A stretch of 64,000 bases of DNA, from NCBI GenBank assembly GCA_031418395.1, contig JANOXL010000242.1, positions 12 to 64,011 of the forward strand, in the 5' to 3' direction. This DNA is from Rhodoferax sp. Its GTDB lineage: Bacteria > Pseudomonadota > Gammaproteobacteria > Burkholderiales > Burkholderiaceae_C. Shown here piece after piece: positions 1-64,000 of this stretch. Both the position numbers and the translations under genes were made by a program. Positions within the stretch are counted from its first letter, which is position 1. Each line of letters opens with the position of its first letter. The notes under the pieces are model-generated. The model was given only the letters and a program-made list of their open reading frames with translations, did not search any database and had not been told where the DNA came from.

Positions 1-3000
1 AACCCCATCCCGTCGGTGATGCTGTTTGTGTTGCTCACCTTTGCCGGGATTTTGTCCTTTCAGGCCATGAAGGTGCAGAATTTCCCCGACATCGATCTGC
101 CCACCGTCACAGTCACCGCCACTTTACCTGGCGCAGCACCAGCGCAGATGGAGACTGAGGTCGCCCGCAAGATCGAAAACTCGATTGCCACGGTGCAAGG
201 CCTTAAACACATCTACACCAAGGTGCAGGACGGCGCGGTCACGATCACCGCCGAGTTCCGCCTTGAAAAACCCGTGCAGGAAGCCGTAGACGACGTGCGC
301 TCGGCCGTGTCGCGGGTGCGTAGCGAGTTGCCGGGCGACGTGCGTGACCCCATCGTTAGCAAACTCGACATGGCTGGCACCCCGGTGCTGGCCTTCACCA
401 TCGCGTCTAAATCGATGGATGCTGAGGCTTTGTCCTGGTTTGTGGACAATGAAATCGCCAAAACGCTACTGGCGGTGCGTGGCGTGGGTGGTGTCGCCCG
501 CGTTGGCGGTGTCAGCCGGGAAGTGCGGGTAGCACTGGACCCCTTCAAGCTGCAAGCCTTGAACGCTACGGTAGCCGACGTGTCGCGGCAACTTCGCCAA
601 GTGCAGCAAGACAGTGCGGGCGGGCGCACTGACATTGGCGGCAGCGAACAACCGGTGCGCACGCTGGCCACGGTGAAATCCGCAGAAGAACTGGGCAATC
701 TCCATTTGAGCCTGAGTGATGGCCGCAAAATCCGCCTCAACCAGGTCGCCACCATCAGCGACACCGTGGCCGAGCCACGTTCGGCGGCACTGCTCAACGG
801 CAAACCCGTGGTCGGGTTTGAAGTCTCGCGCAGCCGTGGCGAAAGTGAAGTCACGGTCGGCGCGGCCGTGCAGAAAGCGCTGGTCAACTTGAAGGCCTTG
901 CACCCGGATCTGGAACTCACGGAGGCGTTCAACTTTGTCAAACCCGTCGAAGAAGAGTTTGACGGCTCGATGGCCCTGCTCTACGAGGGTGCCGCCCTCG
1001 CGGTGCTGGTGGTGTGGCTTTTCCTGCGCGATTGGCGCGCTACGTTTGTCTCGGCTGTGGCGCTGCCAATGTCGGCCATCCCGGCGTTTATCGGCATGTA
1101 TTTGCTCGGGTTTTCAGTCAACGTCGTGACGCTGCTGGCGCTCTCCCTGGTGATCGGCATTTTGGTGGACGACGCCATCGTGGAGGTGGAGAACATCGTG
1201 CGCCACTTGCGTATGGGCAAATCCCCCTTCCAGGCGGCAATGGAAGCAGCAGACGAAATCGGCCTGGCCGTGATCGCCACCACGTTTACTTTAATTGCCG
1301 TGTTTTTGCCTACGGCTTTCATGAGTGGCGTGGCGGGCAAGTTTTTCAAACAATTCGGCTGGACGGCATCGCTTGCCGTGGGCGCCTCCCTGATCGTCGC
1401 GCGAATGCTCACGCCCATGATGTCCGCTTACATTCTGAAGCCCCTGGTGACCGCCTACAAGGAGCCGGGCTGGCTGAAGATTTATATGAAGATGGCGAGC
1501 TGGTGTGTGCGCCACCGCTTGATCACCGCGATTGCGGCGGCGGCTTTTTTCGTCGGCTCGCTGATGTTGATCCCTCTCTTGCCCACGGGTTTTGTGCCGC
1601 CCGATGACAACTCCCAAACCCAAGTTTATTTGGAGCTGCCGCCTGGCTCGACCCTTAGCCAGACCATGGCCACGGCGGAATCCGCCCGCGTCATGATCAG
1701 CAAGGTCGAACACGTTAAAAGTATCTACACCACGATAGGTGGTGGTAGTGTAGGAACCGACCCCTTTGCGCCCCAAGGTGCCGCCGAGGCGCGCAAGGCC
1801 TCACTCACCATCATCCTCTCAGAACGCGCCGTGCGGCCACGCAAACAGGGAATCGAGGCCAACATACGCAAGGCTTTGGAGCCGCTGCCAGGCGTGCGCA
1901 GCAAAGTTGGCCTAGGGGGATCAGGAGAAAAATACGTCTTGGTACTGACCGGCACTGACCCGCTGGTGTTGAATAGCGCTGCGCAGGCCGTCGAAAAGGA
2001 CTTGCGCACCATTCCTGGCCTGGGCAGCATTGCCTCCACGGCCAGCCTGATCCGGCCTGAAATTGCCGTGCGGCCAAACTTCACAGCTGCAGCAGATTTG
2101 GGTGTGACCACGGCCTCCATCGCTGAAACTCTGCGCATTGCGACAGCCGGCGACTACGACATATCGCTGCCCAAACTCAACCTCGCCCAACGGCAGGTGC
2201 CCATCAGCGTGCGCCTGCAAGACGATGCCCGCAAAGACTTGTCGATCCTGGAGCGGCTGGCCGTGCCAGGCGCGCGTGGGCCGGTCATGCTGGCGCAGGT
2301 CGCCACACTGGAGATGACCGGTGGGCCTGCCGTGATTGACCGCTACGACCGCGCACGCAATGTCAACTTTGAAATCGAACTCTCCGGCCTGCCCTTGGGT
2401 GATGTGACCGAGGCCGTCAAACAATTGCCCGCGATCAAATCCTTGCCGGCCGGCGTGACCGTGGTCGAAGTGGGTGACGCCGAGGTGATGGGCGAACTAT
2501 TTGCCAGCTTCGGGCTGGCCATGCTCACCGGCGTCTTGTGTATTTACATCGTGCTGGTGCTTCTTTTCAAAGATTTCCTGCATCCGGTAACGATTCTGTG
2601 CGCATTGCCGCTGGCGTTGGGCGGCGCGTTTGTCGGGCTTCTGATCGCTGACAAGAGTTTTTCGATGCCGTCCTTGATCGGCTTGATCATGCTGATGGGC
2701 GTGGCCACCAAAAACTCGATTTTGCTGGTGGAATACGCCATCGTCGCCCGACGAGACCACGCTATGACCCGCCTGGAGGCGCTTTTGGACGCCTGCCACA
2801 AACGCGCACGCTCGATCATCATGACCACGCTCGCGATGGGTGCGGGCATGATACCCATCGCCCTCGGATGGGGCGAGGCTGACTCCAGTTTCCGCTCGCC
2901 CATGGCAGTCGCGGTAATTGGCGGCTTGATCACGTCCACGCTGCTCAGTCTGCTGGTCGTGCCCGCCGTGTTCACCTACGTGGACGACCTGGAGCATTTG

Positions 3001-3102
3001 ATCAGACGGCTGTGGGGCAAGCTGCGGGGTAACAAGCCCACGACGCCACACGCCTCGCCCGCGCCTCTAGTTCCCGCCACCGCCGAAACAACCAAGCCGT
3101 AA
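1..3102 (+). CDS. RND-family efflux transporter permease (AcrB/MdtB-like), 5' end cut by window edge
   Basis: 1028-aa ORF whose frame is open from nt 1. Long 12-TM-type protein with two large soluble loops. Motifs GILVDDAIVEVENI and TKNSILLVEYA are typical of RND pumps. Confidence 0.9.
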   Translation, partial: NPIPSVMLFVLLTFAGILSFQAMKVQNFPDIDLPTVTVTATLPGAAPAQMETEVARKIENSIATVQGLKHIYTKVQDGAVTITAEFRLEKPVQEAVDDVRSAVSRVRSELPGDVRDPIVSKLDMAGTPVLAFTIASKSMDAEALSWFVDNEIAKTLLAVRGVGGVARVGGVSREVRVALDPFKLQALNATVADVSRQLRQVQQDSAGGRTDIGGSEQPVRTLATVKSAEELGNLHLSLSDGRKIRLNQVATISDTVAEPRSAALLNGKPVVGFEVSRSRGESEVTVGAAVQKALVNLKALHPDLELTEAFNFVKPVEEEFDGSMALLYEGAALAVLVVWLFLRDWRATFVSAVALPMSAIPAFIGMYLLGFSVNVVTLLALSLVIGILVDDAIVEVENIVRHLRMGKSPFQAAMEAADEIGLAVIATTFTLIAVFLPTAFMSGVAGKFFKQFGWTASLAVGASLIVARMLTPMMSAYILKPLVTAYKEPGWLKIYMKMASWCVRHRLITAIAAAAFFVGSLMLIPLLPTGFVPPDDNSQTQVYLELPPGSTLSQTMATAESARVMISKVEHVKSIYTTIGGGSVGTDPFAPQGAAEARKASLTIILSERAVRPRKQGIEANIRKALEPLPGVRSKVGLGGSGEKYVLVLTGTDPLVLNSAAQAVEKDLRTIPGLGSIASTASLIRPEIAVRPNFTAAADLGVTTASIAETLRIATAGDYDISLPKLNLAQRQVPISVRLQDDARKDLSILERLAVPGARGPVMLAQVATLEMTGGPAVIDRYDRARNVNFEIELSGLPLGDVTEAVKQLPAIKSLPAGVTVVEVGDAEVMGELFASFGLAMLTGVLCIYIVLVLLFKDFLHPVTILCALPLALGGAFVGLLIADKSFSMPSLIGLIMLMGVATKNSILLVEYAIVARRDHAMTRLEALLDACHKRARSIIMTTLAMGAGMIPIALGWGEADSSFRSPMAVAVIGGLITSTLLSLLVVPAVFTYVDDLEHLIRRLWGKLRGNKPTTPHASPAPLVPATAETTKP

Positions 3103-3123
3103 GGCCAGGCTCGCCAGGAAAAT

Positions 3124-3615
3124 CTAAGCCCTGATTTTATTGACCAGCGCGGTGGTGGAATAACCGCTCACAAACGGTATCGCCAGCGCCCTGCCACCAT
3201 AAGCTTCAACGATTTTGGTTTCGGCCAGTTTCGCCATGTCGTAGTCGCCGCCCTTGACCAGCAAGTCGGGTCTCAGCTCGGCGATCAGCGCCAGCGGCGT
3301 GTCGTCGTCAAACCAGGTCACCATGCTGACAGACTGCAAGGCGGCAATGACCACCGCACGGTCCATGGCGTTGTTCAAAGGTCGACCCGGCCCTTTGCCT
3401 AAACGGCGCGCGGAGGCGTCCGAATTGAGGGCGACGACCAGACTGCCGCCTAGGGCGCGTGCCTGCTCCAGATAAACCACATGTCCCCGGTGCAAAACAT
3501 CGAACACACCGTTGGTAAAGACCAGGGGACGCACCAGTGTGCGGGCGCGCACCAAGGCGTCCACACGCAGGCATAACTTGCCCGTCATCGCGGTGTTTAA
3601 GTCTAAATCGTCCAT
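3124..3615 (-). CDS. hldC: D-glycero-beta-D-manno-heptose 1-phosphate adenylyltransferase (RfaE domain-II-like cytidylyltransferase)
   Basis: 163 aa. FTNGVFDVLHRGHVVYLEQAR contains the HxGH nucleotidyltransferase motif. C-terminal VKGGDY...GYSTT resembles RfaE domain II. Confidence 0.75.
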   Translation of the reverse strand: MDDLDLNTAMTGKLCLRVDALVRARTLVRPLVFTNGVFDVLHRGHVVYLEQARALGGSLVVALNSDASARRLGKGPGRPLNNAMDRAVVIAALQSVSMVTWFDDDTPLALIAELRPDLLVKGGDYDMAKLAETKIVEAYGGRALAIPFVSGYSTTALVNKIRA

Positions 3616-3694
3616 GCGCCAATGCTAGCAGGGCACTTATCCAGGCTTGGCTTTTGAATTTGCGTGGAAACCACGTCATCAAATCGCCTTTCGA

Positions 3695-3712
3695 TTGACA
3701 CAAGTCTGTCAC
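3695..3712 (+). promoter_or_regulatory. Pho-box-like direct repeat (TTGACAC-AAGT-CTGTCAC)
   Basis: 7-4-7 arrangement resembling the PhoB box CTGTCAT-N4-CTGTCAT (4/7 and 6/7 matches). Lies about 120 nt upstream of the metallophosphoesterase ORF. Confidence 0.25.
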
Positions 3713-3831
3713 CACGACAAAGGACACTCCGTTGGTTACAGACAAAAAAGCGATATGCAAACTCACTTTGCCAATCCCCTTATGACCCAAAATCCTTTTG
3801 AACGCTCTGACTTCATTGGGAAACGGTTGCA

Positions 3832-4776
3832 GTGGGCGTTTTGCAAGGCATTCGAAGTGGCCCGATGATGCGGGCCGCCTTTCGAGCGGCAGGAGAGTGG
3901 GCGAATGCCCCACACGGCAGGTCGGCGTCCGACTCTGCTGATAATTTGCAGCAAGCAGAGGATGACGCATCGAATCGACGGCGGATACGTGCCATCTTCA
4001 TTTCAGATCTTCACATCGGTACGCCCGGATTTCAGGCAGAGGCGCTGCTTGAGTTTCTGAGACTTCACCCAAGCGACTATCTTTATCTGGTCGGCGATAT
4101 CGTGGATGGCTGGCAACTCAGGCGCAGATGGTTCTGGCCACAATCCCACAACGATGTCATTCAGAAGTTGTTACGCCGCGCCCGCAAGGGTTGCCGCGTT
4201 GTGTTTGTTCCGGGAAATCACGACGAATTCGCCAGGGCGTTTGTCGGGCATCAGTTCGGTGGCATAGACGTCGTCAGCACGGCCGTCCATCAGACTCTGG
4301 ATGGCCGCTCGCTCTGGGTCACACACGGCGACCAGTTTGATGGCGTCGTGCAATGCGCCAAGTGGCTGGCCTACCTGGGTGACAACCTCTATGAGCTGAC
4401 GTTGCGCATCAATCGCCATCTGAACAATTTCCTCGCCCGGGTCGGAATGCCGTATTGGTCTCTATCGGCATTTCTTAAAAACAAGGTCAAACTGGCCTTG
4501 AGTTACGTGCAAGATTTTGAAGTGGCGGTTGCCCGTGAGGCTCAAAGACTCGGGCATGACGGCGTTATTTGTGGCCATATCCACCGCGCAGAAATGCGGG
4601 AAATCAACGGTGTCCTTTATTGCAACGACGGCGATTGGGTGGAAAGCCGTACAGCGCTGGTCGAACATATGGATGGACGTCTTGAGTTGATATTCTGGCG
4701 TCAAGAGGGTCAGGAAAAACCTCTGGAATCGTCAAAAGCGCCATTAGGTCAACCTCCTGTACCTGCCGCTCACTGA
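3832..4776 (+). CDS. LpxH/PlcP-like calcineurin-type metallophosphoesterase (start may be at internal Met 3865/3868)
   Basis: Metallophosphoesterase motif series: FISDLHIG, LVGDIVDGW, VPGNHDEF, GHIH. Confidence 0.8.
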   Translation: MGVLQGIRSGPMMRAAFRAAGEWANAPHGRSASDSADNLQQAEDDASNRRRIRAIFISDLHIGTPGFQAEALLEFLRLHPSDYLYLVGDIVDGWQLRRRWFWPQSHNDVIQKLLRRARKGCRVVFVPGNHDEFARAFVGHQFGGIDVVSTAVHQTLDGRSLWVTHGDQFDGVVQCAKWLAYLGDNLYELTLRINRHLNNFLARVGMPYWSLSAFLKNKVKLALSYVQDFEVAVAREAQRLGHDGVICGHIHRAEMREINGVLYCNDGDWVESRTALVEHMDGRLELIFWRQEGQEKPLESSKAPLGQPPVPAAH

Positions 4777-4786
4777 GCCTTCACTC

Positions 4787-5713
4787 TCAATGGGTTTCCT
4801 GAGGCAAATGCATCAGGCTTTGACCCATACGCACCTGCGCGCCCGCCTGCACTGTCTCGCTCAATTCAAAACCCTCCGGAGCCAGCACGATGATGGTCGA
4901 GCCGTGTTCAAACCAACCCAACTCCTCGCCCTTCGAGACGTTTGCGTTGCAGCGAATTTGATTCGGGCCAGGGTAGCTCAGGTGCAGCAGCACATTCACA
5001 AAGTGCAAGCGAATACTGGCCACGAGAATTGCCGCCACGGGCACCAGAGCAATAGGAAAATTACCCTTACCCAATCGGGCGTGTATAACCGCCCTCTCAT
5101 TTTTACAAAACAGACGCTCTACCCGTTTTAGTGCAATGGGATTCACGTTCCAGGTGTCGCCGTTGATGTAGTTGACTTGCTGGATGCTCAAGTCGTGCGG
5201 CGCGTGAAAGCGGTGGTACATCGCGGACGTCAGTCTCAAGGTGACATAACTACCCCCTTCAAATACCAATGCATCCGGCTGCGAACCCAACAGTTCCCCC
5301 AGTGTGTAGGGGAAACCTTTAGCCTGAAACACAGTACCGTTGTGAATGCGGCCATGCTCGCCAACAATACCGTCACTGGGACTCACCAGAACGCCAGGCC
5401 GAGGGTCAAGCGGTCGGGCGTCTGGTTTCAGTTTGCGCGTAAAGCAAGCGTGGAGGCTGTCAAAAGACGCTTGCTCTGCATCGGCCAAATCCAAGTCCAC
5501 AAATAGTCGCCAGACGAACATCAGAAAGCTGCACAACAGCGGACTGCGAATTTTGCTTAATCGGCCGACGGCAACCGTTAGCGCAATACGTGGAACCCGA
5601 TTGGTAAGCAGGAAGTTCAAGTCTTCGTTCTGGGCAAGCGAGCGAAGTGTTGTCAGAGTTTTTGGAATTTTCATCAACGCGTCACGCTGTTGCCATAAAA
5701 AGGGGAAACTCAA
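4787..5713 (-). CDS. Phosphatidylserine-decarboxylase-family (pyruvoyl) protein
   Basis: 308 aa. C-terminal FEHGSTIIVL matches the G-S-T self-cleavage motif of PSD proenzymes. Hydrophobic N-terminal segment. Confidence 0.7.
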   Translation of the reverse strand: MSFPFLWQQRDALMKIPKTLTTLRSLAQNEDLNFLLTNRVPRIALTVAVGRLSKIRSPLLCSFLMFVWRLFVDLDLADAEQASFDSLHACFTRKLKPDARPLDPRPGVLVSPSDGIVGEHGRIHNGTVFQAKGFPYTLGELLGSQPDALVFEGGSYVTLRLTSAMYHRFHAPHDLSIQQVNYINGDTWNVNPIALKRVERLFCKNERAVIHARLGKGNFPIALVPVAAILVASIRLHFVNVLLHLSYPGPNQIRCNANVSKGEELGWFEHGSTIIVLAPEGFELSETVQAGAQVRMGQSLMHLPQETH

Positions 5714-5727
5714 ACTCGGAGCAATGG

Positions 5728-7419
5728 ATGGCAGACCCCGTGAGCCTGAATATCACAAATTTCACAAACATTGAATTCGCTGTGGCCACCGCTGCTGCGG
5801 TGCTACTGACAGGTTGGATGCTGCGCAAAGGCAAACAGCGGCTTGAGTTGTCGCTCGCAAAACATCCGTCGCTGGCCGGACATTCGCGCTGGGCAAAAAG
5901 AATTGCCCGTCAAATCCCCGGGTACGACTACAACGAGCAAGAATTTTTTGGTTCAGACGCTGCGTCCGCCGATTTGATCGCGCTGCGAAAGACAAACTTC
6001 CACCGGCTGGCAGCAAGTTTTGCAAAGCGTTTTCCGAAGTCAAATGCGATGACCAGTGAGGCACGTGAAGGTCTTTCTGACTTGCAATTCACCGGCGCCT
6101 ACCGGGTTCCGTTTCAATACAGCCGATACCTTCGACAACACATCAGCGTCGGCGCTTTTCTCAAAGCAAGCGAAGGCGTGATGTTGGAGGATCTTGACGG
6201 CAATCGACTGTTTGACTTGGCAGGTTCGTATGGTGTCAACCTGTTTGGTTATGACTTCTACAAAGTCTGTATGGACGAAGGTGCCAACATGGTCCGGGAA
6301 CTCGGGCCGGTACTGGGTGCCTACCACCCTGCGGTGATCTACAACATCAAGCGCCTTAAAGAGATCTCGGGTCAGGACGAGGTGTCGTTCCATATGTCAG
6401 GCACAGAGGCGGTTATGCAAGCTGTCCGATTGGCCCGTTACCACACCCGAAGAAGCCACATCGTTCGTTTCTGTGGGGCCTATCACGGCTGGTGGGACGA
6501 TGTACAGCCCGGCCCAGGCAATCCTGCCAACGTCCGCGACACTTATACGCTTCGCGACATACATGCTCACTCCCTGCATGTTTTGCGGACACGCCGTGAT
6601 ATCGCCTGCGTACTCGTGAACCCGTTGCAGGCGCTGCATCCGAATGCCAGCGCGCCCGGCGATTCCGCTCTGCTCGACAGCAGCCGCCGAGCTGGCTTCG
6701 ACCGCGATGCGTACACCGCATGGCTGCTTGAATTGCGAAAGGTTTGCACAGACAACGGCATCGTGCTGATATTTGATGAGGTTTTTCTCGGGTTCCGATT
6801 GGCTCCCGGGGGGGCGCAGGCTTATTTTGGCGTTAAGGCGGACCTCGTCACCTACGGTAAGACTCTGGGCGGCGGATTGCCGGTAGGCGTCATTTGTGGC
6901 ACTTCTACTTTGATGCGCCGGTTCCGGCCTGACCGACCGGTAGACATCTGTTTTGCGCGGGGAACCTTCAACGCCCACCCGTACGTCATGGGCGCCATGA
7001 ATGCGTTTCTGAAACGTATGCAAACGCCGCATGTATTGGCGCTTTACGAGGGGCTTGACGCGCGCTGGAACCAGCGGGCGGCCCAACTCAATGACACACT
7101 CGCCAAAGAAAACCTGCCGGTACGGGTTGCGAATATGGCGACCGTCTGGACGATCACCTATACGCGCCCCTCCCGCTACAACTGGATGTTTCAGTTTTAT
7201 CTGCGCCTGCATGGTTTGGCCCTGAGCTGGGTGGGCAGCGGGCGAATGATTTTCAGCTTGAACTACACCGACGCTGATTTTGAAGAGGTCGCTCACAGAC
7301 TCTTGGCGGCGGCAAAACAAATGCAGGCAGAAGCCTGGTGGGAGAACCCGTCTGGACAGACAAATCGCCAGATCCGCCGCAGCATCTTTCTCGAAGCGCT
7401 AAAGCACCGCAAGCGATAG
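5728..7419 (+). CDS. Class-III (glutamate-1-semialdehyde aminomutase-like) PLP aminotransferase with about 130-aa N-terminal extension including a TM segment
   Basis: SGTEAVMQAVRLAR, FDEVFLGFR and YGKTLGGGLP (PLP-Lys region). Start moved to MADPV so it does not overlap the divergent PSD-like gene. Confidence 0.75.
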   Translation: MADPVSLNITNFTNIEFAVATAAAVLLTGWMLRKGKQRLELSLAKHPSLAGHSRWAKRIARQIPGYDYNEQEFFGSDAASADLIALRKTNFHRLAASFAKRFPKSNAMTSEAREGLSDLQFTGAYRVPFQYSRYLRQHISVGAFLKASEGVMLEDLDGNRLFDLAGSYGVNLFGYDFYKVCMDEGANMVRELGPVLGAYHPAVIYNIKRLKEISGQDEVSFHMSGTEAVMQAVRLARYHTRRSHIVRFCGAYHGWWDDVQPGPGNPANVRDTYTLRDIHAHSLHVLRTRRDIACVLVNPLQALHPNASAPGDSALLDSSRRAGFDRDAYTAWLLELRKVCTDNGIVLIFDEVFLGFRLAPGGAQAYFGVKADLVTYGKTLGGGLPVGVICGTSTLMRRFRPDRPVDICFARGTFNAHPYVMGAMNAFLKRMQTPHVLALYEGLDARWNQRAAQLNDTLAKENLPVRVANMATVWTITYTRPSRYNWMFQFYLRLHGLALSWVGSGRMIFSLNYTDADFEEVAHRLLAAAKQMQAEAWWENPSGQTNRQIRRSIFLEALKHRKR

Positions 7420-7435
7420 GATTTTGGACAAAGTT

Positions 7436-8044
7436 TCAACTCTGCCGCGCATGTGACATGGGATCCGTGATTTCACCGCGCATCAAATATAGCGGCGCTT
7501 TATAGTAAAGCTTGATATCGTGAAATGGATCGGTAATGATCTTTGTGCCCCAAACCAATGCTGTCATCAGATTCTGTTGAATGCCCAGCTGGACCATACG
7601 AAACAAGAGGCCACCTGCGCCCAAGCCCAACCAGACCATCGCGACGATGCGCACGTATTCCCCAAAGGAGTTGTAGCCCTGGAAAAGGCCAAGCACGGTG
7701 GGGTCAAGCCAGACCAGGATGGGTGAAAACGCCCAAATACTCATAAACACCATTTTGCGGCGCAGGTTGTACCCCACCTTGATGTCTTCCTTGTGGGCAT
7801 GGGTCGCCTGGTTGACATGGTCGTAGTCATGCGGCTCAAAAAAGAAATGCCCGGCTTGGCGCGTGGTCATCGAAACCAGCCAGGCCAACAATGCAGAGAC
7901 CACCGGGTCAATGAAGAGCCAGATGTAGGCCGCGACAAAACAAAGTGCGCTGACAAGATGCAGCGACTGGTTAATCCGGTTGTGGTGGTAATAACGATGA
8001 TCATCCCATCGCTGCGTCTGCAGTTCTTTGAAAAAGTCTTTCAC
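7436..8044 (-). CDS. His-rich integral membrane protein, tentatively Mpo1-like/DUF962
   Basis: Four or five hydrophobic segments. HHNRINQSLH fits the H-x-N-x-x-N-x-x-x-H motif that I recall for DUF962. Second His cluster HFFFEPHDYDH. GTG start at 8044 is preceded by AAAGGA. The ORF track extends to 8284. Confidence 0.5.
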   Translation of the reverse strand: MKDFFKELQTQRWDDHRYYHHNRINQSLHLVSALCFVAAYIWLFIDPVVSALLAWLVSMTTRQAGHFFFEPHDYDHVNQATHAHKEDIKVGYNLRRKMVFMSIWAFSPILVWLDPTVLGLFQGYNSFGEYVRIVAMVWLGLGAGGLLFRMVQLGIQQNLMTALVWGTKIITDPFHDIKLYYKAPLYLMRGEITDPMSHARQS

Positions 8045-8171
8045 GCTAGTTCCTTTTGCTGGACGGTTGGATCTGCACACCGCCCAACCCGTTTGGTCGG
8101 TGTGTCTGGATGGTGACGGGAATTGATGAAAGTTTGGTGACTTTTTAGCGTGTTTTCGATGGGCACCCCTT

Positions 8172-8189
8172 TTGTCATAAAACTGTTGC
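8172..8189 (+). promoter_or_regulatory. Pho-box-like direct repeat (TTGTCAT-AAAA-CTGTTGC)
   Basis: 6/7 and 4/7 matches to CTGTCAT with the canonical 4-nt A-rich spacer. Lies 22 nt upstream of the GT4 ATG. Confidence 0.3.
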
Positions 8190-8211
8190 ATCACACTTTC
8201 ATGATGTCGGC

Positions 8212-9450
8212 ATGAACGAAATGAACTATCCGTTTTTCGAGGTGGGCGAGTTGGATTCAACGAAGCAACCCTGGCGGGTTGCAATGGTCAGCGAAACCTA
8301 TCCGCCCGAAGTCAATGGTGTCGCGCGCACCTTGCAACAGGTGGTGCAAGGCTTGCTGGATCGGGGTCACGACCTTCAACTGGTAAGGCCTCGGCAGGGA
8401 AAAGATGAGCGACCCGCTTCATCGCCAAATTTCAACGAAGTCTTGACGAAAGGATTGACGATTCCCATGTACCGTCACCTTCGAATGGGATTGCCATCCA
8501 AACGCACGCTGATGAAACTTTGGCAGGATAAGAGGCCAGCCCTTGTCCACATTGCCACCGAGGGCCCTCTCGGGTGGTCAGCACTTCGAGCAGCTACCGA
8601 GCTCAGATTGCCCGTCGTTTCCGACTTCCGAACAAATTTTCAGGCTTACGCGCAGTATTACGGTATCAGTTGGCTGCAAGGATCCACGATGGCTTATCTG
8701 CGTAGCTTTCACAACCAATGCAACCAGACGATGGTGCCGACCGAAGCTCTTCTTCAACAACTCTCCGGAAACGGGTTCAAACGACTCAAGGTGGTCGCCC
8801 GCGGTGTCGATACACTGAACTTCGCACCGACCAAACGCAGTCAGGGACTCCGCGAGAAATGGGGCGTTTACGGCGATGACGTCGCGGTTTTGCACGTGGG
8901 TCGACTTGCAGCCGAGAAGAACCTGGGCGTCTTGATCCGGGCCTACGACAAGATTCGCTCAGTGCAGCCCCGTGCGCGTCTGGTTGTGGTGGGCGACGGA
9001 CCTATGCGCGCCGAGCTTCAGGCGCAGTTTCCTCAAGCCTACTTTGCCGGCTTTCAATCAGGCGAAGCGCTGGCAGCTCACTATGCCTCTGGCGACATGT
9101 TTTTGTTTCCCAGTTTGACCGAGACCTATGGCAACGTAACGCCGGAAGCGATGGCCAGTGGTTTGGGCGTCGTTGCCTTTGATGACGCTGCTGCCGGTGA
9201 ATTGATCGAACATCGCAGCAACGGACTGCTTGCACCAAAGACCGACTCTGCTGCATTCGTCACTCTGGCAGCCGAGCTGGCCCGCAACGCCACCCTACGG
9301 CGTCAATACGGTGACCAGGCCCGCTCAACCGTTTTAGCGCACGGATGGAGTGAGATCGTGCGCAATGTTGAAGACGTTTATGCCAACGCCATCAAGCAGA
9401 GTCCTTTCTCCCTCGCCCATGATATTCGGTCGAGGCTGTTGCCGGTTTGA
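8212..9450 (+). CDS. GT4-family (GT-B, group 1) glycosyltransferase
   Basis: N-terminal VAMVSETYPPEVNGVA. C-terminal FLFPSLTETYGNVTPEAMASG contains the E-x7-E motif. Confidence 0.85.
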   Translation: MNEMNYPFFEVGELDSTKQPWRVAMVSETYPPEVNGVARTLQQVVQGLLDRGHDLQLVRPRQGKDERPASSPNFNEVLTKGLTIPMYRHLRMGLPSKRTLMKLWQDKRPALVHIATEGPLGWSALRAATELRLPVVSDFRTNFQAYAQYYGISWLQGSTMAYLRSFHNQCNQTMVPTEALLQQLSGNGFKRLKVVARGVDTLNFAPTKRSQGLREKWGVYGDDVAVLHVGRLAAEKNLGVLIRAYDKIRSVQPRARLVVVGDGPMRAELQAQFPQAYFAGFQSGEALAAHYASGDMFLFPSLTETYGNVTPEAMASGLGVVAFDDAAAGELIEHRSNGLLAPKTDSAAFVTLAAELARNATLRRQYGDQARSTVLAHGWSEIVRNVEDVYANAIKQSPFSLAHDIRSRLLPV

Positions 9451-9689
9451 TTTAAGGAAGCGCGGTTTTATTCATCGGGGTCCATGGCGATTGGGTTGGG
9501 ATGGGCTTCGAAGCTTCAAATTCCACGGAGCAGCGCATCTTTGCATTTGCGAGTTGAAAAGCCCTCAACTTTAGGCCACATCACCGAGGCGTCATTCAAT
9601 TCGGCGTCACACAAGCGCCACAAAACTGACATCGCCCTTTCGCAAAGTCGGATGAAACTTGTCGGCAGTGGTATCAACCGTAGAAAGTT

Positions 9690-11012
9690 ATGAAAATTTC
9701 GGTGATTGGGGCTGGGTACGTTGGCTTGGTAACTGGTGCATGTCTTGCCGAGGTCGGCAATGACGTGACTTGTTTTGACACTGACAGCGCCAAAATCAGC
9801 GCATTGAAGAATGGTGAACTACCCATTTATGAGCCGGGTTTGCAGGAAATCGTGTTGAGAAACACAAAGGCTGGTCGCTTGCATTTCACTGACGACATTG
9901 AAAGCTCTACGCACTTCGGTACGGTGCAGTTCATCGCCGTCAACACACCGCCAGATGATGTCGGCGCGGCCGACCTGCGTCATGTCATGACGGCGGCAAG
10001 AAATATTGGCCAGTATATGAATGATTACAAAGTTGTAGTCAACAAAAGTACCGTTCCCGTTGGCACGGCAAACGCCGTCACCGCCACAATCAACGAGACC
10101 TTAGCCGCCCGTGGTGTCGAAATACCTTTCAACGTCGTTTCGAACCCGGAATTCCTGAAGGAAGGCGCTGCGATTGAAGATTTCATGCGGCCCAATCGCA
10201 TCATTCTGGGTTGTGACGACGAACAGGCCTCGCTCAATATGCGCGCCTTGTACGCACCGTTTCAACGCCATCATGACCGGGTGATCCTGATGGATGTCAA
10301 AAGCGCAGAGTTGACCAAATACGCTGCCAACGCCATGCTGGCAACCCGTATCAGTTTCATGAATGAACTTGCCAATTTGGCTGAAAAACTGGGTGCCGAC
10401 ATTGAAAACGTGCGTCGTGGCATTGGCAGCGACGCACGGATTGGTTACGACTTTCTTTACGCCGGCGCGGGATACGGTGGATCTTGTTTTCCCAAGGATG
10501 TCCGTGCACTGATTCACTTTGCCACGCAAGAGGCAGGCATTGACCTCAAGATTTTGGGTGCAGTCCAAGCCGCCAATACAGCGCAAAAACACGTGTTGGC
10601 CGAAAAAATCAAGTTGCGATTCGGGCCCAATCTGGCTGGCAAACATTTTGCGTTGTGGGGGCTTGCATTCAAAGCCAATACAGACGATATGCGAGAGGCC
10701 TCCAGCCTGACCTTGATTGATGACTTATTGCAAGCTGGTGCGACCGTGACGGCCTATGACCCCGTGGCAATGGAAAAAGCGACGGGGCTTCTGCGAGACA
10801 AAGTCGGCGTGACATTTGCGCAATCCCAAACAGCGGCGCTAGAAAACGCCACAGCGCTGGTGATTGTGACGGAATGGAAGGAATTCAGGAGTCCAAATTT
10901 TGACACCGTCATGTCCCAATTGAAGAGCCCGACGATCTTTGACGGACGCAACCTGTTTGATCCCAAGATGGTTCGAGGCCTGGGATTCGAATACTTCCCG
11001 ATTGGACGATAA
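9690..11012 (+). CDS. ugd: UDP-glucose 6-dehydrogenase
   Basis: [13 protein letters not shown] Rossmann start. Catalytic [10 protein letters not shown]. 440 aa. Confidence 0.93.
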
Positions 11013-11087
11013 CCCCGAAAAATAACCCCGCTTAGCGCTAACGGATCGGCATCACTCCATGCCTTGGCAGGCCACCTGCAAACAGGG

Positions 11088-11957
11088 CTAGGCAGCAACC
11101 TCAGCAACAGGGGTCATCGACAGCCCCGCCTGCTCGCGCCCCAGCTCCTTGCGGTATTTGTTCAAATCCTGCACGGTGCTGAACTCCCGCTCCAACAGCA
11201 GACTCAGGTTGTGCAGGATGCGGTCGACCACCTTGGTTTCCCACAACACGTCAAACTTGATCTGGCCATCGAGCCAGTGCTCCAGCCATTCAGGGTCTGG
11301 CAGGCGACTTTGGACGGTGTCACGCGGAAACAAGGCTTTGTTCACATGCAAGTTGGTCGGGTGCAGGGCCTGCGCCGTGCGCCGTGCGCTGGCCATCAAC
11401 ACGCCGACTTTGGCAAAGGCCATCTTGGCCTCAATGCCGTGCAGTCCGATAGCGCGACGCATGTATTTCAGGTAACAACCACCATGGCGGGCTTCGTCCT
11501 GAGACAAGGTGGTGTAAATCTGCTTGATGACAGGCTCAGTGTGCCACTGGCTGGCGCGACGGTACCAATGGTTGAGGCGGATTTCTCCGCAGAAATGCAT
11601 CATCAGGGTTTCCAGCGGTGGCGCGGGGTCAAACTCAAAACGCACTTCATGCAGCTCGGCCTCGGTGGGCACCAGGTCTGGGCGGAATTTTTTGAGGTAT
11701 TCCATCAACACCAGCGAATGTTTTTGCTCCTCAAAAAACCAGACTGACATGAAGGCGCAAAAATCGCTGTCGTGCCGGTTGTCGCGCAGAAACATCTCGG
11801 TCGCCGGAAGCGCCGCCCACTCCGTGATGGCGTTGAGTTTGATGGTCTGGGCATGCTCCTCGGTCAGCAAGGACGCGTCAAAACTCTCCCAAGGAATATC
11901 CTTGGTCATGTCCCAACGGACAGCTTCGAGTTGTTTGAACAGTTCCGGGTAGAGCAC
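11088..11957 (-). CDS. Ferritin-like diiron-carboxylate protein (acyl-ACP-desaturase-like)
   Basis: Two E-x-x-H ligand motifs in helices (FFEEQKH and SQDEARH). 289 aa soluble protein. Confidence 0.6.
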   Translation of the reverse strand: MLYPELFKQLEAVRWDMTKDIPWESFDASLLTEEHAQTIKLNAITEWAALPATEMFLRDNRHDSDFCAFMSVWFFEEQKHSLVLMEYLKKFRPDLVPTEAELHEVRFEFDPAPPLETLMMHFCGEIRLNHWYRRASQWHTEPVIKQIYTTLSQDEARHGGCYLKYMRRAIGLHGIEAKMAFAKVGVLMASARRTAQALHPTNLHVNKALFPRDTVQSRLPDPEWLEHWLDGQIKFDVLWETKVVDRILHNLSLLLEREFSTVQDLNKYRKELGREQAGLSMTPVAEVAA

Positions 11958-12063
11958 AAAAGTTCCTGTTTGGTCGAAACCATTCTAGGGGGCAGATGTA
12001 TCAACGGCGCTTACAAATGGATGGGGTTTCACCCCCAGTTAGAGACTACGATGGCCAAATAGT

Positions 12064-14202
<2,139 letters not shown>

Positions 14203-14233
14203 GTTCAGAATATTTTGTATTGGCACCCCATTA

Positions 14234-14278
14234 GGTCTCGTAATATATTAATATATAGCTACTAATTTTAAGTAAAAT
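14234..14278 (+). repeat. AT-rich GGTCTCGTA-type intergenic repeat, copy A
   Basis: GGTCTCGTAatatattaatatATAGCTActaatttt. Lies between the purB stop and the yaeQ start. Confidence 0.75.
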
Positions 14279-14299
14279 TTGATTAATAAATATAAATAA

Positions 14300-14860
14300 A
14301 TGGCTTTAAAATCTACTATTTTTAAAGCCAATTTGCAGATTGCCGACATCGACAACGGGTATTACGCCGACCACGCGCTCACGCTGGCGCGACACCCGAG
14401 CGAGACCGACGAACGCATGATGGTGCGGCTGGTGGCGCTGGCTTTGCAGGCGCACAAGCTGCAATCTGTCTGTGCGGGCGACGGCGTCTTGGCCTTTGGC
14501 GCGGGCCTCTCCAGCCCGGATGAACCCGATGTGTCGCTGACCGACTTCACAGGCCTCAAACGCCTGTGGATCGAAGTCGGCCAGCCCGAAGACAAGCCGC
14601 TTTTGAAGGCCTGCGGCAAGGCTGACGTGGTGCTGCTGTATTGCTTCAGCGCCGCCGCCGAGGTCTGGTGGAAAAGCATGGAAAACAAGCTCTCTCGACC
14701 GCAAAATTTGAATGTCTGGCGTGTACCCGCTGCGCAGTCGCAGGCGCTGATTCCGATGGCAGCGCGCAGCATGCAGTTGCAGGCGACGATTCAGGAAGGC
14801 ACGCTCATGCTGGGTGATGGCACGCGCAACGTCGATATTGAGCCGTTGCGCTGGAAGTAA
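14300..14860 (+). CDS. yaeQ: YaeQ-family protein
   Basis: MALKSTIFKANLQIADIDNGYYADHALTLARHPSETDERMMVRL matches the conserved YaeQ N-terminus. Confidence 0.85.
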   Translation: MALKSTIFKANLQIADIDNGYYADHALTLARHPSETDERMMVRLVALALQAHKLQSVCAGDGVLAFGAGLSSPDEPDVSLTDFTGLKRLWIEVGQPEDKPLLKACGKADVVLLYCFSAAAEVWWKSMENKLSRPQNLNVWRVPAAQSQALIPMAARSMQLQATIQEGTLMLGDGTRNVDIEPLRWK

Positions 14861-15069
14861 AGCAGCTGGGAGTCTGAGCGACAGCGAAAGACGATAGCGC
14901 AGGGCGAAAGCGCAAGGCGCCGCTCAAAAACAGATCCTCAGTTTAAGGCCAATGCCGAGCCCATCTGGCCAAAGTCTCCGCAAGGCGTCATCACAACTAT
15001 TAACATGGAAGTTAATAGTTGTGGCGAAATAAGCTTCCGCCGAGCACTTAAGACAAAAATCGGCACTCA

Positions 15070-15112
15070 GGTCTCGTATTATATGGATATATTGCTATTA
15101 TATTTATAGCGT
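15070..15112 (+). repeat. AT-rich GGTCTCGTA-type intergenic repeat, copy B
   Basis: GGTCTCGTAttatatggatatATTGCTAttatatttATAGC. Lies in the convergent gap between yaeQ and the DUF1289 gene. Confidence 0.8.
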
Positions 15113-15129
15113 TACAAACCGCGCCTGGC

Positions 15130-15561
15130 TCAGCCCGAGGCCAGGTTTTGAGCCACACGCTCCGCCGCCCGTTCCGCATATTTGTTGAAGCGCCAGGCTG
15201 TGCCATCCATTGTGATACGTCGCCAGGTTTGGCGTTTTTCAGCTGGGCGCATGGCCGTCCAGTGCTGGACTTCTTCAAAACTGCGGCCGCAGCCCTTGCA
15301 GGTGGCATCGCCCTGGCTGGTCGAACAAATCGCAATACAGGGGGTATCGGGCGTGGTCTCGTACCAGGCCAGCCAGGCTGACAGCGCCGTTTTGGGAAAG
15401 GAAAACTCGTCCGCCTCAGTCTCGTGCAAAAACACCATGGTGGCGTAGACTTCGGCGAGCGCGCGCGTTTCGGGCGCGAGTGAAAAACCGTCGGGGGACG
15501 GTTTTTTGTCGCGCCAATAATTGATAGCCGACTCGATGTCAACGATGTGAATGCCAGCCAT
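15130..15561 (-). CDS. DUF3717/DUF1289-type small Cys-cluster protein
   Basis: MAGIHIVDIESAINYWR N-terminal module followed by CIAICSTSQGDATCKGCGRSFEEV (DUF1289-like Cys motif). Start trimmed to MAGIH. Confidence 0.6.
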   Translation of the reverse strand: MAGIHIVDIESAINYWRDKKPSPDGFSLAPETRALAEVYATMVFLHETEADEFSFPKTALSAWLAWYETTPDTPCIAICSTSQGDATCKGCGRSFEEVQHWTAMRPAEKRQTWRRITMDGTAWRFNKYAERAAERVAQNLASG

Positions 15562-15693
15562 GCGTGAGTTGTACGAAGGACGGGCATCATAACGCGCCGG
15601 GCTTTGGGCAGGCCTCAACCAACTTGCAGCCACCAATATCCCTACAGAACCTAGGTTTTTGTGTTTTAAAGGGCTTGTGCTGTAATTCTTTCA

Positions 15694-15854
15694 CGAAGGG
15701 GAGTAGCTCCCTCTTCTTGCTGCACAGGGAGGCATCCAAAAAGGGTGTCGTGGCGAGAAGTATCAACAGGTCGTCATTACGAAGCAACACAACTAGTAGT
15801 GCTTCCGGTCTGTTGGGCACATATCGCATGACTTCATGTCGAGCCAGACCTTCG
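15694..15854 (+). promoter_or_regulatory. yybP-ykoY (Mn2+) riboswitch aptamer
   Basis: 5' CGAAGGGGAGUAGC and 3' GCCAGACCUUCG close a P1 helix. Both carry the hallmark conserved GGGGAGUAG and AGACCUU segments. An internal GGCACAUAU resembles the conserved UUGACAUA. Located in the 5' leader of a TerC-family gene. Confidence 0.7.
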
Positions 15855-15890
15855 ATTGGAGCCCGTATTGGGCCCAGTCGAGGTGTTTTT
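15848..15890 (+). terminator. Riboswitch expression-platform intrinsic terminator
   Basis: ACCUUCGA ... UCGAGGU stem followed by GUUUUU. The 5' arm overlaps the 3' strand of the riboswitch P1, so the two structures are mutually exclusive. Confidence 0.55.
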
Positions 15891-15982
15891 GGCGGCGCTC
15901 AACCACAGGGTTGCGTTGCATCAAAATTCCCTAGACCGGGTTTTCAGCGGGTTGTACGTCGATACAACTAGGAGGCCTCGTC

Positions 15983-16672
15983 ATGGAATTTTTATCTGCA
16001 CCCTGGTGGACAGCACTGCTAGCCATCATTCTCATTGATCTTGTACTCGCTGGCGACAACGCCATCGTCATCGCGCTGGCGGCGCGCAATCTACCAGACA
16101 AATTAAAGAAAAAAGCGATCATCTGGGGCACCGTGGGTGCCATCGTCGTTCGCGCTGTGATGACACTGGGTGTCGTTTGGCTCCTCAAAATCCCCGGCTT
16201 GATGCTGGTCGGCGGCCTTGGCCTGGTTTGGATTGCTTACAAACTACTCGCTGACGAGGGTGGCGAGACGGAACACGGCCCGGTGCAAACCACCTTCTGG
16301 GGCGCGATGAAAACCATTGTGGTGGCCGACGCCCTCATGGGTGTGGACAACGTGCTGGGTGTCGCCGGCGCCGCCAATGGCTCGATGGATCTGGTCATCA
16401 TTGGCCTCTTGATCAGCGTGCCAATCGTGGTGTACGGCAGTTCTATAGTCTTGAAGCTGGTCGAGCGCTTCCCCGTCATCATCCTAATCGGCGCTGCTGT
16501 GTTGGCATTCCCTGCGGCCAAGATGATCGTCAACGAGCCCCTGCTCGACGCGGTGTTTGACCCGCCGGAGCTTTTGAATACCGTCGCCCGGTGGACGACC
16601 TATGCCGTCGCAGTCGCAGGCGTGTTGGCGGCGGGCCGCTGGGCCACCTCCAAACCGTCAAGTATGGCTTAG
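15983..16672 (+). CDS. TerC-family integral membrane protein (putative Mn/metal exporter)
   Basis: LAGDNAIVIALAAR and a second DNVLGV repeat unit. 229 aa polytopic protein. Confidence 0.85.
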   Translation: MEFLSAPWWTALLAIILIDLVLAGDNAIVIALAARNLPDKLKKKAIIWGTVGAIVVRAVMTLGVVWLLKIPGLMLVGGLGLVWIAYKLLADEGGETEHGPVQTTFWGAMKTIVVADALMGVDNVLGVAGAANGSMDLVIIGLLISVPIVVYGSSIVLKLVERFPVIILIGAAVLAFPAAKMIVNEPLLDAVFDPPELLNTVARWTTYAVAVAGVLAAGRWATSKPSSMA

Positions 16673-16790
16673 TACCCGGTGTGGATCGGTTGGCGTCAAA
16701 CTCATGCCGATCCACGCTGATTCACAAGCCCCCCACAAGTTTTTTCTGGTCCCGTTCCTAAAATCTCACTTAACTTCAAAGGAAATCATC

Positions 16791-17249
16791 ATGGACAAAA
16801 TCATTGTTTACATCAACGACGCCGCTTCCGCTTTGGAAAAAATGGCGCCCATGAACAGTCAAACCGAACCGGGTGGAGCGTCTACCCAGTGGATTTTGGT
16901 CGCCTGCCCACCTCGCTTGACCCGTCATGCCAGCAAATGGCTGACTTTCAAGGCGCGCGAAAGTTGGCGCGCCCATTGGTGCACTGAGCTGTTCGCCAAA
17001 GTGACGCCTTCGCTCAAGGTCGGTGGCAATTCTGTGCAGACAATAGTTGCCCAAACACCCCTGGTGGAGATGACGGCGAGCCTTTTGCGTCAACACGGCC
17101 CGGCCCGTGTGATGGACGCGCGCCTGGCCTTGGTGGGGCAGGACTTGGCACCGGTTACGGCGAACCAGCCTGTGGCCAAAGGCAGCCGCTGGACGGTTCC
17201 TGGCGCCCTGGTAGGCTTGGGCACCGTGATGGCGCTGGCCAGCGAATAA
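16791..17249 (+). CDS. Hypothetical protein
   Basis: ATG at 16791 preceded by AAAGGAAA. 152 aa, no recognisable motif, hydrophobic C-terminal tail. Confidence 0.5.
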   Translation: MDKIIVYINDAASALEKMAPMNSQTEPGGASTQWILVACPPRLTRHASKWLTFKARESWRAHWCTELFAKVTPSLKVGGNSVQTIVAQTPLVEMTASLLRQHGPARVMDARLALVGQDLAPVTANQPVAKGSRWTVPGALVGLGTVMALASE

Positions 17250-17307
17250 CAGTGGAATAAGGGCAGTTTGAGGATCAGCGCCACGGTCGCGGCGATAATC
17301 TGCGCCC

Positions 17308-17661
17308 ATGAAACTCATTCTCAAATGGTTGTTAAGCGCCTGCGCCCTGCTGGCAGTTGCCCACTTTTACAGTGGCGTGGAGGTCAAAACTTTCACCGCC
17401 GCGTTGATTGCGGCCTTTGTCATCGCGCTGTTCAACACGTTTTTGCGCCCGCTGCTGATTGTGTTGACCCTGCCGGTGACAGTGGTGACCCTGGGCTTGT
17501 TTATGTTTGTGATCAACGCCCTCATGTTTTGGGCCGCCGCTGGCGTGCTCGACGGCTTTCATGTCAAGGGTTTCGCAGCGGCCCTGGTGGGTTCGCTGCT
17601 CTATTCCCTGGCGGGCATGCTCATTGAGTCAGCGCTCGAGCGCCTGTTCGCGAAGAAGTAG
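17308..17661 (+). CDS. DUF360 / phage-holin-family-4-like membrane protein
   Basis: 117 aa, four TM segments. NTFLRPLLIVLTLPVTVVTLGLFMFVINALMFW is typical of PF04020-type proteins. Confidence 0.75.
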   Translation: MKLILKWLLSACALLAVAHFYSGVEVKTFTAALIAAFVIALFNTFLRPLLIVLTLPVTVVTLGLFMFVINALMFWAAAGVLDGFHVKGFAAALVGSLLYSLAGMLIESALERLFAKK

Positions 17662-19221
17662 CGCCACCTGGCGCGCCCGGCTGTCGATGATGGAAGCCTC
17701 AATGTGATCTGCCACGCCCTGGCGCGCAAGTTCGCGCGCCACTTCCTGGGCCGCCTTGAACCGATCTGTTGCAGCGGCGTAGTCCAAGACAGCGACCTGG
17801 GCTTCCGCATCGGACCGGATAGCGCGTAATCGTTGGCCCAAGGCCGTCTGCGCAGCCGAGAGAAGTTGCCAGGCGTGGGCATCGCGCGGATGATTGGCCA
17901 CCCAAGTTTGCAATGTGTCGGCAGCGTCTTTGGGCCGGCCCGCGCGAAGTGCTATCGTTGCGCCCAGAATCAACTCCGGGCGCCCGGCTTTCGGGCCTTT
18001 CACCAGCGGACTTTTAAGTACAGCGTCATTCGCCGCTAGCGCTGCTGCTGCTTTTGAGCCATTGCCGTCGGTCAAGGCTATTTCTGCTGCAAGCAAGTAG
18101 GCGAGCCTCGCGGCAAACGCATCATTGGCGGTTAACGCCGTCAGTTTCGAGAGGTGCGGCGCACTGGCCGCGAAATCGCGTAATTTCATCGCGGCCAAGG
18201 CAGCGCCATACACAGTGCCGGTCTGGCGATAACGCATTTCAGGCGTGAGCACTGCGGCGGATGGCTCAGGGACACCCGCTGCCAGAGCCGCCCAGGCACG
18301 CAGGGCATCGACGCCAGAATTCGACAACACCTGCGCCCGCGCGCTGACCATGGCGTGCTCCAGGCTACCGATGGCCGAGACGACAGGCACATTGGCCGGC
18401 GGAATCCGCCCCTGCATGTCGGCGATGCGCTCCGTGGTGAGTGGATGGCTGCGCAAATAGGGAAACGCGGCGCTGTCGCTCAAACGACTGGATTGCTGCA
18501 ACTTCTCAAACATCGATACAAAACCGCGCCCGTCAAAGCCCGCCTGCGTCATGATGCCAAAACCCATCCGGTCGGCTTCGCGCTCCATATCGCGCGAAAA
18601 ATTGAGCTGTGATTGCTGCGCCGCCGCCTGACTGCCGACGATGAGCGCATTGGCGGCGTCGGCACTTTTGGACGCTGCCAGCACCCCCAAAATCATCGCG
18701 CCAATGGCCCATGGCGACTGCGCGTTTTGCTTCGAGATAATCCGCGAAATATGCCGCTGCGTGACGTGGCTGAGCTCATGGCCCAGCACCGAGGCCAGTT
18801 CATCCCGATTGCTCACCACCGCCATCAGGCCCAAATGCAGCCCAAAATAACCGCCCGGCAGTGCAAAGGCGTTGACCGAGCGGTCTTTGCCCAGCATGAT
18901 TTCAAAGGCAAAGCGCTCGTCGAGTTCAGGCGCCAAATCTCCGCGCAAGCGCGCCGCCGCCAACAGCGGCTGCCAGATCGCGTTGACATATTCCAGCAAG
19001 ATCGGGTCATCAATGTAGTCCGGGTCGCGGTAGATTTCCCGTGCGATCCGCTCGCCCATGCGCCGCTCGGCGCTGCTGGTCAGCTCACTGTTGTCGCCGA
19101 GATTGGGAAGCGATGAATTAGACGATTGTGCGTACGTATTTGATGATATTATAGTCAAAAATACTACAAATATAAAAGCAATACTAGCTCTAACTACGAG
19201 ACCTGAAAGCCAAGTATTCAT
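17629..19221 (-). CDS. M48-family periplasmic metalloprotease with C-terminal TPR region (BepA-like)
   Basis: Zinc motif HELSHV. The mature N-terminus LPNLGDNSELTSSAERRMGERI resembles BepA. Ala-rich TPR-like C-terminus. The signal peptide is encoded by repeat copy C. Confidence 0.85.
   Translation of the reverse strand: MNTWLSGLVVRASIAFIFVVFLTIISSNTYAQSSNSSLPNLGDNSELTSSAERRMGERIAREIYRDPDYIDDPILLEYVNAIWQPLLAAARLRGDLAPELDERFAFEIMLGKDRSVNAFALPGGYFGLHLGLMAVVSNRDELASVLGHELSHVTQRHISRIISKQNAQSPWAIGAMILGVLAASKSADAANALIVGSQAAAQQSQLNFSRDMEREADRMGFGIMTQAGFDGRGFVSMFEKLQQSSRLSDSAAFPYLRSHPLTTERIADMQGRIPPANVPVVSAIGSLEHAMVSARAQVLSNSGVDALRAWAALAAGVPEPSAAVLTPEMRYRQTGTVYGAALAAMKLRDFAASAPHLSKLTALTANDAFAARLAYLLAAEIALTDGNGSKAAAALAANDAVLKSPLVKGPKAGRPELILGATIALRAGRPKDAADTLQTWVANHPRDAHAWQLLSAAQTALGQRLRAIRSDAEAQVAVLDYAAATDRFKAAQEVARELARQGVADHIEASIIDSRARQVALLLREQALER
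19162..19203 (-). repeat. AT-rich GGTCTCGTA-type repeat, copy C (inside the 5' end of the M48 protease ORF)
   Basis: Minus strand reads GGTCTCGTAgttagagctagtATTGCTtttatatttGTAGTA. Near-identical 3' block to copies B and G. Confidence 0.75.
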
Positions 19222-19234
19222 TGAAATTGATTAA

Positions 19235-20008
19235 TTAGAAAGAATCCAATGGCATGAAGGTCTTGATTTCGGCGGTGACGGGATCCAAAAACACCGTCCA
19301 ATACGATTTACGCCCGAGCATGGGCAAGTAAACCATGCTTGGCCCGACGGCGCCAAACGGGGACAATACCTGGTCGATTTCTGCGGCACGATTTGGAAAC
19401 CGCGTCTTGAGCGCAGCGACGGGTGTGGCTTCTTTAAGCACATCGGGGATTGCCAATTCGTAAGGCTGCCAAAGGTCTGCACGGACCGGTAGCGCCAGGC
19501 CACGGAGCGCCGCAAGAGTCGCCTCTGCCTTTTCGTTTGAATCCTTAAACGGCCGAAGCGAGACAGTCGTCGGGCCAAACAGTGGCATGGCCTTGAGGCC
19601 GGGCGCGGCCTCTTTGAGAAGCTCGGAGGGAACGTCGATGGCGTGGGCCACACCAAAACGGGAATATTCAAACACCAAGTGAACCGGTCGTGCTGCAAAG
19701 ACTGTCCACATGCCGTAAGCCAATGCGCCCAGCTGCAAAGCCGCCACGACGATTAAATCAAAACGCAATTTATTCCTGCCTTTGCCCGGATTGAATATGG
19801 CCAATGTGATCAGAGGCCCCAAAATCACATCCACCGACACCAGCAAAACAAATAACTCGCGTCCACCCGAGATTTCGCGGTAGGGGTAGGGATACCAGAC
19901 AAAAAACACTAAGGTCGCTGCCATTGCTGCAACGAGCAGACTTAAGCCAAGATGGATGCCACTGGCCCGAACGCGCGTGGCCCAAAATGCAGATGAGGTC
20001 AATGCCAT
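19235..20008 (-). CDS. Membrane protein, tentatively TfpX/TfpZ-type type IV pilin accessory protein
   Basis: Four N-terminal TM segments plus an approximately 140-aa soluble domain. Family assignment is from memory of FimB/TfpZ-like architecture and the pilin-locus context. Confidence 0.45.
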   Translation of the reverse strand: MALTSSAFWATRVRASGIHLGLSLLVAAMAATLVFFVWYPYPYREISGGRELFVLLVSVDVILGPLITLAIFNPGKGRNKLRFDLIVVAALQLGALAYGMWTVFAARPVHLVFEYSRFGVAHAIDVPSELLKEAAPGLKAMPLFGPTTVSLRPFKDSNEKAEATLAALRGLALPVRADLWQPYELAIPDVLKEATPVAALKTRFPNRAAEIDQVLSPFGAVGPSMVYLPMLGRKSYWTVFLDPVTAEIKTFMPLDSF

Positions 20009-20112
20009 GGTCGTATGATGCAGGGGTTTTATTCGGGTTCAAAAACGATACCGTCAAGCGACGGTAAAGATTGTCACACTGCGCTGTATCAAATTCAATT
20101 TATAGACTTCAA

Positions 20113-20604
20113 ATGAGCGCCCTTACACATTTTGACGCACGAGGCCAAGCCCATATGGTGGACGTTGGTGCCAAAGCCAATACCCATCGGATTGCCATTG
20201 CGCTAGGGTACATTGCCATGCTGCCAGAAACACTGGCCATTATCGAATCTGGCAGCGCCAAAAAGGGCGATGTATTGGGCATTGCGCGTATCGCAGGCAT
20301 TCAAGCTGCCAAGAAGACCAGTGACTTAATTCCGCTTTGCCACCCGTTGGCGCTTACACGGGTCGCTATAGAATTTAAAGCAGCTCACAAAAACCTCACA
20401 GGAGACAACTCCATTATTTGCCAGGCAACAGTGGAAACCAATGGCCCCACGGGAGTGGAGATGGAGGCGCTAACCGCCGTCAGTGTTGCGTTGCTCACTA
20501 TTTACGACATGTGCAAAGCAGTGGATCGCGGAATGATGATTTCAAGCGTCAAACTCCTGGAGAAACACGGCGGCAAGTCAGGTTCTTTTGTGTCTGCGGC
20601 CTAA
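20113..20604 (+). CDS. moaC: Cyclic pyranopterin monophosphate synthase
   Basis: [29 protein letters not shown] and [24 protein letters not shown] are conserved MoaC blocks. Confidence 0.92.
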
Positions 20605-20661
20605 TGGCCGTCACAGTGTTTGACCGCGCACTTAAAACCCAAAAAACTTACCCTTTGCATA

Positions 20662-22206
20662 TCATTTTCCGTAGGCAGCTTGGTAACGAAGCCGGAAGAA
20701 TTTTGCTTCGTCGACCCTTCCCAGCATTTCCGAAGTGGTAATTAGCCTTTCGACCACTCGTGCTTCAGGGGAGAAATGTAACAACGCGTGGGCCTGGGCA
20801 TTGAAATAGGCGGCATTTACGGGCGTCAATTGCGCGGTGGTCAACTCGGCAAACCGAAACTGGTTCTGGAAAAACCAGGTGTTACGTATTTTTTCAAGGG
20901 TGTTCGTTTTGTAGGCTTGAGCCCTTTGAGATGGCGGCAAGTAGATTTGGCTAACCTTGTAATAGTCCCAAGCGACGGCTGCCAAAGCCATCATCAATAC
21001 AATCGCTGAGGCTCGAATCACATGTGTCAATCGCATCCCACCCAGCAGAAGGGTGCTACCGACGCGAGGTTCGCCTGCCATTTTGTTGGGCGCAGAGACC
21101 TTGGTCTCTTGCGATGTCGTGAACAAAATCATGAGACACATCACAGTGGCGATCTGAAATGGTCCATACCAAAGCGGGTACTCGACCAAGCTGTGTAACC
21201 CAATCATCGCCAGGACACCCCACGCAAGCTGACGCTGAGGATGATTCTCGCGCCAGGGATGCAAGCGCTTCAGTACCCACAGAACCCCGCCGCAAAAAAG
21301 AAGTGATACCGGTATTCCAAGCTCCACCGCGAGATGCAGCGGCAAATTGTGCGCATTGTCCAAAATTTCACAAAATCTTGGGCCGTCATATAGCGTTATG
21401 AAGTGTGCGTAGTCCAGTTCACCCCATCCCCAACCAAACCAAGGTTTCAAGAGCACTAAGTGCAGTACGTTTTGCCACAAAACAATACGGCTAGAGCAAT
21501 TGTGCTCAGTGTCGGCCAAACGCCCAAAAATGCCCCCAAACGCCCCGTCTCGACTAACCAACACTGGCAAAAGAACGCTAGCTACCACGTAGGTCAACCA
21601 AGCGGTAGTCACCACTTGCACAACGGAGCGGTCGCGCCAGTTGCGCCAAGCCAGCATCAGGCCGCCGACTAAAAGTAGCTGTACAAGCCCGGTTCGGGAA
21701 GATGACGCCGCGTTGCCTAAGCCGAGTGTCCCGGCTGACGCCAACCCTCCCCAAAACCACATCATTCTCTGTTGATCATCTAAATTGTCGCGAGAAAATT
21801 TCGGGTTAGCCTTTGCCCTTGCCAGCCAAATTATTGCAACCAGGCCGATCATGGTCAGCGTTGCAAATTGATTGCGTTGGCGCAGATTGGCAAAAGCTTC
21901 ACCAATTTGGGTCGTATTGATGAACCCCGCCGCGAGCTTGCTATATCCGAAAAACTGGATTAGAGCGATTCCACAACTGGCAAGTGCAGCCAACCACCAG
22001 GCAGTGGCAAGCGTTTCAACAGCTCTAGTTTTAGTGGATTCCAAGCTTTGAAAGCTGAAACTACACACAAAAAGTAGGCCAGCGAAACACATCCAGCTAA
22101 CCAAAAGGGGCGTAGCAGCCGGAGCAGGGCCGGTCGCAGCAGGATTTAGCCACGGCAGAGTCAGCAATACTAGTGCAGCGCCCGCAATCATTTGGCACCG
22201 ACGCAC
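20662..22206 (-). CDS. O-antigen-ligase/PglL-family polytopic membrane protein (candidate protein O-oligosaccharyltransferase), paralog 2
   Basis: 514 aa, more than 10 TM segments. Wzy_C-like loop (NAHNLPLHLAVELGIP). Soluble C-terminal domain. Adjacent to pilA. Confidence 0.7.
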   Translation of the reverse strand: MRRCQMIAGAALVLLTLPWLNPAATGPAPAATPLLVSWMCFAGLLFVCSFSFQSLESTKTRAVETLATAWWLAALASCGIALIQFFGYSKLAAGFINTTQIGEAFANLRQRNQFATLTMIGLVAIIWLARAKANPKFSRDNLDDQQRMMWFWGGLASAGTLGLGNAASSSRTGLVQLLLVGGLMLAWRNWRDRSVVQVVTTAWLTYVVASVLLPVLVSRDGAFGGIFGRLADTEHNCSSRIVLWQNVLHLVLLKPWFGWGWGELDYAHFITLYDGPRFCEILDNAHNLPLHLAVELGIPVSLLFCGGVLWVLKRLHPWRENHPQRQLAWGVLAMIGLHSLVEYPLWYGPFQIATVMCLMILFTTSQETKVSAPNKMAGEPRVGSTLLLGGMRLTHVIRASAIVLMMALAAVAWDYYKVSQIYLPPSQRAQAYKTNTLEKIRNTWFFQNQFRFAELTTAQLTPVNAAYFNAQAHALLHFSPEARVVERLITTSEMLGRVDEAKFFRLRYQAAYGK

Positions 22207-22236
22207 TTTGCTTCAGTCAACTTTGGGGCAATTGAT

Positions 22237-23931
22237 TCACGGCGCTTTTGCTGGCCATGGCACGATTGCCATCTGCGGACTAGTGATCGCCGCCTTTTGC
22301 CAACGCAGTGCCATAGACCCGCAAAGTTTTTCATTGGTAACCGAGCACATGACCTCAAGCCAGACTGCTGCTTCTTTAGGCTGCCCACTCATCGCCAAAT
22401 TCGCCGCGAGTTTGTAGAACGAAAGGACACTAGGAATTGCAATTACCAAACCGCGCATCCAATTCAACTCTTCTTCTGTTACGTCTTTGCTTGGCCTGTT
22501 CCGGGCCAAGACAATGACATCCCGCAATTGAGTCAAGACGACAACATCAGGCGCGGTTTTTGGATAGTTACTGGGAATTCCCCGGTCTTCAAAGCGCAAA
22601 CCATAGAAGCTATTTTCCGCCTTGAAATAGTCACTGATCGTGACAGTCATTGCCAACCCCGCAGACACCAGAACTGCACCATTGACCCAGCTTTTCACCA
22701 AAAAAGCCGGCCTAAAGCCGAGACTAGTGTTGAGCACGCCCAACAGAAGGCCCGCGGGAAGCAATAAGTGAGCGTAATGCAAGGGAAATTCCAGCATCGA
22801 ATGGACGCCAAGAATCAACATTGCAGCCATTATGGCGAATTGGTCAAACTGAATTGCCAATTTTCCGGCCTGCCAAATCCACCAACCCAAAAATCCAACA
22901 ATCGCCAGCCCAATCGGATAACCATTCCAAAGAATCAAGTCCAGCACCATATTGTGAGACTGCGCAAATATTCCTCCTGCTGGTGGGTAACTCGCAACCA
23001 ACATAAAGTGGGCTTGCGAAATTTGCCCCCAGCCAAACCCGAACCAGGGCTGACGTGACGCGGCCTCCAGAAACATGATCCAAGCTGTTGTTCGTGCAGG
23101 GTCGTTTAGTCCTCTAAATTGAGAGGGAAGGTCGTCCGGGAAGAACAAAATCAGGTCGATATACGGTATTGTGATTGAGACGATCACGAAGTAAGCGGCT
23201 AATCCCAACGCTACTTTCAGGAAATGCGGGCTGTACAACTTATTCCGCAGCAAAATTAGCCCTGTCGCCAACAAGAATATATTGAGCCAAGCCGTTCGTG
23301 ACCCCGTCAAGGCGACTCCAAACAAGACAATGGCAGCCAGCGCGGCTGCCACCCATGCCGTAAGATTTTGACGAAAATGTGCCCATGCAGTCCCGATAAC
23401 ACCGAGCAACAAGAGTGACCCAAGTACGTTCGGTTGGGTAAGATTTGCATAATACCGATTTGGTAAAGTGCTGCTCAATATCCAAATGGTGTCGGATCTA
23501 AACCCTAACCACTGGAAGATCTGTAAACCCGTTGACACAACTGCAGCACAAGTAAATGCCATAAAAACAAAATCTGCACACTGGCCTGGAGAATCAAGTT
23601 CCCATTTGGCGCCGACCTGAATGGCAAGTGCAAACCCGAGCAAATACAGGCTGTGCATCCAGACCATACCAAACTGAGTTGATTGTCCGCACAAAAACTG
23701 CACTATTGGAATGGCGCTCAGGCCAAAAATCAGTAAGGCCAACCAATGCAGAGGATGCGGCGCAGTTTGCCTCAGTAGGACTCGTGCCGAAACCAGCAAC
23801 AGAACACATGCCACCCAAGCTTCTTTATGAAAAGACAACCAAGGTGGGGAATTGTTGGGCAATAACCAGCCCAACGACAAGATCACAGCCCCCAGCATTA
23901 GCCACAACGGTGTAAATACCTTGATCTGCAT
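22237..23931 (-). CDS. O-antigen-ligase/PglL-family polytopic membrane protein (candidate pilin O-glycosyltransferase), paralog 1
   Basis: 564 aa. N-terminal LGWLLPNNSPPWLSFHKE and loop AQSHNMVLDLILWNGYPIG are typical of the PglL/PilO class. Immediately downstream of pilA. Confidence 0.7.
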   Translation of the reverse strand: MQIKVFTPLWLMLGAVILSLGWLLPNNSPPWLSFHKEAWVACVLLLVSARVLLRQTAPHPLHWLALLIFGLSAIPIVQFLCGQSTQFGMVWMHSLYLLGFALAIQVGAKWELDSPGQCADFVFMAFTCAAVVSTGLQIFQWLGFRSDTIWILSSTLPNRYYANLTQPNVLGSLLLLGVIGTAWAHFRQNLTAWVAAALAAIVLFGVALTGSRTAWLNIFLLATGLILLRNKLYSPHFLKVALGLAAYFVIVSITIPYIDLILFFPDDLPSQFRGLNDPARTTAWIMFLEAASRQPWFGFGWGQISQAHFMLVASYPPAGGIFAQSHNMVLDLILWNGYPIGLAIVGFLGWWIWQAGKLAIQFDQFAIMAAMLILGVHSMLEFPLHYAHLLLPAGLLLGVLNTSLGFRPAFLVKSWVNGAVLVSAGLAMTVTISDYFKAENSFYGLRFEDRGIPSNYPKTAPDVVVLTQLRDVIVLARNRPSKDVTEEELNWMRGLVIAIPSVLSFYKLAANLAMSGQPKEAAVWLEVMCSVTNEKLCGSMALRWQKAAITSPQMAIVPWPAKAP

Positions 23932-23957
23932 TCTTTCAACCTCTTTGACTTCAACTC

Positions 23958-23986
23958 AAAAAAAAAGGGAGCCAAGCTCCCTTTTT
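23958..23986 (-). terminator. Intrinsic terminator after pilA (bidirectional form)
   Basis: A9-GGGAGC-caa-GCTCCC-T5. On the minus strand the stem is followed by a T9 run. Confidence 0.8.
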
Positions 23987-24002
23987 CGTCATGGTGAATT
24001 GC

Positions 24003-24413
24003 TTATTTGCAGGAAGAAGGCGCCCATTTGGGGTTAACCGAACCCACACATGTCCAACCCGAAATACCGTTTCCAGAAATCGTGGGGGTCAAGGTAACAA
24101 TGAAGTCATTGGCAGCAAGAATAAGTCCGTTAACAGTGACAATTCCAGTCGTCGCGCCCACAGTCAAAGCTGTTGCACGTGAAGTCGGAACAAAACCGGT
24201 CGCACAAGTGTCAAGCGAATTTGCGCCATTTGTCGACACCGCCTCAGTCACACAAGTGCGCGCACCGCTGGCGGCCAAAATTACCTCAGAGGCCTTGGCG
24301 CGGTTGGTGTAATCCTGATAGGCTGGCAAAGCAACTGCAGCCAAAATACCAATGATCGCCACAACGATCATCAACTCGATAAGGGTGAAACCCTTTTGCA
24401 TAGAACGCTTCAT
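24003..24413 (-). CDS. pilA: Type IV major pilin
   Basis: Prepilin leader MKRSMQKG / [28 protein letters not shown]-terminal Cys pair. Confidence 0.93.
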
Positions 24414-24456
24414 TAAAAACTCCTTGGTGAAAAAAGAAAGACTGACAACTTAATAT

Positions 24457-24472
24457 AGCAATCACCGTGCCA
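24457..24472 (-). promoter_or_regulatory. Sigma-54 (-24/-12) promoter of pilA
   Basis: Minus strand reads TGGCACggtgaTTGCT, a perfect TGGCAC-N5-TTGCW, about 45 nt upstream of the pilA ATG. A TTGCAAATTGCAA repeat lies further upstream at about 24538-24552. Confidence 0.7.
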
Positions 24473-24584
24473 GCCGAAAATCAACGGTTTTTGCGCAAAT
24501 GGTCTTCGCCAGTCACCAATTTTTTCTACTTTTATTGCAAATTGCAAAAATCGATCTCTGAAAAGTCAATCGCCGACATTTTTG

Positions 24585-27005
24585 TCACTTAATACAAACT
24601 TGTCTGACCATTTTGAGGTCCGTCAGCCCCATCATGATCTTCTCCATCCCGTCCATTTTCAGCGTCCGCATACCGCCTTCAACAGCTGCCACAAAAATTT
24701 CCGCTACGCGTGCGCGCTCCTGGATGAGTTTCTTGACATCGTCATCTGCAATTAACAATTCGTGCAAACCCACACGCCCTTTGTAACCTGTCTTGCCGCA
24801 CTTGTCACAACCGACCGAGCGGTAAAACTTGAGTTGTCCGTCGTTGCCGTACAACTCGACCCAGCTGTCGATCAGTTTTTGCACTTCTCCGTCGTAATCC
24901 GCCTTCCAAGCCTTGGAGTGGCGCAGCTCTTCTGCATATTCTGAAACAAACTTTTTAAGCTCTGAACCGTTCGGGGCGTAGGATTCTTTGCAATCACAGA
25001 GCTTTTTGGCCAAGCGTTGCGCCAAAATGCCCAAAAGTGCATCTGCGAAGTTGAACGGATCCATACCCATGTCCAAAAGACGGGTAATGGACTCAGGGGC
25101 AGAGTTAGTGTGTAGCGTGGAGAAAACCAGGTGGCCCGTCAGTGATGCCTCAACACCCATCGATACGGTTTCCTTGTCACGCGACTCACCTACCATGATG
25201 ATGTCTGGGTCAGCCCGAAGAAAAGCGCGCATAACCAACGCGAAGTCAATTCCCGCTTTTCTGTTGATCTGAACCTGGCGCAGTCCCTTTTGCGTGATCT
25301 CTACCGGGTCTTCAGCAGTCCAGATCTTGGTGTCGGGCTTATTCAAATGCTTGAGGATGGAGTGCAGTGTGGTGGTTTTACCGGAGCCAGTCGGCCCGCA
25401 TACATAAAACAACCCGTAAGGTTTTTCAACCGTTCTGATCACCCGATCTTTGTTGTGGGGCGTGAGACCCAGCTTTTCCAGCGGGATCGGCTCGCCAGCA
25501 GCCAGGATACGCATGACAACATCTTCTACGCCCCCTGCCGAAGGGATCGTTGCCACCCGCAATTCAATATCAAGCGGGCCGTATTTTTTGAACTTGATTT
25601 TGCCGTCTTGTGGCTTACGGCGCTCGGAAATATCGAGATCACACATGATCTTCAGGCGGGTCACCATCGCCTGACGGAAATGCGCTGGCACTTCAATATA
25701 CGGCAGAAGGCTGCCATCGATACGGAATCGGATGCCCGTCTTGAACTTGCCAGGCATCGGCTCAATGTGAATGTCAGAAACCTTTTGGTTGTAGGCGTCA
25801 ATGATGACTTTATTGACAAATTTGACAAGCTCATTGTCTGCGGCCGCTGACTCCAGAGAGTCTTCACCGCTGCCGTCGTCGATCGGGCCGCCGTCCATAT
25901 CTGCCAGAAGGTCGTCGATCGAACCACCTTCAGCGCCGGCGCCGAAAATTTGATCGAGGGTTTCCTGGAACTCGGTCTGAGTTGTGACACGGTAACTGAA
26001 TTTATGGAATTTTGAAAACACCTGTGGCACGATGCGCGAGCCCCGAACCGCCTCGGGGTCAACACACATGACTATCAAGCCTTCTGGCGAGTCTTCAAGT
26101 GGAAACCAGCCTTGTCCCTGGACGAAATCGCGTTTCAGCGCGCCATGAATATGCTCTGATCGAATTCGACCCGCATTAAACGGCTCGTACGGCACACCAA
26201 AGAACTTTGCCAAAGATGGTCCGATTTGGGCCGGTTTGACTTTAAATTGCGACATCAAGACGTGTTCAACACTATGGCCTTCGGCCCGGGCGTCTTCGAC
26301 ACATTGCTGCAGCTCGGCTTTTGAAATGACGCCATCTGCAATCAAGCCATCGAATTTCGTCGCGACTTTGCGCTGGCTATCTTCGGCCTTTCGCACTCGC
26401 TGGCGGATGGCCGTGCCAAGTGTTTTACAAAGCTGGGAAACACCTTCAACTTCCAATTCGCTAAAAGGCTGGTTGCTCTTGTTATTGATGACCTGGAGCA
26501 CGCCATGCAAGGTTTCACCTTCCAGGACAGGTGCCACCAGCATTTCGCGGGTCCGATATCCAGAGCGTTTGTCAACTTCTTTGAGAAATGTCAATGCCGG
26601 ATGGATTTGTTTGAGCGCCTCTTCGTCGTACACGTCCGCCAAATTAATGAGGGAGCGACTAAAAGCACAATATCCGGCCAAACTCTGAGGTGAAATCGGC
26701 AGTTTCAGGTCGCGGCTGCTATTGAGGCCGGTCTTGATCTTGGAAATAATGGCAGTTCCGTCATCGTTGACCGCATACAAGGTCAATCGATCTGCATTGA
26801 ACAGTTTGCAAATATCCTGGCTTGCGTCCAGCATGATCTGGTCAAGATTGTCGGTCTCGTGGATTCGCGCCGTTACCTGTTGAAGCTGGCGGTAAAACAA
26901 GGCTTCGAAAGTTGTTCCCCGCTTTTCAGCGGGCAGCTTTTGGGAGTCAACAAAGGCCTGATCCCTCGGTTTGCCCACGACAGGCGGTTTCAACACAGCA
27001 CTCAT
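24585..27005 (-). CDS. GspE/PilB-family secretion/pilus ATPase with N-terminal GAF domain
   Basis: 806 aa. The first ~200 aa look GAF-like (DICKLFNADRLTLYAV...GVLQVINNK). A T2SSE_N-like domain follows, then Walker A GPTGSGKTT and the tetracysteine CDKCGKTGYKGR motif of PilB/GspE ATPases. Confidence 0.85.
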   Translation of the reverse strand: MSAVLKPPVVGKPRDQAFVDSQKLPAEKRGTTFEALFYRQLQQVTARIHETDNLDQIMLDASQDICKLFNADRLTLYAVNDDGTAIISKIKTGLNSSRDLKLPISPQSLAGYCAFSRSLINLADVYDEEALKQIHPALTFLKEVDKRSGYRTREMLVAPVLEGETLHGVLQVINNKSNQPFSELEVEGVSQLCKTLGTAIRQRVRKAEDSQRKVATKFDGLIADGVISKAELQQCVEDARAEGHSVEHVLMSQFKVKPAQIGPSLAKFFGVPYEPFNAGRIRSEHIHGALKRDFVQGQGWFPLEDSPEGLIVMCVDPEAVRGSRIVPQVFSKFHKFSYRVTTQTEFQETLDQIFGAGAEGGSIDDLLADMDGGPIDDGSGEDSLESAAADNELVKFVNKVIIDAYNQKVSDIHIEPMPGKFKTGIRFRIDGSLLPYIEVPAHFRQAMVTRLKIMCDLDISERRKPQDGKIKFKKYGPLDIELRVATIPSAGGVEDVVMRILAAGEPIPLEKLGLTPHNKDRVIRTVEKPYGLFYVCGPTGSGKTTTLHSILKHLNKPDTKIWTAEDPVEITQKGLRQVQINRKAGIDFALVMRAFLRADPDIIMVGESRDKETVSMGVEASLTGHLVFSTLHTNSAPESITRLLDMGMDPFNFADALLGILAQRLAKKLCDCKESYAPNGSELKKFVSEYAEELRHSKAWKADYDGEVQKLIDSWVELYGNDGQLKFYRSVGCDKCGKTGYKGRVGLHELLIADDDVKKLIQERARVAEIFVAAVEGGMRTLKMDGMEKIMMGLTDLKMVRQVCIK

Positions 27006-27793
27006 AAGTCGAACTCCTGACCCGCCCGCAACCAGCGGATGTCATGACTCACATTAGGCCCGTTCACCGCAGTTTCATCAAACTTCTGAATTTCAGCCAT
27101 GATGAGGGCCGTCTCAGCTGGCTTGGTATGCGTAATATAGATGGGGTACTTTTTCTCACGGTGGATATTGTCCAACTCGTCGGCCAAAACGCCCGGTGAA
27201 AGATGCAGACTCAATTTGGCGAGGTCTTTTTCGCGGTTGCTAAACGCGGTTTCAATCACCAGCATGGCGACATTCAGCTCATTGACACGCTTCCAAAACG
27301 CTGGGTTACGTTCAGTATCGCCCGTGAATACCCAACACCCGGTGCCAGCTGTTACAGCATATCCTACTGCGGGAACGGTGTGAATCGCGGGCAAAACTTC
27401 GATCAACTTACCCTGCAACTGAAGGGCTTGACCAGCCTGAATTTCATGAAATGAAATAAAAGGTGCTTCTGGCGTCGGAATTCGACTGAAGTCAGGCCAA
27501 ATAACGTCGTTGAAAATATGCGCTCTTAATGCTGCAATAGTCCCTGCAAGCGCATAAATTCGAAGAGGTGCTGTCCGCCGGGCAGCAACAGCATCCACCA
27601 TTAACGGCAACGCAGCTACGTGATCAAGATGGGAATGCGTCAAAAAGACTGTGTCGATCCCCCGCATTTCATCAAGTGTCAAATCACCTACACCCGTGCC
27701 GGCATCAATCAAAACATCGCCATCAATTAAAAAAGACGTGGTTCGGCAATCCTTGGCGATGGCACCAGAGCAGCCCAACACTCGTACTTTCAT
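27002..27793 (-). CDS. Class-II 3',5'-cyclic-nucleotide phosphodiesterase (MBL fold)
   Basis: HSHLDHVAALP matches the class-II PDE signature HxHLDH. The stop overlaps the ATPase start (ATGA). Confidence 0.8.
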   Translation of the reverse strand: MKVRVLGCSGAIAKDCRTTSFLIDGDVLIDAGTGVGDLTLDEMRGIDTVFLTHSHLDHVAALPLMVDAVAARRTAPLRIYALAGTIAALRAHIFNDVIWPDFSRIPTPEAPFISFHEIQAGQALQLQGKLIEVLPAIHTVPAVGYAVTAGTGCWVFTGDTERNPAFWKRVNELNVAMLVIETAFSNREKDLAKLSLHLSPGVLADELDNIHREKKYPIYITHTKPAETALIMAEIQKFDETAVNGPNVSHDIRWLRAGQEFDL

Positions 27794-27802
27794 GACGTGC
27801 CT

Positions 27803-30055
27803 TTATTTGGTTTCAAAGTTAGTCGCTCCGTCCCACTCTGGATCGAATGGAAGCATCCTCATGGAGGCTACTCGTTCGGAATACAGTTGGTAAAGGTATT
27901 TTTTTGCATTTGCGCGGGTCAAATTGATTAAAAGTACATCCGATTGGTCCCAGTCCTGAGTTCGATAGGCTTTCAAGAATGTGCCCCAAGTCTTCAACTC
28001 TGAGGTGACACCGTCACCAAGCTCGCCAGCCTGCCCCACAGGGTAGTAGATTGCTACGGCTTGGTCTTTCCCCTTAACCCGGACTTTGTCCAGCTCCTGC
28101 CAGGCAAATTCTGGGGCCAGTTTACGTGTGGACTCACTTACAACTATATCGACACCATAGGACTTTGACAATCCTTCCAGTCTTGAACCCAAGTTAACCG
28201 CATCACCAATCACCGTATAGCTGCGACGGATGTTGGAGCCCATATCTCCAACACACATGCTGCCAGTGTTGAGACCAATCCCGATGCCAATCTCCGGGAT
28301 GCCCTTGGCACGATGTTCCCGATTGATGTCGTGTATGGCATTCGCCATCTCTATGGCGGCCTTGATGGCAAGCTGGGCATGTTCAGCGGTTTCCACCGGT
28401 GCGCCCCAAAATGCCATGACACAGTCGCCCATATATTTGTCGATCGTGCCGCGATTGGCTCGAATATGTCCGGTCAAGCGGCTGAAAACATCATTAAGCA
28501 GCGCTTGAAGCTGGACGGGCTCCATTTTTTCCGACATTTTTGTAAACCCCCGCATGTCGCAAAACATGACGGTCAACTCTTTATTGCTGGCCTTCATGGT
28601 GTAGCTGTCGGGGTCTTTTACCATCTCGTCAACCAACTCGGGAGGAACGTAAGTACCAAACAAATTAGCCAACTCACGTTTTGAGCGGCTTTCTACGAAA
28701 TAGCCGTAGCTCATGTTCAACGCAAAAGCCGCCGTTGCCATCGCCAGCGCACCGGCAAGGGGCAAAACCAAACCAAAGGATTGGTACATCCAGAAGTTGA
28801 GCACAAAAAGCAAGGCCAATACACCCGTGCTGAGCATCACCGCCCGGGAGGCACTCAGTATCGGCAGTGCAATGGCCAAGGCTAGCCCCGACACAACCAG
28901 CATGACAACGTCATATCCGACCGCGTAATCAGGTTTGACAAGAACCTTGCCATCGAGCAGCCCCGAAATCACGTTGGCATGGGTTTCCACTCCCGGATAG
29001 GTCTCTCCCACCGGCGTCACCCGTAAATCCACAAGCCCAGGTGCCGTAGTGCCCAGTAACACAATTTTGTTTTTAAGCGTTCCTGCCGGAATGCGTTTGG
29101 CCAACACGTCGGCCGCTGAAAGGTACTTGAAGGCTCCACCCGTTGGACCACCCGCTCCCCGAAACGGAACTAATGCGGAGACTCTGTCGTCTACCGGTAT
29201 GGCGTACGTCTTCTTTTCGTCAAGCCTCAACAAAATGCTTTCCAGCCCTTGGTAGTTTTTGTTGAGGAACCGGTCGCGCGGGAACCCTGGCGAGATCGTC
29301 GGCATGCCAATCAGCATCCGAAACATGGCCAGGGGTAAAGACTCGTAGTACTGCCCTTTGTATTCTCCGATCAAAGGCAAAGACCGGACAACACCATCAG
29401 TTTCAGTGATCGAGTTGAAAAACCCAGCCATCGGGGCGGCTTTGGCAATTTGGTCAATATTTGACCCAAACCCGTTCCATGAAGTAAAGCGGATGGGTTT
29501 GCCTTGTAAAGCTTCTCGTGGCATGACGGGTGCCGGTAGGGTGCCCGAGGATCGGCCGTCTCGGTCACTTGTCAGGTAATACCCTAGAACAACGGGTCGA
29601 TTTTCAAGCGCCTTGGCAAAAGCCGCATCGTAATCAAGCTCCGTTTGCAAAGTTTGCACGCGCTCGACAAATCCGGCCTGCCCTTTCAACTCATTTTTTG
29701 CCAAATCGTTTAGGCGCTTCAGACCTGAGCTGTCATCAGCTTCGGCAAACACAACGTCAAAGCCAAGGAGCGCTATTTTTTGGGAGTCGAACAACTCCCG
29801 CGTGAGTTCAGCCAGCCGATTGCGCCCCCATGGCCAGCGCCCGACCTCGGCCAGACTTTTTTCATCGATATCCACGATGACGATGCGGTCGTCCAATGTC
29901 CTGGGCATTGTCGCCCGTAGCCGTGCATCGTAAATGATGTCATCCAAACGCTGGATAAATCCAAAATTGATAACACCCGTCGAATTCAGCAACGCAATCA
30001 GTAATGGCAACAACGTTACCAATATCCGGGGCCAATGCTTTAGCAAAGATGCCAT
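27803..30055 (-). CDS. CHASE2-domain class-III adenylate/guanylate cyclase
   Basis: N-terminal TM plus a large periplasmic CHASE2-type region (VIVDIDEKSL...GRWPW), three TM segments, and a C-terminal cyclase domain (MFCDMRGFT, IDKYMGD, VNLGSRLE). Confidence 0.88.
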   Translation of the reverse strand: MASLLKHWPRILVTLLPLLIALLNSTGVINFGFIQRLDDIIYDARLRATMPRTLDDRIVIVDIDEKSLAEVGRWPWGRNRLAELTRELFDSQKIALLGFDVVFAEADDSSGLKRLNDLAKNELKGQAGFVERVQTLQTELDYDAAFAKALENRPVVLGYYLTSDRDGRSSGTLPAPVMPREALQGKPIRFTSWNGFGSNIDQIAKAAPMAGFFNSITETDGVVRSLPLIGEYKGQYYESLPLAMFRMLIGMPTISPGFPRDRFLNKNYQGLESILLRLDEKKTYAIPVDDRVSALVPFRGAGGPTGGAFKYLSAADVLAKRIPAGTLKNKIVLLGTTAPGLVDLRVTPVGETYPGVETHANVISGLLDGKVLVKPDYAVGYDVVMLVVSGLALAIALPILSASRAVMLSTGVLALLFVLNFWMYQSFGLVLPLAGALAMATAAFALNMSYGYFVESRSKRELANLFGTYVPPELVDEMVKDPDSYTMKASNKELTVMFCDMRGFTKMSEKMEPVQLQALLNDVFSRLTGHIRANRGTIDKYMGDCVMAFWGAPVETAEHAQLAIKAAIEMANAIHDINREHRAKGIPEIGIGIGLNTGSMCVGDMGSNIRRSYTVIGDAVNLGSRLEGLSKSYGVDIVVSESTRKLAPEFAWQELDKVRVKGKDQAVAIYYPVGQAGELGDGVTSELKTWGTFLKAYRTQDWDQSDVLLINLTRANAKKYLYQLYSERVASMRMLPFDPEWDGATNFETK

Positions 30056-30110
30056 GAAATTCCCGAAGTTAAGTAACCTGGTGGCCCCGACAAGCTGCCG
30101 GCTCGGGTGG

Positions 30111-30785
30111 TCAGTTCAATATGAATTGCATTTGAGTGCCCGCGAGCTCGATCAAATCGCCATTCTTGAGGGCGACGGGATCAACTCCGATCGGCGCCCC
30201 ATTCAACGAAGGGTTCCCGGCACCTTCAACATGATGAACGACAAAGCCGTGGCTGCGTTTTGTAATCGCCGCGACTGCAACACCCGGTTTGCCAATGGTT
30301 GTCACGACTTTAGTCAATGGCACTTCCCGACCTGAAGCCGCGCCTGACAGCACCTTAATAGCCGCTCGGGCCGAAGAAGCACCAAAGCTTGAGTCCGGGC
30401 CTCTCGCCGCCGCCGGCGCTGCCGACTGATGGGCCGCAGCCAAGGCTGCTGCCTGGCTCGGGCGCACCATCTGGGTCTTCTCAAAACCTTGGTCTGCGCT
30501 TTCGTTGACAAATTTGATTTTGTATTTGCCAACTTCAACGACATCTCCGTTTTGCAACAGTTGCTTCTTCACCGCCTTGCCATTGACATAACTTCCGTTG
30601 GTGCTGTTAAGGTCTTCAAGATGCACCTCGTTGCCCGCCATTTGCAAAACTGCGTGCTCCCCGCTGACGGCAAGGTTGTCAATGACGATGTCGTTATACG
30701 GACGCCGACCCAGTGACGTCCGATCTTTCGTCAACTGGACTTCCTTGATCACAACCCCGTCTATCGATACGATCATTTTCGGCAT
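30111..30785 (-). CDS. Protein with two FHA domains
   Basis: N-terminal FHA (SLGRRPYNDIVIDNLAVSGEHAVL...NSTNGSYVNG) and a second degenerate FHA-like C-terminal module, joined by an Ala/Ser-rich linker. Confidence 0.8.
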   Translation of the reverse strand: MPKMIVSIDGVVIKEVQLTKDRTSLGRRPYNDIVIDNLAVSGEHAVLQMAGNEVHLEDLNSTNGSYVNGKAVKKQLLQNGDVVEVGKYKIKFVNESADQGFEKTQMVRPSQAAALAAAHQSAAPAAARGPDSSFGASSARAAIKVLSGAASGREVPLTKVVTTIGKPGVAVAAITKRSHGFVVHHVEGAGNPSLNGAPIGVDPVALKNGDLIELAGTQMQFILN

Positions 30786-30833
30786 GACCGACTCCTGTTC
30801 CTGAAATTTGTAATTCGAAAAATTAAACTGAAA

Positions 30834-31619
30834 CTATTTTCTCAACAATCGGGAAATCAAACCCCGTTTTTCGCTGCCTGCCGCTGCGTGCGCCAACAAC
30901 ACCGAGATGTTATCGCGCCCACCGTGTTCATTCGCCAGTGAAACGAGCTGTTCGGTTTTTTGATCCATCGATTGCTCACCCTCGAGAATACCCGCAATTT
31001 CCGCGTCTTCGACCATGTCTGACAGTCCGTCTGAGCACATCAGGTAGATATCACCAACCTCAACATCATATTCGTTGAGCTCAAGCAACACCGTATCGTC
31101 AACGCCAAGCGCTCGAGTGACCAAGTTTTTGTAGGAGGACGTGGCGGCTTGCTCAACAGTCAAAAGTCCAGCGTCGATCTGCTCTTGCAAGAGTGAATGA
31201 TCTCGCGTGATCTGCAAAAACTCGCTGCCCCGAAGGCGGTAACAACGGGAATCGCCAATGTGTCCGAGCATCAGCTTATCACCCTGAAAAACACCCACAA
31301 CCAGCGTTGTTCCCATGCCTGAATATTGCGCATTGGAGCTTGCCGCGTTGTAAATGGAGCGGTTTGCATTTTCTACGCAAATCTCAAGTGCCCGCCGGAT
31401 TTCCTTGGTCTTGGCATGTTTGCCGGCTTCTGTCAACCACCGTGTCATTTCAGACTTAATGAAAGCAGTCGCCATACCGCTGGCGATTTCGCCAGCGTTG
31501 TAACCGCCCATGCCGTCGGCCAAAACGGCCAAGTGCGTCGAGTCGTCATGGGCAACCGAGTCTTCGTTGTTTTCCCTGGCGCGCCCAGGATCAGTTTTCG
31601 TGAAAAACGTATAGATCAT
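30834..31619 (-). CDS. PP2C-family Ser/Thr phosphatase
   Basis: RENNEDS, LADGMGG and MCSDGLSD metal-binding motifs. Confidence 0.9.
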   Translation of the reverse strand: MIYTFFTKTDPGRARENNEDSVAHDDSTHLAVLADGMGGYNAGEIASGMATAFIKSEMTRWLTEAGKHAKTKEIRRALEICVENANRSIYNAASSNAQYSGMGTTLVVGVFQGDKLMLGHIGDSRCYRLRGSEFLQITRDHSLLQEQIDAGLLTVEQAATSSYKNLVTRALGVDDTVLLELNEYDVEVGDIYLMCSDGLSDMVEDAEIAGILEGEQSMDQKTEQLVSLANEHGGRDNISVLLAHAAAGSEKRGLISRLLRK

Positions 31620-31667
31620 TGTTTGTTTTGCTTTTTCACCAATTCTTAAGCGATCAGTGTTTCCAAC

Positions 31668-34466
31668 TTAAATTTCAATGTCGCTAGACCCGGGCCGCGG
31701 GGGAGGCGTAGGCGTAGGCGTATGTACTATGGTTTTTTCAAACCCGACTTGCGGCTGCGAATCACCCGTCGCAGTGCGCGTGTGAACCGCTGTTTTTTCA
31801 AAGTCAGGCACTGACGAAGCTTTGTTGCCTGAGTTAAAGGCCACAGTTTTTTCGTTCGCCATCGACGTCGTCGGCAACGGGGAGGGGCGGGTCGCCGTGG
31901 TCGATTTGGCGAAGTCAGCGCCGCCTGGAATATTTGCCATCACTGCCCGCAGGTCCGACGCGAACTGGTCGCCGTCTTGATAACGTGTTTCAGGGCGTTT
32001 GCTCAATGACAAAGCCACAACATTCGCCAACTCCTCCGGCAAGTCAGCTCGAACAATCCGAATATCTGAGGCCTCTTCGTTGGCAATTTTGTACATCAGC
32101 TCAGCCATGGAGTCGCCGCGGAATGGCAATACCCCGGCAAGCATCTGGTACAACATCACGCCAAGTGAATAAAGATCCGAGCGCCCATCGACCTTTTTGC
32201 CCGCCAATTGCTCGGGCGACATGAAACTGGGCGTGCCCAATACCAGGCCCGTTTTGGTTTTGCTGGAATCCGTGATGCGTGCAATGCCGAAGTCAGTCAC
32301 CTTGACAGTATCGGAATCCAACTCGTACATGATGTTCGCGGGCTTGATGTCGCGATGTACTACGTTCTGCTTGTGGGCATAGGCAAGTGCTTCGGCCACT
32401 CTGGCAACGATCGACAAAACCCGGGGAACCGCCAACAAGTGTCCGTCTTTGCAAGCGTCTACCAGATCTTTGCCTTTAAGGAACTCCATGGCAATGTAGG
32501 CCAGGTCATGCTCCTCACCCGCGTCAAAAATCGTGACGATGTTCTGGTGCTGTAGCCTACCCGCTGTCTCGGCCTCGCGGAAGAAGCGCTCCCGCGCATC
32601 GACCAGCTCTTCACCGTCAAACTCCTGGCTCAAGGCCATGGTTTTTATGGCCACGACACGCCCGATTTTGGGGTCCTTGCCCAGATAAACCACACCCATG
32701 GCACCTTTGCCCAATTCTTTTTCGACCTGATAGCGGCCCAACATCGGCTTTTCAACAGCGCCACCATCCAGCAGCATGGTGCCGCCCGGGTGCGCGCCAC
32801 CACCACCCAGGATCACCGTCTCCGACAGGTTTTTCGCACGCGCCAGCTTGGTTTTGATATCTTTGTAATTCGGGTTAAAAGCCGCCATGTGTTCATACAC
32901 AGATTCGGCTTTGTTGAATTGGCGCTTGCGTTCAAAGTCCAGGGCCAGGCTGTACAAATTCCCCATGACGGCCTCTGCCATCGGCACACGGCGGAACCGG
33001 TCAAACGCCGCATCCAATTGGCCCTGGCCCTGCAACGCCAGCCCCATCATGCGGCTGGTTTCGGCAGATTCTTCGTCTGACTTGATCTTCCCCGCCTCCG
33101 TCATCAAGAAGCGCTTGGTGGTCAAGGCCAAATGCCCCAAAACCAGCAGGGCCGCCGGGAACACCAGTTTTAACCAAGTCGCCGCGCCCGCCAACAAGCC
33201 AAACTCGGCCCCCAACAAAAGCACAAACATGGTCAGGGTCACGATAGCGGCTGCGCTCGCCGACAAACGTGGCAAAGCCACAATGATGTAAGCCGCCACG
33301 ATCAAAAATGCCGCAAGCATGGCCCACACACCCCAACCGGGTTGGACGATGAAATGCTCACTCAAAATGCTGGAAGTGATGTGGGCAATTGTTTCGGCAG
33401 GCGACAGGCCTGGGTTGCCTGGCACCGGGAAGATGGTGCCTACCCCCGCCGCCGTAGCGCCAATCACGACAATTTTGTCGGCGTATTTGCTGGCCGGAAT
33501 TTTGCCGTTGAGCACGTCAAAAAATGAGTCCGTTGCAAACGCGGGCCGCCCATCCTTGCCTTTATAAAACTGCGGCAGCATCATGGCGGACTCATCGGTT
33601 TTAACGCGCAGTTTGCCGATTTGAACCGATTCCCCGGCATTGAGCTTGACATCGCCGGGCGCCAAATTCAGGCTCTTGATTGAGGCCAACAAGGCCATCG
33701 ACGGTATTGCTTTGCCATAATAGTTCACCAGCATCGGCTCTTGGCGCACTGCACCATCCACATCCTGAAACTGGTTTAAATGCCCAATTCCTGCCGCAGC
33801 GGTGCCAATACCTTCAATGGGTTGCTGCCCTTTGATGGCCGGTAAAGAGAATCCTCCGTTTTCGTCGATGGCGCTCTTCAGCACGTAAGCGGGCAGCGGG
33901 TTGTCGGGTCGTCCTTGGGGCTCACCAATCGAAAATACCGACGGAATCAGCACGTTGCCGGCTTTTTTCATGCTGTCGGCCAAGATGGCATCCGAATCCA
34001 GCGCCAACTCCGCCTCGCTGATAATTTTTTCCAGCCGATCGTTCGTAGAAGCCTGCGCGGCACTTTCATTGGACGGCGGCGCGCCGGCCGGCTTGGTCAA
34101 GACGCGGCGCATCTGGCGGATGAAGTCCAGCCCCCTATCTACCTGCGGCTCAAAGAAGAAAACGGTGTGAACGATGGTTTTGGTTTTGGCCGCAGCCAGT
34201 TGGTCGATCAACTTGGCGTGGACGTCCCGCGGCCAGGGCCAGCGGCCAATATTGGCAATACTCTGATCGTCAATGGCGATCACCGCGATGCGGTCTGACG
34301 GCTGGCGGTTGCTGCTGGTGCTGGCAAAGTCATAAAACCGTCGCTCCAACGTGCCAAAAAAGTCTGTGGTGTAGTTGAACAGTACCACGGCCAGCACCAC
34401 CAACAGGCCGACAAACCAGTCGGCCCGCCAAAACGGTCCTTTGCCCGAAAATGATATTTTTGCCAC
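31668..34466 (-). CDS. CHASE2-domain Ser/Thr protein kinase (sensor N-terminal, TPR-like linker, Hanks kinase C-terminal, Thr-rich tail)
   Basis: CHASE2-type N-terminus (IAVIAIDDQSIANIGRWPWPR), TM segments, and kinase motifs VAIK, HRDIKPANI, DFGIA and GTPSFMSPEQ. Confidence 0.88.
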   Translation of the reverse strand: MAKISFSGKGPFWRADWFVGLLVVLAVVLFNYTTDFFGTLERRFYDFASTSSNRQPSDRIAVIAIDDQSIANIGRWPWPRDVHAKLIDQLAAAKTKTIVHTVFFFEPQVDRGLDFIRQMRRVLTKPAGAPPSNESAAQASTNDRLEKIISEAELALDSDAILADSMKKAGNVLIPSVFSIGEPQGRPDNPLPAYVLKSAIDENGGFSLPAIKGQQPIEGIGTAAAGIGHLNQFQDVDGAVRQEPMLVNYYGKAIPSMALLASIKSLNLAPGDVKLNAGESVQIGKLRVKTDESAMMLPQFYKGKDGRPAFATDSFFDVLNGKIPASKYADKIVVIGATAAGVGTIFPVPGNPGLSPAETIAHITSSILSEHFIVQPGWGVWAMLAAFLIVAAYIIVALPRLSASAAAIVTLTMFVLLLGAEFGLLAGAATWLKLVFPAALLVLGHLALTTKRFLMTEAGKIKSDEESAETSRMMGLALQGQGQLDAAFDRFRRVPMAEAVMGNLYSLALDFERKRQFNKAESVYEHMAAFNPNYKDIKTKLARAKNLSETVILGGGGAHPGGTMLLDGGAVEKPMLGRYQVEKELGKGAMGVVYLGKDPKIGRVVAIKTMALSQEFDGEELVDARERFFREAETAGRLQHQNIVTIFDAGEEHDLAYIAMEFLKGKDLVDACKDGHLLAVPRVLSIVARVAEALAYAHKQNVVHRDIKPANIMYELDSDTVKVTDFGIARITDSSKTKTGLVLGTPSFMSPEQLAGKKVDGRSDLYSLGVMLYQMLAGVLPFRGDSMAELMYKIANEEASDIRIVRADLPEELANVVALSLSKRPETRYQDGDQFASDLRAVMANIPGGADFAKSTTATRPSPLPTTSMANEKTVAFNSGNKASSVPDFEKTAVHTRTATGDSQPQVGFEKTIVHTPTPTPPPRPGSSDIEI

Positions 34467-34665
34467 GTCTTGCCTATTCTGTAATCACCGCCCTACCCGG
34501 AGTCGGCAAAAAACACCCGTCGGCCAAGCCAACGGGCGCACCGCAGACTTGCGACGTTAGCAGACCACGCTCCAACCGACAAGGGACTTGTGCGCATCCG
34601 CTTGTCGTTTTTTTGCCATTGGGCTGGAAGCAATAGGCTGAAACGCCGCCTTGGTGCGTGTTCGC

Positions 34666-35370
34666 TCAGGCGCTGTTGGCTTTGGTTTTGGCGCGTTTAG
34701 CGAGCGCCTTGCCCGCTACCACAACAAACACCGCGCACGCGATTTTCAAGCCATACGCCAGCGTTTTGCTATCGCCAAAAATGTGCGCCAAGCCTGGGTC
34801 GTGTGAAATGGCGTCGCCCGCAACCCAGCCAATCAAGGCCGCGCCCAGCACAATAATGACGGGGAAGCGCTCCATCAACTGAATCATGATTTTGGAGCCA
34901 AAAATCACCATCGGAATACTGATCGCCAGGCCCATCACCAAAAGCGCGTAGTTGATAACCCCGTCAATCTTCGCGGCCAAGGCAACGGCAATGACGTTAT
35001 CCAAACTCATGACCAAGTCGGCGATCAGGATGGTGCGGATGGCAGCCCCGAAACTCACCGTTTTGACTTCGCCGTCATGACCGCCTTCATCCTCGTCCAT
35101 CAACAGTTGCACGCCAATCCAAAGCAACAGCAAGCCACCCACCAATTGCACATATTCCCATTGCAGCAAATAGGCTGCGATGAAGGTCAAAACGATACGC
35201 AACACCACGGCGCCAGCCGAGCCCCACAAAATTGCATGTTTTTGTTGCACCGGCGGCAAAGAGCGCGCCGCCAGCGCGATAACGACCGCGTTGTCACCCG
35301 ATAGGATGATGTTGATCCAGATGATTTGCCCCAAGGCCAACCAAAAAACGGGGGTTAGAAGGATTTCCAT
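34666..35370 (-). CDS. TerC-family integral membrane protein, second paralog (no riboswitch seen)
   Basis: LSGDNAVVIALAAR and LDNVIAVALAA repeat units. 234 aa. Confidence 0.85.
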   Translation of the reverse strand: MEILLTPVFWLALGQIIWINIILSGDNAVVIALAARSLPPVQQKHAILWGSAGAVVLRIVLTFIAAYLLQWEYVQLVGGLLLLWIGVQLLMDEDEGGHDGEVKTVSFGAAIRTILIADLVMSLDNVIAVALAAKIDGVINYALLVMGLAISIPMVIFGSKIMIQLMERFPVIIVLGAALIGWVAGDAISHDPGLAHIFGDSKTLAYGLKIACAVFVVVAGKALAKRAKTKANSA

Positions 35371-35563
35371 AGCGGTCTCCGGGCAGTCTTTTGTTATATT
35401 TCGCTACAATAATAGTAGCGTTTTACGCTTTAAACCCGGGGCTTGCAGCTTGTTTTTTCTTAAATCAAGGCGCAAATCTCGGACTCGCAGTGTAACTGCG
35501 GCCCAGGTGCGTCTGATTAAGTGATTTTGCGTACCGCCCGTTGGACGGCACAGCGCCTGATGT

Positions 35564-36457
35564 TCAGATCAGCGCTTTGAGCAGCTTCGCCATTTCCGAC
35601 GGGTTGCGGGTCACTTTGAAGCCGCACTCCTCCATCACGGCCAGTTTGGCGTCTGCCGTGTCCGCGCCGCCGCTGATCAAGGCCCCGGCATGGCCCATGC
35701 GTTTGCCTGCAGGCGCTGTTACACCAGCGATAAAGCCCACGATGGGTTTCTTCATGTTGGCCTTGCACCAGCGGGCCGCGTCGGCCTCGTCAGGGCCACC
35801 GATTTCACCGATCATGATGACGGCGTCGGTGTCCGGGTCGTCATTGAAAGCCTTCATGACGTCGATGTGTTTGAGGCCATTGATCGGGTCGCCGCCAATG
35901 CCGACTGCGCTCGATTGGCCCAGACCGATGTCTGTCAACTGTGCGACCGCTTCATAAGTCAAGGTGCCAGAGCGGCTGACCACACCAATGCGGCCCTTGC
36001 GGTGGATGTGGCCGGGCATGATGCCGATTTTGATTTCGTCTGGCGTGATGAGCCCTGGGCAATTCGGCCCCAAAAGCAGGGTTTTTTTGCCGCCCGCGGC
36101 TTCTTTGGCGCGCATTTTGTTGCGAATCTCCAGCATGTCGCGCACGGGAATACCTTCGGTGATACAGATTGCCAAGTCCAGGTCAGCTTCTACGGCCTCC
36201 CATATCGCGGCAGCCGCACCGGCTGGCGGCACATAAATCACGCTGACCGTAGCGCCAGTTTGCGACGCTGCTTCTTTGACCGTGGCGAAGATTGGGATGT
36301 CAAAAATCCGCTCGCCTGATTTTTTGGGGTTCACGCCCGCGACGAAGCAATTCTTCCCGTTGGCGTATTCCTGGCATTTTTCAGTGTGGAACTGGCCGGT
36401 CTTGCCGGTAATGCCTTGGGTGATGACGCGTGTGTTTTTATTGATGTAGATGGACAT
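35564..36457 (-). CDS. sucD: Succinate--CoA ligase subunit alpha
   Basis: VITQGITGKTG, SRSGTLTYE and active-site GHAGA. Confidence 0.95.
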   Translation of the reverse strand: MSIYINKNTRVITQGITGKTGQFHTEKCQEYANGKNCFVAGVNPKKSGERIFDIPIFATVKEAASQTGATVSVIYVPPAGAAAAIWEAVEADLDLAICITEGIPVRDMLEIRNKMRAKEAAGGKKTLLLGPNCPGLITPDEIKIGIMPGHIHRKGRIGVVSRSGTLTYEAVAQLTDIGLGQSSAVGIGGDPINGLKHIDVMKAFNDDPDTDAVIMIGEIGGPDEADAARWCKANMKKPIVGFIAGVTAPAGKRMGHAGALISGGADTADAKLAVMEECGFKVTRNPSEMAKLLKALI

Positions 36458-36493
36458 GGCGATGTTCCTGCGGTGTTCCGGCGGTGACCCTGG

Positions 36494-37657
36494 TTAAGCA
36501 GCGATGGACGCCACGACTTTTTTCGCCGCATCGGCCATGGTGTCGGCGCTGATGATGGGCAGGCCTGACTCGGCCAGCATTTTATTGCCCAGCTCTTCAT
36601 TGGTGCCCTTCATACGCACCACCAGTGGCACACTCAAATTGGTGGCTTTACAAGCGGTGATGATGCCGGTGGCAATCGTGTCGCATTTCATGATGCCGCC
36701 GAAGATATTGACCAAAATGGCCTTGACCTTCTTGTTTTTCAGCATGATCTTGAAGGCTTCAGTGACTTTTTCTGGCGTTGCGCCACCGCCCACGTCCAGG
36801 AAGTTGGCTGGTTCCGCGCCGAAGAGCTTGATGGTGTCCATCGTCGCCATGGCCAGGCCTGCGCCGTTGACCAGGCAGCCGATATTGCCGTCCAGGCTGA
36901 TGTAGGCCAGGTCAAACTTGCTGGCTTCGATCTCGGCCGGATCTTCTTCGTCCAGATCACGCAGGGCCACAATTTCCGGATGGCGGAACAGCGCGTTGGC
37001 GTCGAAATTGAATTTGGCGTCCAGCGCCTTGATGCCACCGCCGCCTTCGAGAATCAGGGGGTTGATCTCGACCAGCGAGGCGTCGGTCTCCATATAGACC
37101 TTGTACAGTTTTTGCAACACGTCCACGCACTGCGCGGTGGAGGCCGCAGGCACGCCAATCGCGTCGGCCAGCTTTTTGCCTTGCGCTGCTGTCAGGCCCA
37201 AGGCCGGGTCGACGATTTCGGTGATGATTTTCTCGGGGGTGTCGTGCGCCACGCCTTCGATGTCCATGCCGCCTTCGGACGACACGATAAACGCCACCCG
37301 CTGCGTGGCGCGGTCGGTCACCGCTGAGACGTAGTACTCTTTTTTGATGTCGGCGCCGTCTTCGATCAACAAACGCCGTACTTTTTGCCCTAAAGGCCCG
37401 GTTTGGTGCGTCACAAGCTGCATGCCAAGGGTTTCACCGGCGAGCTTTTTGACCTCGTCAATCGAACGCGCCAGTTTCACGCCGCCGCCTTTGCCGCGCC
37501 CGCCCGCATGGATTTGCGCCTTGACGACCCACACGGGACCGCCGAGTTTTTGCGCCGCTTCGACAGCCTCTTGCACGGTGAACGCCGCAATGCCACGTGG
37601 CACCGGTATGGCGAATTGGCGCAAGATGTCCTTGCCTTGGTATTCGTGAATTTTCAT
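36494..37657 (-). CDS. sucC: Succinate--CoA ligase (ADP-forming) subunit beta
   Basis: [15 protein letters not shown] start and ATP-grasp blocks. 387 aa after trimming the 15-codon extension in the ORF track. Confidence 0.95.
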
Positions 37658-37830
37658 GAGGTTCTTCTCAGATTGACTAAGAGTGCCCAATGGGGCGACC
37701 ACTGATGGGCTGACAAACCAGTATCAAACCCATGCAAAATCGTCATTGAACAACGCAGCGCTGAAATGTATCATGTTGCGATGCACCATCTTTGAGTGCC
37801 ATTTGCCCGGAAAGTACCAGAAAGCGCGCC

Positions 37831-38769
37831 ATGCCCAAGATATTTATTGACGGAGAAGCCGGCACCACGGGATTGCAGATCCGCGAGCGCTTGGTGAAGT
37901 TGCCCGCCATCGAGGTGGTCTCGATAGCCCCCGAGTTGCGCAAAGACGCGGCGGCGAAACGCGCCCTGATGGCGCAGGTCGATTTGGTGGTGCTGTGTTT
38001 GCACGATGACGCGGCAATTGCGTCGGTGGCGATGATTGACGATATGGCCAAAACCAGTGGTCATGGTGACGGCATGGGCGGCCCCAAGGTCATCGACGCC
38101 TCCAGCGCCCACCGTGTTGCGCCCGGCTGGATTTACGGTTTTCCGGAAATTTCAGCAGCCCAGACCCAGGCCATCCGCAACGCGCGCCGCGTGGCCAACC
38201 CCGGCTGCTACCCCACGGGCGGCATTGCGCTGGTGCGCCCGCTGGTCGATGCCGGACTGCTGCCGGCGGACTATCCGGTGGTCATGCAGGGGTTTTCAGG
38301 CTACTCAGGTGGCGGCAGGCCCATGATCGAAACCTACGAAGTTACCAAAACCGCGCCACCTTTGGACGTCTACGGCCTGGGTCTGAACCACAAACATGTG
38401 CCGGAGTTTCACCAGTATTCAGGCCTCAAACGGCGCCCGATCTTTGTCGCCGCCGTCGGGAACTTTTACAACGGCATGATCGACCAGATTGGCCTCAATT
38501 TCGACCTGATGAAGGGTGTTTCGAGCGTCAAACAGCTTGACGAGGCGCTACGCGCGCATTACGCGGGCAGCGAGTGGGTCAAGGTGGTCGCCGCAAACGC
38601 CAATGGGCGCATGGAGGCTGAAGCCCTCAACGGCACCAACGCCTTGGAACTGAGCGTTTACGGCAACGATAGCCTGGGCCAAGCCGTGCTGGTCGCCAAA
38701 TACGACAACCTGGGCAAAGGCGCCAGTGGGGCTGCCGTACAGAACATGAAGTTAATGCTGGGGCTTTAA
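37831..38769 (+). CDS. argC: N-acetyl-gamma-glutamyl-phosphate reductase (type 2)
   Basis: [21 protein letters not shown] and catalytic NPGCYPTG. 312 aa. Confidence 0.9.
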
Positions 38770-38863
38770 GCTTGGCTCTGGCCAGCCTCATGTGGCTGCG
38801 CCCGACGTCCGGTGGCACAAGTTCCCCTGGAATTCCCGCGAATATTCAGCTAGTCAGCTGAAG

Positions 38864-38906
38864 TTGCTATATTTATTATAGCTTTATCGTCAATAAGTAC
38901 GAGACC
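38864..38906 (-). repeat. AT-rich GGTCTCGTA-type intergenic repeat, copy D
   Basis: Minus strand reads GGTCTCGTActtattgacgataaAGCTAtaataaatATAGC. Lies in the convergent gap between argC and recX. Confidence 0.8.
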
Positions 38907-39124
38907 CAGGACCTTAATTTTATCTAAACCAGAGTTTCAGCGTCTTTCTTAAGGCAGATAAACCCCAATTTGGGTATGATTGACGTCCCGAGTTCAAAAT
39001 CAAACGCCTTGAACCGCTTCCAAGTCACCCCCGGGGCGCACCCACGGCAGGAGTGCCCGGGCGGCCAGAAGCCAGCGCGGCGCAATGAGGCGTAACGAGG
39101 TTGACACTCGAATTCCAAATGGCG

Positions 39125-39586
39125 TCAGTCGGCATCCTGCGGCTGGCCCTGCATCACCTTACGGATCACGTCCCCGCCAAATCCGCGTGTGGCCAGAAAT
39201 CGCATTTGTCTGCCGCGTGCAGAAGCGTCGGTGGCAAGCTCGCCAAACTTCTTTTGCCACAGGGCGCGGGCGCGCTCGAGCTCGGTCGACTGCAGCGCGG
39301 CCACGGCGTCCAGGACGACTTCGCGGCCCACGCCTTTGTTTTGCAGCTCTTGCTTGATGCGCGCGGCGCCGAGTTTGGCGGAACGGCGGTTCACCACCGA
39401 CTCGACTACGCGCGCCTCGCTGATGAAGCCTTTTCCCTCTAATTCGTCCAGAGTTTTGGCCAATTCGCCGGGCGCCTCTTCAAACTCGGCCAGCCTGCGC
39501 TCCAACTCGTGGCGGGAATGTTCGCGCCCACTCAAAAGCCGCAGCGCGCGGCCTTTGAGGGAAAGGTGGGAGAGTGAAAATTTCAC
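39125..39586 (-). CDS. recX: Recombination regulator RecX
   Basis: GTG start. LRLLSGREHSRHELERRL and RecX repeats. Position downstream of recA. Confidence 0.88.
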   Translation of the reverse strand: MKFSLSHLSLKGRALRLLSGREHSRHELERRLAEFEEAPGELAKTLDELEGKGFISEARVVESVVNRRSAKLGAARIKQELQNKGVGREVVLDAVAALQSTELERARALWQKKFGELATDASARGRQMRFLATRGFGGDVIRKVMQGQPQDAD

Positions 39587-39687
39587 GCCGCGGTCACGTT
39601 TTTGGTTTCGGCAATGGCCTTCAATTGCTGTGTTTTCAAATTCTAAAGCAATTTAAACAAACTTTATGCTTATTATTTAAGTGATTT

Positions 39688-39729
39688 TTACAATTATTTA
39701 ATAGCTAAATATTGAATATTAATGAGACC
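39688..39729 (-). repeat. AT-rich GGTCTC-type intergenic repeat, copy E (diverged)
   Basis: Minus strand reads attaGGTCTCATTaatattcaatatTTAGCTAttaaataattgtaa, colinear with copy A. Lies between recA and recX. Confidence 0.65.
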
Positions 39730-39756
39730 TAATATTCTAATTTTATTCATAAACAA

Positions 39757-40848
<1,092 letters not shown>

Positions 40849-40939
40849 GGAAATCTCCTTGTGAATCAGTGGGTTACGAGCTAAAAATATTGACGAAATG
40901 AGGTATTGGGTGTCGGCAATCAGTCTGCTGTTATCAACA

Positions 40940-40959
40940 GGCTGGATGCTTGAACAGTA
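40940..40959 (-). promoter_or_regulatory. Putative LexA (SOS) box upstream of recA
   Basis: Minus strand TACTGTTCAAGCATCCAGCC compared with the E. coli recA box TACTGTATGAGCATACAGTA. It is CTGT-N8-CCAG, one core mismatch. Confidence 0.45.
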
Positions 40960-41023
40960 GTTTAACGTGCGTTGTTGAAATTAGTAAACAGTTTTTTTAG
41001 TCAGTTTGGTTTACTATTTATGA

Positions 41024-41524
41024 ATGCCGTTGAAGATCGATTCACCACCCGCTGTGCCAGCCGACGCAGACGACCGCTGGCGCCACAGCCACCTGGGCTA
41101 CTTGATGGGCCGCGCTTTGCTGCGTTTTGACGCACGTGTGCTGGCGCTCATGGCGCAAGACGTGAATGTGCCGCTGGCACTGGCCAATCTGGCCGCGCGC
41201 CATCAGGTCGGCGCGGCGCACATCCACATCACGCGCCACCTGGCCTTGGGCGGCTCGCGCCTCACGGATCTGGCCCAGGCTGCGGGTATGAGCAAACAGG
41301 CGATGGGCAAATTGGTGGACCAGTGCGAGGCCTGGGCGCTGGTCACACGCACGCCTGACGTGCGTGACGCCCGCGCCAAGTGGGTCAGCTTCACGCCGCT
41401 GGGGCGCGCCTGGTTGAAGGCCTTCGAAACAGCCGTGGCCCAGACCGAGGCCGAGTTGCAGCAGGCCGTGGGCGCACAGGTCGCCACGGTCATCTCCATC
41501 GGGCTGGAAGCCTACGCAGCCTAG
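41024..41524 (+). CDS. MarR-family transcriptional regulator
   Basis: 166 aa. Winged-helix region LTDLAQAAGMSKQAMGKLVDQCE...DARAKWVSFT. Confidence 0.75.
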   Translation: MPLKIDSPPAVPADADDRWRHSHLGYLMGRALLRFDARVLALMAQDVNVPLALANLAARHQVGAAHIHITRHLALGGSRLTDLAQAAGMSKQAMGKLVDQCEAWALVTRTPDVRDARAKWVSFTPLGRAWLKAFETAVAQTEAELQQAVGAQVATVISIGLEAYAA

Positions 41525-41552
41525 AATCGAACACAAGCAGCCAGGAGACACG

Positions 41553-42227
41553 ATGCGCGTATTGATTGCAGAAGACGACCAGGTCCTGGCGGACGGCCTG
41601 ATCCGTGCCTTGCGCAGCAGCGGCGCGGCAGTGGATCAGGTGGCCGATGGCTCGCAGGCCGATGCGGCGCTGATGACCAACACCGAGTTTGACCTTTTGA
41701 TCCTCGACCTGGGCCTGCCCAAGATGCACGGCCTGGAGGTGCTCAAACGCCTGCGCGCCCGCGGCTCCGTCTTGCCTGTGCTGATTTTGACAGCGGCTGA
41801 CTCGGTGGAGGAGCGCGTCAAAGGCCTCGATCTGGGCGCCGACGACTACATGGCCAAACCCTTCAGCCTGCAAGAGCTCGAAGCCCGTGCGCGCGCATTA
41901 ATGCGCCGAGGCGCGGGTGCCACCCACAACATCATCAAACACGGCCCGCTGACCTACGACCAAGCTGGCCGCGTGGCCACCATCGACGGCAAGATGGTCG
42001 ATCTCTCGGCGCGTGAGTTGGGCCTGTTGGAGGTGCTGCTGCAACGCACCGGCCGCCTGGTGAGCAAAGACCAGCTGGTCGAGCGCCTGTGTGAGTGGGG
42101 CGACGAGGTCAGCAACAATGCGATTGAGGTCTACATCCATCGCTTGCGCAAAAAGATTGAAAAAGGCCCGGTGCGCATCGCTACCGTGCGCGGTCTGGGC
42201 TACTGCCTGGAGAAAATCCCGGAGTAG
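41553..42227 (+). CDS. OmpR/PhoB-type response regulator
   Basis: MRVLIAEDD, phospho-acceptor LLILDLGLP, and a C-terminal winged-helix (IEVYIHRLRKKI, TVRGLGY). Confidence 0.92.
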   Translation: MRVLIAEDDQVLADGLIRALRSSGAAVDQVADGSQADAALMTNTEFDLLILDLGLPKMHGLEVLKRLRARGSVLPVLILTAADSVEERVKGLDLGADDYMAKPFSLQELEARARALMRRGAGATHNIIKHGPLTYDQAGRVATIDGKMVDLSARELGLLEVLLQRTGRLVSKDQLVERLCEWGDEVSNNAIEVYIHRLRKKIEKGPVRIATVRGLGYCLEKIPE

Positions 42228-42230
42228 GAT

Positions 42231-42482
42231 GCGGCCCCCACGCTTCCTCACTGCGTGTAGGCGCTGCCCCCCGAGGGGGCCGCATTTTGCCTTGGGGCGG
42301 CCCGGCGGCAAAACCTCCCCAAACAATTGGACTTGGTTCCTTATTTGACCCGCCTCCTTCAATCTTGTGCCAACGCACCCCGAATTGTGAATAGTCGCAA
42401 GTTTTTGCGCTGGGCCGCCCCAAGCAAAAATGCGGCCCCCTCGGGGGGCAGGAAGCCACACGCAGTGGGCGACCGTGGGGGC
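42231..42482. repeat. MITE-like element: about 72-nt imperfect terminal inverted repeats around an approximately 108-nt core
   Basis: Left arm 42231-42303 (GCCCCCACG...TGCCCCCCGAGGGGGCCGCATTTTGCCTTGGGGCGGCCC). Right arm 42412-42482 is its near reverse complement. Each arm holds its own GCCCCCC-GA-GGGGGC palindrome. Confidence 0.75.
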
Positions 42483-42489
42483 AAGTGCC

Positions 42490-43953
42490 ATGGCACTTAA
42501 TCTCTTCAAACGCGAGCAGCGTTCACTGTTTGGCGAAATTCTGGATTGGATGCTGACGCCGCTCTTGCTCTTGTGGCCGGTCAGCCTGGTCTTGACCTGG
42601 GTCGTCGCACAAGGCATCGCCGGCAAGCCGTTTGATCGCGCGCTGGAGTACAACGCCAGCGCGCTGGCGCAACTGGTTACCGTGCAAAGCGGGCGCATGC
42701 AGTTCAACTTGCCGCAGCCCGCGCGCGAACTGCTGCGGGCCGACGATACCGACACCATTTATTACCAGGTGTTGGGACTGCGGGGCGAATTTGTCAGTGG
42801 CGAGCGCGACTTGCCGCTGCCACCCGAGGGCGAGACCATCGTGCCTGGCGACGTACGTCTGCGTGACGATTCGCTCAAGGGCACGGATATCAAAGTCGCC
42901 TACACCTGGGTCAAGCCCGACCCGGCCAACCCGCGCCTGGCGCTGGTGCAAGTCGCCGAGACGCTGGAAAAACGCTCGGTGTTGGCCACCGAAATTATCA
43001 AAGGGGTGATGCTGCCGCAGTTTGTCATCCTGCCGCTGGCCGTGCTCTTGATCTGGCTGGCGCTGGCGCAGGCGATCAAACCGCTGCAACAACTGGAGGC
43101 GCGCATCCGTGCGCGCCGCCCGGATGACATGAGCCCGCTGGACATCGAGGAGGTGCCGCTGGAGATCGCGCCGATGGCCTCCAGCGTGAATGATTTGCTG
43201 ATGCGCCTCAAAGACTCGATCACCACGCAAAAACGATTCCTTGCTGACGCCGCCCACCAGCTCAAAACCCCGCTGGCGGGTTTGCGCATGCAGGCCGAGC
43301 TGGCGCTGCGCGAGGGCGCGAATACCGAGCAGTTGAAGCTCTCTTTGCGGCAAATTGGGCGTAGCAGCATCCGCGCCACCCACACCGTGAATCAGTTGCT
43401 GGCCCTGGCACGCGCCGAAGGTAGCGGTACCGCGATGACGCGCCAAAGCTGCGATTTGGTCAAGCTCACCACCGAGGTGATTCAGGACAGCGTGCCGCAT
43501 GCGCTGGACAAACATATCGATCTCGGATTCGAAGGTGTGGCGGCAGGCGCCCCCGGCGTGCAGGTCGACGGCAACCCGACCTTGCTCAAGGAGATGCTGC
43601 GTAACCTGATCGACAACGCCATCGCTTACACGCCGTCGAGCCGGGAGAAACCAGGGGTGATCACCGTGCGGGTACTGGTCGATGCGGTGGCGCAGACGAC
43701 TTCACTGCAAGTGGACGATTCCGGGCCCGGCATTGCGCTGGCGGAGCGCGAGTTGGTGTTTGAACCGTTTTATCGCGCTTTGGGTAACGACGCGGATGGC
43801 TCGGGTCTGGGGCTGCCCATCGTTCGTGAGATTGCCGGCCACCACCTGGCCGACGTCACGGTGGGCGAGGTGTGGCCAGGGCAGGTGCCGCCCGGCGCCC
43901 GGTTCACCGTGCGGTTTCGTTGGAGCGGCGTCAGCCTTGAGCCGTCGGGTTAG
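42490..43953 (+). CDS. Sensor histidine kinase (TctE/2CSK_N-like periplasmic sensor)
   Basis: H-box FLADAAHQLKTPL, N-box LIDNAIAYT, G-box DSGPGI...GSGLGL. Start placed at MALNLFK, so the IR-derived 5' extension is excluded. Confidence 0.88.
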   Translation: MALNLFKREQRSLFGEILDWMLTPLLLLWPVSLVLTWVVAQGIAGKPFDRALEYNASALAQLVTVQSGRMQFNLPQPARELLRADDTDTIYYQVLGLRGEFVSGERDLPLPPEGETIVPGDVRLRDDSLKGTDIKVAYTWVKPDPANPRLALVQVAETLEKRSVLATEIIKGVMLPQFVILPLAVLLIWLALAQAIKPLQQLEARIRARRPDDMSPLDIEEVPLEIAPMASSVNDLLMRLKDSITTQKRFLADAAHQLKTPLAGLRMQAELALREGANTEQLKLSLRQIGRSSIRATHTVNQLLALARAEGSGTAMTRQSCDLVKLTTEVIQDSVPHALDKHIDLGFEGVAAGAPGVQVDGNPTLLKEMLRNLIDNAIAYTPSSREKPGVITVRVLVDAVAQTTSLQVDDSGPGIALAERELVFEPFYRALGNDADGSGLGLPIVREIAGHHLADVTVGEVWPGQVPPGARFTVRFRWSGVSLEPSG

Positions 43954-44074
43954 GCTGAATCGCGCTGGCTTGAACTGCGCCACGACGCAGGTCTGAAACA
44001 TTCGTGAAGTGGGCGCACAGACCCGCCTGGATCGCCTGGAGTGCTGGAAGGGCTGGAAGAAATTGACGATCGAC

Positions 44075-44725
44075 TTACCGACAAGCGCGCAAGGGTTTGC
44101 CGCCCAAGAGCGGCTTCAAGTCTTCCACTTTCGGGCGCAGGGCATCGTCCACAGCGGCCAGTTTCAGTATCCAGGATTTCACGTCTTCCCGCTCCTGCAC
44201 CACTTTTGCGGTGCGCACACCGCGTTTACTCAAGGTTGCCAGAGTGGCTTCAGCAGCGTCTTTGGACGGGAAACCACCCAATGACAAACCGGGCTCCAAA
44301 GCGGCGTTGTTGAGCGGTTCAAACTTCAGGTTCAGTTGCGAAAGTTCAGAGCGTTTGGCCGCCAGCGCCTGGGCGTTGGGGTATTTGCCCATGTAAACGA
44401 TCCAGCGACCTGGCTCGGTGGCGGCATCGAGCTCCCAGGTACCTGCGGGCAGGTTGGATTCGAGGATGCGACGCAGTGCCTGACTTTGGTTTTCGTCAAA
44501 ACCACTTGCCGTCAGGCACTCGGGTGCTCGCGCGGGTGTGGCGTCGGCGCGCGGCGCCTCGTCAGCCCGCAAAACACGGATGCCTTCAGGCTTGATCTGC
44601 TGCGCCAGGCGTTGTGGTTCAGCCACTTCCACTGGGGCGTAACCATAGGCCTTGAGCATGCCTTGTGACCAGGCGAAATAAACGCCATTGGCCAACACGA
44701 GCAATAAAACCAGAAATCTCAGCAT
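44075..44725 (-). CDS. SPOR-domain membrane-anchored protein
   Basis: N-terminal anchor MLRFLVLLLVLANGVYFAW. C-terminal SPOR-like GGFPSKDAAEATLATLSKRGVRTAKVV. Confidence 0.65.
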   Translation of the reverse strand: MLRFLVLLLVLANGVYFAWSQGMLKAYGYAPVEVAEPQRLAQQIKPEGIRVLRADEAPRADATPARAPECLTASGFDENQSQALRRILESNLPAGTWELDAATEPGRWIVYMGKYPNAQALAAKRSELSQLNLKFEPLNNAALEPGLSLGGFPSKDAAEATLATLSKRGVRTAKVVQEREDVKSWILKLAAVDDALRPKVEDLKPLLGGKPLRACR

Positions 44726-44727
44726 GA

Positions 44728-45642
44728 TTAGTTTTGACGGGGCAGGGCGGGTGGGCAGGCGGCGCCTTGCGGGCGCACGCTGACTTCGGAACTGCTGATT
44801 TTTACCACGCATTGCGCCGTTTCCACCCGCAATGCGCCATTTTCGTCAACACCCAGCGCCGTGCCGCTTTGGCCATCGCTTAGCGTAACTGCTACGCCCA
44901 TCAAGGCATCCAACGCATTAAAGCCGCCTTGCAAGGCCGCAAAACCTGCTTTTTCAAATGTTTTCACCGTGGCCACCAAAGGCGGCAAGACGCGCTGCAG
45001 GGCGTCTGCGGCATCCAGTAGTGGGTCTAGTTCGGCCAGCCAGGCGGGTGGTGTAGCCAGCCCATCCGCTGTGCGCGGTGCGATATTGATGCCGATACCG
45101 ATCACGGCAAACCGCCCCGGCCCGCCGGCGCCTTCCAGGCCACCTGCAGGGCTGCCCGAATGGCCATCGGTGTAGGCCGTGTTGGGCGCGATGGTTTCAA
45201 TCAAAATGCCGCCGAGTTTGCGTTGTGCCAGCCACAGGTCATTGGGCCATTTCAGGCGCACATCGGCATGTAAGTGTCGCGCCACCGCCAAACCCACTGC
45301 GAGTGACAGGCCTGACCAACTCACCGGCGACAACATGAGCCCCAGTGAGAACATTAGCGTCGAAGGCTCATTCGGTCTGCCGTCGTCCAGCCAAGTGCGG
45401 CCCAGACGCCCGCGCCCAGCGGTTTGATGCTCGGCGACAAGCAGGATCGGATCAAGCTGGCCTGATCTGGCGCGGCGCATCAGCTCGGAGTTGGTCGAGT
45501 CGATTTGCGGGAGGATTTCGACGGTAAACCCAGGCAAGTCAGGCGCCACTTGTTCCCAAATCGCCTCAGCAACCCATTTCACGTCAATTACCGCCCGCGT
45601 TTGGGCGCCAGCAAAGTGCCCCGGCAATTCCTGGCGCCGCAC
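44728..45642 (-). CDS. birA: Biotin--[acetyl-CoA-carboxylase] ligase (start uncertain; GTG at 45582 would avoid overlap with the SET gene)
   Basis: QIDSTNSEL and TAGRGRLGRTW (GRGRxGRxW) biotin-ligase motif. No N-terminal HTH evident. Confidence 0.85.
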   Translation of the reverse strand: MRRQELPGHFAGAQTRAVIDVKWVAEAIWEQVAPDLPGFTVEILPQIDSTNSELMRRARSGQLDPILLVAEHQTAGRGRLGRTWLDDGRPNEPSTLMFSLGLMLSPVSWSGLSLAVGLAVARHLHADVRLKWPNDLWLAQRKLGGILIETIAPNTAYTDGHSGSPAGGLEGAGGPGRFAVIGIGINIAPRTADGLATPPAWLAELDPLLDAADALQRVLPPLVATVKTFEKAGFAALQGGFNALDALMGVAVTLSDGQSGTALGVDENGALRVETAQCVVKISSSEVSVRPQGAACPPALPRQN

Positions 45643-46076
45643 CAGCAGGGGTATTCGGCCTTGAGTTTGGGCGTGTAACGCTCGTCGATGATCAGACCAT
45701 AGTCGTAATTCAACTCTTCGCCGGCCTTGATGTTGCGCAGCGCCTTGATGAAGACGCGGCCACCTTCTTCATCGGCTTCGCAGTTTGGATTGCAGGCGTG
45801 GTTGATCCAGCGTGAGGAGTTGCCGCCAAACAGCGCGTCGATGACATGTTTTTCATCGATGTGAAAATAAAAAGTGTGGTTGGGGTCTTTTGGGTCGTGC
45901 GGGTGGCGCGCCTGCGCGGCCTTCCAGGTGACGATTTCGCCCACATATTCGATGATGGTTTCGCCTTCGGCAATGTCTTGGATGGCAAACACGCCTTTGC
46001 CATGCACACCAGAGCGGCGGGTTTGGATGCGGCGGTTGTCACCGGGCGCGGGTTTCTTGCTCAATTTCTGGGTCAC
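45588..46076 (-). CDS. SET-domain protein (putative protein-lysine N-methyltransferase)
   Basis: GKGVFA, RWINHACNPNC, ELNYDY and a post-SET-like CWCGARNCRG. Confidence 0.88.
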   Translation of the reverse strand: MTQKLSKKPAPGDNRRIQTRRSGVHGKGVFAIQDIAEGETIIEYVGEIVTWKAAQARHPHDPKDPNHTFYFHIDEKHVIDALFGGNSSRWINHACNPNCEADEEGGRVFIKALRNIKAGEELNYDYGLIIDERYTPKLKAEYPCWCGARNCRGTLLAPKRGR

Positions 46077-46314
46077 AAAAGAATCCTGAATAAATGCTGC
46101 TGAAAATATTGGGGCAAGCGCGAGTGGGGCGAAAAGGGCCCGTTGGGGCCTGTTAGGGCGTATGGGGGCAGAAATTGGGGCAGATTAGAAGGGATTTGCC
46201 GTCGCGCCGAAAAATTTGTTATTGTGAATCGTATGCGTGTGCGCCTGCGTGTGCGTGTGCGCACGCGAGAGGCTGGATTGTAGTCATGGCATTTTTGGAT
46301 ACTGAATTCGAATT

Positions 46315-49293
46315 ATGAAAACACTGGTAATTGCTGAAAAACCATCGGTCGCGCAGGACATCGTGCGTTCGCTCACGCCCACAGCGGGCAAGTTCGAAAA
46401 ACACGACGAGCATTTTGAGAACGACACCTACATCGTGACCAGCGCCGTCGGCCATTTGGTGGAGATCGCTGCGCCGGAAGAGTTTGACGTGAAACGCGGC
46501 AAGTGGAGCTTTGCCCATCTGCCGGTGATCCCGCCCCACTTTGACTTGAAGCCGCACGACAAAACCAAGACGCGCCTGAACGCCATCGTCAAGCAAGCCA
46601 AACGCAAAGACGTGGACGCTTTTGTCAACGCCTGCGACGCCGGGCGCGAAGGGGAACTGATCTTCCGCTTGATCCAGCAGTACAGCAAGGTGAAACTGCC
46701 TGTGAGCCGCCTGTGGTTGCAGTCAATGACGCCGCAGGCGATCCGTGACGGGTTTGCCAATCTGCGCACCGACAAACAAATGTTGCCGCTGGCCGACGCC
46801 GCGCGTTGCCGCTCTGAGGCCGACTGGCTGGTTGGCATCAACGGCACCCGGGCCATGACGGCCTTTAACTCGCGCGACGGTGGCTTCTTTTTGACCACCG
46901 TGGGCCGGGTGCAAACGCCAACGCTCTCTGTCGTGGTGGAGCGCGAGGAACAAATCCGAAAATTCATCAGCCGCGACTACTGGGAGATTCACGCCACCTT
47001 TGCAGCCCAAGCGGGCCAGTACCCGGCCAAGTGGTTCGACCCGAAGTGGAGCAAGGCGGCTGCCAATGCAGCGGCCGGCAATACCGATGAGCCGGACGCG
47101 GAGCTGAAAGCTGATCGTTTATGGTCCGCTCGTGATGCGCAAAAAATCGCTGACGCCGTGCGCGGCCAAAGTGCGACGGTCACTGAAGAAAGCAAACCGA
47201 CCTCACAAGCCTCACCTGCCCTGTTTGACTTGACCAGTTTGCAGCGCGAAGCCAACGGCAAGTTTGGTTACTCTGCCAAGACCACCCTCTCCATCGCGCA
47301 AAGCCTGTATGAGCGCCACAAGGCCCTGACCTACCCGCGGACTGACTCGCGCGCCTTGCCGGAAGACTACGTGCCGGTGGTCAAAGACACGTTAGGGATG
47401 TTGGCCAAAAGCGCCATGAAACACCTCGCGCCCTTTGCCGCGCAGGCGGTGAAAGGCAACTACGTCAAACCGTCCAAGCGTATTTTTGACAACAGCAAGG
47501 TCAGCGACCACTTCGCCATCATCCCCACGCTGCAAGAACCCAGCGGGCTATCAGAAGCAGAGCAGAAAGTTTATGACCTGGTGGTGCGGCGCTTCATGGC
47601 GGTGTTTTTCCCGAGCGCTGAATATGAGGTGACGACTCGTGTTTCTGTCGCGGCGGGTCACAGTTTCAAAACCGAAGGCAAGGTGCTCGTGAAACCCGGC
47701 TGGCTGGCCATTTACGGCAAAGAAGCCGCCGATGAAGTGGCCGACGCCAAAGACGGCGACAAAGGCCAAAGCCTGGTGCCGGTCGCGCCCGGTGAAAAGG
47801 TCAAAACCGAAGAAGCCGAGGCGAAGGGCCTCAAAACCCGGCCACCCGCCAGGTATTCCGAAGCCACGCTTTTGGGCGCCATGGAAAACGCCGGCAAAAC
47901 CGTGGAAGACGACGACTTGCGCGCCGCCATGCACGAGAAGGGCCTGGGCACGCCGGCCACGCGCTCCAGCATCATCGAGGGTCTGATTGCCGAGAAATAC
48001 ATGCTGCGCGAAGGTCGCGAACTGATCCCGACCGCCAAGGCCTTCCAACTGATGACGCTGCTTCGCGGCCTGGGTGTGGAAGAGTTGTCCAAAGCCGAAC
48101 TCACCGGCGAATGGGAATACAAGCTCAATCAGATGGAGCACGGCCAGTTGAGCCGCGAGACCTTCATGGCCGAGATCGCCGCCATGACCGAACGCATGGT
48201 CAAAAAGGCCAAGGAATACGACCGCGACACCATTCCTGGTGATTACGCGACCCTGGCCGCGCCGTGCCCCAACTGCGGCGGCATCGTGAAGGAAAACTAC
48301 CGCCGCTACACCTGCACCGGCAAAAGCGGCGCTGAAGACGGCTGCGGCTTTTCGTTTGGCAAAACCCCCGCGGGCCGCACCTTTGAAGTAGCCGAGGTCG
48401 AGCAGTTCCTGCGCGACAAAAAAATCGGCCCACTCGATGGTTTTCGCTCCAAAGCGGGTTGGCCCTTCACCGCCGAAATGGTCATCAAATACGACGACGA
48501 GGCCAAAAACTTCAAACTCGAATTCGACTTTGGCGACGACAAAAAGGGCGAAGAGTCGGGCGAGATCATCGATTTTTCGACCCAGGAAACGCTGGGCAAA
48601 TGCCCCAAATGTGGCACCACCACCGGTGGCCACGTGTTCGAGCACGGCAAGAACTACGTGTGCGACAAGTCAGTGCCCACACTCGCGCAACCTATTCCCA
48701 GTTGCGACTTCAAGACCGGTCAAGTCATTCTGCAGCAACCTGTGGTGCGGGAACAGATGGTCAAGCTGTTGACCACCGGCAAGACCGACCTGCTGGACAA
48801 GTTCGTCTCCATGCGTACGCGCCGTGGTTTCAAGGCCATGCTGGCCTGGGACGCCGAAGCCGGAAAAGTGAACTTCGAGTTCGCGCCGAGCAAATTCCCG
48901 CCGCGCAAACCCGCCGCGGGTGCCGCAGCGCGGCCCGCTGGCAGTGCGGCCAAAACTGCGGTCGCAGCGAAAAGCACCAAAGCCGCCAAAACGCCGACTA
49001 AAAAAGCTGCAGTCACCAAAACGGCCGCACCGCGCAAAGCGGCGGTGAAAAAGGCCTCCACCGCGACCGGTCTACAGCCCAGCGCCGCTTTAGCCGCCGT
49101 GATCGGCCCCGAAGCTGTGGCCCGGCCGCAGGTGATCAAAAAACTGTGGGATTACATCAAGGCCAACGGCCTGCAAGACGCCGCCAACAAACGCAACGTC
49201 AACGCCGACGCCAAACTGCTGGCCGTGTTTGGCAAACCGCAAGTCACGATGTTTGAGCTGGCCGGGATTGTGGGCAAACACCTCAGCGTTTGA
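46315..49293 (+). CDS. topB: DNA topoisomerase III with C-terminal Zn-ribbon repeats, Lys/Ala-rich tail and SWIB/MDM2 domain
   Basis: TOPRIM start MKTLVIAEKPSVA. Catalytic-Tyr block LTYPRTDSR. CPNCGG and CPKCG zinc ribbons. Tail AKSTKAAKTPTKKAAVTKTAAPRKAAVKK (about 48895-49071). Terminal 73 aa VIKKLWDYIKANGLQD...FELAGIVGKHL are SWIB-like (49072-49290). Confidence 0.88.
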   Translation: MKTLVIAEKPSVAQDIVRSLTPTAGKFEKHDEHFENDTYIVTSAVGHLVEIAAPEEFDVKRGKWSFAHLPVIPPHFDLKPHDKTKTRLNAIVKQAKRKDVDAFVNACDAGREGELIFRLIQQYSKVKLPVSRLWLQSMTPQAIRDGFANLRTDKQMLPLADAARCRSEADWLVGINGTRAMTAFNSRDGGFFLTTVGRVQTPTLSVVVEREEQIRKFISRDYWEIHATFAAQAGQYPAKWFDPKWSKAAANAAAGNTDEPDAELKADRLWSARDAQKIADAVRGQSATVTEESKPTSQASPALFDLTSLQREANGKFGYSAKTTLSIAQSLYERHKALTYPRTDSRALPEDYVPVVKDTLGMLAKSAMKHLAPFAAQAVKGNYVKPSKRIFDNSKVSDHFAIIPTLQEPSGLSEAEQKVYDLVVRRFMAVFFPSAEYEVTTRVSVAAGHSFKTEGKVLVKPGWLAIYGKEAADEVADAKDGDKGQSLVPVAPGEKVKTEEAEAKGLKTRPPARYSEATLLGAMENAGKTVEDDDLRAAMHEKGLGTPATRSSIIEGLIAEKYMLREGRELIPTAKAFQLMTLLRGLGVEELSKAELTGEWEYKLNQMEHGQLSRETFMAEIAAMTERMVKKAKEYDRDTIPGDYATLAAPCPNCGGIVKENYRRYTCTGKSGAEDGCGFSFGKTPAGRTFEVAEVEQFLRDKKIGPLDGFRSKAGWPFTAEMVIKYDDEAKNFKLEFDFGDDKKGEESGEIIDFSTQETLGKCPKCGTTTGGHVFEHGKNYVCDKSVPTLAQPIPSCDFKTGQVILQQPVVREQMVKLLTTGKTDLLDKFVSMRTRRGFKAMLAWDAEAGKVNFEFAPSKFPPRKPAAGAAARPAGSAAKTAVAAKSTKAAKTPTKKAAVTKTAAPRKAAVKKASTATGLQPSAALAAVIGPEAVARPQVIKKLWDYIKANGLQDAANKRNVNADAKLLAVFGKPQVTMFELAGIVGKHLSV

Positions 49294-49348
49294 CACGCTG
49301 CAATGCGGCCACAAAGCTTGCGTGACCGGCAATAAACCGCCGGGGCCT

Positions 49349-50497
49349 TTAGCGCATGAACTTCCCGTCCCGTCCAATGATGGTCAGGTCGGTGAAGGTG
49401 GAGCCTTGGTGGCTTTTCGCGCTGTAGTTGATGGTAAATCCGCCAAAGTTGACGTCACGCATCGTCTCAAGGCCGGCAATCAGGCCTTCGCGGGTGGGCA
49501 CACGGCCCGCGCGGCGCAGGCCCTCGACGAGCACGCGGGCGGTCAGGTAACCCTCAAAACTTGAGAAGTCAAATTCCTTTTGACCGGCTTCCGTCATCCG
49601 CTGCTGATAGTCCCTCACCACCGCGCTGTTACCGGAGTAGGGAAACGGCACCACCTGCGAGATCACCACGCCACGGCCGGCTTCACCCAGCTCATCGGCC
49701 AAGGCGCGGGAGCCGACGAAACTCACGTTGAAAAACTGCCCGCCGTAACCCTTGCCACGCGCCTGTTTGATGAAGGCCGCGCAGGACTTGTAGGCGCTGA
49801 TTTGCACCACCGCCTCAGGCTGCACTTTGAGGATTTCTTCGAGCGACTTGCTCACGTCCACACTGTTGCGCTCCACCGTGGCCGTGGCGACCGGTTTGAG
49901 CTGGCGCTTGGTCAAGGCGCGTGTGACCGCCTCCAGGCCCGCCTTGCCGTAGGCGTCGTTCTGGTAGAACACGGCGATCTTTTTCAGCCCCAGCGTGCTC
50001 AGGTGTTCGACGATACGCTCACCTTCGTCAAAGTAGCTGGCGCGCACATGGAAGATGTAGCGGTTGAAGGGGTCACGCAATGCGTTTGCGCCGGTGAACA
50101 TGCCGATCAAGGGCACTTTTTCTTCGGTCAGAATGGGCAGGGCGGCCAGGCCTGTGGGGGTGCCCACCGACCCGGCCAGGGCGAACACCTTGTCTTCATT
50201 GATCAACGCTTTGACGGCGGCGGCGGCTTTTTCAGGTTCGTAGCCGTCATCACGCGTCACCAGTTTGATGACCCGCCCGCCCACGCCGCCTTGCGCGTTG
50301 ACGGCCTTGAAATAGCTCTGCATGCCGACCTGCATGCGCAGCCCCAGTTGCGCGGCCGGGCCGGTGGTGGCGGCGAATTGGCCGATGAGGATTTCCCCTT
50401 CAGTGATACCGTTTTCAGCCTGCGCAGGCGCGGCCGCCAGCGTCAAACCGATCAGCAACGAAACAAGTTTGGTAAACAGCGTCATACAGCTCCCCAC
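49349..50497 (-). CDS. ABC transporter periplasmic substrate-binding protein (LivK/branched-chain amino-acid type)
   Basis: Signal peptide followed by ENGITEGEILIGQFAATTGPAAQLG. Type-I PBP layout. Confidence 0.8.
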   Translation of the reverse strand: MGSCMTLFTKLVSLLIGLTLAAAPAQAENGITEGEILIGQFAATTGPAAQLGLRMQVGMQSYFKAVNAQGGVGGRVIKLVTRDDGYEPEKAAAAVKALINEDKVFALAGSVGTPTGLAALPILTEEKVPLIGMFTGANALRDPFNRYIFHVRASYFDEGERIVEHLSTLGLKKIAVFYQNDAYGKAGLEAVTRALTKRQLKPVATATVERNSVDVSKSLEEILKVQPEAVVQISAYKSCAAFIKQARGKGYGGQFFNVSFVGSRALADELGEAGRGVVISQVVPFPYSGNSAVVRDYQQRMTEAGQKEFDFSSFEGYLTARVLVEGLRRAGRVPTREGLIAGLETMRDVNFGGFTINYSAKSHQGSTFTDLTIIGRDGKFMR

Positions 50498-50878
50498 AGG
50501 AAATTTACATTCGAAAACAGAGTATGACGATAAAGCGGGGGCTTGAAAAGTGGGTTGACCATGCTGGGCCGCCGATAGGCACGTTTGACCGACTAAATGT
50601 GCAGGCAGCTATTGTTTTGATACCAGATTTGTTGCTTTGGCGCGCCAATTCCCGGGCGCTGGGCGGGCCTGGCCAGTGCACATGGCGCGTCTTGCCCTTT
50701 GCCGCTGGCCCTTTGCTTTGGGCCCTTTGTTTCTTGAATTTTTTCCAACCCATGCCCTGCGCTTGCATTGGGCTCCACCTGTTTGCATGGGGCGATGGGC
50801 TTTGCGGAAAACTGCAACAATAGCAGCGGTCTTGCGGCCCCTCATTTCTAAATTACATACTTCAAACCAGGAGTTCCC

Positions 50879-51538
50879 ATGTCTTTGAAACTCTACTTCT
50901 CTCCGGGCGCCTGTTCCTTTGTGCCCCACGCCCTGCTGGACATGGCCGGGGCCAACTTTGAGCCGCAGATCGTCAAACTCGCCGCCGGCGAACAAAAAAC
51001 GCCCGAGTATCTGGCGATCAACCCGCGCGGCCAGGTGCCGGTGCTGGTGATTGACGGCTACCCGCTCACGCAAGTCGTCGCGATCGTGAACTACATCAAC
51101 GACACGTTTCCACAAGCCAATCTATTGCCGAAAGAGCCGATGGCCAAAGCCCGCGCGCTAAGCACCCTTGCATGGATGAATAACACCGCCCACACCACGT
51201 TCACGCATGTGTTTCGACCTGGCAACTTCGCGGCGTCTGAGGCGTCCGTCGCCGACGTGAAGGCCTTCAACATCGCCAAATACGGGGTCATCCTGGCGGA
51301 GCTGGACGCCATGGCGGCTAAGGCCGACCCCTGGCTCGCGGGCAGCCACCCCGGCCCACTGGATTTGTATGCCGTGGTGTTGCTGCGCTGGGGTAGCTTC
51401 GGCGCCGCAATAGACCCTTTGACCCTGCCCAATTTGTGGGCCCTGGCGCAAAAAGTGGCAGCCCTGCCCGCCGTGGCCCGAACGATTGAGCGCGAGCGGA
51501 TCAAGTTGAATATGTACACACCGCCCGTTCCTGCCTGA
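50879..51538 (+). CDS. Glutathione S-transferase (beta-class-like)
   Basis: MSLKLYFSPGACSFVPH, INPRGQVPVL. Confidence 0.8.
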   Translation: MSLKLYFSPGACSFVPHALLDMAGANFEPQIVKLAAGEQKTPEYLAINPRGQVPVLVIDGYPLTQVVAIVNYINDTFPQANLLPKEPMAKARALSTLAWMNNTAHTTFTHVFRPGNFAASEASVADVKAFNIAKYGVILAELDAMAAKADPWLAGSHPGPLDLYAVVLLRWGSFGAAIDPLTLPNLWALAQKVAALPAVARTIERERIKLNMYTPPVPA

Positions 51539-51744
51539 GTGTGTCGTTGCCGTAGATAAGGCGGTGCAACAGGCGCTTGTTACGAAGTTGGGCCGCCGCC
51601 GGTTGTCGAGGAACTTTACACTCATCTCATGCAAGCTCGTGAAAACTCATGTAAGTGCTTGAAAAATAACAGTATTCATTTGTGGCGCGTTTATTGCTTT
51701 TAGAGAATTGTTCTCGCACACAATTGTTTACAAGGATGATCAAC

Positions 51745-52374
51745 ATGAAACACATTCGCGCAACGCTTCTAGCTTCCCTGGCGCTGGTTGCTGGTGTCGC
51801 ACAAGCCACCCCTACCTTCTTGCCCGTTGGCGCCCAAGCCAACGTCTCTCTCGCCACCGTCACCGGTGGTGGCTGGACTCAGTGTTATGCAGGCACCATG
51901 AGCCAGTTCATCGGCAACAACGCTGAAAACGTGCTCAGCGCGTGCGCCGGCGACTACCTGATGATGGCGGGCCGCCAAACTGGCTCCAACACCTTCCTCG
52001 CTCTGGCCGCCGCTCTGCGCTCGGACACCATTGTGGACACTGGCAACAATAGCAGCACCCACACTGCCAACGGTGCCGAGTGGTGGTATTCCAACGACTG
52101 GTCATGGGGCTTCACGGCTTTGGGCGACACGGTACAAAATAACGAGTGTGACGTCGGCAACAGCCCCCTGAGCATGTGCCTGCACACCGTCAATGGTGCG
52201 GGCGGTTACCGTATCAACAACATCACGGGGCTCAATAGCAGCACAGCCTATGAGAAAGTGTTCTTCGTGGCTGATAGTGGTCCGGTCAACCCCATTCCCG
52301 AGCCAGGCTCCTTGGCTTTGTTGGGTCTAGGTTTAGTCGGCTTGGTGGCGGCACGCAAACGCGCTGCCAAATAA
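51745..52374 (+). CDS. PEP-CTERM-sorting-domain secreted protein
   Basis: Signal peptide MKHIRATLLASLALVAGVAQA. C-terminal PEPGSLALLGLGLVGLVAARKR is the PEP motif followed by a TM segment and a basic tail. Confidence 0.8.
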   Translation: MKHIRATLLASLALVAGVAQATPTFLPVGAQANVSLATVTGGGWTQCYAGTMSQFIGNNAENVLSACAGDYLMMAGRQTGSNTFLALAAALRSDTIVDTGNNSSTHTANGAEWWYSNDWSWGFTALGDTVQNNECDVGNSPLSMCLHTVNGAGGYRINNITGLNSSTAYEKVFFVADSGPVNPIPEPGSLALLGLGLVGLVAARKRAAK

Positions 52375-52462
52375 ACGACGGGGCGCTGAAACCACGCGAC
52401 CCCTCAACGACAAGGCCAGAAGCGACACAGCCCAAAGGCCAAGTCGCCATTATCAGCCGCTC

Positions 52463-52493
52463 AAAAAAGCGCTCCACCGGAGCGCTTTTTTTT
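52463..52493 (+). terminator. Intrinsic terminator (bidirectional form)
   Basis: A6-GCGCTCC-acc-GGAGCGC-T8. Confidence 0.85.
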
Positions 52494-52529
52494 ACTTATT
52501 TATCCACAGCTTCATGCGGTAACCAGGTT

Positions 52530-52572
52530 TGCTATTATTTATATAGCTAATTATGATTATTCCACGAGACCC
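52530..52572 (-). repeat. AT-rich GGTCTCGTA-type intergenic repeat, copy F
   Basis: Minus strand reads GGGTCTCGTGgaataatcataattAGCTAtataaataATAGCA. Lies in the convergent gap between the PEP-CTERM gene and fdsA. Confidence 0.8.
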
Positions 52573-52655
52573 AGAGGTCGAAAAGGCGAATATTTCAGAA
52601 TTTAGGCCCGGGACTCAGCCATAATTAACATGGGTATTAATTATGATTTTGTCCA

Positions 52656-55490
52656 TCATTTCCGCAAAATCTGCCCACCGCCATAACTGCTCGCCGCCTG
52701 CACCGCGCCGCCCAGCGTGGCTTTGATCGCGCAGTATTTGAACTCGGGGATTTTGGCGAAGGGGTCGAGCGCGGCGTTGGTCAGTTTGTTGATCGCCGCC
52801 TCGTAATAACAGAAGGGCACGAAGATGGCGCCCTGCGGCGAGCTGTCGTCGGCGCGGGCATACAAGGCGACTTCGCCCCGGCGCGAGGCGATGGTGATCA
52901 CGTCACCGGGCTGGCCGCCCAGGGCCGCCAAATCGAGAGGATGCACCAGGGCGACCGGGTCAGGCTCGATGGCGTCCAGCACGCTGGCGCGGCGCGTCAT
53001 GCTGCCGGTGTGCCAATGTTCGAGTTGGCGGCCAGTGATCAGCACCATGGGGTACTCGGCGTCGGGCCGCTCGTTGGCGGGAATGATGTCTGCGGGCACA
53101 AACTTGGCACGGCCACCCTCACGCGGGAAGTCCACATCAAACACCACCGACTGGCCGGGGTCGCCCTCGGCTTTGCACGGGTAGGTGACGGCGTGTTCGC
53201 GCTGCAAGCGCTCCCAGGTGATGCCGCCGATATTGGGCATGGTGTGGCGCATTTCGTCAAACACCTCGGCCACGGCCTTGAGTTCATCGCCCTGGCCGTA
53301 GTTCCAGTCAAGGCCCACGCGATTGGCGATTTGCTGGATGATCCACAAGTCTTGCCGCGCATCACCCGCCGGCTGGATGGCCTGGCGGCCCATTTGCACC
53401 AGGCGGTCGGTGTTGGTGAAGCTGCCGTTTTTCTCGGGGAAGGCGCTGGCGGGCAGGATCACGTCGGCCAAATAGGCCGTTTCGGTGAGGAAAATGTCTT
53501 GCACCACCAGGTGTTCCAGGTGCGCCAGCGCGTGGCGCGCGTGGTTGGCGTCGGGGTCACTCATGGCCGGGTTTTCGCCCATCACATACAGGCCCTTGAC
53601 GCTGCCAGCGTCGATGGCGTGCATGACTTCGACCACGGTCAGGCCAGGCTGGTCGTCCAGCGAACCGGCGGGCACGCCCCAAGCTTTCTCAAACGTGGCG
53701 CGCGTGGCCGCGTTGCTGACATGTTGGTAGTCAGGGAACATCATCGGGATCAAACCGGCGTCTGACGCGCCCTGGACGTTGTTTTGGCCGCGCAGGGGGT
53801 GCAGGCCGGTGCCGGGGCGGCCGATCTGGCCAGTCATGAGGGAGAGCGCGATCAGGCAACGGGCGTTGTCGGTGCCGTGGACGTGTTGGCTTACGCCCAT
53901 GCCCCACAAAATCATCGAGGCTTTGGAGGTGGCGTAGAGGCGCGCCACCTCGCGGATGGTGTCGGCATCGATGCCGCAAATCGGGGCCATTTTCTCGGGG
54001 CTGTAGGCGGCGACGTTGGCTTTGAGCTCGTCATAACCGATGGTGCGACTTTCGATGAAAGCGGCGTCGACCAGGTTTTCTTCAACGATGACGTGCATCA
54101 TTGCGTTGAGCAAAGGCACGTCGGTGTCGGGCTTGAACTGCAAATAGCGGTGTGCCAGGCGGGCCAGATCCGATTTGCGCGGGTCCAGCACGACGAGCTG
54201 GGTGCCATTGTTGACGGCGTTTTTGATCCAGCTGGCGGCCACCGGGTGGTTCACCGTGGGGTTCGCACCGATGATGATGACGACCTCGGCTTTGGTGACA
54301 TCCATTACCGGGTTGGAGACGGCGCCGGAGCCGATGCCCTCTAACAGCGCGACCACGGACGACGCGTGGCACAGGCGTGTGCAGTGGTCAACGTTGTTGC
54401 TGCCAAACCCGGTGCGCACCAGTTTCTGAAACAGGTAGGCTTCTTCGTTGCTGCCTTTGGCTGAACCAAAACCAACCAGCGATTTTTTGCCGAACTGGTC
54501 GCGCAACTGCTTGAATTTGCCGCCAGCGAGCGCCAGCGCTTCGTCCCAGGTGGCTTCACGAAAGACGTCCATCACACGGTCGGGGTCCATCACCATGTCA
54601 CCGCGTTTGGGTGCATCAGCACGGCGAATCAGCGGCTTGGTCAGGCGCTGCGGGTGGTGCGCGTAATCAAAGCCGTAACGCCCTTTGACACACAGGCGGC
54701 CTTGATTGGCGGGGCCATCGCGGCCTTCGACAAACAGGATTTTGTCGTCTTTGACGTTGTAGGTGAGTTGGCAGCCAACGCCGCAATAGGGGCAGACGGA
54801 TTCGACTTGTTTGTCGGGGACGGCCAGGGCCGCATCACGTGCCGGCATCAAGGCACCTGTGGGGCAAGCCTGCACACATTCGCCGCAGGCGACGCAGGTG
54901 GACGCGCCCATGGCGTCATCCATGTCAAACACGATCTTCGCTTGGTCGCCCCGGAACGCCAGGCCGATCACATCATTGACCTGTTCATCGCGGCAGGCAC
55001 GCAGGCAGCGTGTGCACTGGATACAGGCGTCCAGATTAACGGCGATTGCCGGGTGGCTCAGGTCTTGGCGCACCTGCGCGCGGGCTTCAAAACGCGGCTT
55101 GCCCAGGCCAAGCTTGGCCGACCATTGATCGACCTCGTTATGGCGTGTGTAATTCGTCTCAGGCATGTCGGACTGCAACAGTTCGAGCACGAGTTTTTGC
55201 GATGCCACGGCGCGCGCGCTATTCGTGCTGACTTTCATGCCTGCCGTGGGCGCGCGGCAGCAGGACGGTGCCAAAACACGTTCGCCATTGATTTCAACCA
55301 TGCAGGAGCGGCAATTGCCGACCGCCTCCAGGCCCTCTTTGAAACACAGGTGCGGAATCTCGATACCTTCGCGTTTGGCAATGGTGAGGATCGTTTCATC
55401 AGCGCGGGCGGTGATGGCCTGGCCGTTCAGCTCGAAACTGACGGTGGGCGCGTTAAGTGCGGCGAGTTCTTTGCGGGTAACGGCATTCAT
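52656..55490 (-). CDS. fdsA: NAD-linked formate dehydrogenase alpha (molybdopterin/Fe-S) subunit
   Basis: N-terminal 2Fe-2S and 4Fe-4S Cys clusters (CFKEGLEAVGNCRSC, CIQCTRCLRAC, CVACGECVQACP), then CPYCGVGC and a molybdopterin oxidoreductase core. Start at MNAVTRK, overlapping the fdsB stop (ATGA). Confidence 0.9.
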   Translation of the reverse strand: MNAVTRKELAALNAPTVSFELNGQAITARADETILTIAKREGIEIPHLCFKEGLEAVGNCRSCMVEINGERVLAPSCCRAPTAGMKVSTNSARAVASQKLVLELLQSDMPETNYTRHNEVDQWSAKLGLGKPRFEARAQVRQDLSHPAIAVNLDACIQCTRCLRACRDEQVNDVIGLAFRGDQAKIVFDMDDAMGASTCVACGECVQACPTGALMPARDAALAVPDKQVESVCPYCGVGCQLTYNVKDDKILFVEGRDGPANQGRLCVKGRYGFDYAHHPQRLTKPLIRRADAPKRGDMVMDPDRVMDVFREATWDEALALAGGKFKQLRDQFGKKSLVGFGSAKGSNEEAYLFQKLVRTGFGSNNVDHCTRLCHASSVVALLEGIGSGAVSNPVMDVTKAEVVIIIGANPTVNHPVAASWIKNAVNNGTQLVVLDPRKSDLARLAHRYLQFKPDTDVPLLNAMMHVIVEENLVDAAFIESRTIGYDELKANVAAYSPEKMAPICGIDADTIREVARLYATSKASMILWGMGVSQHVHGTDNARCLIALSLMTGQIGRPGTGLHPLRGQNNVQGASDAGLIPMMFPDYQHVSNAATRATFEKAWGVPAGSLDDQPGLTVVEVMHAIDAGSVKGLYVMGENPAMSDPDANHARHALAHLEHLVVQDIFLTETAYLADVILPASAFPEKNGSFTNTDRLVQMGRQAIQPAGDARQDLWIIQQIANRVGLDWNYGQGDELKAVAEVFDEMRHTMPNIGGITWERLQREHAVTYPCKAEGDPGQSVVFDVDFPREGGRAKFVPADIIPANERPDAEYPMVLITGRQLEHWHTGSMTRRASVLDAIEPDPVALVHPLDLAALGGQPGDVITIASRRGEVALYARADDSSPQGAIFVPFCYYEAAINKLTNAALDPFAKIPEFKYCAIKATLGGAVQAASSYGGGQILRK

Positions 55491-57190
55491 GCGAGTTCTT
55501 CCGGAAAATATTTGATGACGCAATCCACCGGGTTGGGCGCGGCTTGCCCCAGGCCACAAATCGACGCGTCGCGCATCACTTGCGAGAGATCCGCCAAAAG
55601 CGGCAAGTCCCACTTCGGTTGACTGATCAGATGCGCGGCTTTGGCGGTGCCAACGCGGCACGGTGTGCATTGACCGCAGGACTCATGCTGAAAGAAGTTC
55701 ATCATATTGCGCGCCGCCTGTGAGGCCGTGTCTTGGTCAGACAACACGATCACCGCCGCCGAACCGATGAAACAACCGTAGGGCTGCAGGGTGTCGAAGT
55801 CCAGCGGAATCTGGTTCATGCTGGCCGGCAAAATGCCGCCCGAGGCGCCGCCGGGTAAATAGCCGTAGAACTTTTGACCGTCCAGCATGCCACCGCAATA
55901 TTCGTCGATGAGTTCCTGAATCGTGATGCCGGCCGGGGCGAGTTTCACGCCCGGATTTTTCACACGGCCTGAGACTGAGAACGAACGCAGACCTTTACGC
56001 CCGTTGCGCCCTTGGGCGGTAAACCAGGCCGCGCCTTTTTCCAGGATGTCGCGCACCCAATAAAGCGTTTCGAAGTTGTGCTCCAACGTCGGGCGGCCGA
56101 ACAGGCCGACCTGCGCCACATAAGGCGGGCGCAGGCGCGGCATGCCGCGTTTGCCTTCGATGGACTCGATCATGGCGGACTCTTCGCCGCAAATGTAGGC
56201 CCCCGCACCCCGGCGCAGTTCAATGTGCGGCATATGGGGCATGGGCGGTTTGGCCTGGATCTTGGCGAGCTCTGCTTCGAGCAAGTTGCGGCACCCGTGG
56301 TACTCGTCACGCAAATAAACGTAGATTTTGTCAATGCCCACGGCCCACGCTGCGATCAACATACCTTCGATAAAACGGTGCGGGTCGCGCTCCAGGTAGA
56401 CGCGGTCTTTGAAGGTGCCGGGTTCGCCCTCGTCAATATTGATGGCCATCAGACGGGGGCCTTTTTCGGCCTTGACGATGCGCCACTTGCGCCCCGTGGG
56501 GAAACCCGCGCCGCCCAGGCCGCGCAGGCTGGAATCTTCCATGGTTTTTAGAACAGATTCGACACCACGCTCGCCGCTGGTACAGCTTTTGAGCAGGGTA
56601 TATCCGCCGCTGGCTTCATAGGCCGCCAGATCGGTGTAGGCTTCTGGCTGATGTTGCACCGCTTTGGCTTGCGCATTGGCCACGACGGCATCCAACGTCG
56701 CATGGGGCACGGGGTTTTGCCCCACCACCGCGGCTGGTGCTTGTTCACACCGGCCAATACACGGCGCGGCGATCACCCGCACCTCGCGGCCCAACAAGCC
56801 TGGCAATTTAGCCAGCAGATCTTGCGCGCCAGCCATCTCACACGAGAGCCCATCACACACGCGCACGGTCAGGGGTGCAGGCGCGGCTTCACCTTCTTTG
56901 ACGACGTCGAAGTGGTGATAAAACGTGGCGACCTCATACACCGAGGTTTGCGGCAGGCGCATTTCCTGCGCCAGCGCCGCCAGATGGGCGGCTGACAAAT
57001 GGCCGTACCGATCCTGGATTTTGTGCAGATGTTCGATCAGCAGATCGTTTTGGCGGGAACTGTTTCCCAACAAGGCTTGCACCTGGGCCAAGGCCTGCGG
57101 CTCGACGCGACGTCCTTTGGGGGCTTGGCGCTTGCGCTCGCGCACGTCAGCCGCGTTGGCCAACACAATGGGAATAACGGGATGGTTCAT
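55487..57190 (-). CDS. fdsB: Formate dehydrogenase beta subunit (fused NuoE-like 2Fe-2S and NuoF-like NAD/FMN module)
   Basis: YEVATFYHHF and CDGLSC...CIGRCEQAP (NuoE-like). GGAGFPTGRKW and ESCGQCTPCR (NuoF-like). Confidence 0.88.
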   Translation of the reverse strand: MNHPVIPIVLANAADVRERKRQAPKGRRVEPQALAQVQALLGNSSRQNDLLIEHLHKIQDRYGHLSAAHLAALAQEMRLPQTSVYEVATFYHHFDVVKEGEAAPAPLTVRVCDGLSCEMAGAQDLLAKLPGLLGREVRVIAAPCIGRCEQAPAAVVGQNPVPHATLDAVVANAQAKAVQHQPEAYTDLAAYEASGGYTLLKSCTSGERGVESVLKTMEDSSLRGLGGAGFPTGRKWRIVKAEKGPRLMAINIDEGEPGTFKDRVYLERDPHRFIEGMLIAAWAVGIDKIYVYLRDEYHGCRNLLEAELAKIQAKPPMPHMPHIELRRGAGAYICGEESAMIESIEGKRGMPRLRPPYVAQVGLFGRPTLEHNFETLYWVRDILEKGAAWFTAQGRNGRKGLRSFSVSGRVKNPGVKLAPAGITIQELIDEYCGGMLDGQKFYGYLPGGASGGILPASMNQIPLDFDTLQPYGCFIGSAAVIVLSDQDTASQAARNMMNFFQHESCGQCTPCRVGTAKAAHLISQPKWDLPLLADLSQVMRDASICGLGQAAPNPVDCVIKYFPEELA

Positions 57191-57208
57191 GTCGAACTTA
57201 GATGGGAC

Positions 57209-58456
57209 TTAGATAACTTTTTCGGCGCGAAGCTCAGCGATGTAGGCCGCGTCAAAGCCCAATTGGCTCAGCACCTCGTCGGTGTGTTCCCCCAGCAGAG
57301 GCGAGCGGGTCACCTCGGTGGGGCTGTCGGAGAGTTTGATGGGGTTACCCACCGTGAGGTATTTGCCGCGCGTGGGGTGATCAACCTCCACCACAGTGCC
57401 GGTGGCGCGCAGTGAAGGTTCTTCAGCGATCTCTTTCATCGAGAGAATCGGGCCGCAGGGAATGTCGTATTGATTGAGGATGTCCATGGCCTCAAACTTG
57501 GTCTTGGTTTTGGTCCATTCCTCGATGCGCGCGAAGATCATCTTCAAGTGAGGCAACCTGGCCTGGGGCGTGGCGTAGTGCGGGTTGGTGATCCAGTCTT
57601 CCTCGTCAATCACCTTGCATATGGCCGGCCACACGCCCGCCTGCGTGATGAAGTAAATGTAAGCATTCGGGTCTTTTTGCCAGCCCTTGCACTTGAGGAT
57701 GGAGCCTGGCTGGCCGCCCCCTGAGGAGTTGCCTGCGCGCGGCACAGCCTCGCCAAATTCGATCTCGGGAAACTGCGGGTACTCTTGCAGCACGCCAGTG
57801 CGCTCCAAGCGCTGCTGGTCACGCAGCTTGACACGGCACAAATTGAGCACCGCGTCCTGCATGGGCGCCAGCACTTTTTGTCCGCGATTCGTCGTGTTGC
57901 GCTGGTAGAGTGCCGCCACAATGCCCAGCGCCAGATGCAGGCCGGTGCCGCTGTCGCCAATCTGCGCGCCGGTGACCATCGGCAAGCCGTCGTCCAGACC
58001 GGTCGTGGACGCCGCACCGCCCGCACATTGGGCTACGTTTTCGTAAACCTTGCATAGCTCGTAGGGGCCCGGGCCGAAGCCCTTGACCGAGGCCACCACC
58101 ATGCGCGGGTTGATCGCCTGGATGTGCTCCCAGGTGATGCCCATGCGGTCTAACGCGCCGGGCGCGAAGTTTTCGACCATCACGTCGCATTGTTTGATCA
58201 GGGCGTCCAGCACCTCGCGACCTTTGGGTTTTTTGGTGTCCAGCGTGATGGAGCGTTTGTTGTGGTTCAACATCGTGAAATACAGGCTATCGACGCCGGG
58301 GATGTCGCGCAGTTGTCCGCGTGTTGCATCGCCCACGCCGGCGCGTTCCACTTTGATCACGTCCGCACCCAGCCAGGCCAGCAACTGTGTGCAGGTGGGA
58401 CCGGACTGCACATGCGTGAAGTCCAGAATCTTCACGCCGTCCAGGGCTTTGCTCAC
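57209..58456 (-). CDS. Formyl-CoA:oxalate CoA-transferase paralog (YfdW-like, 415 aa)
   Basis: [50 protein letters not shown]. Family III CoA-transferase. Confidence 0.88.
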
Positions 58457-58458
58457 GC

Positions 58459-58914
58459 CTATTCCCCTTGTGCAGGTGTTGGCGGTTCTGCCCGCCTGGT
58501 TTCGGCCTCGTTCAGGCGTTTACGCAGCTCGCGTTCTTCTTTGAAGCGTGCCGTTTCGTCACGAACTACCGCTGCAATGCCGCTCACCGAACCATCGGGT
58601 GCATGCAGCAACGACACCGTGAACGCAATCGACAAACTACGCCCGTCCTTGTGTGCCGCAGGCACCTTGAGCAGGTCATGGCCGTATTTGGTCACGCCCG
58701 TTTTCATGGTCTGGTGGTAACCGTCCCAATGGCGCTGCTGCTGACGCTCTGGAATGATCATGTCCAGCGACTGGCCCAGCGCCTCGCCCTCGGTAAAACC
58801 AAACATGCGCTCACAGGCGGGGTTCCACAGCGTGATCAGGCCGCTGGCGTCACACACCATCACGGCATCGCTGATTGCCGTGACCAGTGCTTTCATATCC
58901 ACAGCGGTTTGCAT
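58459..58914 (-). CDS. Stand-alone PAS-domain protein
   Basis: 151 aa. [38 protein letters not shown] ... IAAVVRDET is PAS fold. No output domain. Confidence 0.75.
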
Positions 58915-58926
58915 GGTGGGCCTTTC

Positions 58927-58987
58927 ATTCCATTTCTAAATCATTCGTGCAGGTCGTTGGGCTACACAAACGATTTAGAAATGGAAT
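58927..58987. repeat. Long inverted repeat (16-bp perfect arms, extendable to about 23 bp) just upstream of the PAS gene
   Basis: ATTCCATTTCTAAATC (58927-58942) and GATTTAGAAATGGAAT (58972-58987). On the minus strand the 3' arm abuts the GAAAGG Shine-Dalgarno sequence of the PAS ORF. Confidence 0.7.
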
Positions 58988-59005
58988 TTATTGTCAAACT
59001 CTCAT

Positions 59006-59039
59006 ACAAAGACGGCGCTCAAAAGTGAACGCCGTCTTT
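59006..59039 (-). terminator. GC-rich stem-loop after frc (no clear U-tract)
   Basis: CAAAGACGGCG-12 nt-CGCCGTCTTTG, an 11-bp perfect stem about 60 nt after the frc stop. Confidence 0.45.
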
Positions 59040-59100
59040 GCCGCTCCCAGGCCACGCTCAGGTGAAGCTCAAGCCAGGATCCATTGTCAAAGCCGTGGTG

Positions 59101-60372
59101 TCAAACAGCGCCGACTTTGTGCATGTCGGCAATCTGACCGGCAGAATAGCCCAACTCGGCCAACACGGAATCGGTGTGTTCGCCCAGCAAAGGCGAGGCG
59201 GTTACTTCCGGCTTGGTGTCGGAGAACTTGATCGGGCTGCCCACGGTAAAGTAGCTGCCGCGCACTTTGTGCGGCACTTCGACGATAGAGCCGCTGGCGC
59301 GCAGCGACTTGTCGTGCAGCAGTTCTTTCATCGACAACACCGGAGCGCAAGGAATGTCGAATTTGCGGAAGATGTCGACCGCTTCGAACTTGGTTTTGTC
59401 CGAGATGAATTTTTCGATGGTGGCGAAGATGTCCATGATGTGCGGCTGGCGACCACGCGGCGTGTTGTACGCCGGGTCGTCCTTCCACTCGGGCTTGCCC
59501 AGCGCGTCGCAAATCGGACCCCAGGCGTGGCCCTGGATGGTGAAATAGATGTAGGCGTTGGGGTCGGTCTCCCAGCCCTTGCACTTCAAGATCCAGCCTG
59601 GCTGGCCACCGCCACCGGCGTTGGCACCGCGCGGCACCACACCGTCTTTGAAGGCGTCCATCTCGTGCGGGTACTGGGGATACTCTTCCAGGTAGCCGAT
59701 TTTGTCCAGGCGCAACTGGTCGCGCATCTTCACGCGGCACAAATTCAGCACCGAGTCTTGCATCGACACGGCGACTTTTTGGCCCTTGCCGGTCTTTTGT
59801 TTGCCGATGTAGGCTGTCAGGATGCCGATGGCCAGGTGCATGCCGGTATTGCTGTCGCCCAAAGCGGCGGACGAAATCGTCGGGCCCGAGTTCTCACCTT
59901 TCCAGTAACCGGTGGTGGAGGCTGCGCCGCCTGCGCACTGCGCCACGTTTTCGTAAACCTTCAGGTCTTCGTTGTGGTGGCCGTCGCTGAATCCTTTGAC
60001 CGAGGCCAGGATCATCGCGGGGTTAAGCGACTGGATGTGCTCCCAGGTGAAACCCATGCGGTCAAGTGCGCCGGGGCCGAAGTTCTCGACCATCACGTCG
60101 CACTCCTTGATCAACTTCTCCAGCACAGCCTTGCCTTCTGCTTTTTTGGTGTCGAGCGTCAGCGAACGTTTGTTGCTGTTGAGCATCGTGAAATACAGCG
60201 CATCGGCATCGGGGATGTCACGCAATTGGCTGCGGGTGACGTCGCCGGAGCCAGGGCGCTCGACCTTGATCACGTCGGCGCCGAACCAGGCCAGCATCTG
60301 GGTGCAGGCGGGGCCGGCTTGCACGTGGGTAAAGTCGATGATCTTGATTCCATCAAGGGGTTTGGTTGACAT
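59101..60372 (-). CDS. frc: Formyl-CoA transferase (Frc-type, 423 aa)
   Basis: [67 protein letters not shown] and [22 protein letters not shown] closely track Oxalobacter Frc as I recall it. Confidence 0.9.
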
Positions 60373-60458
60373 CTTGTTTTCTCCTTAGGGATGACGCGGG
60401 TTGATCTTTAGAGGGGGTTGATTGCGTTTTGCACTTCACCCCACAGTTTATTTCGAGT

Positions 60459-62192
60459 TTATTTTTTCTTCGCCGCGCTTTGCGGATTCAAGCTCGTGAT
60501 GCGACCGCTTTCAGTGCCTGCGGTCTCGTCAATGATGGCGTTGATGAGGGTCGGCTTGCCCGATGCAACCGCTTCTGACAAGGCTTTCTCCAGCTCGGCA
60601 GGGGTAGTTGCCGCTACACCCACGCCACCAAAGGCCTGCATCATAAGCTCATACCGCGCGTTCTTGACGAACACTGTCGGCGCCACATCGGCGCCACCGC
60701 CCAGGTTCACATCCGTGCCGCGGTAGATGCCATTGTTGTTGAACACAATCACACAAACGGGCAGGTTGTAGCGGCAAATCGTCTCGACCTCCATGCCGCT
60801 GAAACCAAAGGCGCTGTCGCCTTCGATGGCGATGACCGGTTTGCCGGTGACCACGGCAGCCGCCACGGCGAAGCCCATACCGATGCCCATAATGCCCCAG
60901 GTGCCGACATCCAGGCGTTTGCGTGGCTCGTACATATCAACGATGCTGCGGGCGAAGTCCAGCGTGTTGGCGCCTTCGTTGACGACGATCGCGTCAGGCC
61001 GCGCCTTGACAGCGTTGCGAATGACGTTCAGTGCGCTGTGGTAGTTCATCGGCGAGGGGTTCAGCGCCAGGGTCTCGGCCATTTTGGCCAGGTTCTTGAT
61101 GCGCCGCTCGGAGACTGCGCCGGTCCAGTCCGCCGGAGGTTTGGCCCAATTGCTGCCCATGCCCGCCAGCAAGGCGGCGACGCAAGAGCCGATATCACCC
61201 ACCACAGGTGCGGCGATCGGCACATTGCTGTCCATCTCGGTGGGGGAAATATCGATCTGGATGAATTGGCGGCTGGCGGCTTTGTCACCACCCCAGGTTT
61301 TGCCTTTGCCGTGCGAGAGCAGCCAGTTCAGGCGCGCGCCGACCAGCATGACCACGTCGGCCTCGGCCAGTACGTAAGAGCGTGCAGCAGACGCGGATTG
61401 CTCATGGGTGTCGGGCAAGAGGCCTTTGGCCATGGACATCGGCAAATACGGGATGCCGCTTTTCTCGACCAACGCGCGGATGTCGGCGTCGGCCTGGGCG
61501 TAGGCGGCGCCTTTGCCCAGCAGAATCAAGGGGCGCTTGGCGGTCTTGAGCAAATCCAGCGCGCGTTGCACAGCGTCTGGCGCAGGAATTTGGCGCGGCG
61601 CGGCATCGACCACTTTAATCAATGACTTGCGGCCTTCTTCAGCACCCATCACCTGAGAGAACAATTTAGCGGGCAAATCCAGGTACACGCCGCCTGGGCG
61701 ACCCGACAAGGCCGAGCGAATCGCCCGCGCGATACCGACACCGATGTCCTGCGCGTGCAAGACGCGAAACGCGGCTTTGCAATGCGGCCGGGCAATGGCC
61801 AATTGGTCCATTTCTTCGTAGTCACCCTGCTGCAAATCGACGATCTCGCGCTCGCTGGAGCCGCTGATCAAAATCATCGGGAAGCAGTTGGTGGTGGCAT
61901 TGGCCAGCGCGGTCAGCCCGTTCAAAAAACCAGGCGCCGATACGGTGAGGCAAATGCCGGGCTTTTGGGTCAGAAAACCCGCTGCCGCTGCGGCGTTGCC
62001 TGCGTGTTGCTCATGGCGAAACGAGATCACGCGCATGCCCTGGCCCTGCATTTTGCGGGTCAAGTCGGTGATCGGGATGCCCGGCAGACCGTAGACGGTG
62101 TCGATGCCGTTGAGTTTCAGGGCGTCGATCACCAGGTGAAAACCGTCGGTCTGGGGGGCGTTGGAGGTATCTGGGGTGGTGTCAGTGGTCAT
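60459..62192 (-). CDS. oxc: Oxalyl-CoA decarboxylase (ThDP-dependent)
   Basis: [26 protein letters not shown]. ThDP motif [31 protein letters not shown]. Start set at MTTDT (577 aa). Confidence 0.9.
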
Positions 62193-62262
62193 GGTGAATT
62201 TCCGACGCGGCAAGGGACTGCGCACAGTGGCGTTATCATAGGAATCGATTCGGACATCCCCC

Positions 62263-62276
62263 TTGACCCCGGTCAA
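62263..62276. promoter_or_regulatory. FNR/CRP-family-type palindrome TTGAC-CCCG-GTCAA
   Basis: Perfect 5-4-5 palindrome, one base per half-site from the FNR consensus TTGAT-N4-ATCAA. Centred in the divergent oxc/crp-family intergenic region. Confidence 0.5.
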
Positions 62277-62340
62277 TTTTCATTGAATCAAATGCTGAGT
62301 CTTACGCATTAGAAGCTGCTTGTCGCGCTGCAAAGCCCCT

Positions 62341-62949
62341 ATGTCCACCGTTGAATCCCACGCCGAACGCAACGTCATCCGGGTGCAACTCACCCAAAAC
62401 CTGGTATTGAAGGACCTGACCGACGACGAACGCGCGGCGCTGGAGCGCCTGCTTACGGTGGTCGATTGCGGCAAGGGCGACTCGCTCTTGCATCAGGGCG
62501 TGACCGACATGGAGCAGTATTTCGTGCTCGACGGCGTGCTCAAACGGGTCGTTGCCAACCCGCAGGGCAAAGAGATGATTTTGCGTTTTGCCGACGCGCG
62601 CGATATGGAGACGAGTTACGCTGCCTGGCGCCTGGGCACGCCCACGCCGTACAGCATCGTGGCGGTCACCAAAACACGGGTAGCCAAACTACCACTGCCG
62701 CAGTGGGTGGCGTTTATGGAGCAACACCCGTCGATCAAAGCGTCGTTTGAATATGCCGTGATGCGCCTGATGAGCGAGATCATGGCGCACACCATCACGC
62801 TGCATCTCCTGGACGCGTCAGGGCGCGTGAACCGTTTTATGCGCAAACACCCGGAGTTGGCCGAGCGGATTCCCAAAAAAGAGCTGGCAGCTTATTTGAA
62901 TTTGTCGGCTGAAACATTGAGCCGACTCAAGCAGCGCGGGAAGATTTGA
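62341..62949 (+). CDS. Crp/Fnr-family transcriptional regulator
   Basis: cNMP-binding-like beta-roll (LLHQGVTDMEQYFVLDGVLKRVV) and a C-terminal HTH (KKELAAYLNLSAETLSRLKQRG). No N-terminal FNR Cys cluster. Confidence 0.8.
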   Translation: MSTVESHAERNVIRVQLTQNLVLKDLTDDERAALERLLTVVDCGKGDSLLHQGVTDMEQYFVLDGVLKRVVANPQGKEMILRFADARDMETSYAAWRLGTPTPYSIVAVTKTRVAKLPLPQWVAFMEQHPSIKASFEYAVMRLMSEIMAHTITLHLLDASGRVNRFMRKHPELAERIPKKELAAYLNLSAETLSRLKQRGKI

Positions 62950-63024
62950 GGCTCTTACTGAGGCCTCAAATTGCTTGTTTATTTCGAATTTTAGACAATA
63001 AATTGAGTGATTTAATTGCATTAT

Positions 63025-63067
63025 TACTACCAAATAGTATAGCAATAACGCCATTAAATACGAGACT
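63025..63067 (-). repeat. AT-rich GGTCTCGTA-type intergenic repeat, copy G
   Basis: Minus strand reads GAGTCTCGTAtttaatggcgttATTGCTAtactatttgGTAGTA. Lies in the convergent gap between the crp-family gene and tctA. Confidence 0.8.
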
Positions 63068-63232
63068 CAATGGCGAACTGGATTAGATAAAAATAAATTG
63101 AAATCAATATTTCAATTTATGTCCCATCATTTCACCGAGCCACTGCAGTGACTGGCAGCCGTGAGGCGCTGCCGTTGATGCTCACAATCAGCTGCCATCA
63201 AAGGCGACCATCCACCATCGACCACCGCCCCC

Positions 63233-64000
63233 TCAATCCACCGGCTGATCAACATTAATCAGCTTCGGCTTCGCTGGGCGAAGTTTGGCCAGCACCTTGG
63301 AGATCAGCGGCCACACCAACAACAAGATGGCCAGCGAGGAGATGGTGCCCACCAGCGGGTTCGACCACAAAATTGACAACTCACCTTGCGAGACCAACAT
63401 GGCCTGGCGGAACGAGTCCTCTGCTTTGTCGCCCAGCACCAGCGCCAGCACCAGCGGGGCCAAGGGGTAGTCGAGTTTCTTGAACAGGTAACCGATCATG
63501 CCAAACAGCATCATGAACCAGATGTCCAACATGGCGCTGTGTACGGTGTACGCGCCGATGGCGCAGATCACCACAATCACTGGCGCGATGATGGCAAAGG
63601 GGATGCGCAGGATCGACGCGAACAAAGGCACCGTCGTCAAGACCACAATCAAGCCCACCAGGTTGCCCAGGTACATACTCGCGATCAGCCCCCAGACAAA
63701 GTCTTTTTGCTCCACAAACAGGAGCGGGCCGGGCTGCAAACCCCAAATCAACAAACCACCCAGCAGCACCGCTGCGGTGGGGGAGCCGGGGATGCCCAAG
63801 GCCAACATGGGCAACAAGGCAGCGGTGCCCGCGGCGTGTGCGGCCGTCTCGGGAGCGACCACACCTTCCATCTCGCCGTTGCCAAAGTTGGCGCCGTTTT
63901 TCGACATTTTCTTGGCCAGACCGTAACTCATGAACGATGCCGGCGTGGCACCGCCGGGGGTAATGCCCATCCAGATGCCGACCAGCGAGCTCCGCACTGA
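63233..64000 (-). CDS. Tripartite tricarboxylate transporter permease TctA-family protein, C-terminal part (gene continues past window end)
   Basis: Polytopic sequence with APETAAHAAGTAALLPMLALGIPGS, typical of TctA. The ORF is open at the window edge. Confidence 0.8.
   Translation of the reverse strand, partial: SVRSSLVGIWMGITPGGATPASFMSYGLAKKMSKNGANFGNGEMEGVVAPETAAHAAGTAALLPMLALGIPGSPTAAVLLGGLLIWGLQPGPLLFVEQKDFVWGLIASMYLGNLVGLIVVLTTVPLFASILRIPFAIIAPVIVVICAIGAYTVHSAMLDIWFMMLFGMIGYLFKKLDYPLAPLVLALVLGDKAEDSFRQAMLVSQGELSILWSNPLVGTISSLAILLLVWPLISKVLAKLRPAKPKLINVDQPVD

Follow-up and report, generated by a model that had tools for sequence, protein, structure and literature searches.

A conserved divergent gene pair for a SET-domain methyltransferase and a topoisomerase III with a histone H1-like tail and a SWIB domain in Rhodoferax and its relatives

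Within the window, that is the whole 64-kb stretch of Rhodoferax DNA that was analysed, a gene encoding a SET-domain protein lies back to back with topB, and is followed on its own strand by birA and by a gene for a SPOR-like protein (Table 1). The divergent arrangement, which had been noticed in the initial annotation, is confirmed, with 238 bp separating the two genes, and the topB ORF (46315-49293, forward strand) encodes a protein of 992 aa.

Table 1. Features of the SET-topB locus, with their positions in the window and the basis on which each was assigned
Feature	Position	Strand	Basis
SPOR-like membrane-anchored protein, third gene of SET operon	44075..44725	-	Weak Pfam SPOR match
birA, biotin-protein ligase without N-terminal repressor domain, second gene of SET operon	44728..45582	-	Pfam BPL_LplA_LipB and BPL_C; NCBIfam birA_ligase
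SET-domain protein lysine methyltransferase, 162 aa	45588..46076	-	Pfam; PDB sequence matches; AF2 and Foldseek
Divergent SET-topB promoter region, 238 bp	46077..46314	.	ORF coordinates
Alternating purine-pyrimidine tract with CG/CA/TG steps	46230..46267	.	Run-length comparison
TACAAT hexamer (ATTGTA on the forward strand), candidate -10 of SET operon	46277..46282	-	Conservation across intergenic regions
Upstream ORF of 10 codons, MAFLDTEFEL	46286..46318	+	Sequence
topB catalytic core, residues 1-640: Toprim and type IA topoisomerase domain	46315..48234	+	Pfam Topoisom_bac (9.2e-113) and Toprim; NCBIfam TIGR01056 topB and NF011313
TopB Zn-ribbon/Toprim_Crpt repeat region, residues 641-861	48235..48897	+	Pfam Toprim_Crpt (8.2e-33)
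TopB Lys/Ala/Thr/Pro-rich basic tail, residues 862-919, predicted disordered	48898..49071	+	Sequence; pLDDT
TopB SWIB/MDM2 domain, residues 921-990, followed by stop codon	49075..49293	+	Pfam SWIB; AF2 and Foldseek

The translation of the SET ORF contains WINHACNPNC, GEELNYDYG and CWCGARNCRG, and hence all of the motifs that had been read from it at the outset (NHACNPNC, ELNYDY and a post-SET Cys cluster), with which both the HMM and the predicted fold agree. Pfam SET matches the ORF (88.2 bits, cut-off 22.4, E 5.6e-25), comparison with PDB sequences finds SET1/MLL at 1e-25, and the AF2 model (pLDDT 88) has the SET domain of MLL1 (2w5z) as its top PDB match in Foldseek with an E value of 3.7e-14. 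Residues H25, G26, G28, N92, H93, C95, Y126, C144, C146 and C151 are invariant or near-invariant. Judged from its sequence the protein amounts to a minimal core of the SET1/MLL kind that carries a post-SET Cys cluster and, with the full set of catalytic motifs intact, is predicted to be catalytically competent. An acidic core (pI 5.6) is flanked by basic N- and C-terminal ends. In the wider family, 18 of 116 representatives themselves bear a Lys-rich, H1-like tail at the N- or C-terminus, one of which is weakly matched by Pfam HC2; such tails might instead serve to direct secreted effectors to the nucleus.

The topB product is matched by the topoisomerase III model NF011313 over 988/988 profile positions (1973.6 bits, cut-off 1088), and the active-site motif TYPRTDS can be read within its catalytic core. 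HMM searches and fold prediction recover every part of the order originally proposed for this protein, in which Zn ribbons lead into a Lys/Ala tail and then a SWIB-like module. The Toprim_Crpt matches fall in two stretches, accompanied by a weak match to Zn_ribbon_PADR1, and are followed by the tail AKSTKAAKTPTKKAAVTKTAAPRKAAVKKAS, which includes the SPKK-like motif APRK and represents the sole Lys/Ala-rich 30-aa segment in all frames of the window. The C-terminal 73 aa are assigned to SWIB by both Pfam (82.7 bits, cut-off 25, E 1.6e-23) and structure. AlphaFold modelling of the final 109 residues leaves the tail at a pLDDT below 50-52 and folds the SWIB domain confidently at 83-90, with an Arabidopsis SWIB/MDM2 domain (1v31) as the top PDB match in Foldseek (E 2e-7, rmsd 1.1 A). 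The protein is TopB and not TopA; NF004966, the model for the TopA/SWI fusion, reaches 191 bits with it where 868 is the cut-off. We read the Zn-ribbon repeats, tail and SWIB domain as a module that may anchor the enzyme to the nucleoid or to a partner. Among relatives, a Lys/Ala tail of 11-74 aa is present in all SET-adjacent TopBs, including those that have no SWIB domain; SWIB itself is found in 57 of the 63 testable proteins and is missing from six. Over 69 of these tails the composition is 36% A, 23% K, 11% T and 9% P, with D+E at 0.8%, and 47/69 carry [AT]PR[KR].

On the other side of the locus, the birA product is recognised by NCBIfam birA_ligase (131.5 bits, cut-off 83.1), and its probable start is a GTG at 45582, about 5 nt past the SET stop codon. 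The SPOR-like protein reaches 18.9 bits with Pfam SPOR, under the cut-off of 21, and probably starts at an ATG at 44725, 2 nt past the stop codon of birA. Directly after SET comes birA, in 73/73 of the loci that could be tested, and then the SPOR-like gene, in 59 of 69. These gaps and the constancy of birA support the earlier suggestion that SET, birA and the SPOR-like gene are co-transcribed, which we consider probable.

How widely is this arrangement kept? Species-level genomes were recovered for 80 loci from the Comamonadaceae and allies, with Rhodoferax, Polaromonas, Acidovorax, Variovorax, Hydrogenophaga, Limnohabitans, Comamonas, Ramlibacter, Rhizobacter, Ideonella, Piscinibacter and Caldimonas among the genera, the species being mostly free-living in water and soil. 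A synteny survey, which the initial annotation had called for, finds topB adjacent and divergent to SET in 80/80 of them and in three further, more distant lineages (L084, L089 and L082). In L089 and L082, too, birA is the next gene after SET. In L084 the pair is intact though the genes on both flanks differ, such that a UbiH-like flavoprotein rather than birA comes after SET with topB still adjacent. Other neighbours are lost while the pair persists, a LivK-like gene being found in 8/60 and a sensor kinase in 34/55 loci. In a sister Burkholderiaceae lineage topB is 4.6-7.3 kb from SET with 3-6 unrelated genes between, a separation that looks like the decay of an ancestral gene order. Near more distant SET homologues (at most 51% identity), which occur on plasmids, ICE and phage and in other phyla, no topoisomerase gene was found; plasmids of Burkholderia and Paraburkholderia are among the places where family members reside. 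No secretion-system genes lie near SET in any locus examined.

Across relatives the mean identity is 76% for SET, 78% for the TopB core and 50% for BirA, and the divergences of SET and the TopB core co-vary (Spearman 0.74). SET is a vertically inherited core gene, conserved as well as the TopB catalytic core, and the SET-topB locus is a module of the core genome that Comamonadaceae-type Burkholderiales pass on vertically. The label "eukaryote-like", which had been attached to the locus, holds for the domains but not for their origin.

Two conserved elements in the region between the genes, the TACAAT motif and an alternating purine-pyrimidine tract, are new points of this analysis. The intergenic length is 238 bp in the window vs a median of about 119 bp in relatives. 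The tract here consists of 15 nt and 22 nt with one out-of-phase base between, and across 81 intergenic regions the longest alternating run has a median of 24 nt, against a median of 7 and a maximum of 18 in shuffles. Alternating runs of at least 19 nt number 69 within topB-SET intergenic regions vs one in the remaining ~1.02 Mb of the loci. The tract has no match in Rfam, and no extra hairpin potential was found beyond that of shuffles that keep the alternation. Its composition is Z-DNA-prone, and Z-DNA may form there. The hexamer TACAAT is found in 73/81 intergenic regions, 7-10 nt from the tract in 40 of 63 loci; GATTGT, the complement of the hexamer, offers a putative -10 to topB, and the two together would then possibly form a shared, symmetric bidirectional promoter. 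The MAFLDTEFEL ORF begins 3 nt from the hexamer and ends in a TGA that runs into the start codon of topB (ATGA), an overlap also seen for a 6-codon counterpart in one other locus (L002), and in 34/73 loci a topB-strand ATG that serves as topB start or opens an in-frame N-terminal extension lies 3-5 nt from the hexamer, which implies that promoter and start signals overlap. In Polaromonas a redoxin gene is inserted between topB and the promoter, and the hexamer and tract remain together.

What, then, might a SET enzyme be doing beside a topoisomerase? The proposal advanced here is that it would find its substrates within the bacterium, among DNA-binding tails rich in Lys and Ala, with the tail of TopB as the foremost candidate substrate, and that methylation would adjust the affinity of the tail for DNA or block competing acylation of its lysines. 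The topB and SET-birA-SPOR units would probably share the one symmetric -10 (TACAAT/GATTGT), which, with the tract held at its fixed 7-10 nt, would lead to their co-expression, possibly in a supercoiling-sensitive manner. Taken as a whole the proposal is tentative and stands clearly below an even chance; methylation of TopB by SET is in itself a reasonable hypothesis. Precedent comes from cpnSET, which methylates Hc1/Hc2, and BaSET, which methylates H1 (PMC7819608, PMC3980110), and regulation through lysine acetylation is described for E. coli TopA in a reference that PMC12445093 cites. We count in favour of the proposal the domain and fold assignments, the adjacency in 80/80 loci and in the three distant lineages, the universal tail on adjacent TopBs, the pair outlasting other neighbours, the Lys-rich tails that SET family members themselves bear, the co-divergence of SET with the TopB core and the promoter features, and against it that SET and topB are divergent, not co-transcribed. 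Type IA topoisomerases as a class often have basic tails, and the one on TopB therefore need not be a substrate of SET. The idea that SET methylates TopB is further weakened by an adjacency that is independent of SWIB, by a SET-birA linkage as tight as that of SET and topB, by the separation of the two genes in the sister lineage, by the unrelated contexts of the homologues at 51% identity or less, and by the promoter architecture, whose conservation offers an account of the back-to-back order in cis-regulatory terms alone.

That last point leads to the strongest rival, in which TopB is no substrate of SET, the order reflects inherited gene order and a compact bidirectional promoter that is hard to split, perhaps tuned by the supercoil-responsive, Z-DNA-prone tract, and SET methylates other cellular proteins. 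The short intergenic region, with TACAAT and a strongly enriched tract at fixed distance, the ATG placed close to the motif, the integrity of motif and tract after the redoxin insertion, and the looser SET-topB linkage in the sister lineage alongside an equally tight SET-birA linkage are all as this explanation would have them; survival of the L084 pair after replacement of both flanks, a Lys/Ala tail on every SET-adjacent TopB, the recurrent association of the SET family with H1-like Lys-rich segments and the precedent for H1-like substrates in that family are not. It too falls short of an even chance, if by slightly less, and cis-regulatory coupling or inherited gene order is as good an explanation of the locus as TopB methylation.

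A second possibility is that SET is functionally tied to its own operon, for instance through modification of a lysine-bearing housekeeping protein of biotinylation, the cell envelope or division, with topB a mere neighbour. The gaps of 5 nt and 2 nt and the presence of birA and the SPOR-like gene after SET, the former in L089 and L082 too, would fit, but L084 keeps topB and replaces birA, BirA evolves much faster than SET, and bacterial SET enzymes are not known to have any biochemical connection with biotin ligases, which together make this improbable. Effectors are typically patchy in distribution and island-borne. That SET is an effector whose position beside topB is irrelevant is very improbable, for although among named NCBIfam models that of the Dot/Icm effector AnkI/LegAS4 comes nearest (matched in the SET core only), H3K4 and H3K36 methyltransferases of eukaryotes have the nearest solved structures, BtSET is reported to be secreted by a type III system and to act on H3K4 (PMC3980110, PMC7819608) and family members sit on plasmids, the protein scores 41 bits with NF043024 against a cut-off of 550, has no ankyrin repeats, heads a housekeeping operon with birA, holds one fixed locus in all 80 mostly free-living species away from secretion-system genes, and is conserved like the TopB core with which it co-diverges.

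Compared with known systems, the closest parallel to the proposed SET-TopB relationship is in Chlamydia, where the bacterial SET enzyme cpnSET/NUE is reported to methylate the Lys/Ala-rich, H1-like Hc1/Hc2, and where the type IA topoisomerase TopA has a C-terminal SWIB after Zn-binding repeats (PMC12445093). Unlike in Chlamydia, the topoisomerase here is TopB, the H1-like segment belongs to the topoisomerase itself, the SET and topoisomerase genes are adjacent and may share a promoter, and the hosts are free-living Betaproteobacteria. A 2025 paper states that TopA with SWIB does not occur outside Chlamydia (PMC12445093), and none of the papers searched mentions topoisomerase III together with SWIB. 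The end-to-end match to the betaproteobacterial topoisomerase III model NF011313 (PRK14724) includes the SWIB region, and NF006032 (PRK08173) is the best fit for the SWIB-less TopBs of relatives and the sister lineage; both models name the protein only, with no described function for the tail-SWIB module or the SET neighbour.

The best sequence and fold matches of the SET protein are to the SET and post-SET regions of eukaryotic SET1/MLL (KMT2), at ~35-40% identity, with the GxG, NHxCxPN and ELxYDY motifs and the CxCx4C post-SET cluster in common. Unlike SET1/MLL, it is a stand-alone protein of 162 aa with no WRAD-type partners or other domains, in bacteria without histones. It shares its catalytic domain with the effectors LegAS4/RomA, BtSET and BaSET, which prefer Lys-rich basic substrates, and differs from them as a fixed-locus core gene in a housekeeping operon, without secretion context or ankyrin repeats. 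Warman, Grainger and colleagues have described bacterial promoters in which one symmetric -10 serves both directions (PMC12825309), and TACAAT/GATTGT likewise appear to place -11A and -7T symmetrically, from which start sites 18 bp apart are predicted, the topB-strand one on the conserved ATG; unlike those promoters, the one proposed here, which is predicted from sequence, has a conserved alternating purine-pyrimidine tract alongside. Finally, the order of a Lys-rich H1-like segment and then SWIB is also that of the plastid nucleoid protein SWIB-4, which reportedly not only binds DNA but also compacts it, and complements an hns mutant of E. coli (PMC4154389), whereas in Rhodoferax and its relatives the same module is fused to a topoisomerase.

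The minus-strand gene encodes a predicted SET-domain protein lysine methyltransferase, SET1/MLL-like with a post-SET region. Its product aligns with the Pfam SET profile (PF00856) over 105 of 105 positions at 88.2 bits, where the cut-off is 22.4, and the translation contains WINHACNPNC, GEELNYDYG and CWCGARNCRG. The SAM-binding and catalytic motifs HGKG (GxG), NHACNPN and ELNYDY occupy columns that are invariant or at least 90% conserved in alignments of 41 diverse and 26 close homologues, columns which also align with the equivalent residues of SET1 and MLL1. The post-SET zinc cluster, CxCx4C together with the Cys of NHxC, corresponds to C95, C144, C146 and C151, where C144 and C146 are invariant in the homologue alignment and the other two are at least 90% conserved. 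By sequence, the solved structures closest to it are those of yeast SET1 and human MLL1-4 (E ~1e-25, 35-40% identity), and an AlphaFold (AF2) model made from the 41 diverse homologues (pLDDT 88.1) has the SET domain of MLL1 (2w5z) as its best Foldseek match (E 3.7e-14, TM 0.72). A PHROGs search gave a marginal match only, to a family of unknown function.

The divergent gene, topB, is assigned by family and motifs to bacterial DNA topoisomerase III. Its product scores 1973.6 bits with the NCBIfam model NF011313 (cut-off 1088; positions 2-988 of 988) and 563.6 bits with TIGR01056 (cut-off 515.75); Pfam recognises Toprim, Topoisom_bac, two Toprim_Crpt repeats and SWIB, and the active-site tyrosine motif LTYPRTDS is seen in the translation. 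The SWIB domain (PF02201) reaches 82.7 bits against a cut-off of 25, and in Foldseek this part of the model matches known SWIB structures (1v31, 1uhr, BAF60 SWIB domain; E 2e-7 to 1e-4, rmsd 1.1-1.5 A), the best being the Arabidopsis SWIB/MDM2 domain 1v31 (E 2e-7, rmsd 1.1 A). The initial annotation had described SET motifs with a post-SET Cys cluster in the one protein, and a Lys/Ala tail followed by a SWIB module at the C-terminus of the other. The motifs and cysteines are indeed present in the translation, with HMM and fold in agreement, the tail is there as quoted, and the SWIB module holds by both HMM score and fold.

The tail itself is predicted to be disordered (AlphaFold pLDDT below 50-52), with the SWIB part confidently folded, and no reading frame of the 64-kb window encodes another Lys/Ala-rich segment of 30 residues. 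Across 69 TopB tails the composition is A 36%, K 23%, T 11%, P 9% and D+E 0.8%; the length ranges from 11 to 74 residues, and an SPKK-like [AT]PR[KR] motif occurs in 47 of the 69. A protein search with tail plus SWIB returned mostly contig-end fragments and was used for alignment only. A Lys/Ala tail closes the Zn-ribbon region in every complete SET-adjacent TopB. The SWIB domain is optional, being found in 57 of 63 testable loci, and a tail without SWIB ends the TopB of Rhizobacter, Ideonella, Piscinibacter, Caldimonas and some others. The Pfam search of TopB reported no match to the Hc1 or HC2 HMMs, and the likeness of the tail to histone H1, Hc1 and Hc2 is, as far as the sequence goes, a match of composition only.

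Features of the SET-topB locus in the window, with their occurrence among related loci
Feature	Position	Strand	Description	Occurrence among relatives
Response regulator and sensor kinase genes	41553-43953		OmpR-type regulator; kinase of 2CSK_N/HisKA type in relatives	sensor kinase 34/55 testable loci
SPOR-like gene	44075-44725	-	start placed at ATG 44725	59/69 testable loci
birA	44728-45582	-	start placed at GTG 45582	directly downstream of SET in 73/73 testable loci
SET gene	45588-46076	-	162 aa	
TGGGGC-type repeats	46100-46190		~five repeats	
Alternating purine-pyrimidine tract	46230-46267		candidate Z-DNA-prone element	
TACAAT	46277-46282	-	ATTGTA on +; candidate shared -10	73/81 intergenic regions
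Upstream ORF	46286-46318	+	10 codons (MAFLDTEFEL)	
topB	46315-49293	+	992 aa; 238 bp from SET	divergent and adjacent to SET in 80/80 of the best 80 loci
TopB tail	residues 862-919 of TopB		Lys/Ala-rich	
SWIB domain	residues 921-990 of TopB		C-terminal	
LivK-like gene			beyond topB	8/60 testable loci
Second alternating run	56854-56867		CACACACGCGCACG	
Lys-rich extension on SET homologues	8001-8675 of L094			among P0122-P0270, e.g. P0130, P0143, P0156, P0204, P0269

To place the locus among its relatives, a profile of diverse SET homologues was searched against one genome per species and the best 80 loci were kept. All of these come from Comamonadaceae or allied Burkholderiales, with SET proteins 67-93% identical to that of the window, and the genera include Rhodoferax, Polaromonas, Acidovorax, Variovorax, Hydrogenophaga, Limnohabitans, Comamonas, Ramlibacter, Melaminivora, Hylemonella, Rhizobacter, Ideonella, Piscinibacter and Caldimonas. 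The neighbour counts (table) therefore describe a topB-SET-birA core that is much stabler than the genes surrounding it. The SET operon of the window is flanked by the regulator and kinase genes, which adjoin the SPOR-like gene where they accompany it in relatives and have moved beyond topB in loci of the Hydrogenophaga type. The initial annotation named a lack of conserved adjacency in other genomes as grounds for refutation, and this did not come about: the adjacency is conserved throughout the best 80 loci and in three more distant ones (L082, L084 and L089). Its suggestion of a transcript shared by SET, birA and the SPOR-like gene is well supported by the short gene spacing, with birA beginning 5 nt past the SET stop codon and the SPOR-like gene 2 nt past that of birA. 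The SET-birA gap in Rhodoferax ferrireducens T118 is 6 nt. Over 68 species, mean identity to the window proteins is 76% for SET, 78% for the TopB catalytic core and 50% for BirA, and the divergences of SET and TopB co-vary (Spearman 0.74). SET is thus about as conserved as the TopB core and diverges along with it, a sequence pattern typical of core genes that are inherited vertically and strongly constrained.

How far does the link with topB extend beyond these genera? Three further loci have SET and topB divergent and adjacent: L089 (tblastn identity of its SET to that of the window 61%, the measure also used for the values that follow; TopB-SWIB of 1016 aa), L082 (59%; a frameshifted TopB without SWIB) and L084 (58%; TopB-SWIB of 973 aa), the last with both flanks different and birA absent. 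A second arrangement is found in an uncultured Burkholderiaceae lineage (loci L088, L092, L093, L096 and L097) where SET is 56-60% identical. The order there is smg, topB, one to three genes, an opposite-strand HDOD gene, a large membrane protein, none or one further gene, and SET; topB shares its strand with SET, and 4.6-7.3 kb separate the two. The membrane protein has 690-710 residues and a spermidine-synthase-like C-terminus, and in L092 its gene is immediately upstream of SET, 36 nt away. TopB in this arrangement belongs to the PRK08173 type; it has a basic tail but lacks SWIB. A reading of the topoisomerase that follows smg in L088 as TopA was rejected, as NCBIfam gives TopB of PRK08173 type.

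At 54% identity or less, no topoisomerase was near the SET homologue in the contexts examined. These contexts include an integrative (ICE-like) element of Paraburkholderia, a phage contig, a Gemmatimonadota locus after lon, the dacA-ybeD-lipB housekeeping cluster and one further unrelated context. They also include 64 plasmid records of Paraburkholderia, Burkholderia and Caballeronia in PLSDB, 16 of them conjugative, and a mobile branch at ~49-54% identity comprises the PLSDB hits H1-H30 (L090, L091) together with L085 and L095. Plasmid BTHE68_p2 carries an HU gene and a gene for a 'DNA-binding protein' just upstream of SET, and the phage-like contig also has primase, helicase, HNH and Acb2/Tad1-like genes. 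The homologues fall into these three groups, and the SET-topB link is thus specific to a single large clade, in which one arrangement keeps the two genes tightly linked and its sister only loosely.

Some members of the family carry a Lys-rich segment of their own. An H1-like N- or C-terminal extension is present in 18 of 116 SET-family representatives (P numbers in the table), and the N-terminal tail of P0156 gives a weak match to Pfam HC2, a chlamydial histone-like protein. Together with the TopB tails, these extensions are compatible with, without proving, a family of SET enzymes whose site of action is on or next to Lys-rich segments that bind DNA; they could instead be nuclear localisation signals in secreted effectors.

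The region between topB and SET is compact, with a median of ~119 bp, and holds two conserved features, of which the first is a hexamer, TACAAT on the SET strand. Its complement, GATTGT, puts -11A and -7T symmetrically. Bidirectional bacterial promoters have such a symmetric -10 layout, with divergent start sites most often 18 bp apart (PMC12825309), and this layout would set the topB-strand start site on an ATG located 3-5 nt from TACAAT. An ATG in this position on the topB strand occurs in 34 of 73 loci, where it is the topB start itself (17), opens a short in-frame N-terminal extension (15) or begins an upstream ORF (2). TACAAT/ATTGTA may serve as the shared -10 of a bidirectional promoter, with a geometry consistent with that model, and the proximity of the ATG suggests that topB mRNA is leaderless in Rhodoferax-like genera. 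In other genera the topB leader is 40-60 nt. The two upstream ORFs, of ten codons in the window and six in L002, each end with a TGA that overlaps the topB ATG, an arrangement that in the window suggests translational coupling. Polaromonas-type loci (L010, L033, L034 and L045) have a redoxin/thioredoxin-fold gene (~180 aa, WCPFC motif, in topB orientation) inserted between promoter and topB, and TACAAT and the tract described below remain together beside SET. A consensus promoter and terminator scan returned nothing above chance, no LexA box was seen by eye in the topB-SET intergenic region, and Rfam had no match at E up to 1 over window positions 45900-46500. The intergenic region of the window is ~120 bp longer than the median, and the extra part holds the TGGGGC-type repeats TTGGGGCAAG, GTGGGGCGAA, TTGGGGCCTG, TGGGGGCAGA and TTGGGGCAGA.

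Next to the hexamer is a tract of alternating purines and pyrimidines, which is likewise found between topB and SET in L001-L084 and L089. In 40 of 63 loci its start is 7-10 nt away from TACAAT. The longest alternating run in 81 intergenic regions has a median of 24 nt and a maximum of 47, compared with a median of 7, a 95th percentile of 11 and a maximum of 18 in shuffled sequences, and 73 of the 81 regions exceed that 95th percentile. When runs of at least 19 nt are counted over 80 loci (1.03 Mb), 69 lie within the 11.8 kb of topB-SET intergenic sequence and one in the other ~1.02 Mb. GC/CG steps are the most frequent, followed by CA/AC and then TG/GT, with few TA. A palindrome or hairpin, as in an operator, cruciform or RNA stem, was considered and rejected, the folding energy being not below that of alternation-keeping shuffles (mean z -0.23); from this absence of excess folding the alternation itself is taken as the conserved feature, rather than a fixed sequence or palindromy. 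The idea that the tract travels with topB, prompted by a run of 16 nt ahead of topB in L092, was withdrawn, as that run is short and L088 has none. Elsewhere in the window a single alternating run reaches 14 nt (table). Alternating CG/CA tracts are classic formers of Z-DNA under negative supercoiling (summarised in PMC13463272), and the tract is a candidate Z-DNA-prone, supercoil-sensing element, which would form Z-DNA and thereby may influence expression.

The role of SET-domain methyltransferases in free-living bacteria, which have neither histones nor a host, has been a question for some 20 years, and published work on bacterial SET proteins centres on secreted effectors. The reading tentatively put forward here, plausible although short of an even chance, has SET working within the cell, expressed jointly with TopB, and methylating Lys-rich DNA-binding tails, with the TopB tail as the leading candidate. 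The interpretation given in the initial annotation finds partial support in these results. An explanation rated equally strong, and itself a good possibility somewhat under even, is that the pairing reflects a gene order which was inherited and is held in place by a compact promoter common to both genes, with SET acting on other proteins. The main arguments for this are that topB and SET are only loosely linked in the sister lineage and that SET is linked to birA as tightly as to topB. The conserved tails and the SET extensions fit the methylation of Lys-rich tails. A functional tie of SET to birA and the SPOR-like gene, with which it shares an operon, is possible but weaker, and on balance improbable, because L084 retains topB without birA. 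A secreted-effector role for this lineage like that of BtSET or LegAS4 is most unlikely because SET, a core gene, occupies a fixed position within a housekeeping operon and scores far below the Dot/Icm effector model AnkI/LegAS4 (NF043024; 41 bits against a cut-off of 550, SET core only), which places the window SET outside that family; it has no ankyrin repeats, and no secretion genes were found in the flanks of the SET loci.

Methylation of the TopB tail by SET may also be part of something larger, a self-contained supercoil-responsive, chromatin-like circuit, a proposal that as a whole has a low probability. Here the Z-DNA-prone tract at the shared bidirectional promoter would sense local negative supercoiling and set the joint expression of topoisomerase III and the SET methyltransferase. 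The H1-like tail and SWIB would anchor the topoisomerase to the nucleoid, and SET would methylate lysines of the tail, in the manner of a 'histone-tail' modification, with DNA affinity or partner binding being adjusted as a result. If this holds, the widespread SET proteins of free-living bacteria would acquire an internal function, and Z-DNA-based gene control in bacteria a first candidate that is phylogenetically conserved. Direct evidence for structure-based, supercoiling-sensitive regulation in bacteria is still limited, according to a 2026 review (PMC13463272), and the conserved tract next to topB is a rare example of a candidate for such control that has phylogenetic support. The locus also (i) identifies SET as a strongly conserved core gene of the Comamonadaceae-type clade, and (ii) supplies a concrete candidate SET substrate that can be tested in the tractable Variovorax, Acidovorax and Rhodoferax ferrireducens T118.

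The literature search found no paper naming both topoisomerase III and SWIB, nor any that describes the pairing of SET with topB or the promoter tract. SWIB-bearing TopA has been described as absent outside Chlamydia in a 2025 paper (PMC12445093), and SWIB-bearing topoisomerases, or bacterial SWIB proteins generally, have been stated to be confined to Chlamydiae (PMC12445093, PMC4154389). The occurrence of TopB-SWIB in 57 of 63 testable Comamonadaceae-type loci means that type IA topoisomerases with SWIB are not restricted to Chlamydia, and the published statement is corrected accordingly; the TopB-SWIB architecture as such is already captured by the NCBIfam model NF011313.

The closest parallels come from Chlamydia, with its SET protein and Hc1/Hc2 and its TopA-SWIB, and from plastids, with the protein SWIB-4, in which an H1-like motif of its own adjoins the SWIB domain. 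With the model of the chlamydial TopA/SWI fusion (NF004966) the window TopB scores 191.2 bits against a cut-off of 868, and its core is that of TopB, so that its architecture is analogous to the chlamydial fusion without it being a member of that family. The individual parts thus come from known families, and what is new is the conserved SET-topB pairing, the universal tail and the Z-DNA-prone candidate shared promoter.
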